Part shown: piece after piece, positions 1-64,000 of the stretch | Position numbering within the stretch: the first letter of the stretch is position 1 | How the letters are laid out: every line of letters begins with the position of its first letter | Virus record (IMG/VR): IMGVR_UViG_2816332256_000001 | Location: 1 to 64,000 of that record | Length of the DNA: 64,000 bases | Strand: one strand, 5' to 3' | Source of the DNA: a virus | Taxonomy: Duplodnaviria; Caudoviricetes | Translations under genes and position numbers: made by a program | The notes under the pieces: generated by a model | Told to the model about the DNA's origin: nothing | Databases searched by the model: none | Seen by the model: the letters and a program-made list of their open reading frames with translations, nothing else

Positions 1-990
1 TCAATCGGCCTCCTTCTCAGCCAGCAACGCTGTATGGACGGCATTGATGGTGCCCGGAGAAAGCATTCCGAACACCGGGTCGTGAAGTACGGCTTGCAGC
101 GCCTGCAAAAGTTGCTTTGCTTGCTTCTCTGCGACATTGGGCGAGGGAGATGCTGTCATGGGGACGACGGCCGGGGCGGGCGCCGGTTCGCGTACCGGAG
201 TGCTCGCGGAACCCGCCGAGGGGGCGCGTGCGTTCGCGGCCGACTGCGCCACCGGAGGTGCGTCGAGGTGCTTCTTCGTCACGCGCGCCTTGCCAGCCGC
301 TGAAGCGTGGGTTGCGCCATTTTGCAGACGGTCGAGTGCCTTGTCTGCTCCGTGTTCGCGGATCTGCTCGATCGCGAGCGTGCCAGCAACCGTGCCGCTA
401 CGAACCATCTGATGCAGTGCGGCCGGTGCGCGCTCAAGCAAGCCGACGTCGCGGATGGTTTGGTCCGTGATGTTGAGGCGATTGCAGATTGATTGAACGC
501 TGAATCCGTGAACATCACGCAGTTCGGCGATGACTGAGGCAAGTTCAAGCGGCGACGAGCGCTTGCTTTCGTTGCTGAGGTATCCATCGATCACCATGTC
601 TGCGCGATTGACCGTTTTTGCATCGCGCACGACGACCGGGATTTTGCCGAGATTCCTCCCTGCCTTGATTGCGTTCCCGGCAGCGAGGTAGCGGTGCTGG
701 CCCTTGTAGATGTAGATGAGATCTTTGCCGTCAACCTTGCGGATGTAGCAGTGCAGCGGTTGGCTCTTGTCATACCCGTTCGCGAGCATCAGGGCCGCGA
801 GGTGTGTGACCCACTCGGGATCTACCGGGCGAATGTTGTCGCGCGGGTCATAGTGGAGCTGGTCGTATGGCACCATCCACAGGTCCGAAGATGTCGCGCC
901 TGCTGCGGCGGCTGCGGCCTTCGTGTTGCCAGTAACTATCGGTTCGACAAGATCGAGCGGTCGGGTGAGTGCTAGACGATGAGAGGTCAT
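1..990 (-). CDS. ParB/Spo0J-like nuclease-domain protein with HTH
   Basis: 329 aa; ParB N-terminal motifs (VPYDQLHYDPRDNIR, IYKGQHRYLAA) followed by an HTH-like segment (FSVQSICNRLNITDQTIRD). Confidence 0.8.
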   Translation of the reverse strand: MTSHRLALTRPLDLVEPIVTGNTKAAAAAAGATSSDLWMVPYDQLHYDPRDNIRPVDPEWVTHLAALMLANGYDKSQPLHCYIRKVDGKDLIYIYKGQHRYLAAGNAIKAGRNLGKIPVVVRDAKTVNRADMVIDGYLSNESKRSSPLELASVIAELRDVHGFSVQSICNRLNITDQTIRDVGLLERAPAALHQMVRSGTVAGTLAIEQIREHGADKALDRLQNGATHASAAGKARVTKKHLDAPPVAQSAANARAPSAGSASTPVREPAPAPAVVPMTASPSPNVAEKQAKQLLQALQAVLHDPVFGMLSPGTINAVHTALLAEKEAD

Positions 991-1220
991 ATTGCCGCCT
1001 TATGTCGTTGCATGGCGGACGCACAGTCATGTTCGCTCGGGTAGGACGCCCATGACGTGACCGCTTTACACCCGTCCATCAGCATGTATTCCGTGCAGAT
1101 GCTCTCGCGGATAGGCCGACGCGCGACAACGAATTTCCCGACCATGATCGGGGTCGACGGGCGGTGTGCCATCGGGTCGTACTTGACGATGGTGCGCGGG
1201 CCAAGAGACGCTCGGCGCAC
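987..1220 (-). CDS. Hypothetical phage early protein (start uncertain: GTG 1220 or ATG 1172)
   Basis: Stop overlaps the parB start (ATGA-type coupling); same strand as the leftward operon. Confidence 0.45.
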   Translation of the reverse strand: MRRASLGPRTIVKYDPMAHRPSTPIMVGKFVVARRPIRESICTEYMLMDGCKAVTSWASYPSEHDCASAMQRHKAAI

Positions 1221-1236
1221 GTGCGTATTGGTAGGC

Positions 1237-1509
1237 TCAAGCAAAGTCACTTTGTGGTCTCCGTACGATGGAGTGTTTCCGCTGCGCGTCACGCCAGTCG
1301 ATATACGGCCGGCGCAGCAGTTGGTGGAATCGCCTTTCGGCGCGGGGATTCGTGGCGAGTTCGGCTCGGCTCGATACCTGGCAGACCTCGCGAATGAATG
1401 CGGCAGCAATCTCGACCGTTACGGGCTGACCGTTTGTGAATGTGCCGACCCATTCACGAAACGAGTCAATGCGTGGGAGGATGCCGGCGAGTTGCGCTGT
1501 CGTTGCCAT
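1237..1509 (-). CDS. Hypothetical phage early protein
   Basis: 90-aa ORF tiling the leftward operon. Confidence 0.55.
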   Translation of the reverse strand: MATTAQLAGILPRIDSFREWVGTFTNGQPVTVEIAAAFIREVCQVSSRAELATNPRAERRFHQLLRRPYIDWRDAQRKHSIVRRPQSDFA

Positions 1510-1531
1510 GTGTAGTCCTAATGCTTCATGG

Positions 1532-1738
1532 TCAATCGTCGAGATCGCCGCTGGCGCGGCGCTTCACGTCAGCACGCTCGCGCATTCGGCGCAGCTCGCG
1601 GGCTTCGCGTGCGCGGGCCGATGATTCGAGCATCGCGCGCACGTTTTCGTGTTGGATCGCTTGTTCGAAGTCGCCGCGCAAGTGCAGCAGCTGCCATTCG
1701 ACGCGCAGCAAGTGACGGGGCAGGTGGGCTTTTTGCAT
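1532..1738 (-). CDS. Hypothetical phage early protein
   Basis: 68-aa helical ORF in the leftward operon. Confidence 0.55.
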   Translation of the reverse strand: MQKAHLPRHLLRVEWQLLHLRGDFEQAIQHENVRAMLESSARAREARELRRMRERADVKRRASGDLDD

Positions 1739-1745
1739 GCTGCGC

Positions 1746-1880
1746 TCACGTGCGATAGGTGGCCGAACTGGACTCCGGCGGCATGTCGTCGAGTGTCCAG
1801 ATGACGCAACCGACGCCGACTGCGAGCCAGAGCAGCACGATTTTCCAGAGCGGCATCGGGCCAGGGACGCGGTTGGTCAT
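1746..1880 (-). CDS. Small single-TM protein
   Basis: MTNRVPGPMPLWKIVLLWLAVGVGCVIWTL...; start overlaps the stop of 1877-2158. Confidence 0.5.
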   Translation of the reverse strand: MTNRVPGPMPLWKIVLLWLAVGVGCVIWTLDDMPPESSSATYRT

Positions 1881-2158
1881 TGCTTTTCCCAGTGCAGCTT
1901 CGTGCACGAATCCTCGGTGCCAACGAGACGCGCGAGCGCTTTCGCGAGTTCCGGTTCGTGGCGTTCGATGTAGCCGATCAGGAACCAGACGTTTTGCACG
2001 GCGTGATCGGGAAAGAGATCGGGGCGAAGGCCGCGGCGCCTGCCGGACGTGACGGCCGTATTCACCGCGCGGGTGAAATTTGCGCGAAGGCGGTCTGCAA
2101 TTTGGGCACGAGATTTCATGCCGGGCCTCAGATACCGAATCCCGGCGCGATCGCGCAA
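1877..2158 (-). CDS. Hypothetical phage early protein (start may be ATG 2119)
   Basis: 93-aa ORF translationally coupled to the next gene. Confidence 0.55.
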   Translation of the reverse strand: MRDRAGIRYLRPGMKSRAQIADRLRANFTRAVNTAVTSGRRRGLRPDLFPDHAVQNVWFLIGYIERHEPELAKALARLVGTEDSCTKLHWEKQ

Positions 2159-2268
2159 ACGAGCAGGTACAGCACGAACAGCACGATGAACGGATGCCAG
2201 TCACGAGTCCGCGGAAGTTGCATTGCAAACCGCGTGAAACTGCTGCGTTCGATCAATCGGGTAAGCAT
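2128..2268 (-). CDS. Small membrane protein, first gene of the leftward operon
   Basis: GAGG RBS before ATG 2268; hydrophobic WHPFIVLFVLYLLVCAIAPGFGI. Confidence 0.5.
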   Translation of the reverse strand: MLTRLIERSSFTRFAMQLPRTRDWHPFIVLFVLYLLVCAIAPGFGI

Positions 2269-2316
2269 CGGAACCTCGCCTATGGGTTGCGCAGCAGCGG
2301 CGCTGCGGGTAGGCGA

Positions 2317-2365
2317 ATTTAAGCACACTTAATTTGAGTGAGCAACGAAAATTTAGCGTGCTTAA
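2317..2365. promoter_or_regulatory. OL operators / PL of prophage 1
   Basis: ATTTAAGCACACTTAATTT (2317-2335) is the exact reverse complement of 3163-3181; second site TTTAG-CGTG-CTTAA at 2352-2365; minus-strand TTGCTC-N17-TTAAAT. Confidence 0.7.
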
Positions 2366-2392
2366 GTTGACGCGAGATCGAGAACGCGTGCA

Positions 2393-2412
2393 TACTGTTT
2401 ATCCATACAGTA
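2393..2412. promoter_or_regulatory. LexA (SOS) box
   Basis: TACTGT-TTATCCAT-ACAGTA matches the beta/gammaproteobacterial CTGT-N8-ACAG consensus; overlaps TTGACG(2367)-N18-CATACT. Confidence 0.85.
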
Positions 2413-2452
2413 TTGAAAGCTGATTGAAGAACAAGACTGAGGGTGTGCTTCG

Positions 2453-2749
2453 ATGATTCACAACGAGGGGGAGGGCGTAAGCCATCTCAAACCGGGGGAT
2501 TTGGCCGTAATTAGCCGATGTGCAAACGAGGCACATGTCGGTTTGATGGTGCGGGTGATGGGGCCGCATCCGACGCCTGAATTCGATTGGGACGTCGAGT
2601 TGCTGGGGAGGCCGGTGAAGGGATACGCGGCCGGGCACGACCGCGTGGGAGTGTTCAGGTGCGCTGCTGTTTTCGAGTGGAATCTGAGCCGCTTGGCGGC
2701 GTCGGCGCGTTCAGATCGAGAAGTTCGCCTCGAGAGCGTTCATGCATAG
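2453..2749 (+). CDS. SOS-box-preceded small protein (PGDLA family), candidate antirepressor
   Basis: 98 aa, LKPGDLAVI...VGLMVRV...WDV; convergent with cI; homologous to 48519-48842. Confidence 0.7.
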   Translation: MIHNEGEGVSHLKPGDLAVISRCANEAHVGLMVRVMGPHPTPEFDWDVELLGRPVKGYAAGHDRVGVFRCAAVFEWNLSRLAASARSDREVRLESVHA

Positions 2750-3119
2750 CCAGAACCGCCTTCAATGGGGCGTGCAGGGCCGTGACAGCCAACTCCGCCA
2801 TGCCGAGCGCAATCGCTCTCTTGAAATCGGCATAGAAGGCCTGCGCTTCGGGCGGTAATTCGTCCTGGGCATCCTTCATTGGTCCGCGCTTTTCCCAAAG
2901 CCACTCGGGGCGAACGCGTAGAAATCGCGCGACTCCAAATACCGGCGCCGCCTTCAAGTTCTCCACGTTCACTTTGCCGCTCGTCCACTGCGAGACGGCC
3001 GACGGAGAAACCCCTGCCTTGGCGGCGATTTCCTTGTCGTCAATCGACGAACCCAATTCCGCCTCGCGAAGTGCCTTGGCGTACCTGAGCCGTCCTACGA
3101 AGGTGTCTAGGTCGTTCAT
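2655..3119 (-). CDS. CI-like HTH_XRE repressor lacking the S24 peptidase domain
   Basis: 154 aa; HTH (DKEIAAKAGVSPSAVSQWTSG...VRPEWL); divergent from cro; too short for an autocleavage domain. Confidence 0.85.
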   Translation of the reverse strand: MNDLDTFVGRLRYAKALREAELGSSIDDKEIAAKAGVSPSAVSQWTSGKVNVENLKAAPVFGVARFLRVRPEWLWEKRGPMKDAQDELPPEAQAFYADFKRAIALGMAELAVTALHAPLKAVLAMHERSRGELLDLNAPTPPSGSDSTRKQQRT

Positions 3120-3142
3120 TTCAGTAGGCTAAACCTAGAAAA

Positions 3143-3181
3143 GTAAGAGCACTTCACTTTTGAAATTAAGTGTGCTTAAAT
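3143..3181. promoter_or_regulatory. OR operators / PR of prophage 1
   Basis: TTAAG-TGTG-CTTAA (3166-3179) and GTAAG-AGCA-CTTCA (3143-3156); TTCACT-N17-TTAAAT lies 6 nt before the cro ATG. Confidence 0.7.
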
Positions 3182-3187
3182 CTCGCC

Positions 3188-3406
3188 ATGAAAGACGACC
3201 TGCGCGCCGCATACGCGAGCCAAATCATCGATCGACTGGGCGGGACCGGTAAGGCTGCTGATCTCTTTGAGATCGAGCCGGCCGCCGTCTCGCAATGGCG
3301 TCGGAAGGGCATCCCGAAACCGCGGATGCAGTTCTTGCGCATCGCGCGGCCCGACGTTTTTGTTGGTCTCGAAGATGGCACGCGCGGTGGCGTTAGCACT
3401 CGTTGA
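3188..3406 (+). CDS. Cro-like HTH protein
   Basis: IIDRLGGTGKAADLFEIEPAAVSQWRRKGIP, a typical Cro/YdaS HTH; divergent from cI. Confidence 0.85.
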   Translation: MKDDLRAAYASQIIDRLGGTGKAADLFEIEPAAVSQWRRKGIPKPRMQFLRIARPDVFVGLEDGTRGGVSTR

Positions 3407-3666
3407 GTGTGCGGTGCGCGGCTCCCCGGTGTGAATCATCACTTTGGGGTGCAGTCGCAATGTTGCAGGTCTGCCGCAGAAATTGTGCGAACAATCGTTC
3501 CGCCTCGGCGGACCTGAGAGCGCGCGTAATCGCATCACGCATATGTCGTTTGAAGTGAGGTTTGGGCGTAGCCGTTGCATGCCGCGTCCTGAATTTTTGC
3601 ATTTTCATGGCGTTGCTCCGCGTATCGATGGGGCAATTTTCCTGAAAGCGCGCGCACGTTAACAGA

Positions 3667-4224
3667 ATGAAATTCGGTGCATTTAAAGGGGGAAATGTGA
3701 CGCTCCAGTACAGCCAGACGGCGTGGATCGATGTGCTTTACACGTCGGTGCTGAATACGCCGGGCAAGGTGGAGGACGCCGCCCGGTTTCTGACCGAGCG
3801 CCGCGGCGTGCGCATCACGGGCGAATCGTTGCGCCTGCGTTTGCGCGAAGTCGACGGCGCTCGCCTGTCGGGGGAAATGTTCGAGCTGCTCGTCGAGTGG
3901 ATGCTCGAGAAAAATCAGGCGCATGCACTCGACGCCGTGCACGCGTTTATCGCGCGATTCGGTTTGGTTGCCTCGACCACTGGCGGCGGTGGCGGAACGG
4001 AGTGCGTGCGCGCGCTTGTTGATTCCGTGTTGACCGTCAGTTCGAGATCCGGTGCGCTGGCCGAGGAAGTACGGCGTGCAGCTGACGACGGCGTGATCGA
4101 AGGGCGCGAGGCCGAAGCGATCGAGAAAGTGGGTCGCGCCGCGCAGCGCCAGATCGAGGAAACGATTCAAATCGCTCGTCGCGCAAATCGCGCGCGGCGT
4201 AAAGCACTGCGGCGCGGCGAGTGA
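3667..4224 (+). CDS. CII-like phage regulatory protein (start may be GTG 3697)
   Basis: Position after cro; C-terminal LAEEVRRAADDGVIEGREAEAI motif seen in the CII family. Confidence 0.65.
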   Translation: MKFGAFKGGNVTLQYSQTAWIDVLYTSVLNTPGKVEDAARFLTERRGVRITGESLRLRLREVDGARLSGEMFELLVEWMLEKNQAHALDAVHAFIARFGLVASTTGGGGGTECVRALVDSVLTVSSRSGALAEEVRRAADDGVIEGREAEAIEKVGRAAQRQIEETIQIARRANRARRKALRRGE

Positions 4225-4499
4225 TGCCGATCCGATTCGTCCGGGCGCCGCCGGGCGGTTGCCGCGCGCTGCTTTGCGGTTGAGTGCGTGCGCGTCTCGT
4301 CGTGTGCGAGAGCAGGTCGATGGAAATGTTGAAGTCGCTCGGTGACGTGTAGTTGCCGATTGCGACAACCCATATTCCGCGCAGCTTCTCGGGCACTCCA
4401 TTCCTGAATTCAAATTCCCGCCAATCAAGCGGGAGGGCCTCGCTCGTCTCGTCGTCGGTCTGCGGGGCGAATTTTGCAGCCTCATCTTCCAAAGTAACT

Positions 4500-5867
4500 A
4501 TGGAAAATCACCCCCCCGTAGCAGATGTTTCAGCGATCAGCGCAGTCGAGGCCGAACAATCGCTGCTCGGCGCGATCCTGCTCGACAACGATGCGTATGA
4601 CATTGCAGCGTCCATTATTTCGGCCGACGATTTCACCGTGCGCGACAACCGGCTCATTTTCGAGGCAGTTGGTCAGATGATTGCTGCTGGCCGGGCAGTC
4701 GACATGATCACCGTGTTCGACTTCGTGCAAACGACGGGCGCGAAAATCGACAAGCCGCTTCAATACCTGAACGAGCTTGCGCAGAAAACGCCCGGTGCAT
4801 CGAACGTGGCGCGCTACGCGGAAATTGTTCGTGGTCGGTCGATGCGCCGGGCGCTTGCGCGTGTCGGGGCGAAGCTGATCGATCTCGCGCAGCATACGGG
4901 CGGCCGGGACATTGCCGAGCTGATCGACGAAGCGCAGGGCGCGGTGCTGGCGTTGTCCGAGAGCGCGCGGCAAAACAGCGCCGGCTTCGTGTCGCTCAAC
5001 GACGTGCTGTTCGACGTCATGGGGCGTGTCGACGAGCAAAGCCAGTGCGGGGACGAATCCGGTATCACCGGTACGCCGACGGGCTTTGCGGATATCGACG
5101 CGCGCACAACCGGTATGAATCCGGGCGAGCTGATCATCATCGGCGGACGTCCGTCGATGGGGAAGACCTCGTTGGCGATGAACATCGCCGAGAACGCCGC
5201 GCGCCTGTCCCGCAAGCCGTCGATGGTGGTGTCGCTCGAAATGCCAAACGAGCAGCTCGGCGTGCGGCTCGTTGCGTCGGCCGGGCGCCTCAACCAGCAT
5301 CGGCTTCGCACCGGCAGGCTCGCCGATGACGAATGGCCGCGCGTGACACATGCGGTCACGCAGCTCGCTGATACCCCGATTTATCTGCTCGAAGAGTCGG
5401 CGTTGACGCCGGCTGCGCTGCGCACGCACTTGCGCCGCGCTCAGCGGACGGCTGGCGTCGAGTTCGGTGTCATCGTGATCGATTACCTGCAGCTCATGTA
5501 CTCCGACCGTCGCTCGAGCGATATGCGGTCGCAGGAGGTCGCGGATATCTCGCGCGCGCTGAAGGCGATCGCCAAGGAATTCAAGGTGCCAGTGATCGCG
5601 CTGTCGCAGCTCAATCGCGGCCTTGAAAACAGGCCGAACAAGCGTCCGATCATGGCGGACCTGCGTGAATCCGGCGCGATCGAGCAGGACGCCGACGTCA
5701 TCATGTTCGTCTACCGCGACGAGGTCTACAACCCTGATACGCCAGACAAGGGTACGGCCGAAATCATCATCGCCAAACAGCGGAATGGTCCTCTCTGCAC
5801 CGTTCGGCTCGCATTCCAAAACGCATTTACCCGATTCGAAAACTTCGGCGAGCCGGAGAGGTATTGA
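4500..5867 (+). CDS. dnaB: Replicative DNA helicase
   Basis: EAEQSLLGAILL N-terminus, Walker A GGRPSMGKT, IDYLQL, LSQLNR, DLRESGAIEQDAD. Confidence 0.95.
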   Translation: MENHPPVADVSAISAVEAEQSLLGAILLDNDAYDIAASIISADDFTVRDNRLIFEAVGQMIAAGRAVDMITVFDFVQTTGAKIDKPLQYLNELAQKTPGASNVARYAEIVRGRSMRRALARVGAKLIDLAQHTGGRDIAELIDEAQGAVLALSESARQNSAGFVSLNDVLFDVMGRVDEQSQCGDESGITGTPTGFADIDARTTGMNPGELIIIGGRPSMGKTSLAMNIAENAARLSRKPSMVVSLEMPNEQLGVRLVASAGRLNQHRLRTGRLADDEWPRVTHAVTQLADTPIYLLEESALTPAALRTHLRRAQRTAGVEFGVIVIDYLQLMYSDRRSSDMRSQEVADISRALKAIAKEFKVPVIALSQLNRGLENRPNKRPIMADLRESGAIEQDADVIMFVYRDEVYNPDTPDKGTAEIIIAKQRNGPLCTVRLAFQNAFTRFENFGEPERY

Positions 5868-5870
5868 CGC

Positions 5871-6914
5871 ATGGCAACTGCAACTGCACAACCGTTTTTC
5901 ACCTGGCGCCGTTCGATGACGGACAGCGACCTGCCGTCGACGACAAAGCTCGTGCTCTTCGTGCTGGCCGAGTACGCGAACGCGATGGACGACATCATGT
6001 GGCCGTCGCTCGAAACGCTTGCGAGCCGCGCGTCGCTGTCCGTGCGTGCGGTCGGTAAGCATCTGGCGCTTGCAGCCGATCTTGGCTGGCTGACGAGCTG
6101 GAAATCACGCCGGCCGGGCCGGCAGTGGGCGCATGGGCATTACCGACTGTCGGTTCCCGCTGATGTCGCGCTCCGTCAGCGCGACGCGATCGAATTCGAC
6201 ATTGCGAGCTGCGAATCGGAACGTGGTGCCGAACGTGATGCACCGAAATCGGAACGTGGTGCCGGTCATGGTGCTGGTGAGCCGGAACGTCGTGCCGACC
6301 CGGATTCCGTTGAGGCTTTTCGGGCGGTGGAATCGGAAAGTTACCGGAACGACGTGCCAACTAGTAAACCAGTAAACAGAAATACAAAAAAACCTTCTCT
6401 CTCTCATACCTCAGCGGTTAACGAAGGCACAGGCTGTCAGAGAGAGAAAACTGAGAATCGGGCCGGTTCGATGGCGCGTTGGATGTTCGGGAAGCTGCGT
6501 GCCGAGGATCGCGGCATTGCCGAGCCTGACTTCGGGCAATGGGCACGGGACATTGACGCGATGCAGGCTGACGATGGGCGCGGCGAGCAGGAAATCGTTC
6601 GGCTGTTTGGCTGGGCGATTCGCGATCGCTTCTGGCGAAACATCGTTACGGGGCCGGCACGGCTGCGGAAGCACTGGGACGAACTGCGTCGCCGCCGCAA
6701 TGCTGCGCTCGATGTGGCGCGCGTATCGTCGAGCGGCACGCCGACGACGGCGGGACTCGCGGCGAGCGCTGCATCGCCGGCTCTGGCTGACGATCGGCAG
6801 TGCGCGCATGAAACGAACGGTTGCCGTTGCACGCACACGGCGACGATCTTCACGGGTGCTGGTCAGTCGCGACGCGGCTACTGCCGGGACCACATCGGCT
6901 ATCACGACGAGTAA
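5871..6914 (+). CDS. Phage replication initiator (N-terminal wHTH)
   Basis: DLPSTTKLVLFVLAEYAN...WPSLETLASRASLS HTH_36-like; contains iterons; C-terminal FWRNIVTGPARLRKHWDEL as in lambda O-like proteins. Confidence 0.85.
   Translation: MATATAQPFFTWRRSMTDSDLPSTTKLVLFVLAEYANAMDDIMWPSLETLASRASLSVRAVGKHLALAADLGWLTSWKSRRPGRQWAHGHYRLSVPADVALRQRDAIEFDIASCESERGAERDAPKSERGAGHGAGEPERRADPDSVEAFRAVESESYRNDVPTSKPVNRNTKKPSLSHTSAVNEGTGCQREKTENRAGSMARWMFGKLRAEDRGIAEPDFGQWARDIDAMQADDGRGEQEIVRLFGWAIRDRFWRNIVTGPARLRKHWDELRRRRNAALDVARVSSSGTPTTAGLAASAASPALADDRQCAHETNGCRCTHTATIFTGAGQSRRGYCRDHIGYHDE
6218..6410 (+). repeat. Replication origin: GGAACG(T/A)(G/C)GTGCC iterons plus AT-rich tract
   Basis: Copies at 6218, 6251, 6284 (33-bp period) and 6346, followed by A-rich 6359-6410. 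Confidence 0.75.
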
Positions 6915-6927
6915 ACGCGGGGGAACT

Positions 6928-7332
6928 ATGACGATTGAAAAACGGTTGGAGAATTGGGCGCGTGCGCAGTGCAGCGGCGGTGGTGATAGCGGTAGCGATT
7001 CGCTGGTCGCGAGCATCTACTTCCCATCGGTCGGTGGTAGATCAGTCAATTCGACGCTCGACCTTGCAGATGCGAATCGTGTCGAGGTCGCCATGCGCAA
7101 GGTCATGCCATTGGATCGGAAGCTGCTACAACTGCATTACGTCTGGCGCAAGGCGCCGTTCGTGATCTGCCGTCGGCTTGGTCTCAAGGTGCGGCCAACG
7201 ACGATCTTCGACATGGCGCTCGCGCATGCGAAGCGGGCGGTCGAGGAGAAGCTCGTCAAGCCTGCGCCGCGATATGTTTCGATGCAGTCGATCATCGATC
7301 GGATGAAGGAGGGTGTTGCGGAATCGAAATAG
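6928..7332 (+). CDS. Q-like late antiterminator
   Basis: IEKRLENWARAQ N-terminus, C-terminal HTH (RKLLQLHYVW...ICRRLG); last gene before the late operon. Confidence 0.7.
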   Translation: MTIEKRLENWARAQCSGGGDSGSDSLVASIYFPSVGGRSVNSTLDLADANRVEVAMRKVMPLDRKLLQLHYVWRKAPFVICRRLGLKVRPTTIFDMALAHAKRAVEEKLVKPAPRYVSMQSIIDRMKEGVAESK

Positions 7333-7425
7333 CTGAACTACACTTCGCTTCACAATTTGATTCCGGTGAGTTTTACCGAGTGCGTGCGGCCTTTGCCGGA
7401 CCGTCGCTCGCCCGGAAGAATCTCG

Positions 7426-7457
7426 AAGCCCTGAGTGCGAAAGCCTCAGGGCTTTTT
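7426..7457 (+). terminator. Intrinsic terminator (tR'-like) before the late operon
   Basis: AAGCCCTGAG-loop-CTCAGGGCTT followed by a T tract. Confidence 0.7.
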
Positions 7458-7473
7458 GCATTGGGCCGTCGAT

Positions 7474-7845
7474 ATGCCACGCAAAGCACCAACGAAATGC
7501 CGCCATTTCGGTTGCGGTCGCCTTATCGAAAAGCCGGGCTACTGCGACCAGCACGCGGCCGATGCCGTTGGCTGGCAGAGCGATCGGCAGCGCGGCTCAC
7601 GCCATCAGCGTGGCTACGATTCGAAATGGGTCAAGCTGCGCAAGCGCATCCTCGCGCGCGACAACGGCCTGTGTCAGGTGTGCCGTCGAGCTGGTCGCGT
7701 CACTGCCGCCAGTCACGTCGACCACATCGTGTCGAAGGCTGACGGCGGTACGGATGCCGAATCGAATCTGCAGGCGATCTGCGTGCCGTGCCACAAGGCG
7801 AAGACGGCCGGCGAGAGCGCGCGAGCGCGCATCGGCGGCGCCTGA
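7474..7845 (+). CDS. HNH endonuclease (packaging-associated, HK97 gp74-like)
   Basis: RDNGLCQVC...VDHIVSKADGGTDAESNLQAICVPCHKAKT; upstream of TerS. Confidence 0.92.
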   Translation: MPRKAPTKCRHFGCGRLIEKPGYCDQHAADAVGWQSDRQRGSRHQRGYDSKWVKLRKRILARDNGLCQVCRRAGRVTAASHVDHIVSKADGGTDAESNLQAICVPCHKAKTAGESARARIGGA

Positions 7846-8064
7846 GCCGGGAAGCCACGATTTTCGGTCGATTTCTCGCCGATGCCCGATTTTTAGGCAG
7901 GGGGGGCGGTTTTTTCCGGGGCGAACGGCCTCGGGACCGCACGCCTAGCTGAATTTTTTCGTGGCGCACTTTTTAGAGAGGGGGGGGTTAAAAACGCCGC
8001 CCGATAGAGCCGACCAGACGAGGCAGGATGAGATTTTCGTCGGCTCACGTACAGGAAACGCTCT
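7846..8064. other. Probable cos/packaging region
   Basis: Non-coding gap between HNH and TerS with G-runs and T-runs, the usual cos position in HNH-TerS phages; exact cut site not identified. Confidence 0.5.
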
Positions 8065-8568
8065 ATGGCTTCGAATGAACCGAATGCGGCGGTCCCTCGG
8101 GCCGACGTAGCAAGACCAGCTTCCGGTGGTGTCGGAAAGGCGATTGTGTCGCCTTCGCCGCCGCCGGGTGTGCACTTCGAGTCGCAGCACCGCAAGGTGT
8201 GGGACTACCTGTGCGTGGCGCTGCGTGAGGAAGGTGTGCCGCATCGCACGGCGGGCATCATGCTCGCGATCGTGTGCGTCGACTTCGTGCGCTGGGTGAA
8301 AGCCGAGCTGCAGCTGCGCGACTTCGAGAAGATCAACAATGGCTCGTTCATGACAGTCACGCCGAACGGGCACAGCCAGCCGCACCAGTTGTACTACGCG
8401 GCGAAGGGGCTGAAGGATGGACTGCTCAAATGCTTACCGGAAGCGTGTCTGACCTTGCCGTCGATGCTGATTGCGAAATCGAAGATGGAGGATCCGAATC
8501 CTCAGGACGATTTGTTCGATCAGATGCTGGAGCATGCGCGCTCACACCCGAGCGTCTCGCATGCCTGA
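8065..8568 (+). CDS. Terminase small subunit (P27 family-like)
   Basis: Position; NGHSQPHQL...CLTLPS motifs. Confidence 0.8.
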   Translation: MASNEPNAAVPRADVARPASGGVGKAIVSPSPPPGVHFESQHRKVWDYLCVALREEGVPHRTAGIMLAIVCVDFVRWVKAELQLRDFEKINNGSFMTVTPNGHSQPHQLYYAAKGLKDGLLKCLPEACLTLPSMLIAKSKMEDPNPQDDLFDQMLEHARSHPSVSHA

Positions 8569-10283
8569 CGCCGGCTCAACTGTGCGAATGGGATGAGCTG
8601 TACGGGCTGCCCGTGTTGCGCGGTGACGTGCTGGTCGGCGAGTTCGTGTTTCTCGCGGTGCTGCGGCACTACGAAGACCTGGTCGACGGGCCGGCGCGTG
8701 GACTGGTGTTCAGTCCCGCGCACGCGCGTCACTGCATCGACTGGATCGAGTCCAGCTTTCTGCACATCAAGGGTGCGAAAGCGGGGACGCCATTGCTGCT
8801 CGATCCGTGGCAACGCTTCTGGACGGCGGTGCTGTTCGGCTGGCGCCGCGCGGAGAGTGGTTTGCGCCGCTTCCGTACGGGCTATGAAGAGGTCGCACGG
8901 AAGAACGGCAAGTCGACGTGGAAGGCCGGGATCGCCGATTACCTGTTCCTGATGGACGGCGAGATCGGGCCGGAGGTGTACACGATCGCGACCACGCGTG
9001 AGCAGGCAATGAGCGTTTTCAAGCCGGCGCTCGACAACTACAAGCGCCGCGTGCGTCGCTCGAAGAAGTTCGCGAAATCGGTGAAGGTGTACGACGGGAC
9101 GAACCAGGAGCGCATCGCGATCGGCAGCGGCATCTTCAAGCCGCTGCCGGCCAACGCTGATTCACTCGATGGTCTGAACCCGTACGTCTGTATCGTCGAC
9201 GAGCTGCACGCGCATCCGACGCGCGAGGTGTGGGACGTGATGGAGTCGGCACTGGGCGCGCGGTTGCAGCCGTTGATCTCGGCGATCACGACGGCCGGCT
9301 ACATCCTCGACGGCATCTGCACGGAGATCCGCGGCTACCTCGCGCTGATCCTGCAAGGCAAGAAGCGCGACGACAGTTTCTTTGGCTACATCTACACGCT
9401 GGATCCGAAGGACGATCCGCTTGATCCGGACGTATGGACCAAGGCGAATCCGAGCCTGGGCAGCGCGAAGACGCGTGACTACATGGTGGCGCAGGCCGCG
9501 AAAGCGGCCGAACTGCCGAGCGCCAAGGCGAATTTTCTGACCAAGGATCTCAACGTCTGGGTCAACTCGGCGCTGAGCTGGTTCGACATCGCAGTGTGGG
9601 ATCGCGGTAGCGCGGCATTCGATGCGCGGCGACTCGCGGGCCGGAAGTGCTTCGGCGGGCTCGACCTCGCCAGCACGCAGGATTTGTGCGCGTTCGTGCT
9701 GGTGTTTCCGCCGCCGGATTTTCGCGGAGACGTCGTCGAGGAGCAGGACGAGGATGGCAAGTGGTACGTGGTGGCGCGCATCTTCGTTCCGCAAAGCAAG
9801 GTCGACGAGCAGTCGAAAAGCGACGCGGCGCCGTACGCCAAGTGGGCGACGGCAGGCTGGCTAACGGTCACGGATGGCGCGGTCGCCGACTACGGCGCCG
9901 TACGCGATGCCATTGTCGACGCGTGCGATACCTACGACGTGCAGGGCATCGCTTTCGATCCGTGGAATGCCACGCACGTCGTGAACGAGTTGCTCGAGCG
10001 TGACGTGCCGATGGTGCAGCTGGCGCAGAACATGGGCGGCCTGTCACCTGGCTCAAAGTTACTTGAGCGGCTCGTCTACGGCGGGCGGCTGCAGCACGGT
10101 GGCAATCCCGTGCTGCGCTGGTGCGCGAGCAACGTGACGCTGCTGCTCGACACGAACGAGAACATCAGGCCGAACAAAAAGACGTCGGGCGGACGCATCG
10201 ATCCGATCGTGGCGACGTGTATGGCGATGACGCGGGCGCTGACGCACCAGCCTGAACCTGAACCGGAAATCATCATCCTATGA
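8430..10283 (+). CDS. Terminase large subunit (start codon unresolved, 8430-8630)
   Basis: LLLDPWQRF, Walker A EVARKNGKST, IVDELHAH, GGLDLAST, GRIDPIVA. Confidence 0.92.
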   Translation: MLTGSVSDLAVDADCEIEDGGSESSGRFVRSDAGACALTPERLACLTPAQLCEWDELYGLPVLRGDVLVGEFVFLAVLRHYEDLVDGPARGLVFSPAHARHCIDWIESSFLHIKGAKAGTPLLLDPWQRFWTAVLFGWRRAESGLRRFRTGYEEVARKNGKSTWKAGIADYLFLMDGEIGPEVYTIATTREQAMSVFKPALDNYKRRVRRSKKFAKSVKVYDGTNQERIAIGSGIFKPLPANADSLDGLNPYVCIVDELHAHPTREVWDVMESALGARLQPLISAITTAGYILDGICTEIRGYLALILQGKKRDDSFFGYIYTLDPKDDPLDPDVWTKANPSLGSAKTRDYMVAQAAKAAELPSAKANFLTKDLNVWVNSALSWFDIAVWDRGSAAFDARRLAGRKCFGGLDLASTQDLCAFVLVFPPPDFRGDVVEEQDEDGKWYVVARIFVPQSKVDEQSKSDAAPYAKWATAGWLTVTDGAVADYGAVRDAIVDACDTYDVQGIAFDPWNATHVVNELLERDVPMVQLAQNMGGLSPGSKLLERLVYGGRLQHGGNPVLRWCASNVTLLLDTNENIRPNKKTSGGRIDPIVATCMAMTRALTHQPEPEPEIIIL

Positions 10284-11581
10284 CGCAACAGTCGAACAAC
10301 GAGAGCCGGGCGGATCGCTCCGGCTCGGTGATCCTGCGCGAATGGAATGCGCAGCGCCAGGCGCAGCGCGCGAACGCGCAGGGGACGGTCGGTCCGGTTC
10401 CCGTCAGTGAAATCACGCGCGGCTCTGATGCGTACGACTGGTTGACGGGCGGCGCCGGCCGGAACCGGCCGGTGAGCGAGCGCACCGCCATGAGCGTCGC
10501 AGCGGTGTATTCGTGCGTTGCGCTGATCGGTGGCGCGATCGCATCGACGACGATCGAGGAATTCGAGGCGGCCGGGCTGGACGTTCTGCCGGTCAAATCC
10601 GACTTCTGGTATCTGCTGAACGAGCAGATGCATCCACGGTGGTCGGCTGCGGTGGGCTGGGAGTTCGGTATGCAGTCGCTGTTGCTGCACGGCGATCTGT
10701 TCCAGCGCATCAACCGGGTGACGCCGTGGTCGTCGAAGATCGAGTCATTTGAGCCGTACCACCCGCTGACGGTGTTTCCCAACATCGTCGACGATCGCCT
10801 CGTCTATACGTTGTGGAACAACACGACGGGGATGGTCGAGGTGGTTGACCAGGACGACATGATTCATGTGCCCGGACCGGGATTCGATGGCCGTCGCGGT
10901 ATGTCGCAGATCCGGCATGTGCTGCGGCAGCCGGTTGGCATGGCGTCCGCCGCTGGCGAACTGATCGAATCGCTGGTCAGCGACGGGCTGCGTCCCGACC
11001 TCGTGCTGAAGACCAACAAGACGGTCACCGAGGAAATGATTCATTTGCTGCGCAAGCAATGGCTGGAGCGATACACCGGGCTGGCCAACAGCAACGCACC
11101 GATCATCCTGGGCGGCGACATGGACGTCAAACAGATCAGCATGTCCGTGGACGATGCGCAGCTGATCGAAAGCCGGAAGCTGACCGACGACGACGTGTGC
11201 GGCATCTTCGGTGTGATGCCATACATGATCGGTCGGCCCGAAAAGACCACGACGCTCGGATCGAGCGTCGAGCAGTTCGGCATCAGCTTCGTCAAATACA
11301 CGCTGCAGCGCCACATGGTGAAGATCGGTCAGGAGATCAACCGCAAGGTCATCCGCAGCGGCAACCGTAGCGTGCGGCACGACGTCAGCTCGCTTGAGCG
11401 GGGCGACACGAAATCGCGAAACGAGGCGTTCCGGTCGGCGCTCGGTCGAGCTGGCGAGCCGGGCTGGATGACCGTCAACGAAGTGCGCCGCAAGGCCAAT
11501 CTGCCGACCGTTCCGGACGGCAACACTCTTTTCAAGGGAACGAAAGATGCGGCAAAACCGGATTCTCCAGCTGCTGAATGA
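10280..11581 (+). CDS. HK97-family portal protein
   Basis: AVYSCVALIGGAIA, DMIHVPGPGFDGRRGMS, GWMTVNEVR. Confidence 0.93.
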   Translation: MTQQSNNESRADRSGSVILREWNAQRQAQRANAQGTVGPVPVSEITRGSDAYDWLTGGAGRNRPVSERTAMSVAAVYSCVALIGGAIASTTIEEFEAAGLDVLPVKSDFWYLLNEQMHPRWSAAVGWEFGMQSLLLHGDLFQRINRVTPWSSKIESFEPYHPLTVFPNIVDDRLVYTLWNNTTGMVEVVDQDDMIHVPGPGFDGRRGMSQIRHVLRQPVGMASAAGELIESLVSDGLRPDLVLKTNKTVTEEMIHLLRKQWLERYTGLANSNAPIILGGDMDVKQISMSVDDAQLIESRKLTDDDVCGIFGVMPYMIGRPEKTTTLGSSVEQFGISFVKYTLQRHMVKIGQEINRKVIRSGNRSVRHDVSSLERGDTKSRNEAFRSALGRAGEPGWMTVNEVRRKANLPTVPDGNTLFKGTKDAAKPDSPAAE

Positions 11582-12320
11582 CAACCGCGGTCGGACAGGT
11601 GGCCTGCGCGTTCAGGCAGCGGCTGATACCGGCGAGGTGACGATCTACCTGTACGACGTGATCGTGGCCGACGACTGGTTCGGCGGCGTCTCCGCGCAGT
11701 CGTTTGTGCAGGCGCTCGCCGCGATCACCGCGGACGTCATCCACTTGCGCATCAACTCGCCGGGCGGCGACGTGTTCGCGGCGCGCGCGATCGAGACCGC
11801 GATTCGCGGCCACGCGGCGAAAGTCATCGCGCACGTCGATGGCGTGGCGGCAAGCGCAGCGAGTTTCGTGATGCTGGCGGCCGACGAGGTGGAGATCACG
11901 GACGGTGCGTTCGTGATGATCCACAAGGCATGGTCGATCGCGATGGGCAATGCGGACGAGCTGAAGGAAACCGCGACCTTGCTCGACGCGGTGGACGCAT
12001 CGCTGGTTCGCACGTACGCGAAGGAGACGGGGCAGGATGAGGCGGACATTGCGGCATGGATGGCCGACGAGACGTGGTTCTCCTCAGCCGACGCCATTGA
12101 AAAGGGCTTTGCGGATCGGCTCGCCGGCAGTGACGCGAGTGCGAATGCCTCGGCGTGGAACCTCGCGGCGTTCGGCAACGCACCTCAGGCACCGCAGCAG
12201 CGCGCGACGACGCCTGCGCCCGTTGCGGCAGCGCCGACGCATGCAGCCGCCGCCCCGGTATTACCGGTTCCCGATCTCGCCGCGATGAAACGCCGGCTGG
12301 ATCTGCAGCAACGTCTTTGA
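11547..12320 (+). CDS. ClpP-like head maturation protease
   Basis: INSPGGDVF, DGVAASAAS (catalytic Ser), MIHKAW, ETWFS. Confidence 0.92.
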   Translation: MRQNRILQLLNDNRGRTGGLRVQAAADTGEVTIYLYDVIVADDWFGGVSAQSFVQALAAITADVIHLRINSPGGDVFAARAIETAIRGHAAKVIAHVDGVAASAASFVMLAADEVEITDGAFVMIHKAWSIAMGNADELKETATLLDAVDASLVRTYAKETGQDEADIAAWMADETWFSSADAIEKGFADRLAGSDASANASAWNLAAFGNAPQAPQQRATTPAPVAAAPTHAAAAPVLPVPDLAAMKRRLDLQQRL

Positions 12321-12342
12321 CGCGCTCCCGCGTCGTGTCATG

Positions 12343-12368
12343 AGGCCGCTCCCCGGAGCGGCCTTTTT
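12343..12368 (+). terminator. Hairpin/terminator between protease and capsid genes
   Basis: AGGCCGCTCC-CC-GGAGCGGCCT followed by TTTT. Confidence 0.55.
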
Positions 12369-12388
12369 ATTTTCTCACCGGAGTATTC

Positions 12389-13639
12389 ATGAAAAGCATC
12401 CAGGCACTGCGGGAGCGTCGCGACGCGCTCGCGAAGAATCTGAACAACCTGCTCGAAAACCATGCGGGCGACAAGTGGGGCGCGGACCAGCAAAAAGCCT
12501 ATGACGAGGGCATGGCGGAAATCGACACGATCGCTGCTGAAATCAAGCGCCACGAGGGGCTGATGGCCCGCCTGGCCACCGATGCGCTGAACGGGAACGC
12601 CGATGGTCTGCGTAATGCCGTGACGCGCACGCCGGGCGCGCAGAACGAGGGTTCGACCGCGCTGCGGGCGTACCTGAGCGGCGGCCTGAGTGCGATGGCC
12701 GCGGAGGATCTGACGGCAATGCGCGCGCGCCAGACGCCGGACATTCGCGCGGCCATGTCGACCACGACCGGCGGCGAGGGCGGCTACACGGTGGCGACCG
12801 AGTACTACCGGCAGCTGACGGAAGCGATGAAGCTGTACGGCGGGATTCGTCAGGTCGCGAGCACGATCCGGACGGGAACGGGCGCCCAGATGAATTTCCC
12901 GGCGGCCGATGCGACCGCGGAAGAGGGCGAAATCATCGGTCAGAACAAGACGGCGAGCACGTCGGATACGGAATTCGACAACGTCACGCTCGATGTCTTC
13001 AAGTATTCGTCGAAGTCGATTGCGGTGCCGTTCGAACTGATCCAGGACAGTATGTTCGACATCGATGCGTATATCCAGGCGCTGCTCGCGATGCGCGTCG
13101 GACGCATCACGTCGCGTCACTTTATGACGGGCACGGGCAACAACCAGCCGCGCGGACTGATGACGGCGGCGCAGGTCGGCGTGACGCTCGGGTCGGCGAC
13201 CGACATCGGCTACGACGACCTCGTCGATCTGGAGCACAGCGTCGATCCGGTCTATCGCGCGCGTCCGAGCGTCGGCTGGTCGATGAACGACGACACGCTG
13301 CGGCGTGTTCGCAAGGTGAAGGACGATCAAAAGCGTCCGATCTTCGTGCCGGGCTATGAGCAGGGCAACCCGGGCGGTGCGCCGGACCGTCTGCTGAACC
13401 GTCCGATCTACGTCGTGCAGGAAATGGCCGGTGTCGCCGCCAATGCGCTGCCCGTAGCGTTCGGCGACTACTCGAGCTACTTCATCCGCGAGGTGATGGA
13501 TCTCACGATCTTCCGCATGACGGATTCGGCGTACACGCTGAACGGTCAGGTCGGTTTCGTCGCATTCAACCGCCAGGGCGGCAACCTCGTCGACGTCGGT
13601 GGCGCGGTGAAGTCGCTGAAGATGGGCGCCGGTGCGTAA
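12389..13639 (+). CDS. HK97-fold major capsid protein
   Basis: N-terminal coiled-coil delta domain, EGGYTV, G.G.NQPRG, FGDYS; position. Confidence 0.93.
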   Translation: MKSIQALRERRDALAKNLNNLLENHAGDKWGADQQKAYDEGMAEIDTIAAEIKRHEGLMARLATDALNGNADGLRNAVTRTPGAQNEGSTALRAYLSGGLSAMAAEDLTAMRARQTPDIRAAMSTTTGGEGGYTVATEYYRQLTEAMKLYGGIRQVASTIRTGTGAQMNFPAADATAEEGEIIGQNKTASTSDTEFDNVTLDVFKYSSKSIAVPFELIQDSMFDIDAYIQALLAMRVGRITSRHFMTGTGNNQPRGLMTAAQVGVTLGSATDIGYDDLVDLEHSVDPVYRARPSVGWSMNDDTLRRVRKVKDDQKRPIFVPGYEQGNPGGAPDRLLNRPIYVVQEMAGVAANALPVAFGDYSSYFIREVMDLTIFRMTDSAYTLNGQVGFVAFNRQGGNLVDVGGAVKSLKMGAGA

Positions 13640-13700
13640 GGGCAACGGTAATGCAGGGCCGCTCGCGACGGGCGGCCCTTTGTTTTGATGAGGGCGTGCG

Positions 13701-14285
13701 ATGTTGACTACGGGTTTTTTCCCGGCGCATGTCGGTGCTGCTCTGCTGGAGGTCATCGAGGCGCCGGCAGCGGAGGCAATCACGCTGGACGTCGCGAAGC
13801 TGCATCTGCGCGTCGACGACGGCGACGAGGACGAGCTGATCGGTGCGATGGTTGTCGCGGCACGCGAACGGCTCGAGGGCGAACTGAACCGGCCGCTGTT
13901 GCCGCAGACGTGCCGGGTGCGGCTCGACGACTTTCCCCGTGAGCGGATCCTGCTGTGGAACGACGTCACCGACGTGGTCGCGGTGACCTACACGGATTCG
14001 ACCGGCGCGGCCCAGCGGATGGACGCTACCGACTTTCGTCTCATTCGCCGCGCGTACCTGATGCCGCGCAACGGCTGGCCGAAAGGTGAAGACGTCGCGG
14101 TGCAGTTCAGGTGCGGTGCGTTCACGTCGGCCGACGCGGTACCGGAGTCGTGCTGCGCGTGGATGAAGCTGGTTCTCGGCACGCTCTACGAGCAGCGCGA
14201 GTCGGTCGGAGCCGAGCAGACCTACGGGATGCCCGGACGATTCACGGACGGGCTGATCGACCGCTATCGGGTGCCGACGCTATGA
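13701..14285 (+). CDS. Head-tail connector (gp6-like)
   Basis: ITLDVAKLHLRVDDGDEDELI...RYRVP. Confidence 0.85.
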   Translation: MLTTGFFPAHVGAALLEVIEAPAAEAITLDVAKLHLRVDDGDEDELIGAMVVAARERLEGELNRPLLPQTCRVRLDDFPRERILLWNDVTDVVAVTYTDSTGAAQRMDATDFRLIRRAYLMPRNGWPKGEDVAVQFRCGAFTSADAVPESCCAWMKLVLGTLYEQRESVGAEQTYGMPGRFTDGLIDRYRVPTL

Positions 14286-14611
14286 GTGCCAAACCGGGAC
14301 GGATGCGAGACCGGATCGCGCTGCGGATCCGCACGGATTCGCCGGGTCTCGACACGGGCGTGACGGCCATCTATTCAGCGGAAGTGAAACGCTGGGCGGA
14401 GGTCGTGCCGGTGGGCGCCGTCGCATACGCGGCGTCGGTACAGGCCGACGAGCGGATGACGCACCGGATGCGCATGCGTCTGTTCGACGCAATCACGACG
14501 CAGTACGAAGTTGTGTGGAACGGCTGGGTGTATCGCGTGCGTCGCGCGAAGCATGAGCATGCGAGGCGCGAAACGACGCTTGAAGTCGAGGAGCAACGAC
14601 GTGGCGAATAA
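14282..14611 (+). CDS. Head closure / head-tail adaptor
   Basis: PGRMRDRIAL...WAEV...THRMRMR. Confidence 0.8.
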   Translation: MSAKPGRMRDRIALRIRTDSPGLDTGVTAIYSAEVKRWAEVVPVGAVAYAASVQADERMTHRMRMRLFDAITTQYEVVWNGWVYRVRRAKHEHARRETTLEVEEQRRGE

Positions 14612-15059
14612 ACCGGGCATTTCCTACCACCTCGAAGGCTTCGAGGGGTTCGACAAGCGGATTGACTTCGACAAGAAGAAGATCCGCGCAGCCATGCGCA
14701 AGGCGGGGCGGATCGTGCGCAATCGCGCGCGCGATGGCCTGTCGAAGGGATCCTCGAGTGGCGCGGGCTATCCGCGCGTACGCAAGGGCACGCTGCGCAA
14801 CAGCATCGGCATCAAGGTCAGCCGGTCCGGCTTTCTTGTGCGCGTGCGTCCGGAAAAGACCAGCGGGATGGGGCAACACTACTACCCGGCCTATCTGCAT
14901 TACGGCGTGCGCGCCAAGAACGGTTCGGCGCGTGGCAAGCCGGGCGGCTGGCGCATCGCGCCGCGTGAGAACTACATGGCCGATGCGCTGCAGCAATCGG
15001 CCGCCGAGATCGAATCGGTGCTGCGTAGCGCGTTCGCGGCGGCGCTCGACATCAAGTGA
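14601..15059 (+). CDS. HK97 gp10-like tail completion protein
   Basis: GTLRNSI...YPAYLHYG...YMADAL. Confidence 0.75.
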   Translation: MANKPGISYHLEGFEGFDKRIDFDKKKIRAAMRKAGRIVRNRARDGLSKGSSSGAGYPRVRKGTLRNSIGIKVSRSGFLVRVRPEKTSGMGQHYYPAYLHYGVRAKNGSARGKPGGWRIAPRENYMADALQQSAAEIESVLRSAFAAALDIK

Positions 15060-15062
15060 GGG

Positions 15063-15650
15063 ATGCCCATGAAGGTCACGCCGATCGTGCAGCAGCTGCG
15101 CACGTATTGCCCGTTCTTCGGAAACCGCGTCGCGGCTGCGATCGACTTCGAGGCTGCACGCGACGAGGCCCTGTTGCCCGTGCCGGCCGCCTACGTCGTG
15201 CCGACGCGCGACGACGCGGGCGAGAACCTGACACAGAACACGACGCGGCAGCAGATCACCGACGAATTCGACGTGATCGTGGTGATCGCGACGCAGGATG
15301 CGCGCGGGCAGTCCCGGATCGATCTGCTGCATGACGTGCGCGGCATGTTGTGGCTCGCGCTCGTCGGATTTGAGCCGCTGCCGGACTGGTCCCGCATCCA
15401 GTACGAGGGCGGCAGTCTGCTGATGCTCAACCGCGAGCGGATTTTGTACCGCTTCGGCTTTTCGGCCAATTTCACGCTGGGTGGCGGGGGCGTCCCCGAG
15501 ACCTGGCAGGAGCAAGCCCTTGCGGGTCTACCGGACCTCAAGGGCGTCACGTTTCGCGCCGACTGTATCGATCCGGCCGACGCGAATCTCAAGAAACCCG
15601 GCCCGGATGGGCGTATCGAGTTCACGTTCAGAGAGGACTTCAATGGCTAA
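15063..15650 (+). CDS. Tail terminator (Mu gp37-like)
   Basis: Position before DUF2635 and sheath; PVPAAYVVP motif. Confidence 0.7.
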   Translation: MPMKVTPIVQQLRTYCPFFGNRVAAAIDFEAARDEALLPVPAAYVVPTRDDAGENLTQNTTRQQITDEFDVIVVIATQDARGQSRIDLLHDVRGMLWLALVGFEPLPDWSRIQYEGGSLLMLNRERILYRFGFSANFTLGGGGVPETWQEQALAGLPDLKGVTFRADCIDPADANLKKPGPDGRIEFTFREDFNG

Positions 15651-15846
15651 GACGATGTTCGTCAAACCGGCCGAGGGGCGGATCGTACCCGATCCGGAGT
15701 GGGGCGACGAATTGCCCGCAAATGGGCGCGCGGTGCCGCGCAACGCCTACTGGCGTCGGCGTGTCATTGCCGATGACGTGGTCGAAAGTGACATGCCGGC
15801 TGCGCAAGCGGCGGCGGTCGGCGGCGATGACGGAGGCGGGAAATGA
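15643..15846 (+). CDS. DUF2635 (Mu gp38-like) protein
   Basis: MFVKPAEGRIVPDP...VPRNAYWRRRV..DDV. Confidence 0.8.
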   Translation: MAKTMFVKPAEGRIVPDPEWGDELPANGRAVPRNAYWRRRVIADDVVESDMPAAQAAAVGGDDGGGK

Positions 15847-17342
15847 CGGTGCCCTTCAACAATGTCCCGGCAGATCTGCGCACGCCGTTGTTCTTCGCGG
15901 AGATGGACAACTCCCAGGCGAACACGTCGACCGGCGGGGAGACTCGTCGGCTGTTGATCGCGCAGATCAACGACGACGCAGCGGATCCGGGCGGGGCGTT
16001 GCAACTGGTGTCGAGTCCCACGCAGGCGCGAGCGCTTGGCGGAACCGGCTCGATGCTCGGGACGATGTACGAGGCCATGCGGCGTACCGATCCGGCAGGC
16101 GAGATCTGGGTGCTGCCGGTCAAGTTGGCCGTGGGCAGTGCGGCGACGGCGCGGGTTGCGGTCGCCGGCACTGCGACCGCGCCAGGCGTGCTGAGCCTGT
16201 ATATCGCCGGCCGGCGCGTGCAGGTTACGGTCGCGCGCGGCATGGCGGCGGCTGACGTGGCGGCGTCGATCGCCGCCGCGGTTTCCGACTCCGTGAAGGT
16301 GCCGGTGAAGGCAGTCGCGGAGGCGGGCAGCGTCACGCTGACCACGCGCTGGAAGGGCGAAACCGGAAACGACATCCGCGTCGAGATCAACCGCAAGGGG
16401 ACGGCGGGTGGTGAGCGGACGCCGGAGGGCCTCGCGATCACGATCACGCCGATGGCTGACGGCGCCGGTCAGGCCGACGTGATCGATATCCTCGCGGCGG
16501 TCGGCGACGAGCCATTCGAATTCGTCTGCTCGCCGTGGAGCGACAGCAGTGCGCTCGACGATTTCGGCGAGTGGATGAACGATGTGTCGGGCCGCTGGGC
16601 CTGGTCGTCGATGCTGTATGGCCACGTCTACACGGCCCGGCGCGGGGCACTCGGCACGCACGTTGCCGAAGGCAAGCTGCGCAACGATCAGCACGTGACC
16701 GTGCATGGCTTCGAGGCGGGCGTTGCACAGCCGGCATACGAAGTTGCCGCTGCGTGGACGGGCATGACGGCGGTGTTCATCTCGGCGGATCCCGCGCGAC
16801 CGACGCAAACGGGCGCGCTGATCGGTATCGATCCGGCGCCGGCAGGCGAGCGCTTCATGCTGACCGAGCGCAACTCGCTGCTGAAGTACGGTGTCGCGAC
16901 GGCGATCTATTCGGGTGGCTACTACCGGATCGAGCGTGCGGTCACGACGTACCAGAAAAACGCGTTCGGACAGCCGGACAACTCGTATCTGGACAGCGAG
17001 ACGATGCACCAGTCCGCCGCGATCATCCGGTTTCTGCGTACCGCGGTCACCAGCAAGTATCCGCGGCACAAGCTGGCCGACGACGGGACGGCGTTCGGTC
17101 CGGGTAACGCGATCCTGACGCCGAGCATGGCGCGCGCCGAGATGATCTCCGCCTACTTCGAGATGGAAGAGATGGGGTGGGTGGAGAACGCCGACCTGTT
17201 CGCGAAGTATCTGATCGTCGAACGGGACGCCAACGACACCGGCCGGCTGAACGTGCTGTTCCCGCCCGACTACGTGAACCAGCTGCGCGTCTTCGCGCTG
17301 CTCAATCAGTTCCGTCTGCAGTACGCCGCCGAACCCGCGTAA
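15843..17342 (+). CDS. Tail sheath protein (Mu gpL-like)
   Basis: FNNVPADLRTPLFFAEMDNS, QLRVFALLNQFRLQY. Confidence 0.93.
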   Translation: MTVPFNNVPADLRTPLFFAEMDNSQANTSTGGETRRLLIAQINDDAADPGGALQLVSSPTQARALGGTGSMLGTMYEAMRRTDPAGEIWVLPVKLAVGSAATARVAVAGTATAPGVLSLYIAGRRVQVTVARGMAAADVAASIAAAVSDSVKVPVKAVAEAGSVTLTTRWKGETGNDIRVEINRKGTAGGERTPEGLAITITPMADGAGQADVIDILAAVGDEPFEFVCSPWSDSSALDDFGEWMNDVSGRWAWSSMLYGHVYTARRGALGTHVAEGKLRNDQHVTVHGFEAGVAQPAYEVAAAWTGMTAVFISADPARPTQTGALIGIDPAPAGERFMLTERNSLLKYGVATAIYSGGYYRIERAVTTYQKNAFGQPDNSYLDSETMHQSAAIIRFLRTAVTSKYPRHKLADDGTAFGPGNAILTPSMARAEMISAYFEMEEMGWVENADLFAKYLIVERDANDTGRLNVLFPPDYVNQLRVFALLNQFRLQYAAEPA

Positions 17343-17409
17343 GCGACGCTGATTGCAGTCAACCGGATGGCCCGCCCGAGTGCGGGCCATTCTCGTTATG
17401 GAGGCCCAT

Positions 17410-17757
17410 ATGGGTAAGAAAACCGCCGGCACCTGCTACGTGAAGGTGGCCGGCAAGCAACTCGAAATCACGGGCGGCGTCGAGTGCCCGTTGAGCGACA
17501 CCGAGCGCGAGACGATCAAGCCGGGGTTCTTCTCCGAAAAGGAAAAGGCGCCCTACGTGAAGGTCGATGCGCTGTTCACGCCGGATTTCCCGATCGACAC
17601 GGTGATGAAGGGAACCAACATGACGGTGACCGTCGAGTTTGCGAACAGCAGGGTGTACGTGCTCAGCGGCGCGTATGTGGTGAGTGGGGCATCGACGACG
17701 GGCGACGACGGCAAGACGCCGCTGACGTTCGAGGGGCGCAAGGGGAGCTGGCAATGA
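17410..17757 (+). CDS. Tail tube protein (Mu gpM-like)
   Basis: AGTCYVKVAGKQL...FEG; follows sheath. Confidence 0.85.
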   Translation: MGKKTAGTCYVKVAGKQLEITGGVECPLSDTERETIKPGFFSEKEKAPYVKVDALFTPDFPIDTVMKGTNMTVTVEFANSRVYVLSGAYVVSGASTTGDDGKTPLTFEGRKGSWQ

Positions 17758-18053
17758 GTGACGTGACGATTCCGCTGGCGGCAGCGATCCGGGCACATGG
17801 CGAGGAACTGACTGTGCTGATGTTGCGACAGCCGACGCCGGCCGATGCGCGCGCACTCAAGGCGCTGCCGTACATGATCGGCGCGGACGAGTCGATCAAC
17901 GTGAACACCGACGTGTGTGCGAAGTACATCGAGCGGCTGGCGTCGATTCCGCCATCTTCGATCGAGCAGCTGACGATGGGCGACTTCAACACGTTGTGCT
18001 GGGTCGTCGCGCGTTTTTTCTTGGGCTCGGGATCCGGGGCGTCAAAGAGCTGA
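17754..18053 (+). CDS. Tail assembly chaperone (gpG-like)
   Basis: LMLRQPTPAD...LASIPPSSIEQL..DF; position before the tape measure gene. Confidence 0.8.
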   Translation: MSDVTIPLAAAIRAHGEELTVLMLRQPTPADARALKALPYMIGADESINVNTDVCAKYIERLASIPPSSIEQLTMGDFNTLCWVVARFFLGSGSGASKS

Positions 18054-18187
18054 TCGCTCGCGCCTATGACGCCGCATGGTTCTGGCGTCTGGATCCCGAG
18101 GTGGTGATGGCGCGGCCGATCGAACGCCTGCTGGAGTCGATCGGCCACGCCGACCGGATCATCGAGGAGAGCCGCGATGGCGGATAA
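18014..18187 (+). CDS. -1 frameshift extension of the chaperone (gpGT-like)
   Basis: Slippery T TTT TTC at 18014-18020; open -1 frame (…AAWFWRLDPEVVMARPIERL…) runs to the tape measure start. Confidence 0.7.
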   Translation, partial: FFLGLGIRGVKELIARAYDAAWFWRLDPEVVMARPIERLLESIGHADRIIEESRDGG

Positions 18188-20015
18188 ATTTCAACTCAAA
18201 GCGCTGATTACCGGCGTCGACCAGCTGTCGCCGGCATTGACCGGCATCCGGAAGAACATCGCGAAGTTTCGCCGCGGACTGAAGGACGACGGCCTCGGCA
18301 ATATCGGCTTCAAGGATCTGCTCTCGGGCGGCGCCATTGCCGCACCGATGATCGCGGCAACGAAGGCGGCGATCGACTTCGAGTCGTCGATGGCCGACGT
18401 GCGCAAGGTCGTCAATTTCGATACGCCGAAGCAGTTCGCGGAGATGTCGACCGACATTCTCAGCCTGTCAAAGCAGCTTCCGATGGCCGCGGCCGACATC
18501 GCCAAGATTGCGGCGGCCGGCGGGCAGGCCGGCATCGGTCGCAGCGAGCTGCCGAAATTTGCCGCCGATGCCGTGAAGATGGGCGTGGCGTTCGACCAGT
18601 CTGCCGACGAGGCCGGGCAGATGATGGCGACCTGGCGCACGGCGTTCAAGATGGGACAGGACCAGGTCGTCGATCTGGCCGACAAGATCAACTATCTCGG
18701 CAACACCGGGCCGGCGACGGCCGCGAAGATTTCCGAGGTGGTCACGCGGGTCGGGCCGCTCGGCAAGGTCGCGGGTCTTGCGTCGGGGCCGCTTGCGGCG
18801 CTCGGCGCGACGCTGATCGGTGTCGGCGTGCAGCAGGACGTCGCGTCGACGGGCATCAAGAATTTCATGCTGACGCTCGCATCGGGGGCAGCGGCGACCA
18901 AGCAGCAACAGCAGACGTTCAAGGCGCTGCGGCTGAATGCGAAAGCGGTCGCGGCCGGCCTGCAGCAAGACGCGCAGGGCACGATGGTCAAGGTGCTCAC
19001 GGCGGTCAGCAAGGTCAAGCCGGACAAACAGGCGGCCGTGCTGCAGGAACTGTTCGGGAAGGAGTCGATCGAGGCGATCGCGCCGCTGCTGACGAATCTC
19101 GACTTGCTGCAGAAGAACCTGCAGAAGGTCGGCGACAAGACGCAGTATGCCGGCTCGATGAACCAGGAGTATGCGTCGCGCGCGGCGACCACGGCGAACA
19201 ACCTGCAGCTGCTGCAGAACCGGGTCACTGCGGTGGCGATCAGCGTGGGCAGTGTGCTGCTGCCGCCGCTGAACCAGTTTCTCGGCTTCATCGCGCCGCT
19301 GATCGAGAACGTGCAGCAGCTCGCGCAGGCGCATCCCGGATTGATCAAGGGCGTGCTGGGCGCCGCTGCCGCGTTCGCCGCCTTGCGGCTGACGGTGTGG
19401 GCGGCGACGGGCGTGTTCAAGGCGTTCATGGCGTTCACCAACCTGACGCCGATCGGCATTGCCGTCCGGTTGATCGCCCTCGCGGCGGGGTTCCTGCTCG
19501 CGAACTGGTCGACGGTCGGTCCGTTCTTCTCGAATCTATGGAACGGCGTGCTGTCCGTCTCGAAAACGGTATTCGGCTGGCTAACGGACGTGTTCCTCAA
19601 CTTCACGCCGCTCGGGCTGATCATCAAGAACTGGGAGCCGATCGTCGACTGGTTCAGGCAGCTATGGGATCGCATCAAGCCCTATGTCCAGCCGCTGATC
19701 GACGGTGCCGCATGGCTCGGTCAAAAGCCGGGTTCGGGTGGAAGTGTGCCGGCAGCGTCGCTCGCCACGCCGGGCGGTGGCGGAACGGCCGCGCCGGCAT
19801 GGGGCGCGTCGCTGCCGTCTCAGCCGGGCGCGGCCAGTGTGCGTGACTGGTCACAGTCGGTCCCGCAGCAGGCCGCTGGTCAGCAGAAATTCAGCGGCGC
19901 ACTGACCGTGCGTTTCGACAATCCGCCGCCGGGGCTGCGCGTCGACCAGGCGCGCGGCACGCAGGGGCTGACGATCACGCCACAGGTGGGCTATCGCTCG
20001 CTCGCGGGAGGCTAA
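18177..20015 (+). CDS. Tail tape measure protein
   Basis: AAIDFESSMADVRKV TP901-like core; Ala/Gly-rich helical; hydrophobic segment. Confidence 0.9.
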   Translation: MADKFQLKALITGVDQLSPALTGIRKNIAKFRRGLKDDGLGNIGFKDLLSGGAIAAPMIAATKAAIDFESSMADVRKVVNFDTPKQFAEMSTDILSLSKQLPMAAADIAKIAAAGGQAGIGRSELPKFAADAVKMGVAFDQSADEAGQMMATWRTAFKMGQDQVVDLADKINYLGNTGPATAAKISEVVTRVGPLGKVAGLASGPLAALGATLIGVGVQQDVASTGIKNFMLTLASGAAATKQQQQTFKALRLNAKAVAAGLQQDAQGTMVKVLTAVSKVKPDKQAAVLQELFGKESIEAIAPLLTNLDLLQKNLQKVGDKTQYAGSMNQEYASRAATTANNLQLLQNRVTAVAISVGSVLLPPLNQFLGFIAPLIENVQQLAQAHPGLIKGVLGAAAAFAALRLTVWAATGVFKAFMAFTNLTPIGIAVRLIALAAGFLLANWSTVGPFFSNLWNGVLSVSKTVFGWLTDVFLNFTPLGLIIKNWEPIVDWFRQLWDRIKPYVQPLIDGAAWLGQKPGSGGSVPAASLATPGGGGTAAPAWGASLPSQPGAASVRDWSQSVPQQAAGQQKFSGALTVRFDNPPPGLRVDQARGTQGLTITPQVGYRSLAGG

Positions 20016-21302
20016 ATGACTACATGGCGCGACAGGCTGCAGCCGGCGTCGTTCCGCGGTGTGCCGTTCGACGTCGAGGCCGATTCGATCGGCGTCGGCC
20101 GGCGCACCCAGACGCATGAATTCGTCAATCGCGACAAGCCGTATGTCGAGGATCTCGGGCGTGCGACGCGCGAGCCGAACCTGACGGGCTTCCTCGTCGG
20201 CGACGATTGTTTCGAGCAGGCCGACCGCCTGATCGCGGCATTCGAGGCCGAGGGGCCGGCCGAGCTGGTGCATCCGTGGCTCGGCCGCATGAAGGTCAGC
20301 ATCGTCGGAAAGTCGACCTTCAAGCGCGATCGGCGCGAGGGCGGCGTCATCCGCTTCGATGCATCGTACGTCGAAGCGGGTGAGCTGTCGTTTCCGGCGA
20401 CGACGGCCAACACGTCACAGCAGGTGGCGAGCGCGGCGGACGCAATGAAGGCTGCGTCGAAAAGTAACTTTGCGACGCTGCTGGAACGCGTCAATGCGGC
20501 GCGCGTCGGCATCGCGTCGTACATGGCGACGGCGTCGCGGCTGTATTCGGCGTTCAGCGACCAGCTGTCTCCGTTCGTGGACCTGTTTACCGACGCGGCT
20601 GACTTCGCCCGCCAGCTGATCAATGCGCCGTCGTTCATCGCGGAGGAGCTGTTCAGCGCGCTGGACGCCGTGAAGTATTCATTCACCGGCACGGCGTCGG
20701 CGTTGGCGTCGGTCGGTGGGCTGCTGTCCGGTATCCGGGGGCTCGACGATGGCCCGGCCGCGCAAGGCGCGGATGCGCTTGCGCTGCAGGGCGCGACCGT
20801 GCAGCTGGCGCAGGATGCGCTGCTGATCGATGCCATGCGCACGCTCGCGACCGTCGACGTGCCGGTTGTCGATGCGGGCACGCCGGTCACGCCACGCGAT
20901 CCGGTCTCGGTGGTGGGCGTGGGATCGCAAACCGGGACACCCGCCGTCGAGTACGACGAGGCTGGTGACGCGATTGTCCCGGTCGATACGCCGGTCGTTG
21001 ACGACGTGATCGCCGTGCGCGACGGCGCGAGCGACCTGATCTGGGACATGGGGCTCGATACCTCGTACGAGCGGTTTCAGGCGCTGACGGGGGCGCGGCA
21101 GGCGATCGTGCGGCACCTCAATGCCATCGCGAAGAACGGCGTGCGGATCGTCACGATCCAGCCGCTGGAGCCGACCGCGTCGCTGGTGCTCGCGTATCGG
21201 CGCTACGGTGACGCGACGCGGGCCGATGAAGTCGTGGCGCGTAATCGCGTTCGACACCCCGGCTTCGTGCCGGCGACTGAATTGCAGATGGCGGAGCGAT
21301 AG
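20016..21302 (+). CDS. DNA circularization protein (Mu gpN-like)
   Basis: WRDRLQPASFRGVPF, LVHPWLG, IRHPGFVP-like C-terminus. Confidence 0.9.
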   Translation: MTTWRDRLQPASFRGVPFDVEADSIGVGRRTQTHEFVNRDKPYVEDLGRATREPNLTGFLVGDDCFEQADRLIAAFEAEGPAELVHPWLGRMKVSIVGKSTFKRDRREGGVIRFDASYVEAGELSFPATTANTSQQVASAADAMKAASKSNFATLLERVNAARVGIASYMATASRLYSAFSDQLSPFVDLFTDAADFARQLINAPSFIAEELFSALDAVKYSFTGTASALASVGGLLSGIRGLDDGPAAQGADALALQGATVQLAQDALLIDAMRTLATVDVPVVDAGTPVTPRDPVSVVGVGSQTGTPAVEYDEAGDAIVPVDTPVVDDVIAVRDGASDLIWDMGLDTSYERFQALTGARQAIVRHLNAIAKNGVRIVTIQPLEPTASLVLAYRRYGDATRADEVVARNRVRHPGFVPATELQMAER

Positions 21303-21305
21303 CGG

Positions 21306-22418
21306 ATGGCCGAGGCAAACGAAATCGCGACGCTGAGCGTCAATGGCCGGAACTATGGGGGCTGGAAGTCGGTGTCGATCGGCGCCGGCATCGAGCGCTG
21401 CTCGCGCGACTTCAACCTGTCGGTGACGTGGAAATGGCCGGGGCAGTCCACCGCGATCGGCATCCATCAGGGCGATCGGGCCGAGGTGCGCATCGGCAAC
21501 GACCTGGTGCTGACCGGCTGGGTCTATGCGACGCCGATTCGCCATGACGCATCGGCGATCGAGTTGTCGGTGTCAGGGCGCTCGATCACGTCGGATCTCG
21601 TCGACTGCGCGGCGGACAACAAACCGGGCCAGTGGCGCAACCAGACGGTCGCACAGATCGTCAGCGCGCTGGTGGCCCCGTACGGCATCACGGTGATCGA
21701 CCAGACCGGGGATAGCGGCACGCTCGCGGATCACACGATCCAGCCGGGCGAGACGATTTTCGAGTCGATTGACCGGCTGCTGACGCTGTCGCACCTGTTT
21801 GCGACCGATGACGGTCGCGGCCGGCTGATCATCGCGAACCCGGGCAGCGCGGGGCGGGCGGTGGACCGCCTGGTGGTCGGCGAGAACGTGCTGAGCGGCG
21901 ATGCGCCGCTGGATTTCTCGGGCGTGTTCTCCGAGTACAAGTGCAAGGGGCAGCACGTCGGCAGCGACGATGCGTTCGGTGCCGATACGAGCGAGGTGTC
22001 GGCGAGCGTCACGGACGCCCGTGTCCGGCGCAAGCGCGTGAAGGTCATCCAGGAGTCGGGAAACATCACGGCGTCGATCGCGCAGGGGCGGGTCCAGTGG
22101 GAGCGCGACAACCGGATCAGCAAGGCGCTTGCGACCACGTACGGCGTGCAGGGCTGGCGCCAGTCGAACGGCCGGCTCTGGATCCCGAACCAGACCGTGC
22201 GGGTGGTCGATCCGATCATCGGCTTCGATCGAGACATGCTGATCGTCGAGGCGACCTATGTGAAAGGCGAGCAGGGAACGACCACGACCATGAAAGTGGC
22301 GCCGCCGGACGGCTACATGCCGGAGCCGGACGATCCGCACAAGCGGCGCAAGCTGAAGAAAGGCAAGAAGGGCGACAACTTCGAATACCTGTTGCCTGCT
22401 GACTGGGAGAAAAACTGA
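21306..22418 (+). CDS. Baseplate hub (Mu gpP/gp44-like)
   Basis: YGGWKSVSI, GRSITSDLVDC, VQGWRQSNGRLW.PN. Confidence 0.88.
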   Translation: MAEANEIATLSVNGRNYGGWKSVSIGAGIERCSRDFNLSVTWKWPGQSTAIGIHQGDRAEVRIGNDLVLTGWVYATPIRHDASAIELSVSGRSITSDLVDCAADNKPGQWRNQTVAQIVSALVAPYGITVIDQTGDSGTLADHTIQPGETIFESIDRLLTLSHLFATDDGRGRLIIANPGSAGRAVDRLVVGENVLSGDAPLDFSGVFSEYKCKGQHVGSDDAFGADTSEVSASVTDARVRRKRVKVIQESGNITASIAQGRVQWERDNRISKALATTYGVQGWRQSNGRLWIPNQTVRVVDPIIGFDRDMLIVEATYVKGEQGTTTTMKVAPPDGYMPEPDDPHKRRKLKKGKKGDNFEYLLPADWEKN

Positions 22419-22969
22419 TGCATGCGCGAGAGATGGCGCAACGGATCATGGGCACGCTGGTGCGCTGCACGGTCAAGCTCGTGAATTCGGGCGCGAAGAT
22501 GCAGTCGCTGCAGTTGGGGCTACTGTCGGACGAACCCAAGGATGCGATGGAGCACTTCGAGCCGTATGGCTTCACGTCGCGTCCGAAGGCCGGTGCGGAA
22601 GGCGTGGCCGGCTTCTTCGGCGGCGACCGCTCGCACGGCGTGGTGCTGGTGGTCGCCGATCGCCGTTACCGGCTGACGGGGCTGGCCGAGGGCGAGGTCG
22701 CGATCTACACCGACGAGGGCGCGAAGATCGTGATGAAGCGCGGGCGGGTGATCGACGTCGAGTGTGACGAATATCGCGTCGTGACGAAGCACTACAGCGT
22801 GACTGCGGACGCGTACGACGTGACCGCGCAGGCGGCGTCGATCGACGCCGATCACGCGTCGTCGACGTGCCCGATCACCGCACCTGACGTCGTGCTCGAC
22901 GGCAAGAGCATGGTCGTGCATCACCACCTCGAGCACGACGGGCCGCCGACCGGAGGGCCGCTGTCATGA
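22418..22969 (+). CDS. Baseplate spike (Mu gp45-like)
   Basis: EHFEPYGFTSRP, GEVAIY, C-terminal H.H.H metal-binding tip. Confidence 0.88.
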   Translation: MHAREMAQRIMGTLVRCTVKLVNSGAKMQSLQLGLLSDEPKDAMEHFEPYGFTSRPKAGAEGVAGFFGGDRSHGVVLVVADRRYRLTGLAEGEVAIYTDEGAKIVMKRGRVIDVECDEYRVVTKHYSVTADAYDVTAQAASIDADHASSTCPITAPDVVLDGKSMVVHHHLEHDGPPTGGPLS

Positions 22970-23370
22970 CGGTGCTGGCTGACACCGAGCGCGCGGCGCT
23001 GCTCGAGCGGGCCGTGAACATCAGCCTCTTCACGTGGCGCCGTGCGGAGCCGACCGACCAGCTCGACGACGACAACCGGGAGGGCTGGTGGGGCGACAGC
23101 TTCCCGGCGCTGGATAACGATCGGACCGGCTCGCGGCTCTGGTTGCTGCGCCGGCGCAAGCTCGATGCGCAGGCCGTGGCCGATGCGCAGCAGTATGCGG
23201 CCGAAGCCTTGCAGTGGCTGGTGGACGATGGCTTGGCGGCATCGGTGTCGGCGCTGGCGACGCGCACCGAGATGGATGCGATGCGGCTCGTCGTCACGCT
23301 GATCGACGCGTCGGGCGCTCAACTCCGATTTACCTTCGACAACATCTGGCAGGTGATCCATGCCGTTTGA
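22966..23370 (+). CDS. Baseplate wedge (Mu gp46-like)
   Basis: ISLFTWRRA...GWWGD...GSRLWLLRR.K. Confidence 0.88.
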   Translation: MTVLADTERAALLERAVNISLFTWRRAEPTDQLDDDNREGWWGDSFPALDNDRTGSRLWLLRRRKLDAQAVADAQQYAAEALQWLVDDGLAASVSALATRTEMDAMRLVVTLIDASGAQLRFTFDNIWQVIHAV

Positions 23371-24412
23371 CGTTCCTACCTTGCCGACGCTGATTCAGCG
23401 CGCGGTTTCCGATCTCGCTGGCAGCGCATCGGATGCGCTGCGGCGATCCGACGCCCAGGTGCTTGCGCGCGTGCATTCGGGCGCCACGCATCTCGGTTAC
23501 GGCTACCTGAAGTGGATTTCGAAGCAGCTGTTTCCGGACGAGTGTGACGAGGACATGCTGATCCGGCAGGCGAATCTGCGGTTGCGTGCCGGTCGCAAAG
23601 CGGCACAGGCGGCGACCGGGCTGGTCGGCGTGACCGGCCAGCCGCGCGCACCGGTCGGCGCGGATGCGTTGCTGCAGACGGCTGACCAGATCCAGTACAG
23701 GACGACGGCGGACACCACGCTCGATGCGAACGGCACGGGGGCGGTATTGGTGCGGGCCGTCGTGCCGGGCAAGGCCGGCAATCTGGATGGCGGGACGCGG
23801 CTCACGTTCGTATCGCCGGTCGACGGCGTGTCGAGCGACGCCGTGGTGTCGGCCGCCGGCATTCGCGGCGGCAGCGATATCGAGTCGATCGACGAATTGC
23901 GCAAGCGGGTCAAGGCCTCGTACCGGCGCACGCCAATGGGTGGCAACGGCGACGACTACGAGGACTGGGCGCTGGAGGTGCCGGGTGTGACGCGCGCGTG
24001 GGTGCGGCGTCGCTACATGGGGCCGGGCACGGTGGCCGTGTTCTTCATGCGGGATGACGACGACGATCCGTTCCCGGGTGAACCGGAGATCGCCGCCGCG
24101 ACCGCGCATATCGAGGCACAGCGACCGCTCGGCGCCGAGTTGTATGTGCTGGCGCCCGTGGACCGGCCGGTCAAGTACCGGATCCGGCTGTCACCGGACA
24201 CGGCGACGACGCGTGCCGCGGTGATCGCGTCACTGAAGGATCTGCATGCGCGCGAGGCGGATCTGGGTGTGACGTTTCTGCGCAGCCATATCGACGAAAC
24301 GATCAGCACCACGGCCGGCGAGACCGATCACGACCTGGTCGAGCCGGCCGTGAGCGTCGAGCTGGCGGTCAATGAGCTGCCGACATTCGGGGGCGTCGCA
24401 TGGGTGACGTGA
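23360..24412 (+). CDS. Baseplate J-like (Mu gp47)
   Basis: GGSDIESIDELR, DYEDWALEVPGVTRAWV. Confidence 0.9.
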   Translation: MPFDVPTLPTLIQRAVSDLAGSASDALRRSDAQVLARVHSGATHLGYGYLKWISKQLFPDECDEDMLIRQANLRLRAGRKAAQAATGLVGVTGQPRAPVGADALLQTADQIQYRTTADTTLDANGTGAVLVRAVVPGKAGNLDGGTRLTFVSPVDGVSSDAVVSAAGIRGGSDIESIDELRKRVKASYRRTPMGGNGDDYEDWALEVPGVTRAWVRRRYMGPGTVAVFFMRDDDDDPFPGEPEIAAATAHIEAQRPLGAELYVLAPVDRPVKYRIRLSPDTATTRAAVIASLKDLHAREADLGVTFLRSHIDETISTTAGETDHDLVEPAVSVELAVNELPTFGGVAWVT

Positions 24413-25002
24413 GAACGGCAAGCGACTACCTCGCGCAGCTGCGCCAGCTGTTGCCGCCGGGGCCGGCGTGGGACGTCGAGCTTGCGGCCGACGTCGACGC
24501 GGTGCTGCGCGGCTTGTCGGGCGAGTTCGCGCGGCTCGACGCCCGCGCGAGCGATCTGCTGAACGAGATCGATCCGGCGACGATGCGCGAGCTGGTGCCC
24601 GACTACGAGCGCGTGATGGCGCTTCCGGATCCGTGCCTCGGCGACGCGCCGACGTTCGACGCCAGAAAGAAGGCGGTGATCCGGCGACTGGTTGGAATGG
24701 GCGGGCAGAACGCGGCGTTTTTTGTCGGCGTCGCGGTCGAGCAGGGCTATCCCGACGCGTACGTCGTCGAGCATCGCGCGCCGCGTTTTGGCCGCTCGCG
24801 GTTTGGCGTCGCGCGGTTCGGGACATGGGCGGCGCAGTTCTTCTGGGAGATGCATCTCGGTGCGCGGCGGCTGGGCGGCGCCCGGTTCGGCGTGACGCAT
24901 TTTTCGGAGCGGTTCGGCAGCAACCCGAATAGCGGGATCGAGTGCCTGGTGCAGCGATGGATGCCGGCGCACACCGTGGTTGATTTCAAATACGGCGATT
25001 GA
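24400..25002 (+). CDS. Baseplate protein (Mu gp48/YmfQ-like)
   Basis: QLLPPGPAW, ELVPDYERVMALPD, IECLVQRWMPAHT. Confidence 0.88.
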   Translation: MGDVRTASDYLAQLRQLLPPGPAWDVELAADVDAVLRGLSGEFARLDARASDLLNEIDPATMRELVPDYERVMALPDPCLGDAPTFDARKKAVIRRLVGMGGQNAAFFVGVAVEQGYPDAYVVEHRAPRFGRSRFGVARFGTWAAQFFWEMHLGARRLGGARFGVTHFSERFGSNPNSGIECLVQRWMPAHTVVDFKYGD

Positions 25003-25011
25003 GGGGGGTTC

Positions 25012-25791
25012 ATGGATTTTCCACGTGCGGATGACGTCGGGCTCGTTAATGGCGAGTTCGTCGACGAGAACGCGGCGACGGGGCAGCCGGGGTCGTTGAT
25101 CCCGGCGCGGTGGGGTAATGCGGTCACGAAGGAATTGCTGGCGATTCAGGCTGCGGCGGGTATCGAGGCCGACGAGGCGGATACCTCTCAGGTGCTGCGG
25201 GCGCTCAATGGCCTTTTCCCGCGAATCTACAGCATCGCGCAATTGCCGACCAAGAATGCCGGCCCGGTCATGGTGGCGGAGGTCGGGGAGATCTGGACGT
25301 GGTCGGCAAGCGCGTGTTTCACGGGCTACCGTTCGCAGTTGTGCGGTGACCCACTTTTCAGCGCGCGCGCCACGCCGCTCGTCCAGCATCTGGACGCTGT
25401 CGGCGGCTCGGTTAGCAAGGCCGCCTATCCGGGCCTGTGGGGCTGGGCGCAGGAGCAAGGACTGGTTGTAACGGCTGCGAACTGGCTTGCTGGCACGCAC
25501 CACTTCGTGGACAACGGCGACGGCACGTTCAGGCTGCCCGATCTTCGCAACCAGTTTTTCCGGGCAACCGGAACTAACGCTGACACTACAAATGCTCGGG
25601 CCATCGGTTCAGATCAAGACGATTCCTTCAAATCTCACAATCACGGCATCACCGTTTCGTATACGGCGGCCGCAGGAGGTGTTGGCAACCTCATCGGTGG
25701 ATCGACTATTTCGGCGACCGCTATCGCAAGTGCTGGCGGTTCAGAAACCCGCGGTCAGAACGTAGCCTATGCACCTCGCATCCATATCTGA
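25012..25791 (+). CDS. Short tail fibre with collar domain, currently expressing cassette 1
   Basis: GEFVDEN..TGQPGSLIPA.W.N N-terminus; YPGLW...GDGTFRLPDLR collar motif; ends ETR..NVAYAPRIHI. Confidence 0.88.
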   Translation: MDFPRADDVGLVNGEFVDENAATGQPGSLIPARWGNAVTKELLAIQAAAGIEADEADTSQVLRALNGLFPRIYSIAQLPTKNAGPVMVAEVGEIWTWSASACFTGYRSQLCGDPLFSARATPLVQHLDAVGGSVSKAAYPGLWGWAQEQGLVVTAANWLAGTHHFVDNGDGTFRLPDLRNQFFRATGTNADTTNARAIGSDQDDSFKSHNHGITVSYTAAAGGVGNLIGGSTISATAIASAGGSETRGQNVAYAPRIHI

Positions 25792-25798
25792 CCGCTGC

Positions 25799-26071
25799 AC
25801 TACAAATGCACTGGTGCTGGGTTCGGGCCAAGCCGACGCTCTTCAGAGAATCGTCGGCAACTTGTTCCCGACGATTCTCGGGTCCTCCGGATCCTCAATT
25901 CAATCTAGTGGCGTGTTCCAGTTCATTAACCCATGGGAATTTCAGATTCCGCAGGGAGCGGGGGGCACGTGGACCGGAGCATTGACGAAATTCGACTCAT
26001 CGCTCGTCACGCGTGCGTCGCCCGAAACGCGCAGTACCAACACCGCTTACGCGCCTCGAATCCATATTTAA
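25799..26071 (+). other. Silent tail-fibre C-terminal cassette 2
   Basis: TTNALVLGSGQADAL...ETRSTNTAYAPRIHI*; paralogous to the fibre C-terminus; no own RBS or N-terminus. Confidence 0.85.
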
Positions 26072-26277
26072 ATGTGGATGCGCGGCGCATATGCGGTGTT
26101 GGTCGGTCTAGTTTCGGCGCCCCCAGCCGATCCGCTCTGCGTGGTCTGAGTGCTTTGCCATTGATTAGGTTGGCCACCGGAGGACGTGCCAGACCATGTG
26201 ATGTAAGAGGCGTAACCGTGGGTGTGCGCTCTAAACGCATCGGTTTGGGCTGAACCAATCACTCGCGCATTTGCAGT
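26068..26277 (-). other. Silent inverted tail-fibre C-terminal cassette 3
   Basis: TANARVIGSAQTDAF...ETRPTNTAYAPRIHI*; its stop overlaps the cassette 2 stop at TTAA 26068-26071. Confidence 0.85.
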
Positions 26278-26306
26278 GCAAGATTCATTAACTAATTGAG
26301 ATCGTT

Positions 26307-26669
26307 ATGAAAACGATGACGGTGTACCAAACGGACCACGACGGGTGCTATCTATACCCGGTGGTTGCAAACGAGCTGGCACTTCAGCCCGACAGCTTCA
26401 ACATTCCGTACGGGGCGGTGGAAACGGAGCCGCCGGAAGCTGCTTCGGGCACGGTTGCCCAATGGGCGGATGGCGCGTGGCAACTCGTGGCCGACAACCG
26501 CGGCACCGTGCTGTACGTTGCTGCGACCGGTGTGCAGTATGAGTTCGGCTGCACAGTCGAGATCGACAGTGCGAGCGTCAGCTACAACGGGCTCGGCCCG
26601 ATCCCTGCATGGCTGAGCGCAACCGCACCGGCGGCGCAGCCTGCTGCCGATGCCGGCGCAGTTGCATGA
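26307..26669 (+). CDS. Tail fibre assembly protein (Tfa-like)
   Basis: VYQTDHDG.Y...FNIPYGAVETEPP...W.LVADNRG. Confidence 0.8.
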   Translation: MKTMTVYQTDHDGCYLYPVVANELALQPDSFNIPYGAVETEPPEAASGTVAQWADGAWQLVADNRGTVLYVAATGVQYEFGCTVEIDSASVSYNGLGPIPAWLSATAPAAQPAADAGAVA

Positions 26670-26786
26670 CCCGGAGGCTTGCCGATTTCGCGAGTCACCA
26701 ATAGCTGGTGCTGTGCGGCGCAGCCTTGTTTGCTTCATAAAAATTCGTGATGGTCTCCGGCCGCGCGGGGATGCATTGCAGGAAAT

Positions 26787-26813
26787 AACGCCGCTGCTTC
26801 AAGCGGCGTTTTT
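26787..26813 (+). terminator. Intrinsic terminator-like hairpin before the lysis cassette
   Basis: AACGCCGCT-GCTTCA-AGCGGCGTT followed by TTT. Confidence 0.55.
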
Positions 26814-26831
26814 CGTTTACGGGGAGTGGGG

Positions 26832-27116
26832 ATGCAGGAACACGAAAAAACGTTTCTGGAGCTGATCGTCATGGGCGCTTTCATCGGTGTGGCAAAGCTG
26901 CTTGTCAGCAGCGAGCAGCTGACGTTCCGCGTGGTTGCCGGCCGCGCATTGCTCGGATCCGCGACATCGATGGTGGCGGGCGTTGCGTTGTTGCAGATCC
27001 CGGATCTGCCGCCGCTCGCGCTGCTCGGTATCGGCAGCGCGCTCGGCATTGTCGGCTCGCAGTACATCGAAATCCTACTGCGTCGAAAGACGAAGGCAAT
27101 TCTTGGGAAGGAGTAA
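26832..27116 (+). CDS. Holin
   Basis: 94 aa with 2-3 hydrophobic segments and a basic C-terminus; first lysis gene. Confidence 0.75.
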   Translation: MQEHEKTFLELIVMGAFIGVAKLLVSSEQLTFRVVAGRALLGSATSMVAGVALLQIPDLPPLALLGIGSALGIVGSQYIEILLRRKTKAILGKE

Positions 27117-27121
27117 GCCGT

Positions 27122-27358
27122 TTGAAGCTGAGATTGATTGACGATTGGCGCCAGGCGCACAAGCTCGCATCCGTGCGCGCTTCGAGCGTGCTGGCGTTCG
27201 CATTCGGGGCGGGGCCGGCGCTGCTCGACGCGTGGCGCCAGATTCCGGCCGACCTGAAGGATGCGCTCCCGCACGGCTGGGCGCGGTGGATCACAACTGC
27301 CGGCTTCGTGCTGGTGCTGCTGGCGCGGATGACGCGCGTGGAGAAGGCCGATGGCTGA
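27122..27358 (+). CDS. Second holin/antiholin-like membrane protein
   Basis: MKLRLIDDWRQAHKLASVR..., two TM segments; between holin and endolysin. Confidence 0.65.
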   Translation: MKLRLIDDWRQAHKLASVRASSVLAFAFGAGPALLDAWRQIPADLKDALPHGWARWITTAGFVLVLLARMTRVEKADG

Positions 27359-27848
27359 TGCGAAGAAGAAGACGCTCGTCGGGGTAGTAGGGGCCGCAAC
27401 TGCGGCCCTTTTATTTTCCTATGTCCCGCAGTTCGAGGGTGTCGTACACCGCGGGTATCTCGACCCGGTCGGCATTCCGACGAAATGCAGCGGCGATACG
27501 CACAACGTGGTTGTCGGCCGCGCCTACAGTGATGCCGAGTGCCGCGCGTCGCTCGAGCAGCAGCTGATCGGTCATGCCGAGCCGGTGCTGAGGTGCACGC
27601 CGGTCCTGCAGGGCCATACGTACCAGCTCGCAGCCGCAGTGAGCTTCGCCTACAACGTCGGCACCGGTGCGTACTGCGCCAGTTCGACGGCACGCCGATT
27701 CAACGCGGGCGACTGGAAGGGCGCATGCAAGGCGATCAACGAATCGGATGCCGGTAAGCCGCAATGGGTGACCGCGGCCGGTCGCGTGCTGCCCGGGCTG
27801 GTGAAACGGCGTGCTGACGAGCGCGCGCTATGCGAAAGGGGGCTGTGA
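27351..27848 (+). CDS. GH24 lysozyme (SAR-type endolysin)
   Basis: N-terminal weakly hydrophobic Ala/Gly-rich SAR segment; FEG...YLDPVGIPT (E-X8-D-X5-T); GLVKRR. Confidence 0.92.
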   Translation: MADAKKKTLVGVVGAATAALLFSYVPQFEGVVHRGYLDPVGIPTKCSGDTHNVVVGRAYSDAECRASLEQQLIGHAEPVLRCTPVLQGHTYQLAAAVSFAYNVGTGAYCASSTARRFNAGDWKGACKAINESDAGKPQWVTAAGRVLPGLVKRRADERALCERGL

Positions 27849-27909
27849 TGCTGACGATCGCCATTCTGTGCCGATTGGCCGCGCGCTCGGCCGATGGGGA
27901 GGTGACGAC

Positions 27910-28395
27910 ATGAACTGGATCGATCCGCGCATCTGGCTGGTCGTCGTGGCCGGCCTCGTGGCCGGCTCGGCCGGCGGGTATTTCAAGGGACACCGGGACG
28001 CCGATCAGTCGGCCAAGGTCGCCGATCAGGCGAGGCAGATCAAGGATCTGACCGCCGAGCGTGACACATTCCGCCGCCGCACGGCGGCTCAACAGGAGAT
28101 CGCAACCGATGCTGCGAAAGAACGTGATCAGGCGCGCGCTGACGCCGTTGCCGCTGCTTCTGCTGCTGACGGCCTGCGCCGGCAGGTCGTCATCCTCGTC
28201 GACGGCGCCCGACATTCCGCCGCTGCGGCCGGAGGCCCGCCAGCCGGCGACGCCCTCGATCTGCTTGCCGACGTGCTCGGCCGCGCTGACCAGCGCGCGG
28301 GCGAGCTGGCTGAATACGCCGACCGTGCCCGCATCGCCGGCCAGCAGTGCGAGCGCGACTACGACGCCTTGACCATTTCCCACAACGAGAAGTGA
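27910..28395 (+). CDS. Rz-like i-spanin (DUF2514-like)
   Basis: N-terminal TM, coiled coil, AGQQCERDYDAL ending. Confidence 0.85.
   Translation: MNWIDPRIWLVVVAGLVAGSAGGYFKGHRDADQSAKVADQARQIKDLTAERDTFRRRTAAQQEIATDAAKERDQARADAVAAASAADGLRRQVVILVDGARHSAAAAGGPPAGDALDLLADVLGRADQRAGELAEYADRARIAGQQCERDYDALTISHNEK
28109..28372 (+). CDS. Rz1-like o-spanin lipoprotein embedded in Rz
   Basis: Alternative frame inside Rz; signal peptide with lipobox LTAC; Pro-rich mature part. Confidence 0.75.
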   Translation: MLRKNVIRRALTPLPLLLLLTACAGRSSSSSTAPDIPPLRPEARQPATPSICLPTCSAALTSARASWLNTPTVPASPASSASATTTP

Positions 28396-28399
28396 CATC

Positions 28400-29318
28400 A
28401 TGAAACGAATTTTCGCGGCTGCGCTGTGCGCGCTTTCAACCTTCGCTTTCGGCGCTACGCTTGCGCCAATTCAACTGCTCAACCCGGCGGGATCGACGAG
28501 CGGTCAGGTCATCGCGTCGAATGGTCCTACCGCGGCGCCATCGTGGCAGAGCGTGACGTACGGGATTCTGCCGACGATCGCGGCGAATTCAGTTCTCGGG
28601 AACAGGACAGCCAGTACGGCCGCGCCTGGCGCAGTATCGTTGCCGAGTGGCAGCACCACCAACAGCGCGCTGCAATACTCGAGCGGAACCGGGTTTTCGT
28701 GCGGAAGCGCGTTCGCTCTCACGAGCGGCACGCTCGCGCAATTTGCGTCGACCACGTCCGCGCAACTCGCGGGCGCGGTGTCGGATGAGACGGGAAGCGG
28801 AGCACTCGTATTCGGGACGTCTTCGACGATTTCCAGCCCGACGCTCACCCGCACCACGACGGCCGCCGCCGTTACAGCGAGCGGTCTGATTACGCCCGCG
28901 AGCGCGGTCGGCATTAAGGGCACGACGACAAACGATAGCCCGGCCGCGGGGAGCATGGGGGAGAACCCATCTGCCGGACCTACCACGACCGGAAACCTCA
29001 CGACGGGTATCGCCGCCAACATAACGTCGCTGTCGTTGACCGCCGGTGACTGGGTTCTCACGGGAACATGCGCATGGTCGCCCTCTGGCGGCGCAAGTTT
29101 GACCGTGCAGCAGTGCGGCATCAGCACGATGTCCGCGACATTCGGCGTGTTCGGTACCACTACCAGCTTGATGATTTCGGGGGGCAGCGCATCGGGAAGT
29201 GGAATTCCGACCCCAACAGTCGACCTGAAGCTCGCAGCGCCCACCACGGTGGAACGCAGGGTTCGGATCGGGAACCGTCACCGCTACAGGGCTAATCCGC
29301 GCTCGCCGCCCCCGGTAG
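28400..29318 (+). pseudogene. Secreted Ser/Thr/Gly-rich fibre-like protein, frameshifted near 29250
   Basis: Signal peptide MKRIFAAALCALSTFAFG; after PTTV the frame turns into Arg/Pro-rich junk, while another frame continues NAGFGSGTVTATGLIRARRPR* (TAG 29316-29318). Confidence 0.65.
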
Positions 29319-29382
29319 ATCGCCGGCTACCTACGGCCCGTGTTATGAGATATATTCCGCACTCTAACAACGGGGAAATATT

Positions 29383-30408
29383 TTGGACCGCCGGTTCGAT
29401 TTGTTGCGGGTGCTTGCCTGCTTTATGGTGGTTGTCGTTCACGTCTCAGGCGCCGATACGCTTTCGTTCGGTCCGAACTGGTGGGCCGGGAATCTCTACG
29501 ACTCGCTAGCTCGTGCGTGCGTCCCCATCTTCTTCATGCTTTCGGGCGCTACCTTGCTTCCGAAAGCAGAGCCGCTTTTTGTGTTTTTCAAAAAGAGGTT
29601 TGTAAAAGTTATCCCGCCTCTCGTTGTCTGGTCGTCCTTTTATCTCTGGTGGCTGTGGTACAACGGCGCACCGGTAGGGGGCGTACTCGATTGGGTCGCT
29701 GCTATTTTGCGCGGGCCGACCATGTTCCACCTGTGGTTCTTTTACGCGATCGTCGGCATTTATTTGTTCGTGCCAGCTATGCGTCGCCTGTATCAAGGAT
29801 CAACACCTGTCGAGAAGTGGCTCGTTTTGGTGCTCTGGTTTATGTGGGTGTGCGTGTACCCGATGGCGCACACATTTCGAACCGGAGCCCCACTTGAAGG
29901 GCCGTCGAACAACCCACATTCGATTGGATATTTTGCGCCATATCTCGGCTACGTATTGCTTGGTGCTGTTCTAAGTGAGCGTACATGGCGCAAGACCACG
30001 GGCGCAATAATATTTGCGATCGGTATATCGGCAACTGCAATATTTACGTGGGCGCGATCCGCATACATCGGAACGCCGGTTGATGTCTTTTACCTCTACC
30101 TTTCTCCGACCGTAACCGTTGCTGCTGTCGGGCTGTTTATGTTTTTTCTCGGGATAAAACGGGGCGCACCATCTCGATTCCTCAGCAGCATGGCGCAATA
30201 CACCGTGGCGATCTACGGCTTGCACGCCTTCGTTATCGATCCAGTCGCTTCCCGAATTGGCCTAAGCACCGTATCTGGAATCGGCTGGATCGACATTCCG
30301 CTCACGTCAGCATGCGTTTTCGTGGCGTCTGCTGTTGCGGTTCATGCTTGGCACCAGTGCAAACGTCTGGCGTATCTTTTTCGGCGTCGAGGCGCTCATC
30401 CTGCGTGA
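29383..30408 (+). CDS. Acyltransferase family 3 (O-acetyltransferase) moron
   Basis: DLLRVLACFMVVVVH, RACVPIFFMLSG, HLWFFY; about 10 TM segments; visibly more AT-rich. Confidence 0.9.
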   Translation: MDRRFDLLRVLACFMVVVVHVSGADTLSFGPNWWAGNLYDSLARACVPIFFMLSGATLLPKAEPLFVFFKKRFVKVIPPLVVWSSFYLWWLWYNGAPVGGVLDWVAAILRGPTMFHLWFFYAIVGIYLFVPAMRRLYQGSTPVEKWLVLVLWFMWVCVYPMAHTFRTGAPLEGPSNNPHSIGYFAPYLGYVLLGAVLSERTWRKTTGAIIFAIGISATAIFTWARSAYIGTPVDVFYLYLSPTVTVAAVGLFMFFLGIKRGAPSRFLSSMAQYTVAIYGLHAFVIDPVASRIGLSTVSGIGWIDIPLTSACVFVASAVAVHAWHQCKRLAYLFRRRGAHPA

Positions 30409-30727
30409 GCTCTTGCTTAACGGCCGCTGCGCCCTTGCCAACCGCCAAGTGCCAAGCGGGGACGGAATAAGATGCGGCCCGTATAATCGCCCGGCGGCGC
30501 GCGGCCGCCGCATCGCTCTGGCGCACGAAACACTCTTGGACTTTGGCTACTGCTAGATTCTGCCCGACAGTAATCACGATCCGGTGGTCTAGCGATTCGA
30601 TGCTCATGCCGTATTTTTCGACAAGCGTGTCCGCGTCTGCGTCATTGAGAAGCGGATCCCACCCACGCGTGTACGGTAATCCAGACGCCTTTTCTGAAAG
30701 CGCCAAAAGGTCTTGATAGTCGATCAT
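30302..30727 (-). CDS. Hypothetical phage protein (WDPLLNDADA...AARRRAIIRAA)
   Basis: 141-aa ORF; 3' end overlaps the acyltransferase by ~107 nt. Confidence 0.45.
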   Translation of the reverse strand: MIDYQDLLALSEKASGLPYTRGWDPLLNDADADTLVEKYGMSIESLDHRIVITVGQNLAVAKVQECFVRQSDAAAARRRAIIRAASYSVPAWHLAVGKGAAAVKQELTQDERLDAEKDTPDVCTGAKHEPQQQTPRKRMLT

Positions 30728-30795
30728 TTACAAATCGCTCCTTCGTGGTCGGGCCGACATTCTTACATTATTCTCACGCCGCTACGTGAATTTCG

Positions 30796-30912
30796 TCAGG
30801 CCGCCACACCGAGCGCCGCGCGGATTGGAATGACGTCGGCTGCGCGGCCATCTGCGCACGCGCCGACGAACTCGGCCCACTGCTCGAGCGCGGCGCTGCC
30901 GTTCCCGAACAT
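30796..30912 (-). pseudogene. Possible C-terminal remnant of another tyrosine integrase
   Basis: …AALEQWAEFVGACADGRAADVIPIRAA…* resembles integrase C-terminal tails; no catalytic domain. Confidence 0.4.
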
Positions 30913-30953
30913 CAAGGATCACGCGATCGCGCGCGTGATCAACGCGCTGACTC

Positions 30954-32027
30954 TCACTGCGTCTGCTTAGGCGCGAGCCGATCCAGCCACTCCCACCCGG
31001 CCCAGCGGTCGCCGGTGTGGCGCAGGTGGGTGTACCGCTTCAGGGACGCCCAACTGCGATGGCCTGTGACCGCAGCTACGTGCGGGATATTCCATCCCAT
31101 CTCGAATAGGCGTGATGCGCCTTCATGCCGCAGGTCGTGAAAGTGCAGGTCGTCGATCGCGAGGAATTCGCATGCCCGCGTGAAGCTCGCGCTGATCGAC
31201 CGGTGGTTATAGGGAAAGATGCGCCCCTTGGCCGGCTTCACGGCATCAATAATGCGTGCTGCCTCCGGCGGCAAGTCGCACCATGTGTCGTTACCAATTT
31301 TCTGCCCCGGGTGCTTCATGTCGCGGACCAGCACCCGGTCGCCCTGGTAGTCCTCGACGGCGATCGTCGTGATTTCCTCCTGCCTGCGTGTCGAGAAAAG
31401 CGCGAAAACGATGATCTCGCGCATTGGGATCTCGGCGCGCTCGCGCGCCTCCATATCGGTGTAGTAGGAGAGGATCCGATTGAGCTCGTCGGGGGCAGGG
31501 CGCCGGTCGCGCTGCCTTGAGCGGCCAGTCACGCCGAGATTTTTCAGGACCACTGTCGCGTCATCAAGCGCTTGCGCATCCAGCGGGTACCCCCATGCTG
31601 GCCGCGCGATGCGCACGACGGCGGCCAGGTGCGACATATAGTTCCCAACCGTCTGAGGCTTTACATCGAGGGACTGGGCGAACTGGACGTATTCACTGCT
31701 CCCGATCGCCGAGCTGCGCATCGCGCCAATCTCGGCGGCAGAGATTGTCCGCAGCACCTGCTCCTTTGTGCGCCCCATGTCTTTTTTCGATTCCCGGATG
31801 TACCGGTCGATCACGTCGGCGAGCGGCGGATCTTCCAGCTTCGCTGACTCGAGCGCGCCGGGGCGCGACAGCTCGCGCTCCCGCTTATCCAGCCATGCGC
31901 GCGCAGCGGCCTCGCGGTCGAACGTCTGAGCCTGGGTGAAAACAACCCTCCCATCCTCCTTTCGGCGGATCTGGGCGGTGTAGCCTATACTTCCATCCTT
32001 GCGTTTTCTGGGGGTGATCGTGCCCAT
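30954..32027 (-). CDS. int: dusA-associated tyrosine integrase (Rci-related)
   Basis: Catalytic R (STRRQEE), HDLRHEG, TGH, KRYTH; divergent from dusA, the established DAI arrangement. Confidence 0.93.
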   Translation of the reverse strand: MGTITPRKRKDGSIGYTAQIRRKEDGRVVFTQAQTFDREAAARAWLDKRERELSRPGALESAKLEDPPLADVIDRYIRESKKDMGRTKEQVLRTISAAEIGAMRSSAIGSSEYVQFAQSLDVKPQTVGNYMSHLAAVVRIARPAWGYPLDAQALDDATVVLKNLGVTGRSRQRDRRPAPDELNRILSYYTDMEARERAEIPMREIIVFALFSTRRQEEITTIAVEDYQGDRVLVRDMKHPGQKIGNDTWCDLPPEAARIIDAVKPAKGRIFPYNHRSISASFTRACEFLAIDDLHFHDLRHEGASRLFEMGWNIPHVAAVTGHRSWASLKRYTHLRHTGDRWAGWEWLDRLAPKQTQ

Positions 32028-32145
32028 GGTGTCCCGGTGCTACGCGGAAAAAATTGGAGCTACATCGTAGCACTCGGCCGCAAAAACCGGCAAAAACCAC
32101 CGAAAACGGCGTCGAATCACACATGCCTAAACATGGCGTAAATGC

Positions 32146-33189
32146 TTGATGCAACAGAATTTTTCAACGAAATCAACGGGTAGGCGCGTTTCCGTTGCGC
32201 CGATGCTCGACTGGACCGATCGTCATTGCCGCTCGTTCCATCGCACGCTGACGCGCGACACGTGGCTGTATACGGAAATGATCACGACGGGCGCGCTGCT
32301 GTTCGGCGACGCGCAGCGGCATCTCGCGTTCACGCCGAACGAATCGCCGGTCGCGCTGCAACTCGGCGGCAGCGAACCGGACGATCTCGCCCGCGCCGCG
32401 AAGCTCGGCGAGCAGTGGGGCTACGACGAGATCAACCTGAATTGCGGGTGCCCGTCCGAGCGCGTGCAGCGCGGCGCATTCGGTGCGTGCCTGATGAACG
32501 AGCCGCAACTCGTCGCCGACTGCGTGAAGGCGATGCGCGATGCGGTGTCGGTGCCCGTGACGGTCAAGCACCGGATCGGGGTCGACGCAGTGGAGGACTA
32601 TGCATTTGTGCGCGACTTCGTCGGCACGGTTGCGCAGGCAGGCTGCGACACGTTCATCGTGCATGCCCGCAATGCGATCCTGAAAGGGCTGTCGCCGAAG
32701 GAGAACCGCGAGATCCCGCCGCTCAAGTACGACTATGCGTATCGGCTGAAGCGCGATTTCCCGGCGCTGGAGATCGTGATCAACGGCGGGATCAAGACGC
32801 TCGACGAGGTGGCGGAGCATCTCGAGCACGTTGACGGCGTGATGCTCGGCCGCGAGGCGTATCACAACCCGTACGTGCTCGCGGGCGGCGATGCGCGCTT
32901 TTACGGATCGACTGCGCCGGCGCCGACGCGCGAAGAGGCCGAGGCGAAGCTGATCGAATATTGCGCGGCGGAGTTGAAGCGCGGCACCTATCTCGGCGCG
33001 ATCGTCCGGCACGCGCTCGGGCTGTATCGCGGTGTCGCGGGCGCACGTGGCTGGCGGCGCGTGCTGTCGGACAACAAGAAGCTCGCGCGCGGCGATCTGA
33101 GCGTGTTCGACGAGGCGCGCACGCATCTGAACGACGCTATCGAAAATTTTGAAAAAAATGCTTTGCAAGATGGAAAAGTGTTCGTATAA
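32146..33189 (+). CDS. dusA: tRNA-dihydrouridine(20/20a) synthase
   Basis: SVAPMLDWTDRHCR, QLGGS, NLNCGCPSERVQ.G.FGACLM, HAR, INGGI. Confidence 0.96.
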   Translation: MMQQNFSTKSTGRRVSVAPMLDWTDRHCRSFHRTLTRDTWLYTEMITTGALLFGDAQRHLAFTPNESPVALQLGGSEPDDLARAAKLGEQWGYDEINLNCGCPSERVQRGAFGACLMNEPQLVADCVKAMRDAVSVPVTVKHRIGVDAVEDYAFVRDFVGTVAQAGCDTFIVHARNAILKGLSPKENREIPPLKYDYAYRLKRDFPALEIVINGGIKTLDEVAEHLEHVDGVMLGREAYHNPYVLAGGDARFYGSTAPAPTREEAEAKLIEYCAAELKRGTYLGAIVRHALGLYRGVAGARGWRRVLSDNKKLARGDLSVFDEARTHLNDAIENFEKNALQDGKVFV

Positions 33190-33190
33190 T
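33163..33190 (+). promoter_or_regulatory. Sigma70 promoter for tRNA-His overlapping the dusA stop
   Basis: TTGCAA-N16-TATAAT. Confidence 0.65.
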
Positions 33191-33247
33191 CTTGTTCTTC
33201 GCTGCTGAACACGAAACGAAACAGCGAAGACGCAAAGCAGTATCAGT

Positions 33248-33324
33248 GGTGGCTGTAGCTCAGTTGGTAGAGTCCAGGATTGTGATTCCTGTTGTCGTGG
33301 GTTCGAGTCCCATCAGCCACCCCA
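33248..33324 (+). tRNA. tRNA-His (GTG) with G-1 and encoded CCA
   Basis: 77 nt; GGTGGCTGTAGCTCAG…GATTGTGATTC…GTTCGAGTCC…CAGCCACCCCA; acceptor, anticodon and T arms pair. Confidence 0.97.
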
Positions 33325-33414
33325 ACAAATTCAAGCACTTGCAGCAGAAACAAGCTGGCGTGTTACAGGTTTTGGAAGATGAGATTCCAAAATTTGGAAG
33401 ATTAAGACAAAATG

Positions 33415-33439
33415 AAAGCCCGCCATGTGCGGGCTTTTT
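33415..33439 (+). terminator. Intrinsic terminator after tRNA-His
   Basis: AAAGCCCGC-CATGT-GCGGGCTTT followed by TT. Confidence 0.75.
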
Positions 33440-33482
33440 GTCGTCGAGCAGAACCAGAAAAAGAATCGGGTTGGGGGCCAAC

Positions 33483-34061
33483 ATGGGCTATGTGCCGCAG
33501 GTGCAGCAGATCGCAAATCTCGTTGAGTATCACAACTACTGGATTGACGACGGACAAGGCAATCGAGTCGTCAACCCTGCGTTCGACGGCAACTGTAGGA
33601 TGCTGTTGGACCTGAAAAGGGATACGGAACGTGGCCACAACGCCGCTGTCACGCATTTCAGTCGTGAAGTCGAGGCGTTCCTTGCGGCACATGGGGTACC
33701 GCCACCAAACTTGCAGGTCCTCATCGCGATCGTTCCCTCCAGCAAGCAGGGGACGTGGGGCGCAGGCCTTGAAAAGATCGCGGCAAATCTGATCCGGAGA
33801 AATGCGAACTTCATCGACGCAACGCGTGTGCTCGAGCGCACGACAACAATCCAGAAGCTCGCAGCTGGGGGCAATCGGAACCAGGCAGTGCACCAAGCGT
33901 CTATTCGAATCGGAAATGGAGGCGCAAAGATCGCGCAGAAGACGATTCTTCTCCTCGACGACATCACTACGACAGGTAACTCACTTGTGGCTTGCGCCGA
34001 TCTTCTTTGCCGAGCGGGTGCTGCAACGGTGATGCCTCTCGCACTTGGGCGGACAACATGA
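33483..34061 (+). CDS. Phosphoribosyltransferase (ComF-like PRTase), putative toxin/effector
   Basis: IAIVPSS motif and PRPP loop ILLLDDITTTGNS. Confidence 0.88.
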   Translation: MGYVPQVQQIANLVEYHNYWIDDGQGNRVVNPAFDGNCRMLLDLKRDTERGHNAAVTHFSREVEAFLAAHGVPPPNLQVLIAIVPSSKQGTWGAGLEKIAANLIRRNANFIDATRVLERTTTIQKLAAGGNRNQAVHQASIRIGNGGAKIAQKTILLLDDITTTGNSLVACADLLCRAGAATVMPLALGRTT

Positions 34062-35002
34062 CGAATTCTGATCTGTCTATTTGTGTTGTCGCACAGCTCC
34101 TTCTTCGTGCTTGCCGTATGAGCCCTGGCGCGGTATCGGCATTGCTCCTGAAGGCTCCAGTTGCGCAGATGGTCGACGAACTGGACCTCATCGAATGGTG
34201 TGAGAGTCAGGGGATGTCGCGCGACAAGGTGGGTGACGAGGCAGCGTTGGCATCCTGCAGAAAGTCCATTAGCGAGACGGTAGAGGCCGGGATCGACGTC
34301 GTTCCGGTGACATCGGATCACTACCCTGTTCATCTGAAGCTCATCGAAGATGCACCGCCTGTGATTTATTCGAAAGGGAATATAGAGCTGCTTTCTGCGA
34401 AACCCGGCGTTTCGGTCGTAGGTACGCGCAAGGCGTCGCCAAACGGTCTGCGGATAGCGGAGCGTATAGCAGGTTATTTTGCTGAGCGGCATTGGACGAT
34501 TGTGAGTGGCCTTGCATTAGGAATCGATGCGGCTGCGCACCGGGGCGCTCTCGGAGTATCGGGTGCGACAATCGCAGTGCTTGCACACGGATTGCACCAT
34601 GCGACGCCGAAAGCGAATGCGCATCTGGCAAACGATATTTTGGCGAATGGTGGTGCATGGGTTTCTGAGCATCCCATCAACGTTCCCGCGCTGCCAGAGC
34701 AGTTCGTGCAACGCAATCGGATTCAGATTGGGCTGTCCGCTGGATCTATCATCGTCGAAGGAGAGGAGCGAAGCGGAACCATGACGCAGGCGGAGTTTTG
34801 CTTACGTAATCGCAGGCAACTATTTGCGGTTCTTCCTGAGAAAGCTGACGAGTTGAGGCTCGTATCGAAAGGGCCTCTGATACTAATTAATCGTCGAGGA
34901 GCTACGCCGCTGCGATCACGTGACGACTACGAGTCGGCTGCACATCTGATGGAAGTGAAGCGCGCGATGTTGGCTACTCTGCCGCTTACGAGCCCAGATT
35001 GA
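34058..35002 (+). CDS. DprA/Smf-like protein, putative antitoxin/sensor
   Basis: YP..L..I.DAPP.IY..G, VVGTRKAS, IVSGLALGIDAAAH, F.QRNRI, SGT; ATGA-coupled to the PRTase. Confidence 0.9.
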   Translation: MTNSDLSICVVAQLLLRACRMSPGAVSALLLKAPVAQMVDELDLIEWCESQGMSRDKVGDEAALASCRKSISETVEAGIDVVPVTSDHYPVHLKLIEDAPPVIYSKGNIELLSAKPGVSVVGTRKASPNGLRIAERIAGYFAERHWTIVSGLALGIDAAAHRGALGVSGATIAVLAHGLHHATPKANAHLANDILANGGAWVSEHPINVPALPEQFVQRNRIQIGLSAGSIIVEGEERSGTMTQAEFCLRNRRQLFAVLPEKADELRLVSKGPLILINRRGATPLRSRDDYESAAHLMEVKRAMLATLPLTSPD

Positions 35003-35045
35003 GCCGGACTTATCTGTCGCGCCCGACGGCTTGGTCTCGCTCGCG

Positions 35046-36167
35046 TCAGCGTGTCGCACGCACTTTTCGTTGTCTGCGGCGATCGTATGTCTTTCGTACC
35101 ATCCGTTCGTCCGCATGGCCAGTCGCATCGATAATCCGGTCGTCGCCTTCCTCCTGGCGATCGGTCACGGCGGCCGGCCGCATGTCACGCAGCGCGAACC
35201 GTTCGAACGGCACGCAGCGCGCCTGCGCTTCCTTCTCGCAATAGCCCATCAGCCGGGACCAGTTCGTGTTCCAGCCGCTGCGCGTGTACACCTGGCCGGC
35301 GGTGTTGCCGAACACGTGGACGCTCGATGTGCGCTGCAGCGCGAGCGCCTCGTCGATCACGGCCTTCAGCTCGGGCGACCACAACACGAGTTTTACGCGC
35401 TGCTGCTCGCCGGCCTTGCGCTTCCCGATCGGCACCTCGACGCCTTCCGGCCTGATGCTCTGGCGGTGCAGCTCGCGCATCTCGGTCGGCCGGCTGACGG
35501 TGAGGTATGCCGCCTGCACGCAGAGCGCCAGAATCAAGTATGCGGAGCTGGGATGCTGATCGCCGACGCTGCGGCGCGAGCGCGCGACTTCGACCGCGAG
35601 ATCGATCTCGTCCTGACGCACGTAGCGCTGGCGCGGCCGGGTCGGGTTGTACTCGATGCCGCGGCACGGGTTCGTTTCGAGGTCGCCGCGGCGCCGGCCG
35701 TATTCGAGGATCGCGGACAGGAGGGCGATTTCCTTGTTCGCCTTCGCCGGCGCGCCGAGCTGCGCACGTTTGTCGAGGTAGCCATAGACGTGCTTCGGCT
35801 TGATCGCGGCCGGCGCCATCTTCCCGAAGACCTTGACCAAGCGCTTCGACTCGACGCGGTTCTCGTCCAGGGTGGACTGCGCCTTGCGGCGCTCGTCGGT
35901 GTGCGGTAATCCGTCCTGCCATTCGAAGTACCGCGCGACGAGCGCCTCGACCGTGCCAGGTTCGATCGCATTCCCGTTGAGAGCTTCCGCACGCTCGATC
36001 GCCTGCTTGCGGATCTCGGCGAGCGCTTCCTTGTTGTGGGCAGGCGCCGACAGGCGGAACGCCCAGCGGCCGTTCGGCAGCTTGTAGCCGAAGCTGACCT
36101 TGTGTTTCCCGTAGTGGGCGTAGAGCCGGAAGGGTAACCCGTCCGGCCGCTTGCGTCGTCCGATCAT
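35046..36167 (-). CDS. int: Tyrosine integrase of prophage 2
   Basis: LTVSRPTE (R), FALRDMRP, ATGH, KTYDRRR; arm-binding N-terminus. Confidence 0.9.
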   Translation of the reverse strand: MIGRRKRPDGLPFRLYAHYGKHKVSFGYKLPNGRWAFRLSAPAHNKEALAEIRKQAIERAEALNGNAIEPGTVEALVARYFEWQDGLPHTDERRKAQSTLDENRVESKRLVKVFGKMAPAAIKPKHVYGYLDKRAQLGAPAKANKEIALLSAILEYGRRRGDLETNPCRGIEYNPTRPRQRYVRQDEIDLAVEVARSRRSVGDQHPSSAYLILALCVQAAYLTVSRPTEMRELHRQSIRPEGVEVPIGKRKAGEQQRVKLVLWSPELKAVIDEALALQRTSSVHVFGNTAGQVYTRSGWNTNWSRLMGYCEKEAQARCVPFERFALRDMRPAAVTDRQEEGDDRIIDATGHADERMVRKTYDRRRQRKVRATR

Positions 36168-36169
36168 GA

Positions 36170-36409
36170 TTAGAGTGCGGCGAAGTTCGGTTCTTCTGAG
36201 GCGGCAGCGCGCTGCCGGCGCGCGGATGATGGCGCTGCGGTGCCGTTCATGCGGGCTTCGTAATACTCGCGCGCGACGAGCGGCACGCCGGCGATGTTGA
36301 CCGCGAACGGCCAGTGATTGCGCTCGAGCCAGCGTTTCATGCAGGCGTGGCTGCGCGGCTTGCAGCCCACCAGCTCGGCCAGCTCTGGCGTGGTGAGGTA
36401 GATGCTCAT
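36170..36409 (-). CDS. Excisionase (DUF4224-like)
   Basis: YLTTPELAELVG...RWL...GVPLV; immediately upstream of int. Confidence 0.8.
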   Translation of the reverse strand: MSIYLTTPELAELVGCKPRSHACMKRWLERNHWPFAVNIAGVPLVAREYYEARMNGTAAPSSARRQRAAASEEPNFAAL

Positions 36410-37092
36410 GGTGAGATCCTGCGAAATTCAACGACCCAGACCCAGGGATTGGTGTCCCAGCCATGCCCACGCGCCGCGTTCAGGCTGTCCCACAGGTCAT
36501 GAAAGGCGCGGATGCTGGGCGGCCGGTATGCGCCGGCGCAGTAACCGCGCATGTGATGGTCCTCGATCGTCACGCCTTCGGCGCGCGCGTCCGACTCGCT
36601 GATGCTCTGCAGGCGCTCGGCGCGCACGCGCGTGATTTCCAGCGTGATGCGCGACGCCCAGCGCGGCATGTGGATCGATGGCGTCCAGCGCTGGTAGTTG
36701 TAGAGCGTGGGGTTGTATCCCGGCGGTGCGATGACTTCGAATTGACCTCCTGCGGCATATGCGATGTTCCAACGTGTGGCTTGCGGCTGTTTCGGCGCCG
36801 CGTCAAACGGCGCCGGCATGAACGCTTCGCGCACCCACATCCGGTCGCCAATCTCGCCGAACGGCGATTTGCATCCCCATTCGCCGTCATCGCTGAATGC
36901 GCCGAAGATCTCCGGGCCGGGCGCCTCGTCGCCGCGCCGGTCGATGATCGTCGGGTGGTAACGCGCGGCGGTGATCGGCGTGACATCGACGGGCGGCTGG
37001 TGCTTCATCGCGCGGCGCGTCTGCGTCTTGCGGCCTTCGAGGATGGCGCGCACCATCGGGCCGCTGAAAAGGATCGGGCGCTCTTTCATCAT
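36406..37092 (-). CDS. ASCH/PUA-like phage protein
   Basis: KERPILFSGPMVRAILEGRKTQTRR...WTPSIHMPRWASRITLEI...NPWVWVVEF. Confidence 0.85.
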   Translation of the reverse strand: MMKERPILFSGPMVRAILEGRKTQTRRAMKHQPPVDVTPITAARYHPTIIDRRGDEAPGPEIFGAFSDDGEWGCKSPFGEIGDRMWVREAFMPAPFDAAPKQPQATRWNIAYAAGGQFEVIAPPGYNPTLYNYQRWTPSIHMPRWASRITLEITRVRAERLQSISESDARAEGVTIEDHHMRGYCAGAYRPPSIRAFHDLWDSLNAARGHGWDTNPWVWVVEFRRISP

Positions 37093-38141
37093 GCCTCCGG
37101 GAATTCATCATGCGTGCGGCCGTCGAGCAATCGGCCGGCGGCGCGCTTGCCTGCGCGGTGAACCATAGACCAGCTATCGCCGCTCGCGGCGCCGCGCGGG
37201 TAGTTGTCGACGCGGTAGCCGCCGGCCGCGATGCGCCCGTCAAGTGAGATCGCGGCCGTTTCGACGCGGCCTGAGCTGAAGTCGCCCGAGCCTGGTGCCC
37301 ATTCGCCGTGCTGTTTGAACAAGAACGGCACGCCGTAAGCCGCGCACTGGTCGCGCAACGAGCGAGCCCAGTCTGGATGCATCGGCCGCGCGCCGCGGCC
37401 GCTTTCGCCGCCGACGATCACCCAGTCGATCTCGGGTGAGCTAAATCCCGTCCCATCCTCCGCGTACTCCGTCGTGGGCCCATGAATCCATGGCGCGTCG
37501 GCAGGGCAGTCGGCACAGGACTGCATTTCCTGCATGCAGCACACACCAGTCGGATCGAACCAGGCTCGAAGATCAACCGGCCCGAGCAACGGCTCCATGG
37601 ACAGGAACCGGCGGCGCGCCGGCGTCATGAGCAGCTTCTCGATGTCGCGATCTGCCTCGGCCTGGTCGACGATCGTCGCGCCGAGCCAGACGTTTGCCCA
37701 CGGCCACGGCGTGTTGACGCGGCGGCCAGCGAGCTCGAGTGCACGGGCGATCATCGGTCCGGCATTGCCGATGCGTTTCGTCAGCAGCAACCAGTCGAGG
37801 TGCGGGGTGTTCCAGATCAGATCGAACAGGTCGGCGCGCCACGCATCCGGAACGGCGTTATCGAACACGTCGGCGAGCGACGCGCAGAACACGCGCTGGC
37901 GCCGGCCGTGTGCGGCGAAGAACTCAGCATGTGCAGCTTCCCACGCGAGCGGCTTCCGCCAGTTCGCGGCCGACGTGCGGCGACGCGGCGCGCCGGTCCC
38001 CCAGTTCACGGCCGTGCCGCCGGCGAAGCGCGCGTTGCGCGACTCGGCGTAGCAGTGGTCGCAGCCCGGGCTGACCTTCGCGCAGCCCTCCCACGGGTTG
38101 AAAGTGTGGTCGCACCACTCGATTTTTGTGTTCTCGCTCAT
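37089..38141 (-). CDS. DUF5131 (Gp37Gp68) radical-SAM-like protein
   Basis: TKIEWCDHTFNPWEGC.KVSPGCDHCYA, LLLTKR, WVIVGGESG, FLFKQHG. Confidence 0.9.
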   Translation of the reverse strand: MSENTKIEWCDHTFNPWEGCAKVSPGCDHCYAESRNARFAGGTAVNWGTGAPRRRTSAANWRKPLAWEAAHAEFFAAHGRRQRVFCASLADVFDNAVPDAWRADLFDLIWNTPHLDWLLLTKRIGNAGPMIARALELAGRRVNTPWPWANVWLGATIVDQAEADRDIEKLLMTPARRRFLSMEPLLGPVDLRAWFDPTGVCCMQEMQSCADCPADAPWIHGPTTEYAEDGTGFSSPEIDWVIVGGESGRGARPMHPDWARSLRDQCAAYGVPFLFKQHGEWAPGSGDFSSGRVETAAISLDGRIAAGGYRVDNYPRGAASGDSWSMVHRAGKRAAGRLLDGRTHDEFPEA

Positions 38142-38698
38142 GCGGCAAGCTCCTCGTCGTTGTTGTCCATGGGCTGCTGAAACACGCGGCCGCGCTCGCC
38201 GGCCGGGATCGTCACAAGGCCGGCCGCGGCGAGGAACGGATTGCGCTTCATGGCGTCGCGCGCCGCGCGAGCAGCTGCAGTTTTGATGGCGGCCGGGCAC
38301 GGTACGTCCGGCCCTGTGCCGACTGCCCACACCGGCCGCCACTGGGCTCGGCCGACGGGCGGGATCCACTCGACGATATGCACTTCGGCCCGGTGAATCG
38401 TCAGCAGCTCGCTGACGCGCTGCTGCGATACGCCGCAACGCGTCACCAGATCGCGAACGGACAGTTGCTCACGCTCGAGGATGGCGCGCATCCTGTCCCA
38501 TGCAGGCGTCGCGTGCGACTTGTAATCGCGTTGCGCCCGCTTGAGCTTGAGCACCCTGGTGGCGAAGGTCTGGACTGACTTACGCGAATGCCGCGGAAAC
38601 GCGGCGTACAGAGCCTTGGATGGGATAGGCGATGGGTAGAGGCGTGCGAGCAGGCGCGCCTCGCCGGTCGTCCACAGGTTGTGTGTCGACGTCGACAT
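38138..38698 (-). CDS. HTH/Myb-like DNA-binding protein
   Basis: WTTGEARLLARLYP repeat-like N-terminus and HTH LSVRDLVTRCGVSQQRV. Confidence 0.65.
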   Translation of the reverse strand: MSTSTHNLWTTGEARLLARLYPSPIPSKALYAAFPRHSRKSVQTFATRVLKLKRAQRDYKSHATPAWDRMRAILEREQLSVRDLVTRCGVSQQRVSELLTIHRAEVHIVEWIPPVGRAQWRPVWAVGTGPDVPCPAAIKTAAARAARDAMKRNPFLAAAGLVTIPAGERGRVFQQPMDNNDEELAA

Positions 38699-38786
38699 GC
38701 TTCGATTTCTCCGGATCCTTGCAGATGGTCGAGCCGCTGTTACTCAGCGAACTCAAGTTCGAGATGGGGTTGTCGATAACTGGGGG

Positions 38787-39005
38787 ATGAAGACGACAAT
38801 CACCAAGGCGGAAGCCCACGAAGTCCTGGAAGCAGCTACCAAACTAGTCGAGGCGCTGGCGGCCGCGAACGGCGTCGCGGTGGACTCACAAGAGGGACAG
38901 GTGCTGTACGACAAAATCGTGTTCGGCGCGCTTAACGAGTGCATGCCGAATGCAACGATCGAGCAGCTCTTCGAGCTGCTTGAAAAGCCGGACGGCGGCC
39001 ATTAA
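38787..39005 (+). CDS. Small acidic helical protein, counter-oriented
   Basis: 72 aa; GGGGG RBS before ATG; fills the gap between two minus-strand genes. Confidence 0.55.
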   Translation: MKTTITKAEAHEVLEAATKLVEALAAANGVAVDSQEGQVLYDKIVFGALNECMPNATIEQLFELLEKPDGGH

Positions 39006-39442
39006 CCGCTGATTGCGTGGCTCGTCGGACCGTCTGACTCAACACGTTCGGCAGCGCGGACCGGCGTACCCAGCGGTTTCCAGTGCGTGTACGGCGGCTG
39101 TTCGGGCGGCAGTCGGCTGCCGGCCGGTGCAACCGAGTGGGCCCACTCGTAGTGACTGGTCCACACCGTCCAGCAGTCATCCTCGATCATGTCGAAGTCG
39201 TATCGCTCGGGGTGTTGCTCGTCTTCGCCGTCGAGCCAGAAAACGACTACGAGAACATCGGTGGGAGCGGTCGAGATTGGTTGCCACTGGTCGATGCCGA
39301 GCTCGCGCAGGCGCGCAGCAACGTACGCTGCCAGTTCCAGCGCCGCCGCATAGCTCGCTCCATCCATGCACGTGCCGCGCTCGCGAATCCACTGCGACAC
39401 GATCGGCTCCGTCTCGGTCAACATGCCGTCGCTGATCTTCAT
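39002..39442 (-). CDS. DUF551-like phage protein
   Basis: WQPISTAP...THWKPL. Confidence 0.7.
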   Translation of the reverse strand: MKISDGMLTETEPIVSQWIRERGTCMDGASYAAALELAAYVAARLRELGIDQWQPISTAPTDVLVVVFWLDGEDEQHPERYDFDMIEDDCWTVWTSHYEWAHSVAPAGSRLPPEQPPYTHWKPLGTPVRAAERVESDGPTSHAISG

Positions 39443-39681
39443 GCTCGCACCCATCCTTTCGACGTCGAGCGGATCTTCCCAGCCTTGCGCAGCGCCTGCA
39501 GACGGCGCTCTAGAACACGCCAGTCGTCGACGCCGTAGCGTGATCGCTTGGTGCCGGCCACTTTGGCGTGTCGTTCGCATTCAGCCATCAGCGCGCGGCA
39601 GCCGCGCAGATACGTGAATGACTTTGGAGATTCGTCGATCGCACCAACGATCAGCGCGTCGAGTTTTTCGTATTTGCTCAT
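39439..39681 (-). CDS. Small wHTH-like phage protein
   Basis: VLERRLQALRKAGKI...GW. Confidence 0.6.
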   Translation of the reverse strand: MSKYEKLDALIVGAIDESPKSFTYLRGCRALMAECERHAKVAGTKRSRYGVDDWRVLERRLQALRKAGKIRSTSKGWVRA

Positions 39682-41117
39682 TGCTTTTCTCCTGCTCGGG
39701 CGGCGTCGATCTGCGCGCGTAGGTCAGACGGGGAGTGACCACTGTCGTCGTCGGTCGGAGAGGCCCAGAACATGTCGCGTGAACCGTACAGCAGCGGATG
39801 GCGAACATTGACGACGCGCTCGCAAAGCCAGTCGAGCCGTGCAGTGTCCGTCACCTCGGCGTGCGGCTCCGGCAGGTTCAGTTCTCCGCGCTGGATCTTG
39901 ATGGAGTTGTCGAGCGCGTCGATGTGGTCGGTAGTGAGTGCCTGAGCGCGGTCCGCCTCGATGACGGCGAGCGCGGCGGAGATTACGCCCGACGATGCGC
40001 GCGGCTCAGGCTGGGCCGGATGCGCGGCGTCTTGTTCCTTGAGCGCTTCCACGCGTAGTGCGAGCGATGCGTCGATCCCGACTGCGATCCGGTGTGCGAG
40101 CCCGAGACACCACGCCGGCATGTCAGTCTCGCCGCAGCCGCGCAGCAACCCTGCGTGTCCGATCAGCGTGAAAACGTCGCTTTCCGTCAGTCTCTCCCGA
40201 GCAGCTGCCGGTGCGGGAGGCTGCGGGGCGGCCGGAATTGCACGAAGCATTTCCCCCCAAACGGATTTGGCGCCGCGTCCTTGCGTGCATGGCCAGTAGC
40301 CACGATCGAGCATCGCTTGTGTCGGCTCGACCGGAACGAGCACGTAACCAGTCTTGCGCGGCACCGGTTCCGCCGCCGGCGCGAGTGCGGCGGCGCGGTC
40401 CCGCCGGCAGGAGTCGTCCGTGCGCTTTTCGCACGGGCCTGCGCCGCTGCACATGCACGGCGCAGGCACACCAGCAAGCCGCGCGCGCAGCCACGTCGCG
40501 ACGTCTTCGCCCTGCGGGCAACCGAACTCGCTGCAGATCCCGTGCAGCAGGTCGAGGTTCACGCGCACCGCGTTGTAGACCCAGCGGGCGATCGGGCGCA
40601 GCAGATCGCCGTCCTGCTGCGGCTCAATGACGTCGAGCAGATCGCGCACGATCTTGACGCTCGCCGAACTGTCGTTCGTGAGTTCGTCGATGCGCGCCTC
40701 GAGCGCCGCGGCGTTCGCGCGCCACGTGTCCGCCTTCAGCTGCGCGGCGTCGCGCTCGGCGGTGAGGCGCTCAACGTCGGCGCGCAGGCCTTCGATGATC
40801 TGCGCGACGTCGATGACGCGGGCGTTCGGATCCAGCGACTTCTCGACGAGGCCGACCGACACCAGCGTTGGAGCGGCATCGTCCGGTGCTGTGTCGCTGG
40901 TCGGCGCGGCTGGCGTGGTCGGCTGCGCTGCGCGCGCGAGCCAGTACACATATTCGTTGCCGCCGCCGGCCCGCTTTTCGCGCTCGACGATCGCCTCGCC
41001 GAGCATCCGGTTCAGCTCCTTCGTCACGTCGAGATGCGGGAGCCCGGTTCCGATCGCCACGGCCTTCGCCGTGGCTTCCGATGTCGCGGCGAGATACTTC
41101 TCGATGTCCTCTCTCAC
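39678..41117 (-). CDS. Mosaic phage protein (N-terminal wHTH, coiled coil, nin/ea-type segments)
   Basis: GTG start with GGAGG RBS; LVPVEPTQAML and DTARLDWL motifs common in early phage genes. Confidence 0.65.
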   Translation of the reverse strand: MREDIEKYLAATSEATAKAVAIGTGLPHLDVTKELNRMLGEAIVEREKRAGGGNEYVYWLARAAQPTTPAAPTSDTAPDDAAPTLVSVGLVEKSLDPNARVIDVAQIIEGLRADVERLTAERDAAQLKADTWRANAAALEARIDELTNDSSASVKIVRDLLDVIEPQQDGDLLRPIARWVYNAVRVNLDLLHGICSEFGCPQGEDVATWLRARLAGVPAPCMCSGAGPCEKRTDDSCRRDRAAALAPAAEPVPRKTGYVLVPVEPTQAMLDRGYWPCTQGRGAKSVWGEMLRAIPAAPQPPAPAAARERLTESDVFTLIGHAGLLRGCGETDMPAWCLGLAHRIAVGIDASLALRVEALKEQDAAHPAQPEPRASSGVISAALAVIEADRAQALTTDHIDALDNSIKIQRGELNLPEPHAEVTDTARLDWLCERVVNVRHPLLYGSRDMFWASPTDDDSGHSPSDLRAQIDAARAGEKQ

Positions 41118-42880
41118 GCTGCCTCCCTGATTGCGTGCTGCGCGGCCGGCGCGACCTGACCGTCCTCGACCCAGAATGCTTCGATGGCTTCGGGCAGGCC
41201 GCCGGGCGGCGTCTTCAGGCTCATGAACACGAGCGCCGTGTCGATCTGTTCGGTGTAGGCCAGGTCGTCGAGCCAGTAGAGCAGTCGGTCGCGCTCCGGG
41301 CCGACCAGGACGTCGGCGCGATCGAGCACGAGGAGCTTCAGGCCCGAGAAGTGGCTGATCGCCGCGGCGATGTGCGCGTCGACGCGCCAGCGCTCGGATT
41401 CGGACAGCAGGGCATAGGCGCGCCCGTCGGCGAAGATTTCCATCTCCGGCGTGATCGTCACGTCGGCCCATTCGGACATCTCTGCGAGCGCTACGAGGCG
41501 CTCGTTCATCGGTGTGAGCGCTTCGCTGAGCAGGTCGGCCGGGATGCCATTCGGCGCGAGCGCGTCGGCGATCGCCTCGTAGGCGGCAACGTCCTCGTGC
41601 AGCGCCGCAGCCTGCTTCGTCAGATCGGCGGCGCCGGCGGCGCGCCGTTCGATTTCGCGGAGCGTCGCGATGTCGGTGTCGAGCTGCTTTCGGCTGCGTT
41701 GAAGGTCGGCCAGTTCGGAGCGCGCGGCGTCGCCGCTCTCGCGCGCGGCGGCCGCGCCGCTGTCCTCCGCGTCGTCCTCGAGCGCCCGCAGCTGCGTCGC
41801 AGCCGCATCGGCCGCTTCGACGTCGCGTTTGCGGTTCGCGGCCGCGTTTTGCAGCGTCTTCAGGCCCTGCTCGTACTCGGGCAGCTTCGCGGCCGCGTCA
41901 GCGTCGCGCGCGCCGGCTGCGGCCGCCGCGGACAGAACGCCGTTGAGGTAGCGCAGGAGCGCGCCGCATTCAGGGCAGCTGCACTCGGTGCCGGCCGGCG
42001 CCGCGCCGGCTCGCACACGAAGCGCTTCGACCTTGGGCAGAAATTCGGCGACCTGCTCGTCGGCGAGCTGCGCGAGCTCGACCGCCTTCGCGTAACCGGC
42101 GGCGCGCGTGCGCAGGTCGGCGATTTTCGTTGCGCGCGCACGTGCCGCGGTGTCCGCCGCGTCAGCCGCGCCGATCTGCTGCTGCAGTTCGCCGATCCGG
42201 TCGTCGAGCGTCGCGCGATCGCCCGTGAGCTTCCGCAATGCTGCCTCGTCGAACTCGACCGCCGCCGGCCGCCACGTCGCACCCTTCTGGCTGCCGTACG
42301 TCTCGCCGGTCGCGTTGCGCCACGACTGCTTCGCGCCGCGCGCGCGGTCGGCCGCTTCCTTCTGCGCTGCCTCAAAGCCGGCACGCAACATCGGCGTGAT
42401 GGCTGCGAGCCGCGCGGCGGCCGGTGCCGGCACCGCGTCGGCGCGGAACCCGAGCTTGCCCAGCAGCCGAGCGCGCATTTCCTCGACGCCGATCTTCACG
42501 CCCATCAGGTCGTACAGAAACGCCCGGCGCTCGGCCGCGCCGAGGTGCGCGAACCGCTGCGCGTCGAGCACCAGCGGCAAGCGCGGATCCTCGACGAGCT
42601 CGCGCTTCAGCTTGCCGGACGGCAGCGTGACGCTGTTTGCCTGCTCGCCGCACGCGACCACGATCTGGCCGGCGTCGGCTCCTTCGGTGACGAGCGAGCC
42701 ATATTCCTTCTTCAGCGCGACGCGCACGGTGTCGCCGGTGAGCGCCATGCGCACGGCTTCCTGCAGGCTGCTCTTGCCGGCGCCGTTCGGGCCGGTGAAG
42801 AGGGCGACCGGCTTTGCGAGCCGGAGGTCCGCCGTGCGGATTCCGAGAACGTTCGCTACGTAGATGTCGGTGATTTTCAC
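41114..42880 (-). CDS. SMC/SbcC-like ATPase with coiled coil and Cys hook
   Basis: Walker A GPNGAGKSS, central CPEC, signature LLSESE, Walker B-like LLVLDRAD. Confidence 0.85.
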   Translation of the reverse strand: MKITDIYVANVLGIRTADLRLAKPVALFTGPNGAGKSSLQEAVRMALTGDTVRVALKKEYGSLVTEGADAGQIVVACGEQANSVTLPSGKLKRELVEDPRLPLVLDAQRFAHLGAAERRAFLYDLMGVKIGVEEMRARLLGKLGFRADAVPAPAAARLAAITPMLRAGFEAAQKEAADRARGAKQSWRNATGETYGSQKGATWRPAAVEFDEAALRKLTGDRATLDDRIGELQQQIGAADAADTAARARATKIADLRTRAAGYAKAVELAQLADEQVAEFLPKVEALRVRAGAAPAGTECSCPECGALLRYLNGVLSAAAAAGARDADAAAKLPEYEQGLKTLQNAAANRKRDVEAADAAATQLRALEDDAEDSGAAAARESGDAARSELADLQRSRKQLDTDIATLREIERRAAGAADLTKQAAALHEDVAAYEAIADALAPNGIPADLLSEALTPMNERLVALAEMSEWADVTITPEMEIFADGRAYALLSESERWRVDAHIAAAISHFSGLKLLVLDRADVLVGPERDRLLYWLDDLAYTEQIDTALVFMSLKTPPGGLPEAIEAFWVEDGQVAPAAQHAIREAA

Positions 42881-43758
42881 GATTCCTCTCCCTGCTGCCT
42901 GCGCGGCCGCAGCACCGTGCGGCCGCCGTCCGAATCCATCGCACTCACGATGCCCTTCGCTTCGAGCAGCTCGACCAGCCGTGCGGCGCGGTTGTAGCCG
43001 ATCTTGAACTGACGCTGCACGCTCGAGATCGTCACTTTCTGCTGCTCGATCACGAACGCTTCGACTTGGGGGTACAGCGGATCCTCGTCGCCGGCGGCGG
43101 CCTGTTGCTCGTGCCACTCCTTCCAGCCCTTCACCCATGCGATGCACAGTTCGCCAGCCATCACGGGGCATTCGCTTTCGGGCTTGCCTTCGGCGGCCGC
43201 CTGCCGGCCGGCATGATGCTGTTCGTCGATCTGCGCTTGCGTCGGACCGTCGCCGAGCTTCGGCACCTCGCGGAACTCGGCGTCGACGACGTCACCGTCG
43301 GATTTGTCGCCGTCCATGCCATCGCCATCGCCGTCCGTGTACTCGCGGCCGAGGTCGAAACCGCGCTGATCCGATTCGCCGCGGATCTCGTCCATGCCGC
43401 CGGTGTGCTCGCCCGGGTTTGCGACGACGACCAGAACGGTTTTCCCGCTTGCTTCGTAGAGCTCGTGCAGGTTCGGCTGAGAACCGCCGAATTTCACGAC
43501 CGCCTTGACGCCGTCTTTGATCGTGATCTGGTCGAGGTCACCCTGGACGACGATGCGGCCATCGCTCGCGATCAGATGCGTCGCCATCTTCACGTTGTGC
43601 TCGACGCGCGCACGCAGCCGGTCGATGACGTCGTTTTGCTTCTTCTCGGACAGCTTCACCCAGATGTCGGGCATCAGCTTCATTTCGGTCACCAGCGCGG
43701 AAAGCAGGTCTTTGCCGATGCTGTCGGCGGTCATCTGGAGGACGTTCTTGTCGGTCAT
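42877..43758 (-). CDS. Protein with an RMF-like motif and a C-terminal FtsK gamma domain
   Basis: DPLY...ISSVQRQFKIGYNRAARLVELLEAKGIVS is FtsK gamma; no FtsK motor domain. Confidence 0.85.
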   Translation of the reverse strand: MTDKNVLQMTADSIGKDLLSALVTEMKLMPDIWVKLSEKKQNDVIDRLRARVEHNVKMATHLIASDGRIVVQGDLDQITIKDGVKAVVKFGGSQPNLHELYEASGKTVLVVVANPGEHTGGMDEIRGESDQRGFDLGREYTDGDGDGMDGDKSDGDVVDAEFREVPKLGDGPTQAQIDEQHHAGRQAAAEGKPESECPVMAGELCIAWVKGWKEWHEQQAAAGDEDPLYPQVEAFVIEQQKVTISSVQRQFKIGYNRAARLVELLEAKGIVSAMDSDGGRTVLRPRRQQGEES

Positions 43759-43788
43759 GTCGAAATCCTTGGCGGCGGAAGGCGCGCG

Positions 43789-44988
43789 TTAGTCGGCGTT
43801 GATCGGGCCGCGCGGCCGACGGCCGGCCGGCGCGGTCGTTTGGGAAGATGCCTTGCCAGCGGCCGCCTGTTCGGCTGCCGCCGTGATGGCGCGCATGCGT
43901 GCGGAGGCGAGGGCGTTCAGTTCGGCCTTGGCGGTTTCGTCCGGCACGCCGCTGATCGCGCTGCGGGCGAGGTCGAGGTCTTCGGGCGACTTGGCGGACT
44001 CGATGTCCTCGCGGATGCCGCGCACGAGGCCGGCGACGTCGAAGTCGAAACCGCCTTGGCCGCCGTCATCGTCATCGCCCGGTTCGCCCTGGTCGTCGAC
44101 GGGGTCTGCGTGCGCGTCCGACGGCGGCGCGGCGTTTTCGTGCGATTCGGTGGCGGGGCCGGTTTGCGCCGGCGTGGCGCGCGAGACTTCCTCGGCCGGC
44201 TGCGCGCGTCCGGCGCGCAGCTCGTCGAGCGTCGAGCGGTTAACCGAGTAACTGCCGTCTTCGTGCACGTCGACGATGTCCGCCACTTCCTCGACGCTCG
44301 TCAGGCCCATTAGCAGCTCGGGCGCGTACAGCTTCCCGAAGAACGACGCGGTGCGATAGCGCAGCATGACCTCGTCCATCGTCTGCCACTTGCTGCCGTT
44401 CTTCGTGTACCAGCCTTCCTTGACGGCCATCTCGATCGACACGGCAGGCGAGTCGATCCGCTCGCCGGTCTCTTTCTCGATGGCCCACGCCACGCAGACC
44501 TTGTCGACGATCGGCACGCGCTTCGTGACCGTGCTGCGGTTGCCGTTCTCCCAGACCGTTTCGACGCGTTCGACTGTCTTGTCGCCGAGCACCTTGATGT
44601 CGAAGCGCAGGGGCGAGAAGCGGCCGCAGCCGTTCACCGCGGCGATGATCCACTGCGACGACCAGGACGGCCGGCCCTCGACGATGTACAGGTTCTGCAT
44701 CACCATCAGCGGATCGGCGCCCATGCGCTGCGCCATATTCAGCGCAACGACGGCGTTCGCGAGCGCGTTCGGGTTCTCACGCGATTCCTTCACGTTGCCG
44801 TACTTGTCGAGCTTTTCGATGACCTTGCGATACGCGGCAGGCACGAGCGTCGACGACGCAAGAAGGTTCGCAGCGCGCTGCATCAGCTCGAACGACTGCA
44901 GCGAGCCGAAGCCGGGAGCCACGGCGGGCATGTTGGCCTCGCGCGGCAGCGGCGAGCGGACGGATTCGAGAGTGGTAGGCGTGGACAT
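43789..44988 (-). CDS. RecT-like single-strand annealing protein
   Basis: NAVVALNMAQRMGADPLMVMQNLYIVEGRPSW...AVSIEMAVKEGW...WQTM..ML.YR. Confidence 0.75.
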   Translation of the reverse strand: MSTPTTLESVRSPLPREANMPAVAPGFGSLQSFELMQRAANLLASSTLVPAAYRKVIEKLDKYGNVKESRENPNALANAVVALNMAQRMGADPLMVMQNLYIVEGRPSWSSQWIIAAVNGCGRFSPLRFDIKVLGDKTVERVETVWENGNRSTVTKRVPIVDKVCVAWAIEKETGERIDSPAVSIEMAVKEGWYTKNGSKWQTMDEVMLRYRTASFFGKLYAPELLMGLTSVEEVADIVDVHEDGSYSVNRSTLDELRAGRAQPAEEVSRATPAQTGPATESHENAAPPSDAHADPVDDQGEPGDDDDGGQGGFDFDVAGLVRGIREDIESAKSPEDLDLARSAISGVPDETAKAELNALASARMRAITAAAEQAAAGKASSQTTAPAGRRPRGPINAD

Positions 44989-44999
44989 GGATATCTCGG

Positions 45000-45809
45000 T
45001 TATTCGTGGAATTGGCAGGTGCCGTAGCGCGGGCAGTACTTCTTGTCGCACAACAGCGATTTCGGGTTGGGGTAGAAGCGACCAGAGCGGAACATGTCGG
45101 CGGCAAACTGGATCAGCCCCGGCGTTTCCTCGGTGCCAAGCATCACGCGCTTGGCGTTCTTGACCGGTGCGGTCGCGACCTCAGGCGTACCCTTCGTTTT
45201 CAGGCCGATGATCTCGGCGGTGTCGCCGATCTGCTCGCCCGTCGTGTGCTCGTACAACAGCTCGTATGTCCCGATCTGCGGGCCGTGGCCCTTCGTGACA
45301 GCGACGCCCTGCGCGACGGCCTTCGATCCGCTCTTCAGGTCGGCGATGCCCGGGCCGAGCGCCGTGCGACGGACACGTGCGCGGTCCATCGTGCCGGTGA
45401 GGCGGACCACGATCCCACCGCCGCAGTCGATGTCGAGCGGCTTCGTTTCCATCTCGACCGCGACGAAGTTGTACCGCGGCGTGATTTCGAGGCAGTACTT
45501 CGTCGTGAGCGAGATACCGATGCGCTCGGCTTCCTTCAGGTTGAGATCGTCGCTCGCCGGGTTGTACTCGTTCGACGGGTCGTGCAGCTTGTCGACGAAT
45601 GCTCCGGCCGCGTCGTCGACGGTCAGGCCGGAGCCGTCAAGCATGCTCTGGTCATAGGCAGCCGTGCCGGCGTGGATCGCGGTACCGAGCGCGGCGCGCA
45701 GACCAACGACGTTCCGCATCTTCAGGAGGTGGGTTGCCTCCCACCGGTAGGCGCACTCGAAAAGTGCGCCCCAGCTCGACGCCCGCACGGTGTAGACCGA
45801 GGGGGTCAT
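45000..45809 (-). CDS. PD-(D/E)XK exonuclease (RecE/Cas4-like)
   Basis: GTAIHA, LTGTMD, IADLKSG, QIGTY, C-terminal C..KYCPRYGTC. Confidence 0.8.
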   Translation of the reverse strand: MTPSVYTVRASSWGALFECAYRWEATHLLKMRNVVGLRAALGTAIHAGTAAYDQSMLDGSGLTVDDAAGAFVDKLHDPSNEYNPASDDLNLKEAERIGISLTTKYCLEITPRYNFVAVEMETKPLDIDCGGGIVVRLTGTMDRARVRRTALGPGIADLKSGSKAVAQGVAVTKGHGPQIGTYELLYEHTTGEQIGDTAEIIGLKTKGTPEVATAPVKNAKRVMLGTEETPGLIQFAADMFRSGRFYPNPKSLLCDKKYCPRYGTCQFHE

Positions 45810-46105
45810 GCCGCACCTGCGATTTCGGCGTCGACGTCGGCGGCCGGTACCGGCATCTTCTCGATGCACACGTACGGGAAGCGGTCGGGGAACGGCTTGA
45901 TGTGCTTGTAGAAGTGCGAGCCGAGCGAGTCGGCGCCCTTGAGCGCATCGAAGTTCGCCTGCGTGAAGCCGGTGTAGTGGTACAGCGACGTCGGCGCATT
46001 CGTCTTGCGATCCTTGAAGCGGACCGCAAGCGTTTCGGATTCGGCGTCGTAGCCGATGCTATGGATCTGCGACGACTCGACCGGTTGGGTGTCGATGGTT
46101 TTCAT
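45806..46105 (-). CDS. KTSC domain protein
   Basis: VESSQIHSIGYD.ESETL.V.F...Y.Y...L..ADSLGS.F. Confidence 0.88.
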   Translation of the reverse strand: MKTIDTQPVESSQIHSIGYDAESETLAVRFKDRKTNAPTSLYHYTGFTQANFDALKGADSLGSHFYKHIKPFPDRFPYVCIEKMPVPAADVDAEIAGAA

Positions 46106-46198
46106 GTCTTGGAACTCCAGATAGAACGACGAGAGACGCGCATCGAACGGCGCGGCATGTGGCGGACAACGTTGCGTCGATGGGTGCGACGGCGGCGC

Positions 46199-46661
46199 TT
46201 AGAGGATTCCGAAGCGCTTGCAGGTGTAGTCGATCGCGATCGCGATAACTGCAACTGCGATGAAGGTCGCGAGAACGAGTGCACGTGCGGCGCGCGGATG
46301 CCGGCGCTCGAAGAGGTCGGCGTGATCGGTGAAGCGGCTCATGATGGCCTCGTGGGAGCGATGACAGGCGCGTCGTCTGGCGCACTGATCAGCGTCGGCA
46401 CGACAAGCCAGACGAAGACGAACAGGATCGTCGCGACGACGAACCACAGGCCGACCAGCTCGCCGACCTTGCGCAGAAAGGACTTCATCCGAGGCTCCGC
46501 AGATACGGGCCGGCCAGATCAGCGCCGAACCAGAGCGCGCCGATCGCGGCGCCGTATGCGACTGCCCATGCCGAGCCTTCGATTACGTAGCGCAGGCGCG
46601 ATACAGGCGATTGCCTGTATTCGCGAAATACAGGCTGCAGGCTGTTGAGGGGCGAGCGCAT
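46199..46661 (-). CDS. Three tandem small single-TM proteins (46199-46342, 46339-46488, 46485-46661)
   Basis: Each 47-58 aa with one hydrophobic stretch; ATGA-coupled. Confidence 0.55.
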
Positions 46662-46906
46662 CAGTGGTTCCTCCGCAGCGTCCGCTCGGCGAAAGTCGCG
46701 ACGTTGTGCTTCGTACGGTCGAGGATCTGCTGCGCGATCGCCTCGCCGCCGACCATCGCGATGCCGAGCGCCGCCTTGCTGATCAGCATTTCCATCACGT
46801 TCGCGAGCGCGTTCGGATTGCCATACGCACCGGATTCACGCACGTAGTCGGCGATCAGCTTTTCAGCGAGGTCGCCGCATTGCGTGGGGGATTTGAGATT
46901 GCTCAT
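46661..46906 (-). CDS. Hypothetical phage early protein
   Basis: 81-aa ORF, coupled to neighbours. Confidence 0.6.
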   Translation of the reverse strand: MSNLKSPTQCGDLAEKLIADYVRESGAYGNPNALANVMEMLISKAALGIAMVGGEAIAQQILDRTKHNVATFAERTLRRNH

Positions 46907-47253
46907 CGGTCGACTCCGGCGATGGTGATGTGGCGAACGGGATAGGACGCTGGCATGGGTGCGGCGAAGCCTGCCTTCGCCAGCGCGTCATCGACAACGG
47001 CGCGGATGCCTGACGTGAGCACGGTCTTGGACGCGACCAGGTGCAGTGCGTCGATCAGGTGCGCCATCGGTTGAAGGTGTGCGTCGAGAGAGCGGTCGGC
47101 CGCGAGCGAGCGCGCATAGGCATCGGCCGACGCACTGTCGTCGACATCCGGGGGCAGCTCGCCATACGCGAAGCTCGAGTCGGCCCGCTCCTGCGCGAGC
47201 TCCTTCGCGCGCTGCAGCCACGCCTGACCGAGCGTGTGCTTGATCTCGTTCAT
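46903..47253 (-). CDS. Hypothetical phage early protein
   Basis: 116 aa from ATG 47253; coupled to neighbours. Confidence 0.55.
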   Translation of the reverse strand: MNEIKHTLGQAWLQRAKELAQERADSSFAYGELPPDVDDSASADAYARSLAADRSLDAHLQPMAHLIDALHLVASKTVLTSGIRAVVDDALAKAGFAAPMPASYPVRHITIAGVDR

Positions 47254-47477
47254 GCTTTGCCTCGAGCGCGGAGCATGGCGTCGGCCACGCTGTACGCGAG
47301 AACGGCAACTTTGTCGGTTCGATCCTCGCCCAGCTTCACGTTCGGGTCGGCGAGCAAGCCGGCGATTGCCTTCGCCGCAAAGTAGTCGCGCAGCTTCATG
47401 CCGGGTTGGCCTTCGTATCCGTTGCAGTCGCCGGGAACTTCCGGAAACGCCGGGCCACCGCCGTTGATCTCGTTCAT
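47250..47477 (-). CDS. Conserved small phage protein (GGPAFP...LRDYFAAKA)
   Basis: Recognisable widespread phage motif. Confidence 0.75.
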   Translation of the reverse strand: MNEINGGGPAFPEVPGDCNGYEGQPGMKLRDYFAAKAIAGLLADPNVKLGEDRTDKVAVLAYSVADAMLRARGKA

Positions 47478-47525
47478 GTGGTCTCTCAGTGTGGTGTGAT
47501 CGCCAGCCGAAGCCGGCGCGGTTGC

Positions 47526-47942
47526 TCAGTCGTCGAGCGCGCGACGCCCGGCGTGATCGGTGCAGCTGGAGAACCCGGCGTTGGCCGGGCCGAACTTCTG
47601 GCCGCATCCCGAGCAGTAGACGTTGGCGAAACTCGGCACGGCGCCGGCGAGATCGGCGGCCGTGATACGCCGCGCAATTTCCGCTTTCAGAACGTCTTGG
47701 CAGATGTTCCAGACCTCGTACACGTCCTCGATCCGACCGCGGCGCAGTGCCGCGTCGAGTACGGCGATCTGTTCGGTCGAGAACGGCAGCACGTCGAACG
47801 TGACGTGCTCGGCGATCGCTTCGTTGCGCTCGTCGCGCGCTAACGCGGCGTCTTCGGCCGCGGCCTGCAGCTGCTCGGCGCGTCGGTCGACCAGCGCGGG
47901 CAGTGCGCGGACGTTGTGGTGATGAGGTCGAGGAGTGTGCAT
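47526..47942 (-). CDS. Hypothetical protein with C-terminal Zn-ribbon; first gene of the PL operon
   Basis: YCSGCG...FSSC..H; GGAGGG RBS. Confidence 0.6.
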   Translation of the reverse strand: MHTPRPHHHNVRALPALVDRRAEQLQAAAEDAALARDERNEAIAEHVTFDVLPFSTEQIAVLDAALRRGRIEDVYEVWNICQDVLKAEIARRITAADLAGAVPSFANVYCSGCGQKFGPANAGFSSCTDHAGRRALDD

Positions 47943-48337
47943 CGCGCCCTCCGTTGAAAGTAGGATTGCTAATCAAATGTCCGTCTTGAATTGCGGCGGT
48001 ACATGCGCAGCTCTCACTGGTGACGCCTCAGAAGAAGAACCGCCACCGGTCAGAACTGCATTACTCGCGCGCCCGACTACTCCCGGCCGTGCCGGCTCCG
48101 GGCCGCGCGAGGTTTGTGCCGATTACGACGCCATCGGTCACGTGTTGCTGGCTGTCTTGTGTCAGGTTCACTCGGGTATTGCATGCCGCTGCGGTCTTCC
48201 GCAGCGTCCGTCCTGACTCACGACGCTGATCGCGCCGGCCGGTTGCTCCGCAAGTGCGGTCCCGGCTTACCTTCGATTGTTAGAGAGCGATCCGCTCGGG
48301 GCGGTGGCGCGGCGTCGGTGTCGCGTTGAGAAGAATT

Positions 48338-48375
48338 ATAACTAAGGTTATCGGTGTGTCAACAACCAAAGTTAT
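48338..48375. promoter_or_regulatory. OL operators of prophage 2
   Basis: ATAAC-TAAG-GTTAT (48338-48351) and ACAAC-CAAA-GTTAT (48362-48375); same palindrome as OR. Confidence 0.75.
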
Positions 48376-48471
48376 TGTGAGCGACGAAAATTTGTAACAG
48401 GCTGCTCTATGGCGGTTTGTTAAGCGCCTGCTGACAGCAGTTGAAAGTATTCGGGAACTGGCGCTAAACTG

Positions 48472-48487
48472 CTGTACATGCATACAG
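48472..48487. promoter_or_regulatory. LexA (SOS) box
   Basis: CTGT-ACATGCAT-ACAG directly downstream of TTGAAA(48441)-N18-TAAACT. Confidence 0.8.
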
Positions 48488-48518
48488 TATCGTGGCAAAC
48501 AGAAGACGAGGGCGGCCA

Positions 48519-48842
48519 GTGAAAGAAGAATCGAAGACGAGCCTGCGCTGCAGGCCTGGGGACTTGGCAAGGGTGGTGGCAAGCAGGAACCCGGCGCTGG
48601 TCGGCACGATCGTGGCGATTCAGCGGCTGCGGTCGGATGGTCGATGGGATGTGCTGCTCGAGAAACCCGCGTTTGGTTTCACGGAGCGGATGAAGCGACC
48701 GGTCGTGACTCGAGAGTTTTCGTTCTGGGATGCGTCGCTGGAACCGCTCCCTGAAGTCGCGCTGCGACTCAGTCGCCAGGCGGCCTGTCTTCGTCCTGAC
48801 TTGACGAAAGGCGGGGAGCTGACTGGGCTAGTAGCCCACTGA
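48519..48842 (+). CDS. SOS-box-preceded small protein (PGDLA family), candidate antirepressor
   Basis: CRPGDLARVV...VGTIVAI...WDV; GAGG RBS before GTG 48519; convergent with cI. Confidence 0.7.
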   Translation: MKEESKTSLRCRPGDLARVVASRNPALVGTIVAIQRLRSDGRWDVLLEKPAFGFTERMKRPVVTREFSFWDASLEPLPEVALRLSRQAACLRPDLTKGGELTGLVAH

Positions 48843-49113
48843 TGTACGCCTCGACTTTGGCGCGGCCGATCTCGTCGAGCCGATCGTAGCCCGGCGGAAC
48901 CGGTTGGGCTGCGTCGCCGAATTCGAGCCACTCCAGTGTGGTTTGCAGTGCGCGCGCGAGCGCGAACCCATTCGTGGTCGTGGTGCTGCCGCCTCGTTCA
49001 ACCTTGGCTATCGCCGGCTGCGATACGCCGACAAGTTCCGCGATGTGCTTCTGGGACAGGCCCAGTGCCTCGCGACGCTCCTTTGCCCGGCGCCCGAATT
49101 CAGGATTTTCCAT
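48769..49113 (-). CDS. CI-like HTH_XRE repressor lacking the S24 peptidase domain
   Basis: FGRRAKERREALGLSQKHIAELVGVSQPAIAKVERG...LEWL; ~114 aa. Confidence 0.85.
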   Translation of the reverse strand: MENPEFGRRAKERREALGLSQKHIAELVGVSQPAIAKVERGGSTTTTNGFALARALQTTLEWLEFGDAAQPVPPGYDRLDEIGRAKVEAYISGLLAQSAPRLSSSQDEDRPPGD

Positions 49114-49125
49114 AGCGGGCATCGT

Positions 49126-49191
49126 ATAACCTTGGTTGTAGCCGGGCAAATAACCAAAGTTCTTGCGGATGAATAACTTTGGTTATAGTAT
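49126..49191. promoter_or_regulatory. OR1-3 with divergent PR/PRM of prophage 2
   Basis: ATAAC-CTTG-GTTGT 49126, ATAAC-CAAA-GTTCT 49150, ATAAC-TTTG-GTTAT 49173; TTGCGG-N17-TAGTAT (+); TTGCCC-N17-TACGAT (-). Confidence 0.75.
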
Positions 49192-49197
49192 TGCCGC

Positions 49198-49509
49198 ATG
49201 AAACCGACCAATTGCTCCGTGCCGGCTCTGCAGGCAGCGATCCAAAAAGCTGGGTCGCAGTCCGCACTTGCCCGCCTGATCGGCAAAAAGCAGCCGCACA
49301 TCCACAAGTGGCTGCATTCCCCCAATGCAATGAGACCCGAGAACTGCGTCCTCGTGGGGAATGCCGTCGGCATCCCGTACAGGGACTTTCGCCCCACCGA
49401 TTGGCATCTGATCTGGCCTGATCCCGCGGTAGCTGCCTCGACGGGGCGCTTGGACGCGTGCATGTCAGAAGGAGGGCAGCGCGACGTGCTTCGCGCAGGC
49501 GTCGACTGA
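49198..49509 (+). CDS. Cro/YdaS-like protein
   Basis: LQAAIQKAGSQSALARLIGKKQPHIHKWL. Confidence 0.85.
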   Translation: MKPTNCSVPALQAAIQKAGSQSALARLIGKKQPHIHKWLHSPNAMRPENCVLVGNAVGIPYRDFRPTDWHLIWPDPAVAASTGRLDACMSEGGQRDVLRAGVD

Positions 49510-49613
49510 TCGCAATGGTTTGCATTCGTTGATAGCTGGCCAGGTGTTGTCCTGGCCTTTATTTCGCCCCGGCGCCAACTGGGTAAGCAAGTGGGTAATC
49601 AACTGGGTAACGA

Positions 49614-50000
49614 TTGATTTTGCGTATGAACCAGACCGAATTCAGGATGTTCGCGCCGTGGGTGCAGGCCGCAACGCTGCCGGACGGGGAGATCGAAGCG
49701 ATGAGCTTCGAGGATTGCCTCGCGCACGCGCTCGAGCTCGGGCTGCGACGCTTCGATCGCAAGACGCTCGCGCGCAACTGCGACATTCACTATCCGCACT
49801 TTGGCGACCTGGTTGCCGGCCGCCGGCCGTTTCCGGCGACGAAGCTGCACCTGTTCTGCATGTTCACCGGCTGCGATTACCCGCGGCAGTGGCTCGCGAT
49901 CCAGGAGCGCAAGGCGATCGAGGAATACCGGCGGCTCAGCCAGCAGGCGATCGGCGAGTTCGTTCAGCAGGCATTCGGCCAACGGCAGGCGGCGGCATGA
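49614..50000 (+). CDS. CII-like regulator (putative)
   Basis: Position after cro; HTH-like DRKTLARNCDIHYPHF. Confidence 0.55.
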   Translation: MILRMNQTEFRMFAPWVQAATLPDGEIEAMSFEDCLAHALELGLRRFDRKTLARNCDIHYPHFGDLVAGRRPFPATKLHLFCMFTGCDYPRQWLAIQERKAIEEYRRLSQQAIGEFVQQAFGQRQAAA

Positions 50001-50221
50001 CGTTGACGCTCAGCCACCGCGACGTCGGCAAGCACTTCGCCCGCAAGCTCGGGCGCCCCATGACCTACCTCGGCCTCATCGAGGAAAAGCACCTTTTCAT
50101 CTTCCGCGATCCACCGCAGGACTACCTCGCGTTCCGGGCCGACCAGCTCTGGATGCTCGAGCGCATGCGGCCGGAGGCGGCGCCGATCGACAGCAACAAG
50201 AAGGAGGGCGGCTCGTGCTGA
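49997..50221 (+). CDS. Hypothetical phage protein
   Basis: 74 aa, coupled to both neighbours. Confidence 0.55.
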   Translation: MTLTLSHRDVGKHFARKLGRPMTYLGLIEEKHLFIFRDPPQDYLAFRADQLWMLERMRPEAAPIDSNKKEGGSC

Positions 50222-50442
50222 CCCAACTGTTCGAGCGCGCGGCGTTCCGCGCAGGCTGGCGCGCCGCGCGCGCCGGCGTCCCGTTCCATGAGAACCCGCT
50301 GCGCGGCCCGCTCGCAAACTTCGCGCGGCAGTGGGGGCGCGGCTGGGCTGCGGCGAACGACTGCCCGCGTTGGTACAGCGTTTTCGATTGGGAGGCAGGG
50401 ATTCGCCCGACATCCGCTGAATTGGCGTTGGAGGCGGCATGA
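50215..50442 (+). CDS. Ribosome-modulation-factor-like small protein
   Basis: FERAAFRAGWRAARAG...NP...ARQWGRGW follows the RMF pattern (ERA..RGY.AG..G...CPY...R..WLGGW). Confidence 0.55.
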   Translation: MLTQLFERAAFRAGWRAARAGVPFHENPLRGPLANFARQWGRGWAAANDCPRWYSVFDWEAGIRPTSAELALEAA

Positions 50443-51308
50443 CCTGGGCCCACGATGACCTCGCCAAGGATCTCGCCGCGCATCTTCGCGGCGCATCCGA
50501 TCGCCTCGTATGGACCGACATGCAGCTCGGGCCGGCCGGCTCGCCGCGGCCTGACGTCTACACGGTGCCGTGCTCCTTCGCACGGTTTCAACCGGTCGCC
50601 TACGAATGCAAGATCAGCGTCGCCGATTTCCGGCGTGACGTGACGGCCGGCAAATGGACGTCATACCTGCGCTTCGCCGCCGGCGTGATCTTCGCCGCGC
50701 CGGCCGGCCTGCTGAAGAAAGAGGACGTTCCGGCCGGTTGCGGGCTGATCGTACGCGGCCCGGACGGCTGGCGCTCGTTGAAGGGCCCGACGCTGAAGAA
50801 CATGGAGAACCTGCCGCGCGACGCGTGGATCAAGCTGATCATCGACGGCATGGCCCGGCTCGCGGATCAGGGCCGCGAGCAGCTGCGGGCCGGACTCTGC
50901 AACGAATGGACGCTCGAGAAGAAGCTGCGCGCGCGCTTCGGCGACATTGTCGCGGATGCCGTGCGGGACCAGCTGCATGCGGAACGCCGACTGAAGGTCG
51001 CCACCGAGCGGCTTGAGAACCTGGCCGAAGAGGCGGAAAAGGAGCGCCGGCTGATCCTCGATCGGGCGAAGGAGCATGCGGAGCGCGACGCGATGCAAAT
51101 CGACAGCACGCGCGGCGAGCTCGCGCGTGCGCTTGGGCTGCCGGCGAGCGCCGGCGCATGGGAGATCGCCAGCGCCTGCAAACAGGCCGCGCGCCGGGTC
51201 AGCGTCGATCTTGAGGTCAAGAGACTCCGTCAGCAGCTGGAGCGCATCCAGGTTGCGATCGAATCGGCCGCCGAGCCGCTGCCACACATCGCGCGGGAGG
51301 TGGCGTGA
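50439..51308 (+). CDS. MmcB-like PD-(D/E)XK nuclease with coiled-coil tail
   Basis: RPDV...[13 protein letters not shown]...KW..Y. Confidence 0.75.
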
Positions 51309-52390
51309 ACTGGCTCGACCGTTCCCACCGCGGCGACTGCCGCGACCTGATGCGCGCGATGATCGCCGACGGCGTGCGCGTGCAGACGATCGTGACGTCG
51401 CCGCCGTACTGGGGCCTGCGTTCGTATCTGCCCGACGGCCACCCGGACAAGGCGCGCGAGATCGGGCAGGAGCCGACGCTGCGCGAGTTCATCGACACGC
51501 TGGTCGGCGTGTTCGATCTGGCGCGCGAGCTGCTCGCCGACGACGGCACGCTCTGGCTGAACATGGGCGACAGCTACGCGGGGTCGCGCGGCGCGCCGTG
51601 GGGCCCGTCACCGGCGTCCACCGAGGCGCGCGCGATGACGGCCAGCCGCCGCCGCGATGATGCGCCGGTACCGCGCTCCGACGTGCGCATTGCAGGGCTG
51701 AAGCCGAAGGATCTCGCCGGCCAGCCGTGGCGCCTCGCGTTCGCGCTTCAGGACGCCGGCTGGTATCTGCGGCAGGACATCATCTGGCACAAGCCGAACC
51801 CCATGCCGGAGAGCGTGCGTGACCGCTGCACGAAGGCGCACGAATACCTGTTCCTGCTCAGCAAGAGCGATCGGTACTACTTCGACACCGATGCGATGCG
51901 CGAGCCGCGTGCGCAGGACGAAGACAGCGCGATCTTCCGAGGCGGTTGCTACGTCGGCGGGGCAGCCGATAACGGAACTCTCGGGAAACGTAAGGTACCC
52001 GGCAACAAGTCACACAAGGGCACGGCGGCATCATCGTCCGACGAGAAGCACCGGACGAAAGCGGGGCTCGTCGCATACGCGGAACGAGAGCGTGCCGCAA
52101 ATCCATCCGATCTCGGCACGCGCAATCGGCGCAGCGTCTGGACGATCGCGACGCAGCCCTACGCGGCCGCGCATTTCGCGACCTTCCCCGAGGCGCTCGT
52201 CGAGCCCTGCGTGCTCGCCGGCAGCCGTCCGGGCGACGTCGTGTTCGACCCGTTCTTCGGCAGCGGCACGACGGGCCAGGTCGCGCAGCGGCTCGGCCGT
52301 CGCTTCCTCGGCTGCGAGCTGAACCCCGACTACGAGCAACTGCAGCGCGATCGCCTGCGCCAGCCCGGCCTCGTGCTGGAGGTGTCGTGA
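51305..52390 (+). CDS. DNA methyltransferase (N4-C/N6-A, beta class)
   Basis: Motif IV TSPPYW precedes motif [11 protein letters not shown]. Confidence 0.93.
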
Positions 52391-53361
52391 CGGACCGGCC
52401 GACCCTTCACGTCGTCTCGCTGTCGGGCGGGAAGGACAGCACCGCGACACTGCTCGTCGCGCTCGAGCTGCACGGCCGCGAGAACGTCCGCGCCGCGTTC
52501 GCCGACACCGGCAACGAGCACGAGTCGACGTACGAATACGCGCTTGAATACCTGCCGCGCGCGCTCGGCATTACCGTCGACGTGGTGCGCGCCGACTTCG
52601 CAGACGAGTTCGCGACGAAGCGCGCGAACCTCGCGCGGATCGCGGCCGGCGAGCCGGAATCGGCAGTCTACGGAAAGCGCGAGTTCATGTACGCCTGGAC
52701 GCCCGAGGCGGCCGCTCGTGCGCTAGACCTGCTGCACCCGACCGGAAACCCGTTCCTTGACCTGTGCATGGTTCGAGGCGGTTTCCCATCGCGCAAGCGC
52801 CAGTTCTGCACCGAATACCTGAAGCGGAATCCGTTGACGGAATACGCGCTGCATCAGATCGACGCGGGGTATTTCGTCGAGTCATGGCAGGGCGTTCGCG
52901 CGGACGAGAGTGAGGCGCGCCGGTGGCTCCCGCATTACGAATGGCGCGGGGGGCATTACGCCGTGTTCCGTCCGATTCTGCGCTGGAACGTTGCCGACGT
53001 GTTCGATGCTCACGCGGCTGCTGGCATCACCGCGAACCCGCTTTACCGCGAAGGCATGACGCGCGTCGGGTGCATGCCCTGCATCAACGCGGGGAAGCTC
53101 GAATTGCGCGAGATCGCGCGCCGCTTTCCCGAGCACGTCGAGCGCATCGCCGCGTGGGAGAGCCTCGTTTCGGAGGTGTGTCGACCCTTGAGCCCCGTCT
53201 CATTCTTCCACATGGGTACAACGGGGCATTCGGGCCAAGCCACAACAGTGCATCAGGTCGTCGAGTGGTCGAAAACGACGCGCGGCGGCCGCCAATACGA
53301 CCTACTCGCGGACGCCGAGCCGGCGACCGCATGCGCTTCGGCGTACGGATTGTGCGAATGA
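52387..53361 (+). CDS. PAPS-reductase-family (PP-loop) protein
   Basis: [35 protein letters not shown]. Confidence 0.9.
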
Positions 53362-54467
53362 ATCAACTCCCGAATCCTCTCACCCCAGCGGACTGCAACC
53401 TCCGCGATTTCCCGTTCATGCCGCTCGAGGTGAAGCGTCTGCTGACGTCCGAGACGTGGATCCTCGGCAGCGGTGACGAGCGCGCGGCCGCGATCACGTT
53501 GTGGCTCGAAAGCTGGCATCAGATCCCGGCCGCGAGCCTGCCGGCCGACGACCGCATGCTCGGCCATCTGTCCCAGTCGAAGAACTGGAAGCGTGTGAAG
53601 GAACACGCGCTGCGCGGATGGGTGAAGTGTGCCGACGGCCGTCTCTATCACCCGGTCGTCGCCGAGAAGGTGCTCGAAGCGTGGGTCTCGAAGCTGACCA
53701 GCAGCTTGTCCGGCACCACGGGCAACGCGAAGCGCTGGGGTATCGAGGTCGACACGGTGGCAGTGCGTGCGCAGATCGTCGAGGCCGCGAACCTCCTGAA
53801 AGCGATCGCCCCGCAATCTGAATGGCTGAGAAAAAAGCAGGTCCGGGAGATCGTATCCGATTCGCGTCGCGATCCCGATCCGATCGCCCCCCGATCACCA
53901 ACGCAATCGCCCCCCGATTCGCCCCCCGATCGCAAGAGAGAGGGAGAGGGAGATGTAAACACAGCAAGCGGCGGCGGCACAGCACAGGGAGAGGGGGAAG
54001 AACCGCCGATCGCCGCCGCCGCTTTCGTCGAAATCCTCCGCTCGTCGGGCGTGGGCTTTGCCGCCGATGACGCACGATTGGCGGGCTGGCACGGCCGCGG
54101 CGTGACGGCCGACGACCTGCGCGCGGCGATTGCCACGGGGCGCAAGCGCCGAGAGCGCGAGCGCTCCGAGCAGCCGCTGAACCTCGGCTTGCTCGAGCTG
54201 ATCCTCGGCGATCTGCTCGCCGCGCGCGCCGCGAAGCCAGCGCCCGGGACACGCACCGTCGGTGACTGGTGGCGGTCGTGGACCGGAATCGTCGAGCACG
54301 GCGGCACGCTCGGCGTCGAGCAGGGCCGCGACGAACCTCCGTTCGATTTCAAGCTGCGCGTGTTCGACGCCGCGGGCGACGGCCCGTGGTGGGACGACCA
54401 CAACCGCGCATTTCGCAACACTGCCGGCCCCGTCGCGGCCGGCGCTTTGATGGGGGAAGGGCGATGA
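53358..54467 (+). CDS. DUF1376/YdaU-family replication initiator
   Basis: DCNLRDFPFMPLEV.RL..S..W...LW..SWHQ.PA.SLP.DD...DGRLYHPVVAE. Confidence 0.85.
   Translation: MNQLPNPLTPADCNLRDFPFMPLEVKRLLTSETWILGSGDERAAAITLWLESWHQIPAASLPADDRMLGHLSQSKNWKRVKEHALRGWVKCADGRLYHPVVAEKVLEAWVSKLTSSLSGTTGNAKRWGIEVDTVAVRAQIVEAANLLKAIAPQSEWLRKKQVREIVSDSRRDPDPIAPRSPTQSPPDSPPDRKREGEGDVNTASGGGTAQGEGEEPPIAAAAFVEILRSSGVGFAADDARLAGWHGRGVTADDLRAAIATGRKRRERERSEQPLNLGLLELILGDLLAARAAKPAPGTRTVGDWWRSWTGIVEHGGTLGVEQGRDEPPFDFKLRVFDAAGDGPWWDDHNRAFRNTAGPVAAGALMGEGR
53883..53930 (+). repeat. Iterons (A/T)TCGCCCCCCGAT x3, probable ori of prophage 2
   Basis: Copies at 53883, 53906 and 53918 inside the initiator gene, followed by a purine tract. 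Confidence 0.65.
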
Positions 54468-54724
54468 ACTGCAAACCGGGGGATCTGGCCGTGATCACGC
54501 ATGGTACGGCTCGCGATCGCATCGTCGAGGTGAAGGGGCCTTACGGCGACTACCTGCACCTCGGCTTCTGCTGGTACGTCGAAGCGCCTACGCCGGTCCC
54601 AGCAATGGACGCGAAGACCGGCTTGACCTGTCACATCACGAACGGCTGGTGTCCGGACATGTGGCTGCGGCCGATCAGTGGCGTGCCGGTGATGGATGAC
54701 ATCGAGGACGAGGTGACGGCATGA
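54464..54724 (+). CDS. PGDLA-family small protein (paralog of the SOS-linked genes)
   Basis: MNCKPGDLAVI...IVEV...WYV...LRPI. Confidence 0.7.
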   Translation: MNCKPGDLAVITHGTARDRIVEVKGPYGDYLHLGFCWYVEAPTPVPAMDAKTGLTCHITNGWCPDMWLRPISGVPVMDDIEDEVTA

Positions 54725-54891
54725 CGAAGCCCCGCATTTTCCGCGCGATCTTTCGCTCGCACATCGGTTTCGAGTGGGTTTGTCGCTCGAACGGTGCAAC
54801 GGGCTTGGGCAGCACGCCGCAAGAGGCATACGAGCGTTGGAAGGCGGCGTATTGGGAGCCTGCCGAGCAATACGGGAGGGGCGTGAAGTGA
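54721..54891 (+). CDS. Small hypothetical protein
   Basis: 56 aa; G.GSTPQEAYERW; coupled both sides. Confidence 0.55.
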   Translation: MTKPRIFRAIFRSHIGFEWVCRSNGATGLGSTPQEAYERWKAAYWEPAEQYGRGVK

Positions 54892-55358
54892 CCCAGCGAT
54901 CCCTCATCACTGCGTCGCCGATCGCGCAGCGCGTCGAGTTCGTCGTTCCCGGTACGCCGGTCGCGAAGGGGCGCCCGAAGTTCGCGCGCCGCGGCGCACA
55001 TGTCACGACCTACACGCCCGAGAAGACCGAGCGGTACGAGAACCTCGTGAAGATGGCCGCCCGCGCGGCGATGCGCAGCGCGTCGCCGTACGCCGGCCCG
55101 ATCCGCCTGATCGTGCACATCGGTCTGCCCATCCCGGCGAGCTGGTCGATGAAGCGTCAGGGCGAGGCGGCCGCCGGCGCGATCGGCGCGACGAAGAAGC
55201 CGGACGCCGACAACGTTGTCAAGGCGTTGAAGGACGGCATGAACGGAGTGGTGTACGTCGACGACGGCCAGGTCGTCGACCTGTGGGTGTCGAAGCGCTA
55301 CGCGCGCACGCCGGGCGTGCGGATCGAGGCGATCGAGTTGAATCTGAAGTCAGCATAA
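54888..55358 (+). CDS. rusA: RusA-family Holliday junction resolvase
   Basis: KKPDADNVVKALKDGMNGVVYVDDGQV. Confidence 0.9.
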   Translation: MTQRSLITASPIAQRVEFVVPGTPVAKGRPKFARRGAHVTTYTPEKTERYENLVKMAARAAMRSASPYAGPIRLIVHIGLPIPASWSMKRQGEAAAGAIGATKKPDADNVVKALKDGMNGVVYVDDGQVVDLWVSKRYARTPGVRIEAIELNLKSA

Positions 55359-55369
55359 GGAGCGGGGCC

Positions 55370-55696
55370 TTGAAAGCAAAAAGCAAACTCACCATCAACG
55401 CGATGATCGCGGCCATGAAGCCCGGCATCCGCTATTCGGCGCACGACCTCGCACGCCGCCTGAAGCACCCCGTTTCGTCGGTGCGCCAGCTGCTGTCGCT
55501 TGATGTCGCGCTCGCACGCCTCGACTGCCATTCTGAGAACCGAGGTCGGATGTACTCGCTCGCCGGCACCAGCCGCTCGCCCGGGACGCACGTTGACACG
55601 CGGATCCGCCCGGACTTCACGAGCAATCTGTCGGGCTACATGGCCGAGATCAACACGCGCCAGGCGTTGGCGATGACGACGCGGGGTGCGCGATGA
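55370..55696 (+). CDS. Small wHTH-like protein
   Basis: YSAHDLARRLKHPVSSVRQLL; TTG start with AGGAG RBS. Confidence 0.55.
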   Translation: MKAKSKLTINAMIAAMKPGIRYSAHDLARRLKHPVSSVRQLLSLDVALARLDCHSENRGRMYSLAGTSRSPGTHVDTRIRPDFTSNLSGYMAEINTRQALAMTTRGAR

Positions 55697-56286
55697 GCGA
55701 TGTCGTTGAGTTCAAGTCCGCGTTCGACGCGGTGCGTTTCGCACTCTGCTACTCGTCGCAGCAGTACGGCGAGACGATGATGGCGAAGCGCCTGCGCGGC
55801 GAGTCGATCGGTACCGGCATGGGGCTGGTCGGGCTCGATGGCGCGGGGCAGGCCGGGGAGATTCGCCGGCACCTCTGGGAGCTGCCCGAATTGCACCTGT
55901 CCGTGATTGTCGCGCGCGCGGCGCCGCACGACCTGCCGTGCTCCTGCGGTGCAGCGTGCTGCAGCGGCCGGACGCCGAATCTCGAGTGGCAGGCGGCGAT
56001 CGGCTGGCTGATTCGGGCGTCCGCCGCGTACTGCTCGGGCTTCTCGCACTACCGTGTGCGTCGAGCGATCATCGAGCGTCTGTTCGGGGTGAAGTGCGAC
56101 CTGGTCGACATCGCGCATGACTGCGACGCGCACGTGAACACCGTCAGCAAGCAGAACGCTGCGGTGCGCCGGTGGATCGAAGGCGACAAGAAGGCCGGAG
56201 AGACGGGCGTCGAGGGGCTCGCATGGTCGGTGATCGAACGACGGTTCAGCGAGCTCGGTTTGCTGCAGGAACGATCGACCGCTTGA
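55693..56286 (+). CDS. Q-like late antiterminator with Cys cluster
   Basis: Last gene before pR'; CSCGAACC and a C-terminal HTH. Confidence 0.7.
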   Translation: MSDVVEFKSAFDAVRFALCYSSQQYGETMMAKRLRGESIGTGMGLVGLDGAGQAGEIRRHLWELPELHLSVIVARAAPHDLPCSCGAACCSGRTPNLEWQAAIGWLIRASAAYCSGFSHYRVRRAIIERLFGVKCDLVDIAHDCDAHVNTVSKQNAAVRRWIEGDKKAGETGVEGLAWSVIERRFSELGLLQERSTA

Positions 56287-56311
56287 CAATGTGTGTTTGG
56301 CACACAATAAT
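56283..56311 (+). promoter_or_regulatory. Late promoter pR'-like
   Basis: TTGACA-N17-AATAAT with a TGTGTG-N5-CACACA palindrome in the spacer. Confidence 0.75.
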
Positions 56312-56349
56312 CCGCAATATTCGATACACGTCATACGTGCGTCCAAAGC

Positions 56350-56377
56350 AAAAAAGCCCGCGAAAGCGGGCTTTTTT
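56350..56377. terminator. Bidirectional intrinsic terminator (tR')
   Basis: AAAAAAGCCCGC-GAAA-GCGGGCTTTTTT. Confidence 0.85.
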
Positions 56378-56393
56378 GTTGGCGGCTGCGGGA

Positions 56394-56837
56394 TTATTTG
56401 GGGCGCGACGTCGTGTTCTGGAAGGAATAGATGGCGCGGTTCTGTGCGTCTTTACGTTCGAACGAGATGAAACCCTTCGGAAAACCGTCGGGACCCGTCA
56501 TCACCGGCGTACGCGCTTCAGCCAGCTTGCGGAACGCTTTGCCGAGTGCGATGCGCTGGCCAGCCGTCAGTGCTTTCCACTCGGGCGTGCCAAAGCCGAT
56601 GCGATGCAGTTCTTCGACGGTGAACTCGTCGTTGACCTTGAAGTTGCGAGCACACTGATAGACCGATTGGGCGACTTCTTCCGGGTTGTATTGGACGATT
56701 GCGGGTTCTTCCTCCTGGTCCGCACTCGCAGTGATGCGCGTGAGCAGGAGTTCCTCGAGTTCGATCTCTGCGGCGGCGGCAGCTTGCAGGGCTTCGAGCA
56801 AAACGGGGTCCGGAATGTTGAGCGTGATGGTAGTCAT
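56394..56837 (-). CDS. RHH-like + DUF1413-like moron protein
   Basis: MTTITLNIPD N-terminus; EFTVEEL...EW..L..GQR..LGK.F...N.AIY C-terminus; opposite strand to the late operon. Confidence 0.65.
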   Translation of the reverse strand: MTTITLNIPDPVLLEALQAAAAAEIELEELLLTRITASADQEEEPAIVQYNPEEVAQSVYQCARNFKVNDEFTVEELHRIGFGTPEWKALTAGQRIALGKAFRKLAEARTPVMTGPDGFPKGFISFERKDAQNRAIYSFQNTTSRPK

Positions 56838-56856
56838 GATGAGTTCTCTACGGTTA

Positions 56857-56926
56857 ATAGCTATCGCGTGATTGCGATTAGCTTGGAGTAACTATACATA
56901 GCTAACGATAGCTATGCAATAGCTAT
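56857..56926. repeat. ATAGCTAT palindrome array upstream of the moron
   Basis: 56857, 56898 (ATAGCTAA), 56908, 56919; degenerate GTAACTAT at 56888; 10-11 bp spacing. Confidence 0.7.
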
Positions 56927-56942
56927 TAATTGGGGCCTTACC

Positions 56943-57608
56943 ATGGGGTGCGATCGTGATCGGATTGCTCGCCGTGACGCATTGCGCCATCGACCGTCGC
57001 CGCCTGAAGTGCTTTTCGACGACTCGAACTGGATCAGGTGCATCGTGCCGGCCGACGGCGTTGCCGAGTGGGTGAACGAGACGCTCTTGCGCGCCGGTGC
57101 GCCGCTGCACAACCCTGATCACGAGCATCTGATCGACGCTGATGTCGCCTACCTCTGGGCGGCCGTCGAGAACGTTCGCCAGATGCGGCGGGTGGTCGGC
57201 CAGTGCGAAGAGGTGACGATCCGCGCAGGCGGCTGGCAGCGCGCCCGGCAGGAACAGCAGTACCTCGAATGGTTCGGCCGCGTGCCGGCGTTCCTGATCA
57301 CGCTCGACGCGCACTATGCTCGCGAGTGCAACGACCTACAGTGGTGTGCGCTCGTCGAGCACGAGCTGTATCACATCGGCCAGCGCACCGACGAGTTCGG
57401 CGCGCCGGCCTTCGCGAAGGACGGCATGCCGAAGCTCGGTATCCGCGGGCACGACGTCGAGGAATTCGTTGGCATCGTCCGGCGCTACGGCGTGGCCGGC
57501 GGCGCGGGCGATACCGCGAAGCTCGTCGCTGCTGCCCAGCGCGCGCCTGATGTCGGCCACGTCGACATCGCGCGCGCCTGCGGCACCTGCATCCTGCGGG
57601 CCGCATAA
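56943..57608 (+). CDS. Putative phage metallopeptidase (start uncertain)
   Basis: ALVEHELYHI (HExxH) and HDVEEF. Confidence 0.8.
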   Translation: MGCDRDRIARRDALRHRPSPPEVLFDDSNWIRCIVPADGVAEWVNETLLRAGAPLHNPDHEHLIDADVAYLWAAVENVRQMRRVVGQCEEVTIRAGGWQRARQEQQYLEWFGRVPAFLITLDAHYARECNDLQWCALVEHELYHIGQRTDEFGAPAFAKDGMPKLGIRGHDVEEFVGIVRRYGVAGGAGDTAKLVAAAQRAPDVGHVDIARACGTCILRAA

Positions 57609-57626
57609 CCCGACCGTTTTCCCGCT

Positions 57627-58106
57627 ATGGCAGCACTTCCCGACACGATCAAGGTGTTCATCGTGCAGTCGCTGGCTTGCTTCGACACGATCGCGCGCAC
57701 CGTGAAGGACGTGCGCGAGGTGTTCGGCGTCGAAGTGTCGTCGCAGCAGTGCGAGCGCTACGACCCGACGAAGCGGGCCGGCGCGACGCTCAGCAAGAAG
57801 TACCGCGAGATCTTCGAGCGCACGCGCGAGGAGTTCCTCAACGACACATCGCGTATCGGCGTGTCGCACCGCGCGGTACGCCTGCGCGCGCTCGACCGTG
57901 CCGTCGCGGAAGCGGAGCGACGCAACAACCTGCCGCTGATGGCGCAGCTGCTCGAACAGGCTGCGAAGGAATCCGGCGACGCCTACACGAACCGGCGCCG
58001 CCTCGAACACACTGGGGAGAACGGCGGCCCGATCGAGAACAGGACGGTCGTCGTCGATGAAAGCCAGGTCGCAGCCGCCGTCGCCAAACTCGAAGACGAG
58101 TATTGA
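57627..58106 (+). CDS. Terminase small subunit (DUF2280)
   Basis: [10 protein letters not shown]...YDPTK..G..LS.K...F..TR..F...LEQAAKE.G..YTN. Confidence 0.88.
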
Positions 58107-59610
58107 CCCCGCCATCGAGCGGGCCGTCCTGAAGGCGAAGTGCGAGCGGGATCACCTGTTCTTCAGCCGGTACTTCTTCAAGCACCGACAGGCGATCAAG
58201 TTCCGCGTCAACTGGCACCACGTGTTGATCGCCGACACGGTGCAGCGCGTGATCGACGGCACGCTGAAGAACGTCGTCATCAATGTGCCGCCGGGCTCGT
58301 CGAAGACTGAGCTGGTCGCGATCAACCTGATCGCGCGCGGCCTCGCGCTGAACCCGCGCGCGCGATTCCTGCACATCAGCTACTCGGACGACCTCGCGCT
58401 GCTGAACAGCGAGACGGCGCGCGATATCGTCGCATCCGACGAGTACCAGGCGCTCTGGCCGCTGAAGGTGGCTGACGACGCGAAGTCGAAGAAGCGCTGG
58501 AACGTGCTCGTCGACGGGAAGAAGGCCGGCGGCGTGTACGCGGTTTCGCTCGGCGGCCAGATCACTGGCTTCCGGGCCGGGCACATGGCCGAGGGTTGGC
58601 AGGGCGCGATCATCATCGACGACCCGCTGAAGGTCGAGGACGCGTACAGCAAGACGAACCGGGACAAAGCCAACCGCAAGCTGCAATCGACCGTGAAGAG
58701 CCGAAAGGCGAGTCCGGACACGCCGATCATCGTGATCATGCAGCGGCTCGCGGAGGAAGATCCGACGGGCTTCATCAAGGCGCGCAAGCTGCCGGGCGAC
58801 TGGGAGTTCATCGAGATCCCGGCGCTGATCACGGACGAGTACGTCGCGAAACTGCCGGCGCACATCCGCGAACGCGTCGAGCGCGACGAGCGTGACGAGG
58901 ACGGCCGGTACAGCTACTGGCCGTACAAGGAACCGCTGCAGGAACTGCTCGCGTCCGAGAAGGCCGACGCGTACGTCTTCAACGGCCAGTACATGCAGCG
59001 GCCGTCGCCGCTGGGCGGCGGGATCATCCAGAGCGGCAAGTTCCTGCGCTACGGTGCGCTGCCGCAGCTACAGTACCGCAAGATTTTCGCGGACACGGCG
59101 CAGAAGACCGCCGAGCGGAACGACTACAGCGTGTTCGAGTGCTGGGGTCTCGGGTACGACAACCGTGTGTACCTGATCGACCTGGTGCGCGGGAAGTGGA
59201 AGGCGCCCGAGCTGAAGCGCCGCGCGATCGACTTCTGGAACAAGCACGCGGCCATCGGCGCCGACGACCCGGGCGCGCCGGTGCTGCGCCAGATGAAGGT
59301 CGAGGACAAGTCCAGCGGGACCGGGCTGATTCAGGACATTCAGGCCGAGGGCGGCATCCCGATCGAAGGCATCGAGCGCGTGAAGGACAAGCTGACGCGC
59401 GTCATGGACGTCGTCAGCCACATCGACGCCGGCAACGTCGGTGTTCCGATGGATGCCCCGTGGGTTAGCGACTTCTTGACCGAGTGCGACTCGTTCACGG
59501 CTGACGATACGCACATGCACGACGACCAGATCGATCCGATGGTCGACGCAATCAACGACATGCTGGGAGGCGCGAAGGACCTGTCGGTCTGGGAGCGGCT
59601 TGCCGGTTGA
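58057..59610 (+). CDS. Terminase large subunit
   Basis: [34 protein letters not shown]. Confidence 0.93.
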
Positions 59611-59630
59611 GCACGACAGGATTTCCCGGA

Positions 59631-61097
59631 ATGTCGAAACGGAAGCAACAGACCCGGCCGCCGCGCGCGCCGGCGGCTACGCACGCCCATCGCACGGCCG
59701 ACTCGTTCGCCAACTTCGAGGCGCGGCTCGGCTGGGGCGCCGACAACCAGGCGTCGGCGGCGCAGTACACGCTGTCGTACCAGAGCCGCAACCGCGTCTG
59801 GCTGGAAGCGGCGTATCGCGGATCGTGGATCGTGCGCGCCGCGGTGGACGCGATTCCGGAGGACATGACCCGCAAGGGCATCGAGATGTCCGGGCTCGAT
59901 CCGACCGACGTGTCGAAGATGGAGACGGCGCTCACGCGCAAGGCGATCTGGGACCAGCTCTGCGACACCGGCAAGTGGGCGCAGCTGTACGGCGGTGCGA
60001 TCGCGGTGATGCTGATCGACGGCCAGGACATGTCGCAGCCACTTCGGCGCGAGACCATCGGGAAAGGCCAGTTCAAGGGCCTGCTCGTGCTCGACCGCTG
60101 GATGGTTGCGCCGCCGGTCGGCGAAGTGGTGACCGAGTTCGGCCCCGATCTCGGCATGCCGAAGTACTACGACGTGCTGCCGACGACGATCGGCTTGCCG
60201 CAAGGACGCATTCACCACTCGCGCGTGCTGCGCATGGACGGCGAAGCACTGCCGTACTACCAGCGCATCAGCGAGAACGGATGGGGCCTGTCGATCCTCG
60301 AGCCGATGTGGGACCGACTCATCGCGTTCGACAGCGCGACGGTCGGCGCCGGCCAGCTCGTCTACAAAGCGCATCTGCGCACGCTGAGCGTCGAGAAGCT
60401 GCGCGAGATCATCGCGATGGGCGGCCCGGCGCTCAACGGGCTGCTGAAGCAGGTCGAAATGATCCGGCTCGGGCAGTCGAACGAGGGCATCACCCTCATC
60501 GACTCGACCGACAAGTTCGAGACGCACCAGTACGCATTCAGCGGGCTGTCCGATGTCTTGCTCCAGTTCGCGATGCAGCTCAGCGGCGCGACGGGCATTC
60601 CGCTCGATCGCCTTTTCGGCCAGCAGCCGGCCGGGTTGAGCGATACCGGCGAAGGGTCGCGCCTGCTGTATCACGAGAAGGTGCACACGCGGCAGGAGCG
60701 CCGGATGCGCAACCCGCTGCACGGCCTGCTCGACGTGATGTGCCGGTCGGAAATCGGGCAGCCGTTGCCCGAGGACTTCTCGTACGAGTTCAACCCGCTG
60801 CAGGAGATGTCGGCCGCCGAGAAGGCAGAGATCGGCAACAAGACGGTCGACTCTGTGACGAAGGCCGTCGACGCCGATCTGATTCCGCGCAGCCAGGGCA
60901 TGCGCGAGCTGAAGGCGTCGTCGCCCGACACCGGCATGTTCGGCGACATCCCGGACGAAGCGATCGAGCAGGCCGAGCGCGACGAACAGGGCGAGGATCC
61001 GCCAGGAATTGATTCAGCGCTTCCGCTCGGCCCGGCGCCAAGCGCGGCCGCGCGCACGAACGATTCTCTGCTTCGCAGGCTTTTCCGACGTCGATGA
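59631..61097 (+). CDS. Portal protein (DUF1073 family)
   Basis: Position after TerL; IHHSRV, GWG.SIL, GIP..RLFGQQPAGL..TGE, F.PL..MS..EKAE. Confidence 0.88.
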   Translation: MSKRKQQTRPPRAPAATHAHRTADSFANFEARLGWGADNQASAAQYTLSYQSRNRVWLEAAYRGSWIVRAAVDAIPEDMTRKGIEMSGLDPTDVSKMETALTRKAIWDQLCDTGKWAQLYGGAIAVMLIDGQDMSQPLRRETIGKGQFKGLLVLDRWMVAPPVGEVVTEFGPDLGMPKYYDVLPTTIGLPQGRIHHSRVLRMDGEALPYYQRISENGWGLSILEPMWDRLIAFDSATVGAGQLVYKAHLRTLSVEKLREIIAMGGPALNGLLKQVEMIRLGQSNEGITLIDSTDKFETHQYAFSGLSDVLLQFAMQLSGATGIPLDRLFGQQPAGLSDTGEGSRLLYHEKVHTRQERRMRNPLHGLLDVMCRSEIGQPLPEDFSYEFNPLQEMSAAEKAEIGNKTVDSVTKAVDADLIPRSQGMRELKASSPDTGMFGDIPDEAIEQAERDEQGEDPPGIDSALPLGPAPSAAARTNDSLLRRLFRRR

Positions 61098-61849
61098 TCC
61101 TCACCCTCGATCGAAAGCGCGACCGGCGCAAGAACCCGGTTCGGCTGAGTGGTCCCGAGCGGCAGTACGGCGGCCAGTTGCGAAAGATCGCCCATCAGGT
61201 CGGCGTGCTCGTGAACGGCTTTCCGGCCGATGACGCGTCGTATGCGCCGACGATCGAGGAACTGCTGCGGCGGTATGCCGAGGCGCTCGCGCCGTGGGCC
61301 GAGGCGACCGCGGCGCGCATGATCGCCGACCTGAACCGGCGCGACGAGCAGATGTGGATGAAGCAAGCCGCAGACATGTCGCGCGCGCTGCGCGACGAGA
61401 TCCGCGGTGCGGCCACCGGCGAGACGATGCGCGCGCTCCTGTCCGAGCAGGTGCGGCTGATCAAGTCCATCCCGCTCGACGCGGCCGAACGCGTGCACCG
61501 GCTGACGCTGGAAGGAATCGTCGACGGCGCGCGCGCTGCGCAGATCTCGAAGGCGATTCAGGAGTCGGGGCAGGTCGCGAAGAGCCGGGCCGACACGATC
61601 GCGAGAACTGAGGTCAGTCGTACGGCCGCGACGCTCACCGAGGCGCGCGCGCTCGATGTCGGAAGTCCCGGCTACTTCTGGCGGACGTCGGGTGACTCGG
61701 ACGTCCGCGAGGACCATCGGGAGTTGGAAGGCAAGTTCTTCACGTGGGACAAACCGCCGATCGCGGATAAGCGGTCGGGCGCGCGGGCCCATCCGGGCTG
61801 CATCTACAACTGCCGGTGCTGGGCAGAAGTCGTCCTTCCGAAGGGCTGA
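61094..61849 (+). CDS. Minor head protein (Mu F/SPP1 gp7-like)
   Basis: RADTIARTE, W.TSGD..VR..H, HPG.IYNCRC. Confidence 0.9.
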   Translation: MILTLDRKRDRRKNPVRLSGPERQYGGQLRKIAHQVGVLVNGFPADDASYAPTIEELLRRYAEALAPWAEATAARMIADLNRRDEQMWMKQAADMSRALRDEIRGAATGETMRALLSEQVRLIKSIPLDAAERVHRLTLEGIVDGARAAQISKAIQESGQVAKSRADTIARTEVSRTAATLTEARALDVGSPGYFWRTSGDSDVREDHRELEGKFFTWDKPPIADKRSGARAHPGCIYNCRCWAEVVLPKG

Positions 61850-61850
61850 T

Positions 61851-62144
61851 ATGGCGAAGATGAAACGGGACAGTAGTGGATCGCTGCTGTTCGAGTGTCC
61901 GTGTGGTGAGCTGCATGTCGTCTATCCGCATGGCTGCGATTCTCCGAACCCGGCGCGATGGAGTTGGAACGGCAGCGTCGATGCTCCGACGTTGTCGCCA
62001 TCGATCCTCGTGTCGTGGCCCGGCCCCGACGATCGGCAGAACGTCTGCCATTCATTTATCACGGATGGCCGGATCCAGTTCTGCGGCGACTGCACACACG
62101 AACTGGCCGGGCAGACGGTCGAGATTCCGGACTGGACGGACTGA
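61851..62144 (+). CDS. DUF6527-like Cys/His protein
   Basis: FECPCG..H...W.WNG....PTLSPSI...CHSFITDG.IQFC.DCTH. Confidence 0.75.
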   Translation: MAKMKRDSSGSLLFECPCGELHVVYPHGCDSPNPARWSWNGSVDAPTLSPSILVSWPGPDDRQNVCHSFITDGRIQFCGDCTHELAGQTVEIPDWTD

Positions 62145-62146
62145 GC

Positions 62147-62314
62147 ATGACGACACATCGAACGACGTTGCGCGTGCGAGTGCGCACCGCGTGGTGGTTG
62201 CCGCTGTACCTCCGATCCCTGGCCGTCTGGTGCCGGGTCACGCGCACCGAGCCCGATTACGAGCGAGTCCGCGGCGTCATCGCGCGCGGTGTCCGAACCA
62301 GCATCGAAGACTGA
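62147..62314 (+). CDS. Small hypothetical protein
   Basis: 55 aa; tiles between neighbours. Confidence 0.5.
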   Translation: MTTHRTTLRVRVRTAWWLPLYLRSLAVWCRVTRTEPDYERVRGVIARGVRTSIED

Positions 62315-62315
62315 T

Positions 62316-63773
62316 ATGCGGATTTTCACCACTGACCATGCGTGCAACTGCGGTTCGCACACCGCGCGCGCTCGCGCGCATACCCGCGACGGCATCACTG
62401 CATCGGGCGTGTACGCGGCCGAACAACTCGGCGAGCGGCAGTCGATCACGCCTGAAGGCTTCCTGCTCTGCGAGGCCGTGCCGATCGCGCGCGTCGGCGC
62501 GCAGGACTACGCCTATTTCGAGCTGCCGGAGATCGAGGCGAAGGACGGCGTCATCGTCGCCGAGCGCACGGCCGACGTGCTGTTCAGCCCCGAGACGCTT
62601 GCCAGCTTCGAGGGCAAGCCGATCACGATCGACCATCCGCCGGATTTCGTGACGCCGGCGAACTACATGTCGGTGGCGCGCGGCACGGTTCGCAACGTAC
62701 GGCGAGGCGAAGGCGACCAGTCTGAGCTGATGCTCGCTGACCTACTGATCACCGACGCCGAGGCGATCCGGCGCGTCCAGAGCAAGGGCGCCGACGCGCT
62801 CACGCAGGTCAGCAACGGATACGACGCCGACTACGAACAGATTGCGCCTGGGCGGGCGCGACAGGTGGTGATCGTGGGGAACCACGTCGCCCTCGTGAAA
62901 AGCGCCCGCTGTGGCCCCGTGTGTTCGATCGGGGATAGCAGTTCCAACCTACTCCCGACAGGAGATGCAAGCATGGCAACCAAGAAAGGCTCCAAGTTCG
63001 TCGACGCGTTGCGCAAGGCGTTCATGACGCGCGATTCCGAGGCGTTCGAGAAGGTCGCGAACGAGATGACCGGCGACGAAGGCGGCGAGGGTGGCGACGG
63101 CCAGCCCCAGATTCACATCCACATGCCCGGTACCGGCACCGATCCGAAGGCGGGTGCCTCCGCGACGGGTGACGACGGCGCCGGCGGTGGTGAAGGCGAT
63201 CCGCTCAAGCAGGTCCTCGACGCGATCCAAGCCACCATCGGCAAGATCGACGCGCTCGCCGATCGCGTGACGAAGCTCGAAGGCGGCGGCACGCCGACCG
63301 GTGACGGTGACGGCGAGGACGACGATCAGGACGGCACCGGCACGATGGACGGCGACGGTGCCGGCGAAGGCGACGATAAGGGCGTCGCTCGGACCGGCGA
63401 CAGCACCGCGCTGCGTGACCAGTTCCAAGACGCGCTCTCGCGCGCCGAGATCCTCGCGCCGGGTGTGCGGCTGCCGACGTTCGATGCGAAAGCGGTCCGC
63501 AAGAAGACGGTCGACGCCATCTGCGTGCTGCGCCGCCGCGCGCTGCGCGCCGCGCTGGAGAACGAGAACGCCGAACTCGTCAAGTCGGTGGTCGGCGGCG
63601 CGAACGTGGCCAGCATGACATGCGATTCCGTCGCGGCGTTCTTCAACGCGGCGTCGGAGGTCGTGCGCAGCAAGAACTCCAGCGTCACGCAGCGCCGGAC
63701 GAACGATTCCGCTCAGACCGAGCGGAAAGACATCAATGCAATCCACGCGGAATTCTGGAAGGTCCGCAAGTAA
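62316..63773 (+). CDS. DUF2213 head maturation protease/scaffold
   Basis: TPEGFLLC..VPIAR.G.Q.Y, SFEGKPIT..HP, NHVALV..ARCG..C.IGD; acidic Gly-rich scaffold part. Confidence 0.88.
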   Translation: MRIFTTDHACNCGSHTARARAHTRDGITASGVYAAEQLGERQSITPEGFLLCEAVPIARVGAQDYAYFELPEIEAKDGVIVAERTADVLFSPETLASFEGKPITIDHPPDFVTPANYMSVARGTVRNVRRGEGDQSELMLADLLITDAEAIRRVQSKGADALTQVSNGYDADYEQIAPGRARQVVIVGNHVALVKSARCGPVCSIGDSSSNLLPTGDASMATKKGSKFVDALRKAFMTRDSEAFEKVANEMTGDEGGEGGDGQPQIHIHMPGTGTDPKAGASATGDDGAGGGEGDPLKQVLDAIQATIGKIDALADRVTKLEGGGTPTGDGDGEDDDQDGTGTMDGDGAGEGDDKGVARTGDSTALRDQFQDALSRAEILAPGVRLPTFDAKAVRKKTVDAICVLRRRALRAALENENAELVKSVVGGANVASMTCDSVAAFFNAASEVVRSKNSSVTQRRTNDSAQTERKDINAIHAEFWKVRK

Positions 63774-63782
63774 GGAGCCGAC

Positions 63783-64000
63783 ATGTCCTCGTATCAAGCC
63801 TATCAGTACCGCATGCCGGCGGGCTTCGCCGGAGACCTTCAGCGCGCCGAAGTCGCCACGATCGAGACGCAGCTGATCGACCCGGCGGCACCGCCGACGG
63901 CGTTCGGCGTTCCCGTGAAGATGGTGAACGGCAAGATCCAGCCGATCAACAACGCGGCCGACACGGCGGCGCTCGTCTACGGCGTGAACCTGCGCGCGTA
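63783..64000 (+). CDS. Head decoration/cement protein (partial)
   Basis: YRMPAGFAGD...FGVPV; follows DUF2213; truncated by the window end. Confidence 0.7.
   Translation, partial: MSSYQAYQYRMPAGFAGDLQRAEVATIETQLIDPAAPPTAFGVPVKMVNGKIQPINNAADTAALVYGVNLRA

Follow-up and report, generated by a model that had tools for sequence, protein, structure and literature searches.

A candidate SOS-induced antirepressor encoded convergently with a short phage CI repressor that lacks an S24 peptidase domain

Induction of prophages by LexA-controlled antirepressors has been described for Tum of phage 186, AntC of N15, the Gifsy antirepressors, and Sar of SPbeta and phi3T (PMC3121763; bioRxiv 10.1101/2025.11.27.690993). 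GfoA, GftA, and GfhA of Gifsy-1, -2, and -3 are small LexA-controlled antirepressors whose targets are short, uncleaved repressors (Lemire et al. 2011, PMC3121763). Their Fels-1 homologue FsoA is encoded in the left (early) operon without LexA control, and acts in trans on the repressors of other prophages (PMC3121763). Sar is likewise a small LexA-controlled antirepressor, encoded one ORF from the repressor and working in phage-specific cognate pairs (bioRxiv 10.1101/2025.11.27.690993). The Myxococcus protein CarS provides a precedent for an antirepressor of SH3 topology (PMC2926617). CarS, however, is a regulator of the light response, neither phage-encoded nor linked to SOS.

We analyzed the first 64 kb (the window, meaning the whole stretch of DNA under study) of an 83.8-kb IMG/VR provirus record. 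The nearest named relatives of the window were Burkholderia phages together with Burkholderia and Paraburkholderia genomes. We know of no described mechanism by which lambdoid prophages are induced in Burkholderia, among them phages of B. pseudomallei and B. thailandensis such as phi644-2, and full-text literature searches found no paper describing the present module in this genus. The locus carries a small gene which, judged from its sequence and surroundings, probably encodes an SOS-induced antirepressor of a non-cleavable CI and represents a new family. If true, a family with an SH3-like fold would be added to the LexA-controlled antirepressors, and a candidate damage sensor would come with a predicted operator, a predicted promoter, a partner repressor, and a proposed contact module. 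The logic by which LexA controls an antirepressor of a non-cleavable repressor is already established, and the advance lies in membership and architecture, not in principle. The locus departs from the known examples in the protein family, the convergent overlap with the repressor gene, a C-terminal module shared among repressors, and the existence of ungated copies.

The record of phage 186 annotates a LexA-repressed promoter of tum, p95, with a LexA box that starts at the -10; the locus described here is similar in that a predicted LexA box lies over the -10 of a dedicated promoter. The p95 box, TACTGTATGTTTATACAGTA, was identical to the box of many of the loci found in this work. According to its annotation, Tum, also a small protein, prevents the non-cleavable CI from binding DNA, which is like the role proposed here. 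The two systems differ in that Tum is named as a DinI-type protein, whereas the window protein was modelled as an SH3-like barrel, and in that tum is located far from cI at the right genome end, whereas the window gene is convergent on cI and overlaps it. In the Gifsy prophages, the antirepressor gene stands behind a dinI homologue, in an operon located downstream of the replication genes at a distance of about 1.3 kb, and it is not convergent on the repressor gene; this placement sets it apart from the window gene. Sar differs in forming an intertwined alpha/beta dimer, which acts as a DNA mimic towards a repressor of the integrase fold.

Immunity region and predicted LexA operator

A lambdoid immunity region with cI, cro, and cII was found in the window, with early genes on the leftward side below 2330. 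Its features are as follows, with strands given for the genes and the promoter.

2319..2332: predicted CI operator OL1, TTAAGCACACTTAA, in the spacer and -10 of an inferred leftward early promoter
2352..2365: predicted CI operator OL2, TTTAGCGTGCTTAA, with 1 nt between its end and the -35 of the SOS promoter
2367..2396, plus strand: sigma-70-like promoter of the small gene (TTGACG, 18-nt spacer, CATACT)
2393..2412: predicted LexA operator (SOS box), TACTGTTTATCCATACAGTA, a perfect box over the -10 and likely start site
2453..2749, plus strand: small gene (candidate SOS-induced antirepressor), ORF of 98 aa
2655..2749: 95 nt over which the small gene and cI overlap in antisense at their 3' ends
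2655..3119, minus strand: cI repressor gene, 154 aa, with Pfam HTH_3 and repressor PHROG matches
3120-3133, 3143-3156, and 3166-3179: predicted tripartite OR, 23-bp spacing, between cI and cro
3188..3406, plus strand: cro-like gene (P22_Cro, E 4e-7; phrog_8008, E 6e-14)
3667..4224, plus strand: cII-like activator gene (Phage_CP76, E 5e-9; phrog_101, E 1e-17)

A preliminary description of this DNA had reported a 98-aa gene convergent on a 154-aa cI, and a perfect TACTGT-N8-ACAGTA box over a sigma70-like promoter. Both ORFs were recovered, converging so that 95 nt are common to their 3' ends, and the box was confirmed at 2393-2412, where it overlaps the -10. The predicted promoter (TTGACG at 2367-2372, CATACT at 2391-2396, and an 18-nt spacer) was the sole promoter-like site in 2200-3300. 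Since the predicted -10 occupies 2391-2396, the box covers both the -10 and the likely transcription start. The ribosome-binding site of the small gene, GAGGG, was located at 2439-2443, nine bases before the ATG.

The 20-mer box pattern, with two mismatches allowed, occurred twice in the 64 kb against 0.20 expected. A third box of the record, at 83066-83085 and beyond the window, precedes a gene for an SRAP (SOS response-associated peptidase) protein. In a Burkholderia genome that bears a homologous module, 14 boxes with at most one mismatch were found in 7.7 Mb, one of them about 125 bp upstream of recA, and lexA was preceded by two tandem CTGT-N8-ACAG sites. By sequence comparison, the box type at 2393-2412 matches the LexA operator of the Burkholderia host. 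The predicted operator is placed to block the small-gene promoter, which at the level of sequence is the placement that marks this class of genes.

Sites for CI were predicted within the region. The palindrome TTAAGNNNNCTTAA, with one mismatch allowed, had three matches in the 64 kb (2319, 2352, and 3166) against 0.15 expected, and all three fell in the immunity region. The three OR sites carried 0 to 2 mismatches to TTAAGNNNNCTTAA, the weaker ones being those at 3120 and 3143, and their layout was repeated in five related loci. The position of OL1 was also conserved in related loci, and a leftward early promoter, PL, can be inferred there.

The 98-aa protein and its family

The small protein was conserved in length as well as in sequence. 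Each of its ten close homologues was exactly 98 aa long, and an HMM search of 1.84 billion representative proteins (E <= 1e-3) yielded a family of 47 clusters at 50% identity, all of 53-124 aa. The family signatures consisted of an N-terminal (L)RC(K/R)PGDLA(I)V, then IG.LV.V and DW.VE..G.P, and a C-terminal D(W)NL(T/R)P(I/L); length and motifs were kept down to 25-30% identity. For codons 12-67, which lie outside the cI overlap, dN/dS was 0.04-0.36 among eight loci, and in the cI-overlapping part of the same loci it was distorted, as expected from two-frame coding. On these ratios outside the overlap and the many clusters of similar size, the protein, and not merely its transcript, is under purifying selection. 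A chance frame in GC-rich DNA was ruled out as the origin of the 98-aa ORF by its conservation, the selection on it, and the 47 relative clusters.

The AF2 model of the 98-aa protein (pTM 0.60) contained seven strands, with an SH3-like beta-barrel core at about residues 12-81 and disordered ends at 1-9 and 84-98. When the model was compared with 48,161 chains using VIA-align, the top matches were mostly SH3-like barrels, and the best of them had an rmsd of 2-3 A over 55-62 residues. PsaE, PWWP, Tudor, CAP-Gly, and the KOW domain of Spt5/NusG were among the SH3-like matches, and ZapC was also listed. The SH3/KOW-like pattern that had been read from the sequence in the preliminary description agrees with the model, though the Z values of these matches (6.0-7.4) were below the tool's own safe-match level and the pLDDT was 69.8. 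We therefore place middling confidence in the assignment of the fold as an SH3-like barrel. Foldseek of the model against the PDB returned no match at E <= 0.001, the BFVD matches were uncharacterized proteins throughout, a profile search of PDB sequences gave nothing meaningful, and none of the ESM Atlas neighbors was named.

The protein had also been described as unlike the known antirepressors, and comparison with Tum, epsilon, and the ANT domain bore this out. An hhalign search with the family alignment gave a probability of 0.1% (E 0.53) for similarity to 186 Tum and of 0.15% (E 0.4) for similarity to P4 epsilon. None of the three paralogues in the window was matched in Pfam, NCBIfam, or PADLOC, and a Pfam match to the ANT domain (PF03374; P22 Ant-type) was absent from the 98-aa protein and from the entire 83.8-kb record. 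By sequence, the small protein is outside the Tum, epsilon, and ANT families. A weak match was obtained between the window protein and phrog_2529, of unknown function (E 0.008, residues 10-40 only), and phrog_2529 was matched by 18/33 family members (best E 1.3e-7). The similarity suggested that the family and phrog_2529 probably form one superfamily.

The CI repressor and the architecture of related loci

CI had been described as a 154-aa protein without an S24 domain, and this was upheld by Pfam, by an all-helical AF2 model, and by a record-wide search with PF00717. HTH_3 (residues 15-73) was the sole Pfam match of CI above the family cut-off, and Peptidase_S24 was absent. The model (pLDDT 76) consisted of the HTH, two long helices (90-104 and 108-133) that form a hairpin, and a disordered tail, so that CI can be laid out as an N-terminal HTH_3, a C-terminal helical hairpin module at about residues 88-139, and the tail. 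Peptidase_S24 (PF00717) had no match in the whole 83.8-kb record; within the window, the repressors tested for domains were this CI and that of prophage 2. Among ten further repressor types, none had Peptidase_S24, and HTH_3-type domains or no Pfam match were found instead. On the domain search and the model, CI has no room or signature for S24 autocleavage. Because the record contains neither an S24 domain nor an ANT-type antirepressor, the small gene is its only visible link between SOS and the switch.

Homologues of the small gene were located at 74 places: 3 Burkholderia phage records, 3 bacterial genomes, 2 modules of the window, and 66 loci from IMG/VR, among which L022 and L073 represent a single place on one contig. 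Using at least 10/12 flanking positions of TACTGT...ACAGTA as the criterion for a box, 66/74 loci had a box located upstream of the homologue, at 15-57 nt from its chosen start codon, followed by the small gene and a short convergent repressor gene. Loci of this kind include the Burkholderia phages phi644-2, vB_RY5, and vB_SR1, and in phi644-2 the small ORF was left unannotated. The 3' ends of the repressor gene and the small gene overlapped by 38-110 nt in the 60 box-bearing loci in which the repressor ORF was correctly picked. The recurrence of the module in dozens of related phages suggested that it is most likely their route of DNA-damage sensing. An earlier end of cI, before the overlap, was ruled out, since the overlap recurs in these 60 loci and the conserved CI motif LLDLNAP falls inside it.

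An overlap of this extent, here and in the related loci, is also what would be seen if convergent antisense transcription through the cI 3' end and beyond were the main inducer, lowering CI synthesis by polymerase collision or double-stranded RNA, with the protein secondary. A site scan found no terminator-like site between the small gene and cI, and convergent interference is generally known as an established element of the phage 186 switch. However, strong purifying selection acts on the protein core outside the overlap, and the protein keeps its length and motifs among distant relatives. Moreover, reduced synthesis alone would act slowly on a stable pool of existing repressor, and the box-less homologues in satellites and operons cannot act in this way. 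An inducer that is mainly antisense transcription is thus improbable, and we continue with the protein as the candidate antirepressor.

The repressors of the module loci comprised at least 15 types at 60% identity. The N-terminal domains of these types were often unrelated, and a C-terminal module of about 45-60 residues was common to most of them, including this CI. The module reads ..A..LI.AI..AD..G....F..L...L.. and ends in a tail of the form EPFDVEDP or LLDLNAP. Over 105 type-representative pairs, identity in the 75-residue core of the small protein was compared with identity in the two parts of the repressor; the Spearman correlation was 0.83 with the last 60 residues of the repressor and -0.12 with the DNA-binding part. 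The evolutionary unit therefore appears to be the box, the small gene, and the repressor C-terminus, around which DNA-binding domains have been swapped. Co-variation of this kind is what a cognate pair of antirepressor and target would give. It is supportive rather than decisive, because linkage of abutting, overlapping sequences would give the same. The co-variation points to the repressor C-terminal module as the target, as opposed to DNA mimicry at the recognition helix.

The slot beside cI often bears accessory genes, as lambda rexAB illustrates, and the protein belongs to no known family. The gene might be read on these grounds as a damage-induced moron or a defense/exclusion gene unrelated to the switch. 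The PADLOC search, however, gave no match, and if LexA binds the box, the gene would be silent in the lysogen, unlike exclusion genes, which are expressed there. Such a reading would also leave unexplained the universal pairing and the co-variation with non-cleavable repressors, and we consider it very improbable.

Proposed mechanism, paralogues, and box-less homologues

Based on the elements above, we propose the following course of induction by the candidate antirepressor. In the lysogen, host LexA would occupy the box over the -10 and start site and keep the small-gene promoter silent, while CI would shut PL and PR through OL1-OL2 and OR1-OR3. Upon DNA damage, activation of RecA would lead to self-cleavage of LexA, the promoter would fire, and the small SH3-like protein would accumulate. 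The protein would then bind CI non-covalently and remove it from its operators, and the early operons would start. The likely contact is the C-terminal helical-hairpin module common to many otherwise unrelated Burkholderia phage repressors, where binding would disrupt oligomerization or cooperative DNA binding. Transcription converging into the cI 3' end would probably add antisense or collision interference.

Two further family members were found in the window, one in a second module with its own box and one without a box.

48470..48489: LexA box of the prophage 2 module, TGCTGTACATGCATACAGTA
48519..48842, plus strand: small gene of prophage 2, a paralogue of 107 aa with 29% identity to the 98-aa protein
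48769..49113, minus strand: short HTH_3 repressor gene of prophage 2, 114 aa, convergent on the small gene with a 74-nt overlap
54464..54724, plus strand: third family member, 86 aa, profile match E 5e-10, without a LexA box

The gene at 54464-54724 is located in the early-right operon, upstream of what we take, from reading the translations, to be a RusA-like ORF and near ORFs that we label replication genes in the same manner. Its ATG overlaps the stop codon of the long ORF upstream (ATGA). CTGT-N8-ACAG was not found in the fetched DNA of eight homologue loci. These box-less loci took several forms. In one of them (L068), three diverged copies of the homologue stand in tandem in one operon; in four (L074-L077), the homologues are inside early or nin-like operons; and three (L070-L072) are P4-like elements. 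The box-less paralogues are paralleled by FsoA of Fels-1.

Among the P4-like elements, neighboring genes were read for L070, where an AlpA-family gene comes first, then small ORFs, the 101-aa homologue, ORFs of 168 and 108 aa, and a PriCT-2/Toprim/DUF927 primase. The order in P4 is ORF88 (excisionase/regulator), cI, epsilon (95 aa, helper derepression), ORF151, ORF106, and the alpha primase. Comparison of the two orders places the homologue in the epsilon slot. P4 epsilon is a protein of about 95 aa for helper derepression whose position is taken by a homologue of the window protein in Burkholderia P4-like elements. It differs from the window protein in having no LexA control and in being encoded by a satellite, not by the prophage that is derepressed. 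By analogy, the homologue in the epsilon slot hints independently, through its position only, at derepression of prophages as the role of the family.

The occurrence of box-less members in operons, in the triplet, and in satellites means that the ancestral activity of the family could differ from antirepression, and these copies are also compatible with a broader role of the fold in binding. We further considered if the small protein is induced by SOS and directed at the host, as a division inhibitor, a DinI-like modulator of RecA or LexA, or another damage helper, with the prophage then induced by an unseen route. Such a role would suit the box-less members that lie in early operons beside replication-like and RusA-like genes, and SH3-like barrels are generic binding modules, with ZapC and KOW among the structural matches. 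It does not account for a gene that is tied to the repressor gene in 66/74 loci and that tracks the repressor C-terminal module. The record, moreover, offers no other link from SOS to the switch, with no S24 and no ANT domain, and the epsilon-slot position in satellites fits derepression of a helper. We regard a host-directed role as unlikely, and the antirepressor of CI is retained as the preferred reading.

Beyond this, we tentatively suggest a joint reading in three parts, which as a whole is possible yet doubtful. In the first part, the small protein would dock on the C-terminal hairpin of the repressor in at least 15 repressor types, and not on the DNA-binding domain. Box, small gene, and repressor C-terminus would in that case make up a transferable 'SOS-inducibility cassette', onto which new DNA-binding domains could be grafted by recombination with damage sensing retained. 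If true, a fixed sensing cassette could be combined with interchangeable DNA-binding domains. In the second part, the satellite, tandem-triplet, and early-operon copies would be ungated and derepress co-resident prophages, giving a genus-wide network of cross-induction. If true, this suggests a route by which satellites and co-resident prophages could trigger one another.

The third part concerns OL2, whose center lies at about -44 relative to the SOS promoter. In lambda, OR2 has a placement close to this relative to PRM. By analogy with OR2, which abuts PRM, CI bound at OL2 and abutting the -35 may prime the SOS promoter and restrict its firing to lysogens. The 1-nt gap between OL2 and the -35 was kept in 6/6 R0-type loci checked, and the central bases of OL2 varied among them.

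CI operators and repressor architecture

Putative operators for CI, the short repressor of the main module that has no S24 domain, were located on both sides of the module (TTAAGNNNNCTTAA).

2319-2365: OL, two putative CI sites with 33-bp spacing
3120-3179: OR, three putative CI sites with 23-bp spacing

The -35 element of the SOS promoter began past OL2 after a gap of 1 nt, which placed the centre of OL2 near -44. This placement relative to the -35 was kept in related loci despite differing site sequences, and it was similar to that of lambda OR2 relative to PRM.

We found that at least 15 short repressor types (loci L001-L069, alignment A6 of their repressor genes) carried unrelated N-terminal DNA-binding domains but had a single module of about 45-60 aa in common at the C-terminus. 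This module, a candidate domain for both oligomerisation and antirepressor docking, had no Pfam match. Its pattern was LI.AI..AD..G....F..L...L, with a tail of either EPFDVEDP or LLDLNAP after it.

Family members in prophage 2

A second module, paralogous to the main module, was observed in prophage 2 at 48470-49113. Its LexA box had one mismatch, its small gene encoded 107 aa (29% identical to the 98-aa protein), and its repressor, a 114-aa HTH_3 protein, was encoded convergently with a 74-nt overlap. A YdaS/Cro-like gene came next, and the early-right operon of the same prophage contained a third family member.

49198-49509: YdaS/Cro-like gene
54464-54724: third family member, 86 aa

The ATG of the 86-aa gene overlapped the stop of a long upstream ORF (52923-54467), a RusA-like ORF (labelled from its translation) lay downstream, and no LexA box was found at the gene. 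This member may be an ungated antirepressor, serving commitment or cross-induction.

Homologues in other phages and satellites

The deposited record of Burkholderia phage phi644-2 contained a small homologous ORF together with its LexA box, neither of them annotated.

L001 2968-3273 (CP000625.2, about 37391-37696): unannotated homologous small ORF

The convergent gene, gp49, is likely the phi644-2 repressor. In IMGVR_UViG_2808606384_000002 (L068, 1960-2770), the small gene was present as three diverged tandem copies with overlapping ends, within a single operon with no LexA box; the triplet could be a multi-specificity battery. Homologues were also present in Burkholderia P4-like satellites (L070, 1-3815; L071; L072). 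The gene order in L070 ran from AlpA through small genes, the homologue and two ORFs to a PriCT-2/Toprim/DUF927 primase, which placed the L070 homologue at the position of P4 epsilon.

A third LexA box near the record end

Outside the window, a third LexA box, TACTGTATGGATATACAGTT, was located at 83066-83085 of the same provirus record (L035 1567-1586), and serves as an internal control for operator type. About 50 nt downstream, at the record's end, was an SRAP (PF02586) gene, which may belong to the host flank or be phage cargo.

What the first reader, a model, noticed from the sequence alone, without database searches (positions are those of the whole stretch)
48441..49113. Prophage 2 repeats the same switch: SOS box, PGDLA gene, truncated CI
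Seen: CTGT-ACATGCAT-ACAG (48472-48487) directly after TTGAAA-N18-TAAACT; gene 48519-48842 (CRPGDLARVV..VGTIVAI..WDV) convergent on a ~114-aa peptidase-less CI. The two prophages have different operators, heads and integrases but share this architecture and protein family. This independent recurrence supports function. It also raises cross-induction or specificity between co-resident prophages.
Basis: partly seen in the sequence, partly recalled or inferred. Interest (0 to 1): 0.78.

Follow-up and report, generated by a model that had tools for sequence, protein, structure and literature searches.

The report
SOS-controlled candidate antirepressor facing short CI
A Burkholderia prophage keeps a small gene of unknown family behind a LexA (DNA-damage) operator, pointing into a repressor gene that cannot cut itself; the same trio recurs in dozens of related phages, so this is most likely how they sense DNA damage.

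Summary
A perfect LexA box (48472-48487) abuts a TTGAAA-N18-TAAACT promoter. It drives a 107-aa gene (48519-48842) whose 3' end overlaps by 74 nt a convergent 114-aa repressor with an HTH domain only (48769-49113). Prophage 1 carries a 29%-identical homologue in the same layout.

In 400 Burkholderiaceae species genomes the family has 59 copies. Forty-two have a perfect CTGT-N8-ACAG box just upstream, and all 42 face an overlapping convergent ORF. Only 4 other boxes occur in the 183 kb fetched. None of 34 partners scanned has an S24 peptidase domain. phiE125, KS9, Magia, Bcep176 and phi644-2 share the module.

The protein is a small SH3/KOW-like beta-barrel with no Pfam family. It is unrelated to 186 Tum and P4 epsilon, and nothing in the Gifsy-2 or N15 genomes resembles it.

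Best reading (about 0.6): a new, non-homologous family of LexA-controlled antirepressor, probably aimed at the repressor's conserved C-terminal helix. LexA-independent paralogues lie in early operons and in islands with a P4-type primase. The scan's only other notes on this family are in this same genome (e1-5852888, e1-5852900).

The parts
48335..48362 (-). Leftward early promoter (PL-like), TTGACA-16-TATAAT
   Evidence: 12/12 consensus match. It is flanked by operator-like palindromes.
48337..48376 (.). Left operator copies (TATAACTAAGGTTAT 48337-48351; AACCAAAGTTATT 48364-48376)
   Evidence: Inverted and direct matches to the three copies in the cI-cro gap (I1, I5, I6).
48441..48470 (+). 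SOS promoter TTGAAA-N18-TAAACT
   Evidence: The same hexamers and spacing are conserved in most homologous loci.
48472..48487 (.). LexA operator CTGT-N8-ACAG, covering the transcription start region
   Evidence: The host lexA genes of a Burkholderia and a Pandoraea genome carry two such boxes.
48519..48842 (+). Candidate antirepressor, 107 aa: beta-barrel core about residues 10-80, disordered tail 87-107
   Evidence: No Pfam family.
48769..48842 (.). 74-nt 3'-3' overlap of the two convergent genes; no terminator-like site between them
   Evidence: Coordinates. Overlaps of 27-98 nt in the first 41 box-bearing homologous loci.
48769..49113 (-). CI-type repressor, 114 aa: HTH domain 4-65, linker, conserved helix 81-98, acidic tail ending DEDRPxGD
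49126..49186 (.). Right operator region, three ATAAC..GTTAT-type copies
   Evidence: I4, I5, I6.
49198..49509 (+). Cro-like (YdaS-type HTH) gene
2395..2410 (.). Prophage 1 LexA box, overlapping a TTGACG-N18-CATACT promoter
2453..2749 (+). Prophage 1 homologue, 98 aa
2655..3119 (-). Prophage 1 repressor, 154 aa, no S24 domain; 95-nt overlap with the small gene
54461..54724 (+). Third, distant paralogue (87 aa) in the early right operon of prophage 2, with no LexA box
   Evidence: Local hmmsearch with profile A6, E 6.4e-10. BLASTP to the prophage-1 protein, E 7e-5.

Best explanation
This is an indirect SOS switch.

1. In the lysogen, host LexA sits on the box that abuts the -10 element and covers the start site of a strong-looking promoter, so the 107-aa gene is silent. 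The short CI, which has no autocleavage domain, holds the left and right operators.
2. DNA damage activates RecA and LexA cleaves itself.
3. The promoter fires and the small beta-barrel protein is made.
4. The protein inactivates CI without cleavage. The likely route is binding the conserved C-terminal helix module and blocking oligomerisation or cooperative operator binding. PL and PR then open.
5. Because the two genes converge and overlap with no terminator, SOS transcription probably also lowers cI expression by collision or antisense pairing, as a secondary effect.

Shown at sequence level: the operator, the promoter geometry, the non-cleavable CI, and conservation of the trio. Inferred: LexA binding in vivo, the protein-CI contact and its site, and the antisense contribution.
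For: - Box position: it starts one base after the -10 element. In 52 distinct upstream regions of homologues, 28 have the -10 ending 1 nt before CTGT, 32 have the extended TA..TA flanks, and the N8 spacer is 77% A+T in G+C-rich DNA.
- Host lexA genes carry two such boxes.
- Systematic sample: 59 copies, 42 with a perfect box and all 42 with a convergent overlapping ORF. Only 4 other boxes occur in 183 kb.
- Phages: six of six phage loci inspected have the box 27-34 nt before the start codon.
- Partners: 27 were scanned, with HTH_3 in 12, Phage_CI_repr in 8 and S24 in none. Seven more had no S24. The KS9 partner gp41 is named the phage repressor in the title of Lynch 2010, and PMC3091744 describes the mutant as a repressor knockout.
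- Inducibility: the vB_E192a and vB_E264-type phages carrying the homologue bear the names that PMC12860723 gives to mitomycin-C-induced prophages. UV has released phages from B. thailandensis (Woods 2002, cited in PMC7266877).
- Co-variation: the small protein's core follows the repressor's C-terminal module, not its HTH. Among pairs with unlike HTH domains, core similarity is 0.53 when the C-modules are alike and 0.28 when they are not (Mantel r 0.33, p 2e-4).
- The protein is real and folded: core pLDDT above 90, and 151 representative relatives.
- In both prophages the only other perfect box in the 83.8-kb record precedes an SRAP/YedK-like gene.
Against: - There is no binding or expression evidence.
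- The co-variation is confounded by linkage, because the small gene lies next to the 3' end of cI. There are also exceptions: L041 and L047 pair an alpha-type core with a beta-type C-module.
- Seventeen of 59 copies have no LexA box and no adjacent repressor, so the fold is not tied to this context.
- The fold is a generic SH3/KOW barrel with no functional relative.
- Inducibility of this particular prophage is unknown.
Confidence: 0.6

Rival explanations
1. The SOS-induced product is an accessory function unrelated to induction, for example a host-directed inhibitor, a DNA-damage modulator or a defence/exclusion factor. It would simply be parked in the immunity region, much as rexAB sits beside cI in lambda. 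Induction of the short CI would occur by some other route.
For: Paralogues occur without LexA boxes or repressors, in early operons and in primase islands. The generic fold gives no functional lead. Other LexA-boxed cargo exists in the record, the SRAP-like gene.
Against: Box-bearing copies co-occur perfectly with convergent, peptidase-less repressors: 42/42 face a convergent ORF, and 0 of 34 partners scanned have S24. No other perfect LexA box lies in either prophage's regulatory region. The core co-varies with the repressor's C-module.
Confidence: 0.2
2. The RNA does the work. LexA-controlled convergent transcription runs into cI and silences it by polymerase collision or antisense pairing. 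The ORF would be secondary.
For: A 3' overlap of 27-98 nt was measured in the first 41 box-bearing loci, and an overlapping convergent ORF is present in all 42 of the systematic tally. No terminator-like site lies between the genes.
Against: The protein sequence, motifs and fold are conserved down to 25-30% identity. Paralogues persist where there is no cI to oppose. Stopping new cI synthesis would not remove existing repressor quickly.
Confidence: 0.1
3. The protein acts on the SOS machinery itself (LexA or RecA), as DinI or GIL01 gp7 do, rather than on CI.
For: It is SOS-controlled and small. The 186 antirepressor Tum carries a DinI-like part (annotation).
Against: There is no similarity to Tum/DinI (hhalign probability 0.2%; no Pfam hit). 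This reading does not explain how a non-cleavable CI would be inactivated, nor the co-variation with the CI C-module.
Confidence: 0.05

Closest known systems
Coliphage 186 Tum and its LexA-repressed promoter p95
   Same: Both have a non-cleavable CI and a small gene whose promoter -10 is covered by a LexA box about 20 nt before the start codon. In 186 the box lies at 29044-29063 and tum starts at 29082. In 186 the product reversibly blocks CI DNA binding.
   Different: There is no sequence relationship (hhalign probability 0.2%; no profile hit in the 186 genome). Tum carries a DinI-like part and lies at the far end of the genome. Here the protein is an SH3/KOW-like barrel inside the immunity region, convergent on and overlapping cI.
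Salmonella Gifsy-1/-2/-3 antirepressors GfoA, GftA, GfhA (Lemire et al. 2011, PMC3121763)
   Same: Short repressors are not cleaved on induction. LexA-controlled small antirepressors do the work. Several co-resident prophages are triggered together, with partial cross-reactivity.
   Different: The Gifsy genes lie next to a dinI homologue, downstream of the replication genes, not beside the repressor. No profile match was found in the Gifsy-2 genome.
N15 AntC (LexA-controlled antirepressor of the linear plasmid prophage; recalled from memory)
   Same: The same logic: LexA controls an antirepressor, which acts on a repressor.
   Different: No profile match was found in the N15 genome. The location differs.
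Satellite phage P4 epsilon (helper derepression protein)
   Same: The LexA-independent subfamily (MAELRCKIGDLAIV...) sits between an AlpA-like regulator and a P4-type primase. That is the position epsilon holds in P4.
   Different: There is no sequence similarity (hhalign probability 0.1%). The parallel is positional only.

Membership tests
LexA-controlled antirepressor switch (functional class) | The repressor lacks the S24 autocleavage domain | tested here: met
   CI2 has HTH_3 only. Zero of 34 partner ORFs scanned have S24.
LexA-controlled antirepressor switch (functional class) | A LexA operator overlaps the promoter of the small gene | tested here: met
   Forty-two of 59 family copies carry the box.
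LexA-controlled antirepressor switch (functional class) | Transcription is repressed by LexA and induced by DNA damage in vivo | not testable with these tools
   The RNA runs found were assembled contigs only and carry no strand or condition information.
LexA-controlled antirepressor switch (functional class) | The product binds and inactivates the repressor | not testable with these tools
Only indirect co-variation is available.
Tum / DinI-like family | Sequence homology to 186 Tum | tested here: not met
   hhalign probability 0.2%. No Pfam DinI hit.
Gifsy GftA-type and N15 AntC-type antirepressors | Sequence homology | tested here: not met
   A six-frame profile search of the Gifsy-2 and N15 genomes gave no match at E <= 1. 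tblastn against 50,697 phage records hit Burkholderia phages only.
P4 epsilon | Sequence homology | tested here: not met
   hhalign probability 0.1%.
PHROG phrog_2529 (unknown function) | A profile match | tested here: inconclusive
   Weak hits, E 1e-4 to 8e-3, for the prophage-1 protein and seven relatives. There was none for the prophage-2 protein.
KOW / SH3-like small beta-barrels | Fold similarity | tested here: inconclusive
   The best Foldseek PDB E-value was 1.9e-3, to L24, L21e, NusG-KOW, NdhS and PsaE. This is a generic barrel.

The most novel reading that the evidence does not exclude
The family is a modular antirepressor that recognises a short C-terminal helix module shared by otherwise unrelated repressors. 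One protein type can then serve many immunity types. LexA-independent copies, in phage early operons and in islands with a P4-type primase, would be used to induce other resident prophages. Together these would form a cross-element induction network in Burkholderia.
Probability: 0.2. Interest if true: 0.75.

Novelty: new variant of a known kind. Interest (0 to 1): 0.55.

Why it matters
The logic (LexA, then an antirepressor, then a non-cleavable repressor) is known from 186, Gifsy and N15. What is new is that an unannotated, non-homologous protein family appears to fill the role. It occurs in about 13% of sampled Burkholderiaceae species genomes.

It is also present in well-used Burkholderia phages: phiE125, KS9, Bcep176, phi644-2 and Magia. 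In those records the gene is labelled hypothetical, called in the wrong frame, or not called at all.

If confirmed, the finding would do three things.
- It explains how these phages respond to mitomycin C and UV.
- It gives a handle for controlling induction in phage-therapy and lysogeny work.
- It offers a clean system for studying how one antirepressor fold tracks a repressor's oligomerisation module while DNA-binding domains are swapped.

Tried and rejected
The contexts of distant representatives outside Burkholderiaceae were therefore not examined.
- The search for related loci with the mixed alignment: failed because no stretch was conserved enough.
- RNA runs: only small shares matched. 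A 9.2-kb contig from an RNA library covers an about 90%-identical relative across the whole stretch but says nothing about strand, start or SOS dependence.
- Foldseek against PDB and BFVD, and the ESM Atlas: only generic barrels and 'hypothetical' clusters.
- Pfam DUF6093: sub-threshold hit (13.9 bits against a cut-off of 27.9), rejected.
- Homology to 186 Tum and P4 epsilon, and any match in the Gifsy-2 or N15 genomes: rejected.
- Class-wide sample of 400 genomes: no further hits.
- The KS9 repressor paper (PMC2812329) is not held. I relied on its title and on the description in PMC3091744.
- Literature searches found no description of this family or of an SOS antirepressor in Burkholderia phages. 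The LexA-regulated 'hypB' of Burkholderia in PMC3323433 was not identified and remains a lead only.

Full report
**Observation.** The sequence is as described. TTGAAA (48441-48446) and TAAACT (48465-48470) are 18 nt apart, and CTGTACATGCATACAG follows at 48472-48487. Only two perfect CTGT-N8-ACAG sites occur in the 64-kb window, at 2395-2410 and 48472-48487. Two sites are not improbable by count (shuffle mean 0.35). However, each lies 31-42 nt upstream of the start codon of one of two homologous small genes.

The prophage-2 gene most likely starts at GTG 48519. A GAGGG motif lies upstream, database homologues are 107 aa, and phage Magia is annotated the same way. The gene ends at 48842. The convergent gene 48769-49113 encodes a 114-aa protein with an HTH_3 domain and nothing else. 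The two genes overlap by 74 nt at their 3' ends.

Cro-like (49198-49509) and CII-position genes follow. Operator-like ATAAC..GTTAT palindromes lie in the cI-cro gap (49126-49186). They also flank a perfect leftward TTGACA-16-TATAAT promoter at 48362-48335. The SOS-controlled gene therefore sits inside the immunity region, between the left operator and cI.

**The prophage-1 counterpart.** It has the same layout: box 2395-2410, 98-aa gene 2453-2749, and a 154-aa repressor 2655-3119 with a 95-nt overlap. The small proteins share 29% identity (E 3e-6). The repressors are unrelated.

Host dusA (32146-33189) and tRNA-His (33249-33324) separate the two prophages. Each prophage has its own integrase, at 30954-32027 and 35046-36470.

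**Family-wide test.**
- tblastn finds homologues only in Burkholderia phages: 35 records, including phiE125, KS9, Magia, Bups phi1, Bcep176 and phi644-2.
- All six phage loci I fetched have a perfect box 27-34 nt before the start codon and a convergent short repressor.
- A profile search of 1.84 billion representatives gives 151 relatives, nearly all 85-133 aa.
- In 400 species genomes of the family of Burkholderia sp. Ac-20344, 53 genomes have a match.

After fetching the remaining hits with E <= 1e-8, a script counted 59 distinct copies. Forty-two have a perfect box at most 170 nt upstream of the profile match, and every one of those 42 has a convergent ORF of at least 100 aa overlapping its 3' end. 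Only 4 other perfect boxes occur in the 183 kb fetched. A class-wide sample of 400 genomes gave no further hit, so the family is concentrated in Burkholderiaceae.

**Promoter-operator geometry.** The geometry is conserved even where the proteins are only about 35% identical. In 28 of 52 distinct upstream regions a TTGAAA-N18-TAAACT-type -10 ends one base before CTGT. In 32 of 52 the extended TA..TA flanks are present. The N8 spacer is 77% A+T. As a control, the lexA genes of a Burkholderia and a Pandoraea genome are each preceded by two such boxes.

**The partners.** Of 27 convergent ORFs scanned, 12 hit HTH_3, 8 hit Phage_CI_repr and none hit Peptidase_S24. Seven more have no Pfam match at all.

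The Pfam-orphan partner types include the phiE125 gp52 / KS9 gp41 type. Lynch et al. 2010 identify KS9 gp41 as the phage repressor in their title, and PMC3091744 describes the mutant as a repressor knockout.

Phages with the module bear the names that PMC12860723 assigns to prophages recovered after mitomycin C (vB_E192a, vB_E264 and others). UV has released phages from B. thailandensis (Woods 2002, cited in PMC7266877). That paper also describes a Burkholderia phage, PhiE067, whose repressor has a LexA-like peptidase domain.

**Anatomy of the proteins.** The small protein folds as a confident small beta-barrel: residues about 10-80 with pLDDT around 90, and a disordered tail at 87-107. Structure searches return only generic KOW/SH3 barrels and uncharacterised phage proteins. 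It has no Pfam family, only weak phrog_2529 matches of unknown function, and only 'hypothetical' clusters in the Atlas.

CI2 is modelled as an HTH domain (helices 4-65), a linker, a helix at 81-98 and a disordered acidic tail. That helix plus tail, P-GW--LD--GRAKVEAYISGLLAQ...DEDRPxGD, is shared by repressors whose N-terminal domains are unrelated. The partners fall into a few such C-terminal classes.

Similarity of the small protein's core follows the C-terminal class rather than the HTH type. Among pairs with unlike HTH domains, core similarity is 0.53 when the C-modules are alike and 0.28 when they are not. Pairs with like HTH but unlike C-modules score 0.26 (Mantel r 0.33, p 2e-4).

This fits recognition of the C-terminal module. 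It is confounded by linkage, because the small gene abuts the 3' end of cI, and L041 and L047 are exceptions. CI1 and CI2 belong to different C-classes, which argues for separate specificities within this lysogen.

**Mechanism.** The best-supported reading is the 186/Gifsy logic carried out by an unrelated protein. LexA holds the gene off. DNA damage removes LexA. The barrel protein then inactivates the non-cleavable CI, probably through its C-terminal helix. Convergent, unterminated transcription into cI may add interference.

The operator, geometry, repressor type and conservation are shown at sequence level. LexA binding, the protein-CI contact and the antisense effect are inferred.

**Comparison with known systems.**
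- 186 p95/tum has the same operator-to-start geometry, but Tum is unrelated.
- No profile match exists in the 186, Gifsy-2 or N15 genomes.
- Lemire et al. 2011 (PMC3121763) describe the Gifsy antirepressors and their crosstalk. Those genes lie beside dinI, not beside the repressor.

I therefore file this as working like a LexA-controlled antirepressor, but not as a member of any described antirepressor family.

**Copies outside the switch.** Seventeen of the 59 copies lack a box.
- Ten form a tight subfamily (MAELRCKIGDLAIV...) between an AlpA-like regulator and a P4-type primase. That is the position of epsilon in P4, though the sequences are unrelated.
- Four are tandem pairs in early operons. 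One pair lies downstream of an Ant-like gene, the other after an excisionase.
- The remaining three are single box-less copies (L060, L074, L084), whose contexts I did not resolve.
- The window itself holds a distant third paralogue at 54461-54724, in the early right operon.

These copies fit trans-acting derepression of other elements. Equally, they caution that the fold may have another target.

**Verdict.** The function is probable but unproven. I rate the novelty as a new variant of a known kind and the interest as moderate.

Noticed in passing
window 54461-54724 (+): This is a distant third paralogue of the family (MNCKPGDLAVI...LRPISG). It is translationally adjacent to the DUF1376 replication-type gene in the early right operon of prophage 2 and has no LexA box. 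The related prophage in Burkholderia sp. Ac-20344 has it too (L056).
   Followed up: partly
record G000:C1:83068-83083 (outside the window; L087:1569-1584): The third perfect LexA box of the 83.8-kb record lies about 48 nt upstream of a gene starting MCTNY. This resembles an SRAP/YedK-type SOS-response-associated peptidase, judged from the sequence and from memory, with no profile search run. It lies past the lysis genes, at or beyond the right end of prophage 2.
   Followed up: partly
L061-L070 (e.g. L063:1500-1803): A tightly conserved LexA-independent subfamily is found in about 10 Burkholderiaceae genomes. It lies between an AlpA-like regulator and a P4-type primase, at the position epsilon holds in P4. 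These may be satellite-like islands carrying a helper-derepression gene.
   Followed up: partly
L032:1128-1725 (-) and L044:1501-2065 (+): These are tandem pairs of box-less paralogues in early operons. One pair lies directly downstream of an Ant-like (phrog_63) anti-repressor gene, the other after an excisionase.
   Followed up: partly
L001 (phiE125), L005 (phi644-2), L006 (phiBtTUL1a): These are annotation gaps. phiE125 gp51 is called in another frame across the LexA box, and the 109-aa homologue is not annotated. phi644-2 has no call there. phiBtTUL1a calls an ORF on the opposite strand.
   Followed up: yes
C-termini of the repressors (window 48769-48840; loci): Each C-terminal class of repressor ends in its own conserved short motif: DEDRPxGD, GRLNP, DLPHLQP or LLDLNAP. 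These are encoded within the overlap with the small gene's tail. They could be a degradation tag or a docking motif.
   Followed up: no
window 48748-48815: In an about 90%-identical relative seen in an RNA-library contig, the 66 nt spanning the gene overlap are replaced by diverged sequence of the same length. This may be a recombination or divergence hot spot at the module junction.
   Followed up: no
window 2355-2372: In prophage 1 a half-copy of the CI1 operator (GTGCTTAAG) abuts the -35 element of the SOS promoter. CI1 may therefore also dampen that promoter.
   Followed up: no
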